Positions 1 through 11,030 of a stretch of 11,030 nucleotides of DNA are shown piece after piece (within the stretch, counting starts at the first letter, position 1; the number at the start of each line of letters is the position of its first letter). Origin of the DNA: an uncultured Deinococcales bacterium (lineage in GTDB: Bacteria > Deinococcota > Deinococci > Deinococcales > JAAFIG01); assembly GCA_964247135.1 (NCBI GenBank), contig CAXTTL010000165.1, positions 1 to 11,030 on the forward strand, read 5' to 3'. Made by a program: the position numbers and the translations under genes. Under the pieces are notes generated by a model. The model made no database searches. It saw only the letters and a list, made by a program, of their open reading frames with translations, and was not told the origin of the DNA.

Positions 1-678
1 ATGGGCTTGTTGATGGGATTATTGAACGGCTATCTGGTTTACCGCTTCAAAGTCCCATCACTCATTGTCACCATCGGTACGCAGTACATGTTCTCTGGTT
101 TTCTGAAAGCCTTCATCGGCAGCCGTCACATCATGGACATCCCAAAAGGTTTGGATGCGGCTGGCACAACCGCACTGATTCAAGCCACCACCTCTGATGG
201 TGCTCGAGTTTCAATCTCGATTCAAGTTTTGGTCTTGATTCTGGCAATTGTCGTGACTTGGTTTATTCTCAACCGCACCCTGATGGGACGCGCGGTTTAT
301 GCCGTCGGCGGCAGCATCCCAATTGCCGAACGCCTCGGGTTTAGCGTGCGCACCGTGATCTTGTTTGTCTTTGGTTACGCGGGTCTGCTGGCGGGTTTGG
401 GCGGGATTCTGCACGGCGCCCTCAACCGTCAAGCCAACCCGTCGGATTTGGTCGGTTCGGAACTCAATGTGATTGCCGCCGTGGTGCTCGGTGGTGCGAG
501 AATTACGGGCGGTACGGGAACGGTGCTTGGAACAATGCTTGGCGTGATCTTGATTGAACTCTTGACCAACAACCTCATCCTGATGGGCGTGCCTTCGACC
601 TGGCAAAAAGTCGTGATTGGCACAATTATTCTGCTTGCCAGCGCCGCCTTCGCACGTCGCGGCAAGACTTTGAGTTAA
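1..678 (+). CDS. Sugar-type ABC transporter permease (RbsC-like, BPD_transp_2 family), C-terminal part; probably begins upstream of the window
   Basis: Hydrophobic multi-TM ORF with family motifs 'VPSLIVTIGT', 'GRAVYAVGG' and 'ELNVIAAVVLGGARITGGTGTVLGTMLG'. At 225 aa it is shorter than a typical permease of this family and starts in a mid-protein TM motif, so the ATG at 1 is probably internal. Stop TAA at 676-678. Confidence 0.9.
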   Translation: MGLLMGLLNGYLVYRFKVPSLIVTIGTQYMFSGFLKAFIGSRHIMDIPKGLDAAGTTALIQATTSDGARVSISIQVLVLILAIVVTWFILNRTLMGRAVYAVGGSIPIAERLGFSVRTVILFVFGYAGLLAGLGGILHGALNRQANPSDLVGSELNVIAAVVLGGARITGGTGTVLGTMLGVILIELLTNNLILMGVPSTWQKVVIGTIILLASAAFARRGKTLS

Positions 679-706
679 ACTCGAGCAAAGCAGGTCGGGG
701 GACGCC

Positions 707-1957
707 GTGGATTACTTTATTTTGAACGCCCAAACCGTGATCGATTACGTGCGTTCAAAACCCGAAGCGAGTGATTTGATTGATACCAGCGCCAAACTCG
801 AGGCTGAAGAGTTGAGCGACGGCAACCTCAATTTTGTTTTTCGCGTGTTTGAAGCTGGCAATCCCCAAAAAAGTATTTTGGTCAAACAGGGCGTGCCGTA
901 CTTGCGCGTGGCGGGCGAATCGTGGCGGCTCTCCCCTGCCCGCGCGGGATTTGAAGCTCGCGCCCTAAACCTCGAGCATCGGTTCGCGCCAGGGTTTGTA
1001 CCTGTGCCGTACTGGTTTGACGAAACCATGTTTGTCAATGCGATGGAAGATTTACGCGCTCATGAGGTCATGCGAAAACCGATGGTCAACCGCGTGAGGT
1101 TTAAAAACTTGGGCGCAACGATTGGTAATTTTCTGGCAAGAACCTTGTTTGGCACGTCCGATTTTGGCATGGAAGCCAAGCAGAAAAAAATCTTGATGAC
1201 CCAGTTCGCCAACACCGAACTGTGCGAGATCACCGAAGATTTGATTTTCACCGAACCGTTCGAGGCTGTGCTGCTCGAGCGAAAAGTCAATCGCAATCAA
1301 TTTGACCCTGGGATCAAACCTGCGCTCGAGAGACTGCAAGCCGATCTCGAGCTGAAGGAAAAAGTTGCCAAACTGAAATACCATTTTATGACTTGTTCGC
1401 AAGCGTTATTGCACGGCGATTTGCACACGGGTTCGATCATGGCGAGCCAGCCCGATGAAAACCACCACGCCGAGATTCGCGTAATCGACCCAGAATTTGC
1501 CTTCTTTGGACCAATCGGTTTTGATGTTGGTTTGTTCGTGGCAAATTTGTTTTTGAACGCCAGTGCCCAGCACGGTCACGCACCCGATCAAAACTCGAGG
1601 GATGCCTACCGCAGTTATTTGTTCCAGCAATACCGTTTTTGTTGGGAATCTTTCGAGCTTGGCTTCAGGGCGCAACTCGAGCATTCCAACAGCATTTCTT
1701 GGCGTTCAAAAGACTTTCAAAACGATTTGATGCTCGAGGTTTTGCGTGACACGGCAGGTTTTGCGGGTTGTGAGATGATTCGGCGCAGCGTTGGATTCGC
1801 GCATGTGTTTGACGTGGACAGCATTGCGGACGAGCAAAAACGCGTTAAGGTACTCGAGATGAATTTAGAAATTGGAACGAGACTCATTAAAAACCATCAT
1901 CACCTCTCGGGTTTTGCCACACTTGAGAACATCGTGCGGGAAGTGATTGAAGCGTGA
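707..1957 (+). CDS. mtnK: S-methyl-5-thioribose kinase (may also act on 5-deoxyribose)
   Basis: Motifs 'DGNLNFVFRV', 'KQGVPYLRVAGESW', 'ITEDLIFTEPF', 'LLHGDLHTGSI', 'IDPEFAFFGPIGFDVG' and 'EMIRR'. GTG start preceded by GGGGGA (697-702). Adjacent to mtnA. Confidence 0.93.
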   Translation: MDYFILNAQTVIDYVRSKPEASDLIDTSAKLEAEELSDGNLNFVFRVFEAGNPQKSILVKQGVPYLRVAGESWRLSPARAGFEARALNLEHRFAPGFVPVPYWFDETMFVNAMEDLRAHEVMRKPMVNRVRFKNLGATIGNFLARTLFGTSDFGMEAKQKKILMTQFANTELCEITEDLIFTEPFEAVLLERKVNRNQFDPGIKPALERLQADLELKEKVAKLKYHFMTCSQALLHGDLHTGSIMASQPDENHHAEIRVIDPEFAFFGPIGFDVGLFVANLFLNASAQHGHAPDQNSRDAYRSYLFQQYRFCWESFELGFRAQLEHSNSISWRSKDFQNDLMLEVLRDTAGFAGCEMIRRSVGFAHVFDVDSIADEQKRVKVLEMNLEIGTRLIKNHHHLSGFATLENIVREVIEA

Positions 1958-3012
1958 CCAAAGCCCAACCAACCGTGGTTTTTGAAAATCAAACCGTGTT
2001 TTTGCTCGACCAGACTCTGTTGCCGCTCGAACGCGTGATGATCACAATTCCAGACGCGCCAACCATGTGGGAAGCCATTAAAGTGTTGCGGGTTCGCGGT
2101 GCGCCAGCGATTGGTGTGGCGGCGGCTTTTGGTTTGTGGCTCGGCGTTAAGAATCTTCCTGAGAACACAACTCGAGCCGTATTTCTCGAGAAACTGATTG
2201 AGACTCGAGATTATTTGGCAACATCCAGACCAACCGCCGTCAACTTGTTTTGGGCGTTGGACCGCGTGATGCAACGCCTTCAAGCCACAAGTTTAAAAAC
2301 CTCGAGCGACCTGAAAAATGCGGTTCTCGCGGAAGCGCTCGCCATCAAAACCTCCGAAGAACGCACCTCGGACTTGATTGGTCAACACGGCGTACCGCTG
2401 CTGGCTGGCGTCTCGAGCATCCTGACGCACTGCAACGCGGGCAGCCTGGCGACCACGGGCATTGGCACGGCACTCGCGCCGATTTACGCGGCGGCGGCGT
2501 TGGGACAGGTCATTCACGTGTATGCCGACGAAACCCGTCCGCTTTTGCAAGGCGCACGTCTGACGGCATGGGAATTGCAACAGGCGGGTTTGCCTGTGAC
2601 CGTGATTACCGACAACATGGCAGCAGGAGTCATGCGCGACAAGAACATCGGTGCGGTGATCGTCGGTTGTGATCGCGTCGCCGCCAACGGTGATTTCGCC
2701 AATAAGATCGGCACGTATGGTGTGGCGATTTTGGCGAAAGAACACAACATTCCGTTTTATGTCGCCGCGCCGTTCAGCACCATCGATTTTGCCACGCCCG
2801 ACGGCTCGAGCATCGAAATTGAACAACGTCACGCCGATGAAGTCTCGAGTTTTGGTTTGCGCCGTACCGCGCCCGAAGGTGTGAACATTTTCAATCCAGC
2901 GTTCGATGTCACGCCCGCCAAATACGTGACCGCCTTCATTACCGACCGTGGCGTGATTCGTGCGCCGTACCTTGAGAATTTGAAAGCAACCAATGCAAAA
3001 CCGTTGGAATGA
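1954..3012 (+). CDS. mtnA: S-methyl-5-thioribose-1-phosphate isomerase
   Basis: Motifs 'LDQTLLP', 'VRGAPAIG', 'SRPTAVNL', 'THCNAGSLAT', 'DETRPLLQGARLTAWEL', 'ANKIGTY' and 'NPAFDVTP'. GTGA start/stop overlap with mtnK suggests translational coupling. Confidence 0.95.
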   Translation: MTKAQPTVVFENQTVFLLDQTLLPLERVMITIPDAPTMWEAIKVLRVRGAPAIGVAAAFGLWLGVKNLPENTTRAVFLEKLIETRDYLATSRPTAVNLFWALDRVMQRLQATSLKTSSDLKNAVLAEALAIKTSEERTSDLIGQHGVPLLAGVSSILTHCNAGSLATTGIGTALAPIYAAAALGQVIHVYADETRPLLQGARLTAWELQQAGLPVTVITDNMAAGVMRDKNIGAVIVGCDRVAANGDFANKIGTYGVAILAKEHNIPFYVAAPFSTIDFATPDGSSIEIEQRHADEVSSFGLRRTAPEGVNIFNPAFDVTPAKYVTAFITDRGVIRAPYLENLKATNAKPLE

Positions 3013-4948
3013 AACCCACGCCGCGCAATGCCAAAACGAACTCGAGCTTCGGGCGTACTCGTCGCGCTTGTTGGGTGAGGACTCGAGTTTGGTGCTGGCA
3101 GGTGGCGGCAATACTTCGGTCAAACTGAGCGCTGAAAATACTTTCGGTGAAACGCTCGAGGTGCTTTGGGTGAAAGGCAGCGGAGGTTCACTCAAAACCA
3201 TCACACCCGCAGGTTTTGCGCCCGTCAATCTTCAATACCTGCAAAAACTCGCAAACCTCGAGACACTTTCCGACACCGACATGATGCGCGAATTTCGTTT
3301 GGCACTGCTCGAGCCTGACGCGCCGTTTCCCAGCGTTGAAACGATTTTGCACGCGATCCTGCCACACAAATGGGTCGATCACACGCACGCCGATGCGCTC
3401 GTGACGATCATGAACACACCTTCTGGTGAGACTCGCGTGCGCGAGATTTACGGAAATTCGGTGATTGTTGTGCCGTATGTGATGCCAGGTTTTGGGCTGG
3501 CAAAGGCTTGCAAAACAGCTTACGAACAACAAAACTCGAGCGAAACAATCGGTATGATTTTACTGAATCACGGTTTGTTTACTTGGGGCGACACGGCAAA
3601 AGAAAGTTATGACCACATGATCGACTTGGTTTCTCGAGCCGAATATTATCTCGAGCAGCACAACGCTTGGGAGATTCCAAATTTGCAACTCGAGCCAAAA
3701 TCTTCAACGCGAATTCAAATCGCGCAACTTCGACATGACGTTTCAAGTGCAGCAAACCGCCCAATGATCGTGAGTAAACTCGAGCAAGATTACGGGTTTT
3801 CAAAGCGCGAAAATCTCGAGGATGTGGCATTGCGCGGCGTGGCAACCGTCGATCATGCTTCTTGGATCAAGCCCAAACCGATGCTTGGGCGCGATGTTCA
3901 AGCTTTTGTTGAAGCCTACAAAAACTATTTTGAAACGCATTCCAAAGCTCGAGAAATAATGCTTGATCCCGCACCTCGAGTCGTGATTGACCCCGAGCTT
4001 GGCGTCTTGACGGCTGGAAAAACCTTGAAAGACGCTCAAACTTCAGGCGCGATTTTTGAGCACACGATTCAGATGATCGAACGTGCCGAAAAACTCGAGC
4101 GCTGGCAACCACTAAGAGAAGAGAAACTGTTTGAATTTGAATACTGGGCGTTGCAGCAAACCAAATTCAAGCGTTCCTCGAGTTTGCCAGAATTTGCGGG
4201 TGAGGTGATGCTTGTGACGGGTGCAGCCTCGGGAATCGGCAAAGCCTGCGCCGAAATCTTTATGGCTCAAGGGGCGGCGGTGGTTGGGCTGGACTTGAAC
4301 CCAGCCGTGAAAACTGTTTTTAGTAATCCTGAATTTTGGGGCATTCAATGTGATGTCACCCTCGAGCATTCCCTGCAAGACGCCCTCGAGCAAACCGTAC
4401 AGCGTTTTGGCGGGTTGGACATGCTGGTGCTGAATGCTGGAATTTTCCCACCCAGCCAGCCAATTGCCAACCTCGATCTCGAGACTTGGCAACGCACCAT
4501 GCGCGTGAACCTGGACGCGAACCTGAGCTTGATGCGCGAGGCATACCCGCTGCTCAAACTCGCGCCGAATGGTGGGCGCGTGGTCGTGATCGCCTCCAAG
4601 AACGTGCCAGCCCCAGGACCAGGGGCGGCAGCCTACAGTGCCTCCAAAGCCGCGCTGACCCAACTTGCCAGGGTTGCTGCCCTCGAGTGGGGAGAAGACG
4701 GCATACGGGTCAACGTGCTGCATCCGAACGCGGTGTTTGACACTGGAATCTGGACGGAGGAGATTCTCGAGAAACGCGCCAAAAGTTACGGGTTGAGCGT
4801 GCAAGAATACAAAACCAACAACATTCTAAAAACCGAAGTCTCGAGTTTTGATGTTGCGAGACTTGCCGCAAGCATGTGCGGGAGTGCGTTTGCGAAAACC
4901 ACGGGTTCTCAAGTGCCGATAGATGGCGGGAATGATCGGGTGATTTAG
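2993..4948 (+). CDS. Bifunctional class II aldolase / short-chain dehydrogenase (rhamnulose-1-P aldolase-SDR fusion family, YuxG/RhaEW-like)
   Basis: N-terminal aldolase motifs 'GGGNTSVK', 'KGSG', 'PSVETILH' and metal-ligand His in 'DHTHAD' and 'NHG'. C-terminal SDR motifs 'TGAASGIG', 'NAG' and 'YSASK'; the Asp in 'GLDLN' suggests NAD(H) preference. Overlaps the mtnA end by 20 nt. Confidence 0.9.
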   Translation: MQNRWNETHAAQCQNELELRAYSSRLLGEDSSLVLAGGGNTSVKLSAENTFGETLEVLWVKGSGGSLKTITPAGFAPVNLQYLQKLANLETLSDTDMMREFRLALLEPDAPFPSVETILHAILPHKWVDHTHADALVTIMNTPSGETRVREIYGNSVIVVPYVMPGFGLAKACKTAYEQQNSSETIGMILLNHGLFTWGDTAKESYDHMIDLVSRAEYYLEQHNAWEIPNLQLEPKSSTRIQIAQLRHDVSSAANRPMIVSKLEQDYGFSKRENLEDVALRGVATVDHASWIKPKPMLGRDVQAFVEAYKNYFETHSKAREIMLDPAPRVVIDPELGVLTAGKTLKDAQTSGAIFEHTIQMIERAEKLERWQPLREEKLFEFEYWALQQTKFKRSSSLPEFAGEVMLVTGAASGIGKACAEIFMAQGAAVVGLDLNPAVKTVFSNPEFWGIQCDVTLEHSLQDALEQTVQRFGGLDMLVLNAGIFPPSQPIANLDLETWQRTMRVNLDANLSLMREAYPLLKLAPNGGRVVVIASKNVPAPGPGAAAYSASKAALTQLARVAALEWGEDGIRVNVLHPNAVFDTGIWTEEILEKRAKSYGLSVQEYKTNNILKTEVSSFDVARLAASMCGSAFAKTTGSQVPIDGGNDRVI

Positions 4949-4988
4949 GATTTCAAATCGCGCCAGAACCAAAATTTGTCCTCTTGTG

Positions 4989-5438
4989 TCAACCAGTATG
5001 TTTTACAAATATCACCGAATAATAGCCAAGTACAATTGACATAACCAATCCCATTGGTAAAGAAATGAAAAATACTAAAATCACTCCATAATCAAAGCCC
5101 TCCACAAATGTTTGCTGGAACTGCAAAGGTAAGTTCCAAATCAACATTCCTAAAAGTATGCCCCAAATAAAAATTCCTCGAATAGATTTTTTAAACCAGT
5201 CTTGAAAATTTTGTGGCGGAAATGATCCATCAAAAAACATCCAGAATCCACCGATTAGACCAAATGGAACGAACCAACACAGATAAAGAATCCTGTCTTC
5301 ACGGCTGAGATGTAACAACGAATTCCAACTAAAATTAATAGAAGATGTCCAAACAGTAAAAAAAAGAATCGGCATCAAAGCCAGCATTAAACCCAAAATG
5401 ACTGCTGCAATGTAATGCTTACCTGGCAGGATTTTCAC
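4989..5438 (-). CDS. Hypothetical integral membrane protein (about 4 TM helices), low GC
   Basis: 149-aa ORF with four hydrophobic stretches. GTG start with GGAG a few nt upstream on the - strand. Sampled 60-nt lines are 32-33% GC. No recognisable family. Confidence 0.7.
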   Translation of the reverse strand: MKILPGKHYIAAVILGLMLALMPILFFTVWTSSINFSWNSLLHLSREDRILYLCWFVPFGLIGGFWMFFDGSFPPQNFQDWFKKSIRGIFIWGILLGMLIWNLPLQFQQTFVEGFDYGVILVFFISLPMGLVMSIVLGYYSVIFVKHTG

Positions 5439-5476
5439 AAATCTCCGATCATTTTTCGTATATCAATGTCATGTTT

Positions 5477-5539
5477 TCATTTCTTAAACCGTAAATCCTC
5501 CCAAGGTACGCCATCCACAAACACTTCTGGCTCGAGCAT
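5477..5539 (-). pseudogene. Diverged remnant of the 3' end of an aldo-keto reductase gene (reads MLEPEVFVDGVPWEDLRFKK*)
   Basis: 5477-5536 aligns without gaps to 6763-6822 at 48/60 nt. 16 of 19 aa match the AKR C-terminus LEPERFANGVPWEDLRFKK*, and the stop codon is in the same position. Confidence 0.85.
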
Positions 5540-5599
5540 ATTGGCACATCCAAGATTCTACACGCCCATTCCATTTAAGGTATTTTGAAACCTCGAGTT

Positions 5600-5617
5600 A
5601 TCTCATACACATGAGAT
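5600..5617. promoter_or_regulatory. Inverted repeat ATCTCAT-N4-ATGAGAT, candidate operator in a divergent intergenic region
   Basis: Perfect 7-bp arms read directly from the sequence. Function is inferred only from position. Confidence 0.3.
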
Positions 5618-5740
5618 CAATATAAAGCGTACTTAATCCTTTTAGCGTGCTTGACGGCATCCAAACAATGCTTGGCGTTCGTATATTCCCATGAAGCGCT
5701 TTTCAACCGACTGTGGCCACAGCCGACTTCTGGAGGTCTT

Positions 5741-6613
5741 ATGAACATCAATCGCAATATGAACCGTCGCCAGGCTTTACAAAATCTAGGATTGGTTGGC
5801 GCTGGGGCGGCACTCGCCGCCTGCGCAATGCCTGTAGTCGCCGAAATGCCAAACATTGACGTTGACGTGCTTAACTTTGCCCTAAACCTCGAGTATCTTG
5901 AGGCTGAGTTTTACCTTCAAGCCGCGTTTGGGCGGAGCTTGAGCGCTGCCGATTCGGGCGGAGGTCCTGCGCCGATTGGTGGTCGCAAGGTGACTTTCGC
6001 CAGCGATGCCGTGCGGCAGTACGCCGAAGAGATTGCCATTGACGAAGAGAACCACGTGAAATTCTTGCGCTCGGCACTCGGTACGGCTGCCGTTCCCCGT
6101 CCGCAGCTCGACATTGGACCAGCGTTCGCGGCTGCCGCGAATGCTGCATTTGCCACAACTTTAAATCCTGCGTTTGATCCTTACGCCAACGATTTGTTCT
6201 TTTTGCACGGCGCTTTCATTTTCGAGGACGTGGGTGTCACGGCTTACAAGGGCGCGGCGCGTTTGATCACCAACAAGGATTACCTCGAGGCTGCCGCCGG
6301 TATTTTGGCGGTCGAGGCGTATCACGCTGGGGAAATTCGCACGCAGTTGTACGCGCAAAAAGATGTCGTGGTGAAGGCTTACGGCGTCACCGTTGAAACG
6401 ATTGTCAAAAAGATTTCTGACCTTCGCGCCTCGGTTGGCGGCGGCAAAGATCAGGGCATCAATGACGGTGGCAAGAGCAATATTGTGGTGACCGATGCCA
6501 ACTCGATTGCCTTCAGCCGCAGCACCGATGAAGTTTTGAGAATCGTAACTTTGGGAGGTGCTGGCAACAAAGGTGGTTTCTTTCCTGAAGGCTTGAAGGG
6601 CGTCATCAAGTAA
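5741..6613 (+). CDS. Ferritin-like domain protein (Ferritin_2 family; desiccation-related pcC13-62 / DR_B0118-like) with twin-arginine and lipobox signal
   Basis: Start moved from 5651 to the ATG at 5741, which follows GGAGG (5732-5736). Signal sequence 'MNRRQALQNLGLVGAGAALAAC'. Di-metal four-helix motifs 'LNFALNLEYLEAEFY', 'DEENHV', 'FEDVGVTAYKGAA' and 'LAVEAYHAG'. Confidence 0.88.
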   Translation: MNINRNMNRRQALQNLGLVGAGAALAACAMPVVAEMPNIDVDVLNFALNLEYLEAEFYLQAAFGRSLSAADSGGGPAPIGGRKVTFASDAVRQYAEEIAIDEENHVKFLRSALGTAAVPRPQLDIGPAFAAAANAAFATTLNPAFDPYANDLFFLHGAFIFEDVGVTAYKGAARLITNKDYLEAAAGILAVEAYHAGEIRTQLYAQKDVVVKAYGVTVETIVKKISDLRASVGGGKDQGINDGGKSNIVVTDANSIAFSRSTDEVLRIVTLGGAGNKGGFFPEGLKGVIK

Positions 6614-6671
6614 ACCCACTGTAAAGAAAAAGACAATGAAATTGGGCTTCCATCCGAATTTCAAAAACCAA

Positions 6672-6707
6672 ATTCCAGCGAAACGGCTTAAACCGTTTCG
6701 CTGGAAT
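6672..6707. terminator. Perfect 15-bp stem-loop between convergent genes; probable terminator, possibly bidirectional
   Basis: ATTCCAGCGAAACGG-cttaaa-CCGTTTCGCTGGAAT. A T-rich tail follows on the - strand; there is no clear U-tract on the + strand. Confidence 0.75.
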
Positions 6708-6762
6708 CCATTCGATGTCGGGTCACACTTTGGCGTCGGAGAATCCCGATGGCTTGAGCGAC

Positions 6763-7836
6763 TTATTTTTTAAACCGTAAATCTTCCCAGGGCACACCGT
6801 TTGCAAACCGTTCTGGCTCGAGGGTTTTGGCGCGTGGGTCTTCGGCTTGGTCGAGTTGCAAGACCATCCATTTTGGATACGGCGTTCCAGGGTCGGACGC
6901 GGCGTTTAACTGCGCAAAATCCTGGCTCGAGAGTTTCAAATCAATGGCTTTAATGTTGTCCTCGAGTTGCTCATGGGTGCGTGCGGCAATAATCACGCTC
7001 GAGATATTTGGTTGCCTGACCGTCCAAGCCAGTGCCACCCGAGCCACACTGACATTGTGACGGGCTGCAACTTCGCGCAAGGCTGCCAGGATGGGTGCGC
7101 CGCGATCCCAGTCGAAGGGCACAAACTGTCCAGCCTCAGCAAACCGAGTGCCATTGCCTGCATCGCTCGAGCGCGAATATTTGCCACTCAAATAACCACC
7201 AGCCAGCGGACTCCAGACCAGAATGCCCATGCCCGAGTGTTTGGCGAACGACATCCAATCATGCTCAAGGTCACGCCCGACCATTGAGTAATACAGTTGC
7301 GCGGTGACAAAAGGCTCGAGGTTCAGGCTTTTTTGGGTTGCCAATGCGGTGGCGGCTTGCCAAGCGTGGTAATTGCTGAGTCCCACATGGCGCACCATGC
7401 CGCGCCTCACCAGGTCGTCCAGGGTTCGCAAGGTTTCCTCGAGCGGCGTGTACGAATCCCAACCGTGAACTTGATACAGGTCAAGGTAATCGGTTTGCAG
7501 GCGTTTCAGACTGCTTTCCACACCGCGCATGATGTTGACCCTGGTTGCGCCAGAACGGTTGATGTTGTCGCTCATCGGCAAACGGAATTTGGTGGCGAGC
7601 ACGATCTCCTCGCGGATGCCTTTGAGCGCCACGCCAAGTTGCGTCTCAGATTCGCCCCTCGAGTAGACGTCGGCGGTGTCAATCAAATTGATGCCGTGCT
7701 CGAGCGCGAATTTCACCATGTTGGTGGTGGCGGTTTGGTCAAGTTTGCCCATGTTCATGGCTTGTCCAAACTGCATGGTGCCCAGTGAGAGTGCGCTGAC
7801 GACCAAACCAGAATTGCCGAGCTTGCGGTATTCCAT
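6763..7836 (-). CDS. Aldo-keto reductase (Tas / aryl-alcohol dehydrogenase-like)
   Basis: Motifs 'MEYRKLGNSGLVVSALSLGTM', catalytic tetrad in 'DTADVY', 'ATKF' and 'YQVH', plus 'GLSN' and 'WSPLAGGYLSGKY'. RBS GAGGTG at 7842-7847 on the - strand. Confidence 0.93.
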   Translation of the reverse strand: MEYRKLGNSGLVVSALSLGTMQFGQAMNMGKLDQTATTNMVKFALEHGINLIDTADVYSRGESETQLGVALKGIREEIVLATKFRLPMSDNINRSGATRVNIMRGVESSLKRLQTDYLDLYQVHGWDSYTPLEETLRTLDDLVRRGMVRHVGLSNYHAWQAATALATQKSLNLEPFVTAQLYYSMVGRDLEHDWMSFAKHSGMGILVWSPLAGGYLSGKYSRSSDAGNGTRFAEAGQFVPFDWDRGAPILAALREVAARHNVSVARVALAWTVRQPNISSVIIAARTHEQLEDNIKAIDLKLSSQDFAQLNAASDPGTPYPKWMVLQLDQAEDPRAKTLEPERFANGVPWEDLRFKK

Positions 7837-7843
7837 GCGTTCA

Positions 7844-7874
7844 CCTCAAGGTTGATTTGACCTTTAGGCTAGCA
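7844..7874 (-). promoter_or_regulatory. Candidate extended -10 (TGcTAGCCT) with an overlapping inverted-repeat operator upstream of the AKR gene
   Basis: The - strand reads TGC-TAGCCT at 7874-7866. The + strand has CCTCAAGGT-N7-ACCTTTAGG at 7844-7868 (8/9 symmetric), covering the -10 edge and the RBS. Confidence 0.4.
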
Positions 7875-7893
7875 TGAAAAAATAACCCGAGCT

Positions 7894-8865
7894 TTAATTT
7901 GATTTTGGTGCCAAAACCCGAGGCGACAAACTGAGTAATGCCTCAACAATGCTCGGGTCAAATTGCGATCCCGCGCCCGTCGCCAAGCGGCTTCGCGCCT
8001 CTTTAGGCTCGAGCGCCAAACGGTACGGTCGGTCTGTGGTCATGGCATCAAAGGCATCCACCACGCCAATAATGCGCCCACCGAGCGGAATATGCTCGGC
8101 TTTTAAGTTGTCTGGGTATCCGTTGCCGTCCCAACGTTCATGGTGCGACCGGACCATCGGCGCGATCAAGTCGCCGTGACGCAAGGTGCTGACAATTTCC
8201 GCGCCGTGGCTGGGGTGTTGTTTGATGTACGCCCAATCGCCTGGCGTCAGTTCGGTGGTTTTGCGCAAGATTTCGACGGGCACCGCAATTTTACCGATGT
8301 CATGCAGTAAACCCGCAGCACGAACCGCAATCAAATCGAGGTTTGAGAGTCCCAAACGGTGCGCCACATGACCGCTGAGCGTCCGAAGCCGTTCGATGTG
8401 TCCGCTGGTGTACGGGTCGTGCTTTTCAACGGTACGGGCGACCGCGCCCAGAACGCCTGTGGCATCCTCGAGGTGACGGCTGGCTTGATGCTGCTGGGTC
8501 AAACGCCGCACCCGAGTCCCGAGCACCACGCTGTCCACGGGCAAGTACATGACGTTATCAACCCCCACGTCGTAAGCTTCCGCCTCGAGGTGAGAGTATT
8601 TTTCGTGCAAGAGCATGACGATTGGCACTTCAGAATTCGGGTCGGATTTGATCGACCTGCACAGCGCAATACTCTCGTAATTGCGCCCTTCAATAATCAG
8701 GGCATCAATCCGTCCTTCGCCGCAAAAACCGACCACCGCCGCGCCAGGAAACATCGGGGCAACCCGCAAGCCCATTTGTTGCAGCATAAAGCGGTGCTCA
8801 TCCAGTTTGGGGTACTCGTTCGAGACGAGCAAAACCGTGTACGCCTCGAGTGAAATGTCGTTCAT
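7894..8865 (-). CDS. HD-GYP cyclic-dinucleotide phosphodiesterase with a degenerate N-terminal receiver domain
   Basis: Start moved from 9042 to the ATG at 8865 (MNDISLE...), which has AAGGTGG just upstream; the dropped 59 codons are AT-rich and look intergenic. Motifs 'HDPYTSGH', 'LLHDIGK', 'HPSHG', 'HHERWDGNGYP' and 'DAFDAMTTDRPYR'. Confidence 0.88.
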   Translation of the reverse strand: MNDISLEAYTVLLVSNEYPKLDEHRFMLQQMGLRVAPMFPGAAVVGFCGEGRIDALIIEGRNYESIALCRSIKSDPNSEVPIVMLLHEKYSHLEAEAYDVGVDNVMYLPVDSVVLGTRVRRLTQQHQASRHLEDATGVLGAVARTVEKHDPYTSGHIERLRTLSGHVAHRLGLSNLDLIAVRAAGLLHDIGKIAVPVEILRKTTELTPGDWAYIKQHPSHGAEIVSTLRHGDLIAPMVRSHHERWDGNGYPDNLKAEHIPLGGRIIGVVDAFDAMTTDRPYRLALEPKEARSRLATGAGSQFDPSIVEALLSLSPRVLAPKSN

Positions 8866-9070
8866 GAACCACCTTGTTTTTTTAAATTTGAAAAGTAAAA
8901 TCTCGAGCCTCAATATACATTTTTGCAGAATCTGATGTTGTGGTTTTTGACCATTGTGAGGGCATATTTTAACGTATTGATACTCGAGTATTGTAAAGTC
9001 TCGATCAATAACGTTGCCATTAAAATCCGTGTTCTTTGGCACCTCCCGAATGCCAAATACAGGTTATTTC

Positions 9071-9097
9071 AAACTGACGTCAGTTTAACGTCAGTTT
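9071..9097. repeat. Perfect 16-bp palindrome AAACTGACGTCAGTTT plus a 10-bp direct repeat ACGTCAGTTT with 11-bp period
   Basis: Palindrome at 9071-9086. Repeat copies at 9077-9086 and 9088-9097. Overlaps the regulator's stop codon at 9080-9082. Confidence 0.6.
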
Positions 9098-11030
9098 CAG
9101 TTCTTCACGCAATTGCTTTAAGGTCGGTGGCAACGATTCGCCGTACCCGCCAAACGTCCGTTCGACTTCGGCAACCGTGCGCCGTCCAGCCAATGCCCCC
9201 TCGAGTTCGGTGGTGGCACGCACCAGCAACTCGTTCAATCCAAGATCGAGCGGTTCGACTTTGCGCAAGCGCTCGGTCATTTTGCGGCAGGCGTCAAAAT
9301 CGCCACGTTCAAACAAGTCTTGCACCACTTTCAATCCAGTACGCACCATAAGCCATTCCACGTTAGACCGAACCTCCTCAACCCATTCGGCGCTCGAGTG
9401 TCGCAGGAAGGCTCCAGCGTACAGGTCGAGTGCAAGGTTGAGATCATTGTCCACGGGAACGCTTAGGTATCGCATAATCTCACTATAATCCCAAGCCAAA
9501 CCAGCAGTGCCAGGTTCGAGCGAATAGGTGCGCGTCACGCGGTCATAAGTGATTTCCAAACCGTTGGAAGACAGCGGCAACTGGTGTTTGATCTGATGAA
9601 AATTATTGCGTGCCGCTTTTGGTTCGGAATCTTCAAAAACTTCGGTCAAGATTTTCTCGAGCGTGCTCATCGGGTGAAGCATTAAGTACGAAAGCAACTC
9701 GAGGGTTTTGGCAGTCGAAGTCAAGTGAACTGGTTTACCGTTCGCCAGCAACATCGGTTGCCCAAAGGCACGAATTCGGAATTCTTTGACCGATGGGCGA
9801 TGCTCGAGCGGGAGAATAACTTGTTCTGCCTCAAAGTTTGATTCCAGGATTGGTTTAAGTGCATGTAAACCATACGGCGTGGCAATGTCTGCCAGCGCTT
9901 GAATGTCGCTTATTAAGCGCAACTCGAGCATTAAGAAAGCGTTCCCGCCAAGCGAGTTGGCAATGTCTGACACATGTTCGAGCGAAATTGATGCGGATTC
10001 GGAGTCGTTGTTTTTAAGATGCCAGACCGCAAAGTGAAGGTGTGTCCAGGCAAGCTCTCGAGCCAGTTCCTGTTCTTTATAATATTTTTCTGCATTTGCA
10101 AGACATTCGTTTGCTTTCTCGAGTTGACCGAGGTTTGTCCAAAGAATACCCGCAGTCAAATTTTGGAATGCAAGACATTTATCATTGGCACTGGTATTTT
10201 CAGATCGTTTGAGCGCTGCGCGAGCTTCATTAAAGTTTCGAGTCCCAATATGGACTTTGCAAATCCCAATTTTAGCAAGGCAATCATTTTCATTAAAACT
10301 ATTTTTCTCACTGATTTCAATAGATTGACTAAAATATAATAGCGCAGTTTGCCATTCTTTTTGTGTTATTTTGTATATTCCTTTAGAGTATAAATAAATC
10401 GAATTGAGGAAAGGGTTATCTGCACTTTGGAAATCTTGATCAAAAAGCATACTTTCAACACTTGCGAAGTCACCATTGTAAATACAGACAAATGTTCGTG
10501 TCATATGAACATAAGCTCGGAATGCAGGATTTGTACTTAATAATGCTCGGTCTAAAACTTCTTTCGCTTTTCGATCATTTCCAAGTAAGTGATACATATA
10601 ACCAAGTGATTGATCTATCATAGGAATCAAACTTTTAGCATCTTGACACAATTCAGCTTCAAGACGCGCTTCCGAATATGCTTCTATAGCAGCTTTGAAG
10701 TGGCTTCGGGTCGCATGTAAATCGCCGCGTTCGCGCAATGCTCGAACCCAATCGTCAGGACTTAAGGGCGCGTCAAATGCAGCTTCGAGATACGCTTCGC
10801 AATCTTCGAGCAAATTTAACAAACGACAAATTGAAGCCAACCCAATCAACGCGCCAGTCTCACCACGTCGTTTTGATCTGGTAAACATAGTACGAGCGTC
10901 TTCCAAAGCTCCCATGTTCCAAAGACAAACGGCTGCCCAACGATCATCCTTTGCAGAAGGCATTGGAAGTTGTTGGTAGAATTCCCAACCTTCCTTATAA
11001 CACGCATTTTGGGCGAGTCGTTGGATTGAG
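9080..11030 (-). CDS. TPR-repeat transcriptional regulator with C-terminal winged-helix / BTAD (SARP-like) module; 5' end probably outside the window
   Basis: The frame stays open from 10963 to the window edge (SIQRLAQNACYKEGWEFYQQLPM...). The N-terminal part shows TPR-like helical repeats. The C-terminal motifs 'IRAFGQPMLLANG', 'ELLSYL', 'ALDLYAGAFL...AEWVEEVR' and 'VEPLD' resemble SARP wHTH-BTAD. Confidence 0.8.
   Translation of the reverse strand, partial: SIQRLAQNACYKEGWEFYQQLPMPSAKDDRWAAVCLWNMGALEDARTMFTRSKRRGETGALIGLASICRLLNLLEDCEAYLEAAFDAPLSPDDWVRALRERGDLHATRSHFKAAIEAYSEARLEAELCQDAKSLIPMIDQSLGYMYHLLGNDRKAKEVLDRALLSTNPAFRAYVHMTRTFVCIYNGDFASVESMLFDQDFQSADNPFLNSIYLYSKGIYKITQKEWQTALLYFSQSIEISEKNSFNENDCLAKIGICKVHIGTRNFNEARAALKRSENTSANDKCLAFQNLTAGILWTNLGQLEKANECLANAEKYYKEQELARELAWTHLHFAVWHLKNNDSESASISLEHVSDIANSLGGNAFLMLELRLISDIQALADIATPYGLHALKPILESNFEAEQVILPLEHRPSVKEFRIRAFGQPMLLANGKPVHLTSTAKTLELLSYLMLHPMSTLEKILTEVFEDSEPKAARNNFHQIKHQLPLSSNGLEITYDRVTRTYSLEPGTAGLAWDYSEIMRYLSVPVDNDLNLALDLYAGAFLRHSSAEWVEEVRSNVEWLMVRTGLKVVQDLFERGDFDACRKMTERLRKVEPLDLGLNELLVRATTELEGALAGRRTVAEVERTFGGYGESLPPTLKQLREELKLTLN

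Follow-up and report, generated by a model that had tools for sequence, protein, structure and literature searches.

Which pathway is served by an operon in which the genes for the kinase MtnK and the isomerase MtnA are followed by a gene for a class II aldolase fused to a short-chain dehydrogenase (SDR), and what becomes of the aldehyde that such an aldolase would release? A comparison is offered by the DHAP shunt, or 5-deoxyribose salvage, which is carried out by MtnN plus MtnK or by MtnP, with MtnA and the aldolase Ald2, or by DrdK-DrdI-DrdA, and which, in the available portions of the reports, is described in Rhodospirillum rubrum, extraintestinal E. coli and Bacillus thuringiensis (PMC6079011, PMC10986504, PMC12632272, PMC13474568). 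In E. coli, according to the available text, an mtnK-mtnA-ald2-transporter operon supports growth on 5-deoxyribose (PMC12632272); the enzyme for the aldehyde step of the known shunt is given as still unidentified in the accessible part of PMC13474568.

Organization of the operon

The window (the whole stretch of DNA analysed, positions 1-11,030) carries the enzymatic end of one operon, composed of a sugar ABC transporter, mtnK, mtnA and the fusion gene, with the following features:

1..678, + strand: sugar-type ABC transporter permease, 3' part, truncated by the contig end; last transporter gene before mtnK
707..1957, + strand: mtnK; TIGR01767 446.5 bits (cut-off 275), aligned over residues 3-410 of 416
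1954..3012, + strand: mtnA; TIGR00512 418.7 bits (cut-off 279), NF004326 447.9 bits (cut-off 271)
2993..4948, + strand: bifunctional class II aldolase / short-chain dehydrogenase, 651 aa; NF006196 971.5 bits (cut-off 831)
3056..3652, + strand: class II (metal-dependent) aldolase domain, residues 22-220; Pfam Aldolase_II 74.5 bits (cut-off 22.2)
3653..4204, + strand: middle region, residues about 221-404; conserved, matching no named family
4205..4930, + strand: classical SDR domain, residues 405-646; Pfam adh_short 154.7 bits, adh_short_C2 155.5 bits

The ORF table gives lengths of 416, 352 and 651 aa for mtnK, mtnA and the fusion and, together with the junction sequences, bears out the overlaps reported in the initial annotation, namely 4 nt between mtnK and mtnA (1954-1957), where the GTG start codon of mtnA overlaps the mtnK stop, and 20 nt between mtnA and the fusion (2993-3012); a gap of 28 nt separates the permease stop from mtnK. 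The 20-nt overlap hinges on the ATG at 2993 as the start of the fusion, and would be abolished by the shorter start of the gene caller's version (P0002, 618 aa); the long start is taken as correct because homologs at 88% identity are 651 aa long and because the N-terminal residues W5, L17, R20, Y22, S24 and L26-G28 do not vary among 17 sequences, which range down to 58% identity. Overlapping genes are commonplace in operons and an overlap alone is unremarkable; what matters in this stretch is its gene content. MtnK is 38% identical to the kinase of the canonical E. coli cluster and 37% to that of B. thuringiensis; the permease (Pfam BPD_transp_2, 101 bits) has ribose/monosaccharide permeases as its best NCBIfam matches, every one under its cut-off; and, as previously claimed, a profile search of the nine ORFs of the window gives no match to MtnB, MtnC or MtnD.

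The fusion protein and its relation to RhaEW

The NF006196 model (positions 1-657) aligns with residues 1-651 of the fusion, and Pfam places Aldolase_II at residues 22-220 and adh_short at residues 405-588, with no match in the middle region. The latter is well folded in the AlphaFold2 model (mean pLDDT 82.1 and pTM 0.82 for the fusion), has invariant residues that include G282, T285, D287, H288, K293 and P296 in 17 sequences, and is also found in the RhaEW-type paralog of the same genome. As judged from the alignments, the catalytic residues of both domains are intact; indeed, E116, H130, H132 and H193 of the aldolase domain are retained in 80 of 80 clade members and align in BLASTP with the PSSE, HTH and NHG motifs of the B. 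thuringiensis cluster aldolase, while TGAASGIG, D434 (after the second strand), N481-A482-G483, S535, Y548 and K552 of the SDR domain are each found in 79 or 80 of the 80. In SDRs, an aspartate at the position of D434 generally marks a preference for NAD(H). The nearest solved structure to the aldolase domain, 3m4r (42% identical over 220 residues; target-normalised TM-score 0.94), is a structural-genomics entry for the class II aldolase domain at the N terminus of a conserved protein of Thermoplasma acidophilum, itself a fusion homologous to that of the window and solved as this domain alone.

The earlier statement that this fusion family has been characterised chiefly in rhamnose catabolism is in accord with the available part of PMC3870299, in which RhaEW (YuxG in Bacillus subtilis, Caur_2283 in Chloroflexus aurantiacus) is an L-rhamnulose-1-phosphate aldolase fused to an L-lactaldehyde dehydrogenase; there, the aldolase is coupled to NAD+-dependent aldehyde oxidation, the enzyme is inactive with NADH, and neither DHAP nor lactate is made without NAD+. 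As in RhaEW, the aldolase of the window fusion is followed by a middle region and then an SDR, and the catalytic residues of both domains are the same; the logic of cleaving first and then converting the aldehyde is probably common to the two. By its profile scores and its place in the tree, it is assigned to the NF006196 subfamily, distinct from RhaEW: its score on the RhaEW model TIGR02632 is 417.3 bits, under the cut-off of 567.75, and in a tree of 85 rows its clade, which takes up 80 of them, is set apart from four RhaEW-like paralogs by a long starred branch (starred branches 1.99 and 0.37). The genome itself supplies an internal control for this assignment, a genuine RhaEW-type fusion on contig C99 (TIGR02632 886.5 bits against the same cut-off), 34% identical to the window fusion and directly followed by a rhamnulokinase-like gene (TIGR02627 499.9 bits, just under the cut-off of 527.95); in the bacterial family of the window, a rhamnulokinase-type gene follows 4 of 4 RhaEW-like paralogs. 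The expectation that pipelines may call the fusion a rhamnose gene is met with in practice, relatives being labelled 'rhamnose utilization protein RhaD' by JGI. Substitutions specific to the clade include N506 and N510 in the SDR domain and the loss of three aldolase-domain arginines, which are replaced by L, A and M at positions 89, 110 and 164 in a comparison with only four RhaEW-like rows, closely related and from the window's bacterial family; this loss would suit a less polar substrate tail.

Genomic neighbourhoods and distribution

Out of 596 relatives of the fusion found in species genomes the best 80 were kept, and one of these (L077), whose match is merely 38% identical, was excluded, leaving 79 external loci, to which the counts in this paragraph refer. 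The expected co-localisation with mtn genes is observed, mtnA lying within 3 kb of the fusion at 30 of the 79 loci, in at least five phyla; most of these 30 loci are betaproteobacterial, and related genomes are non-independent. The distance is 200 nt or less in 26 of them and the strand is the same in 29, with mtnA downstream of the fusion in 24 cases and upstream of it in 6; of the 47 loci that extend 3 kb or more to each side, 19 have mtnA. By group, linkage is seen in 23/23 Betaproteobacteria, 2/5 Verrucomicrobiota, 1/1 Planctomycetota and 1/10 Cyanobacteriota. Other partners are mtnP (5 loci), apt (6) and a NupC-type nucleoside transporter (3), and no mtn gene is nearby in 49/79; a rhamnulokinase adjoins the fusion at 0/79 external loci and at 0/10 loci of the window's bacterial family. 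Nitrosospira sp. Nl5 has the fusion first, then genes for an MTA phosphorylase (523 bits on NF006492, against a cut-off of 437) and an adenine phosphoribosyltransferase, and finally mtnA. In one relative (G039) mtnA stands at the head of a rhaI-rhaB-RhaEW rhamnose operon, so that the NF006196 subfamily is not alone in lying next to mtnA. A sample of 121 cyanobacterial genomes, with the fusion in 10, mtnB in 16 (2 of the 10 fusion holders among them) and mtnA in 115, shows no complementary distribution of fusion and mtnB; roughly 90 of the 121 have mtnA with neither.

In the bacterial family of the window an ortholog of the fusion occurs in 11 of 19 genomes, from four genera, accompanied by mtnK in 9 and by mtnA in 10 of the 11; the 8 genomes of a fifth genus are missing all three. 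G005, G004 and G008 share the gene order permease-mtnK-mtnA-fusion; G005, of the same genus, has identical 4-nt and 20-nt overlaps and displays the full operon (permease, binding protein, ATPase, permease, mtnK, mtnA, fusion), while in G008, of another genus, 113 nt separate mtnA from the fusion. G007 has the fusion first, followed by the transporter, mtnK and mtnA; in G010 and G011 mtnK-mtnA is distant from the fusion, and G006 (74% complete) has the fusion with neither gene. In the window genome the transporter binding protein lies on contig C70 and the ATPase on C386, and the likeness of the transporter to ribose, rhamnose and AI-2 systems is below cut-off. The dihydroxyacetone kinase pair dhaKL adjoins the operon in three genera; a pathway already giving DHAP does not need it, which counts against a shunt. 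In another relative, G021, the genes that come after mtnA-mtnK encode an LsrF-type thiolase (350 bits on NF006081, against a cut-off of 297) and a Zn-dependent dehydrogenase.

The window genome is a draft, 84% complete, in which 'not found' is not equivalent to 'absent'. MtnN is present (96.8 bits, cut-off 73.8); in a profile search of this assembly MtnB, MtnC, MtnD and MTAP give no match over cut-off, in line with the window itself, and the same holds for LsrF (best 128.6 bits, cut-off 297). The three Aldolase_II domains of the genome belong to the window fusion, the RhaEW paralog and an AraD epimerase beside a ribulokinase; AraD is the only stand-alone one, and the assembled genome holds no further candidate enzyme for the cleavage step.

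Proposed pathway and alternatives

Gene identities, coupling, subfamily, intact catalytic residues and the recurrent link to mtnA, mtnP and apt were computed here. The reading preferred, with a probability of about 0.68, is that the fusion and mtnK-mtnA constitute a variant of the DHAP shunt, in which methylthioribulose-1-phosphate or 5-deoxyribulose-1-phosphate would be split to yield DHAP, and oxidation or reduction of the aldehyde would take place within the same protein; this variant probably handles 5-deoxypentoses left by S-adenosylmethionine enzymes. We infer the substrates, the products, the redox direction and the import of the sugar by the transporter. 5-Methylthioribose and/or 5-deoxyribose would enter through the transporter, or be made inside the cell by MtnN from methylthioadenosine and 5'-deoxyadenosine; MtnK would phosphorylate the sugar at C1, MtnA would isomerise it to the ribulose-1-phosphate, the N-terminal metal-dependent aldolase domain would cleave this to DHAP and 2-(methylthio)acetaldehyde or acetaldehyde, and the C-terminal NAD(H)-type SDR domain would convert the reactive aldehyde at once. 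If the aldehyde is oxidised, the product would be 2-(methylthio)acetate or acetate, and the reversible cleavage would be drawn forward; if it is reduced, as the known shunt does, the product would be 2-methylthioethanol or ethanol. Oxidation to the acid with NAD+ appears slightly more likely, because RhaEW, the only characterised relative, oxidises; reduction is nearly as likely.

With the known shunt the window shares the equivalog families of kinase and isomerase, the expected outcome of DHAP plus a C2 aldehyde, the presence of MtnN (here outside the operon) and, as in E. coli, a single operon with a class II aldolase and a transporter, the latter being an ABC system in the window and a single permease in E. 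coli. Unlike in the known shunt, the aldolase is no Ald2/DrdA ortholog and shares its polypeptide with a middle region and an SDR, which would build in the aldehyde step. When the aldolase domain is compared by BLASTP with the aldolases of the canonical clusters, the E values are 4.0 for E. coli and 0.04 for B. thuringiensis, consistent with the prediction that screens keyed on ald2 would miss the variant, and phmmer against all PDB sequences returns no FucA, RhaD, MtnB or DrdA-type chain at E <= 10. The proposal of the initial annotation that the fusion was recruited to S-adenosylmethionine by-product metabolism is supported by the subfamily, the mtnA link and the lack of another candidate aldolase in the assembled genome, and all of the suggested checks that lend themselves to computation turned out in favour of it; no paper describing a fusion-based shunt variant was found.

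A ribose or nucleoside route, in which ribose would pass through ribose-1-phosphate and ribulose-1-phosphate to DHAP and glycolaldehyde, the latter oxidised by the SDR, is unlikely. It draws on the best sub-threshold matches of the transporter, on the three loci with NupC (best 80 of 596, less L077), on an NCBIfam model for a haloarchaeal ribulose-1-phosphate aldolase (NF053831), on a title on B. subtilis MtnK/MtnA ribose metabolism cited in the available part of PMC6302742, and on the fact that glycolaldehyde, like the lactaldehyde oxidised by the RhaW part of the characterised relative, is an alpha-hydroxy aldehyde; against it stand the scores of MtnK and MtnA, far over their equivalog cut-offs, the recurrent MTA phosphorylase (over cut-off) and adenine phosphoribosyltransferase, which point to methylthioadenosine or 5'-deoxyadenosine, and the three arginines lost relative to the four RhaEW-like rows. 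It is very unlikely that oxidation comes first, the SDR making a 2,4-diketone at the C4 hydroxyl of 5-deoxyribulose-1-phosphate or methylthioribulose-1-phosphate and the N-terminal domain or another enzyme splitting it into DHAP and an acid or its thioester. G021 resembles a split version of such a route, and the failure of RhaEW to yield DHAP or lactate without NAD+ would fit it, and would equally fit thermodynamic pulling (PMC3870299, available part); yet LsrF is not found over cut-off in the window genome, and the Glu and three His of ordinary class II aldolases are complete in 80/80 sequences. We know of no class II aldolase that cleaves a beta-diketone, which also counts against this route.

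A role like that of RhaEW in deoxyhexose breakdown, with rhamnulose-1-phosphate or fuculose-1-phosphate as the substrate of the fusion and its position beside mtnK-mtnA due only to chance or co-regulation, is highly improbable: the three-part architecture shared with the paralog, the RhaD label and the rhamnose operon of G039 speak for it, but the RhaEW score is under cut-off, the genome already has RhaEW next to a rhamnulokinase, this kinase accompanies RhaEW-like genes in 4/4 cases and the fusion in none of the external or family loci, and the fusion overlaps mtnA by 20 nt. There is equally little probability in an MtnB-like dehydratase at the N terminus, with the SDR processing the diketone in a new methionine-salvage route that returns sulfur to methionine. 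MtnB shares Pfam family and fold with the N-terminal domain, and with no MtnB, MtnC or MtnD over cut-off any methionine salvage here would therefore need a novel route; however, the nearest characterised relative is an aldolase, the MtnB model TIGR03328 has AraD as its sole match at E <= 0.001 in the whole genome and does not register the fusion, and downstream salvage enzymes are not found in the 84%-complete genome. If the preferred reading, a variant of the DHAP shunt, is true, the fusion would supply the aldehyde step in a form of this pathway that has so far not been described.

Organization of the mtnK-mtnA-Fusion Operon

The window is one entire contig (C165, 11,030 nt) of a draft genome of 5.09 Mb in 386 contigs, 84% complete, and carries the following features.

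1-678 (+): ABC permease gene, 3' part, the first ORF
707-1957 (+): mtnK, 416 aa, 28 nt after the permease gene (TIGR01767, 446.5 bits, cut-off 275)
1954-3012 (+): mtnA, 352 aa, overlapping mtnK by 4 nt (TIGR00512, 418.7 bits, cut-off 279)
2993-4948 (+): aldolase/SDR fusion, 651 aa, overlapping mtnA by 20 nt (Pfam: Aldolase_II at residues 22-220, SDR at 405-646)
4989-5438 (-): ORF of 149 aa with no family match, convergent with the fusion gene, 89% conserved in the same-genus genome G005
5651-6613 (+): Ferritin_2-domain protein, 320 aa, after the 149-aa ORF
6763-10963 (-): aldo-keto reductase (357 aa), HD-GYP-type response regulator (382 aa) and TPR protein (627 aa)

The two gene overlaps reported in the initial annotation agree with the junction sequences and are also present in G005. 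The longer one requires translation to start at the ATG of position 2993, and a 618-aa form was picked by one gene caller; since conservation of the first 33 residues extends to sequences of 58% identity and the family model NF006196 aligns from residue 1, the long start is favoured. A promoter and terminator scan of positions 4700-5800 gave nothing exceeding shuffled expectation. In this genome the operon is broken by assembly gaps, with the transporter's binding protein encoded on contig C70 and its ATPase on C386.

The palindrome CTCGAG occurs 66 times in positions 1-11030, compared with 2.0 expected from shuffles (shuffle maximum 6); the sites are scattered over the whole window, 37 of them within mtnK-mtnA-fusion, a density which suggests that the operon is a long resident of the genome and was not recently acquired. 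As to the flanking genes, a Ferritin_2 protein (L110:11627-12514) likewise lies near the stand-alone fusion of the related genome G011, and the Opitutaceae locus L074 also has an aldo-keto reductase (33% identity, opposite strand) beside its fusion, probably by coincidence.

Relationship to the Rhamnose Enzyme RhaEW

Aldolase-SDR fusions fall under about eleven NCBIfam models, only one of which, NF006196 (PRK08324.2-4, bifunctional aldolase/short-chain dehydrogenase, to which NCBI gives no substrate), is passed by the fusion of the window (971.5 bits, cut-off 831, residues 1-651 on model positions 1-657). The architecture, Aldolase_II fused to SDR, is common to RhaEW, the rhamnulose-1-phosphate aldolase fused to lactaldehyde dehydrogenase, but the protein stays below the cut-off of the RhaEW equivalog model TIGR02632 (417.3 bits, cut-off 567.75), and the window carries neither the rhamnose isomerase nor the rhamnulokinase gene that make up the context of RhaEW. 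The genome encodes a second fusion, on contig C99, which is 34% identical to that of the window, scores 886.5 bits with TIGR02632, also passes NF006190 and is directly followed by a rhamnulokinase-like gene; in the bacterial family, such a kinase follows the RhaEW-like paralogs in four cases out of four. With one fusion in a rhamnose operon and the other in an mtnK-mtnA operon, the genome therefore serves as its own internal control.

Relatives of the fusion were collected by a pattern scan in which each species was represented by one genome, and which returned at least 596 of them; the best 80 (38-58% identity) were used and one, L077 (38% identity), was removed, leaving 79 external loci. A rhamnulokinase was found beside the fusion in none of these 79 and in none of 10 family loci. 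In a tree of 85 rows, built by a quick method (LG+G4) from 69 of the 79 external loci (10 with ORFs below 600 aa being left out) and with only the bacterial family's own RhaEW-like paralogs, rather than the characterised YuxG or Caur_2283, as outgroup, starred branches, 1.99 and 0.37 in length, separate the 80 rows of the fusion's clade from the paralogs. The missed TIGR02632 cut-off, the long branches and the external loci devoid of rhamnulokinase bear out the separation from the rhamnose family on which the initial annotation depended; its warning that pipelines may label the protein a rhamnose gene is justified for JGI, which does so for the fusion family, while the NCBI name is merely generic.

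Catalytic Residues and Structure

The catalytic Glu (E116) and the three metal-binding His (H130, H132, and H193) typical of class II aldolases, which we take to be equivalent to the catalytic residues of E. coli FucA, are present in all 80 clade members; alignment with the aldolase of the B. thuringiensis cluster places them at its PSSE, HTH, and NHG motifs. The classical SDR motifs, namely TGxxxGxG (T409-G416), D434, N481-A482-G483, S535, Y548, and K552, are found in 79 or 80 of the 80 clade rows; an Asp after the second strand marks NAD(H) in SDR enzymes, and D434, which occupies this position in the sequence, suggests NAD(H) as the cofactor. The AlphaFold2 model of the fusion is confident (pLDDT 82, pTM 0.82); a Foldseek search with the full-length model gave as the sole close solved structure 3m4r, a Thermoplasma homolog of which the N-terminal domain alone was solved.

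The Rest of the Pathway in the Genome

All cells that use S-adenosylmethionine must dispose of methylthioadenosine (MTA) and 5'-deoxyadenosine. The nucleosidase MtnN is encoded on contig C95 (TIGR01704, 96.8 bits, cut-off 73.8), and no MTA phosphorylase exceeds its cut-off in the genome (84% complete). Family scans of the window matched no ORF to mtnB, mtnC, or mtnD, as had been read from its sequence, and at the level of the genome, again 84% complete, none of the three exceeds its cut-off either (TIGR03328, best 65.1 bits versus 137, the match being AraD; TIGR01691, no match; PF03079, 21.2 bits versus 27); the check for rhamnose genes that had been proposed alongside returned RhaEW and the rhamnulokinase-like gene of contig C99. 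MtnB was over its cut-off in none of the 41 relatives scanned. Exactly three Aldolase_II domains are present, belonging to the two fusions and to an AraD epimerase beside ribulokinase, and no LsrF-type thiolase exceeds its cut-off in the genome; no other candidate having been found, the fusion is the sole plausible enzyme for the MtnA product in the assembled 84%.

Distribution in the Bacterial Family and Order

Among the 41 relatives, with orthology set at 60% identity or more, the fusion is found in 11 of the 19 genomes of the family, distributed over four genera and accompanied by mtnK in 9 and by mtnA in 10; a fifth genus, with eight genomes, has none of the three genes. The order transporter-mtnK-mtnA-fusion is kept in three relatives (G004, G005, and G008) and becomes fusion-transporter-mtnK-mtnA in G007, while the fusion of G010 and of G011 is placed away from mtnK-mtnA, amid unrelated genes, the distance from the transporter-mtnK-mtnA block being 2.6 Mb in G011. 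In this block (L125, G011:C1:4616000-4634000, minus strand 4145-16292), a DeoC-like aldolase precedes transporter-mtnK-mtnA, after which come a psicose-epimerase-like TIM-barrel protein, a lyxose/mannose-isomerase-like cupin, and dhaKL. The dihydroxyacetone kinase pair dhaK and dhaL adjoins the transporter-mtnK-mtnA operon in three genera. It is divergent in the genome of the window, G005, and G008; in G011 it follows the operon in the same orientation:

C70:2805-4417 (+): dhaKL of the genome of the window (G000)
L127:777-2395: dhaKL of G005
L128:10723-12335: dhaKL of G008
L125:4145-5795: dhaKL of G011

The presence of dhaKL is not explained by the model proposed below; a route already yielding DHAP should not need it.

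Other arrangements of mtnA were observed in the relatives. In G039, mtnA heads a rhaI-rhaB-RhaEW operon; G021, which belongs to a different family of the order, has two mtnK-mtnA pairs, and behind the second (L130) come a split transketolase and a RuBisCO-like protein.

L123 (G039:C6:86000-104000), 6052-13836 (-): DeoR-type regulator, mtnA (over cut-off), Gram-positive-type rhamnose isomerase, rhamnulokinase, RhaEW (NF006189, 968 bits)
L129 (G021:C1:351000-364000), about 3046-10480 (-): ABC transporter, mtnA, mtnK, Rpe-like epimerase, LsrF-type thiolase (NF006081, 350 bits, cut-off 297), Zn-dependent dehydrogenase

The pairing in G039 could be either the trace of a recruitment of RhaEW-type enzymes to 5-deoxypentoses or due to chance; for the genes of L129, a route from 5-deoxyribulose-1-phosphate to DHAP and acetyl-CoA is possible.

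Neighbours of the Fusion in Other Lineages

Naive ORF calling and neighbour clustering being noisy in GC-rich loci through antisense ORFs, neighbours were recounted by tblastn with defined queries. The co-localisation with salvage genes expected from the window extends to other lineages: mtnA lies within 3 kb of the fusion in 30 of the 79 external loci (the best 80 of at least 596 relatives, one removed), within 200 nt in 26 of these and on the same strand in 29, either downstream (24) or upstream (6), and in 19 of the 47 loci with 3 kb or more of sequence on each side. The linkage is found in all 23 betaproteobacterial loci, in 2/5 of Verrucomicrobiota, 1/1 of Planctomycetota, and 1/10 of Cyanobacteriota, and in unclassified Pseudomonadota. 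MTA phosphorylase occurs in five external loci and adenine phosphoribosyltransferase in six, the order in Nitrosospira sp. Nl5 being fusion, MtnP (NF006492, 523 bits, cut-off 437), apt, mtnA; a NupC-type nucleoside transporter is directly upstream in three Thiodiazotropha-type loci, and mtnK is near the fusion in none of the 79.

The other 49 external loci have no mtn neighbour, and the search for another conserved context in them gave just lineage-level synteny (FabA, LysR, SfsA, TANGO2/GNAT), with no matches to rhaI, rhaB, or dhaK and weak ones (23-26% identity) to araB (L041) and araD (L036, L053). In the genomes with a stand-alone fusion, mtnA is found elsewhere in 5/5 checked, which weighs little, mtnA being very common. 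A TANGO2-family gene (PF05742, 160 bits) lies on the same strand, about 0.1-0.7 kb upstream of fusion-mtnA, in 15 betaproteobacterial-type loci (L015, L023, L027, L031, L037, L042, L043, L046, L050, L058, L061, L063, L064, L066, and L073); in seven loci, six of them among these 15, an opposite-strand GNAT acetyltransferase gene is found between the TANGO2 gene and the fusion.

Comparison with the DHAP Shunt

The window shares with the DHAP shunt (MtnK/MtnA/Ald2, or DrdK-DrdI-DrdA) a kinase of the MtnK family over the TIGR01767 cut-off and an MtnA isomerase clustered with it, the feeder nucleosidase or phosphorylase being represented by MtnN; the cluster differs in that the stand-alone aldolase orthologous to Ald2/DrdA is absent and the aldolase is fused instead, with fold and metal ligands kept. 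Canonical methionine salvage relies on MtnB, MtnC or MtnW/X, and MtnD, and no match to MtnB, MtnC, or MtnD exceeds its cut-off in the 84% complete genome. In BLASTP searches, the aldolase domain of the fusion gives E = 4.0 with the cluster aldolase of E. coli and 0.04 with that of B. thuringiensis (both from plasmid-collection records), and the two are too dissimilar for a meaningful alignment with it; sequence searches starting from Ald2/DrdA do fail to detect this variant, as had been predicted.

A precedent is the mtnK-mtnA-ald2-transporter operon of E. coli, which serves growth on exogenous 5-deoxyribose (PMC12632272, PMC10986504); the shunt enzyme handling 2-(methylthio)acetaldehyde is called "unknown" (PMC13474568). 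Of cyanobacteria in which mtnP and mtnA stand alone, a preprint (bioRxiv 10.1101/2020.12.30.424818) states that they "must employ another pathway ... or use another aldolase". Among 121 cyanobacterial genomes at least 90% complete, the fusion is found in 10, mtnB in 16, both in 2, and mtnA in 115, with no complementary pattern of fusion and mtnB, nor a signal either way; about 90 of the 121 have mtnA and neither fusion nor mtnB, so that the fusion could account for the "missing aldolase" in no more than a minority of cyanobacteria. Full-text searches of the literature gave no paper in which an aldolase-SDR fusion is linked to mtnK, mtnA, or mtnP, though North et al. 2020 or the supplements of Beaudoin et al. 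2018 could mention fused forms; what is distinctive here is the uptake form, with MtnK and an ABC transporter, the lineage, and the RhaEW paralog in the same genome.

Proposed Mechanism and Significance

The gene arrangement first described is confirmed, and its reading as a pathway is supported by the comparative evidence. Methylthioribose or 5-deoxyribose, either imported or released by MtnN, would be phosphorylated by MtnK and the product isomerised by MtnA; the fusion would then cleave the resulting ribulose-1-phosphate into DHAP and a C2 aldehyde, which its SDR domain would convert. As to the direction of this last step, the only biochemical guide is RhaEW, reported to oxidise lactaldehyde with NAD+, to be inactive with NADH, and to yield zero DHAP without NAD+ (PMC3870299); by this analogy, oxidation to the acid may be slightly favoured, while the likelihood of reduction to the alcohol, as is known from R. 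rubrum and E. coli, is almost as high. We would give a probability of roughly 35% to an "oxidative DHAP shunt," in which the fusion cleaves methylthioribulose-1-phosphate or 5-deoxyribulose-1-phosphate and hands the aldehyde directly to the SDR domain for NAD+-dependent oxidation, with DHAP, NADH, and 2-(methylthio)acetate or acetate as products.

If the oxidative shunt holds true, the fusion would be the enzyme for the aldehyde that the shunt has so far lacked, rendering the cleavage irreversible and energy-yielding, and at least 596 species-level genomes would encode a family that produces a sulfur metabolite not linked to methylthioadenosine in the literature searched, where no paper was found to mention methylthioadenosine together with methylthioacetate or methylthioacetic acid. 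Since the two paralogs occur together in a single genome, in separate operons, their substrate specificities can be compared side by side, and the pair allows mapping of the residues that switch a rhamnose enzyme to a 5-deoxypentose enzyme. The annotation of hundreds of genomes would be corrected, and in the organisms that have it, among them only 10 of the 121 cyanobacteria sampled, the fusion family would fill both gaps in the literature, that of the aldehyde enzyme and that of the cyanobacterial aldolase.
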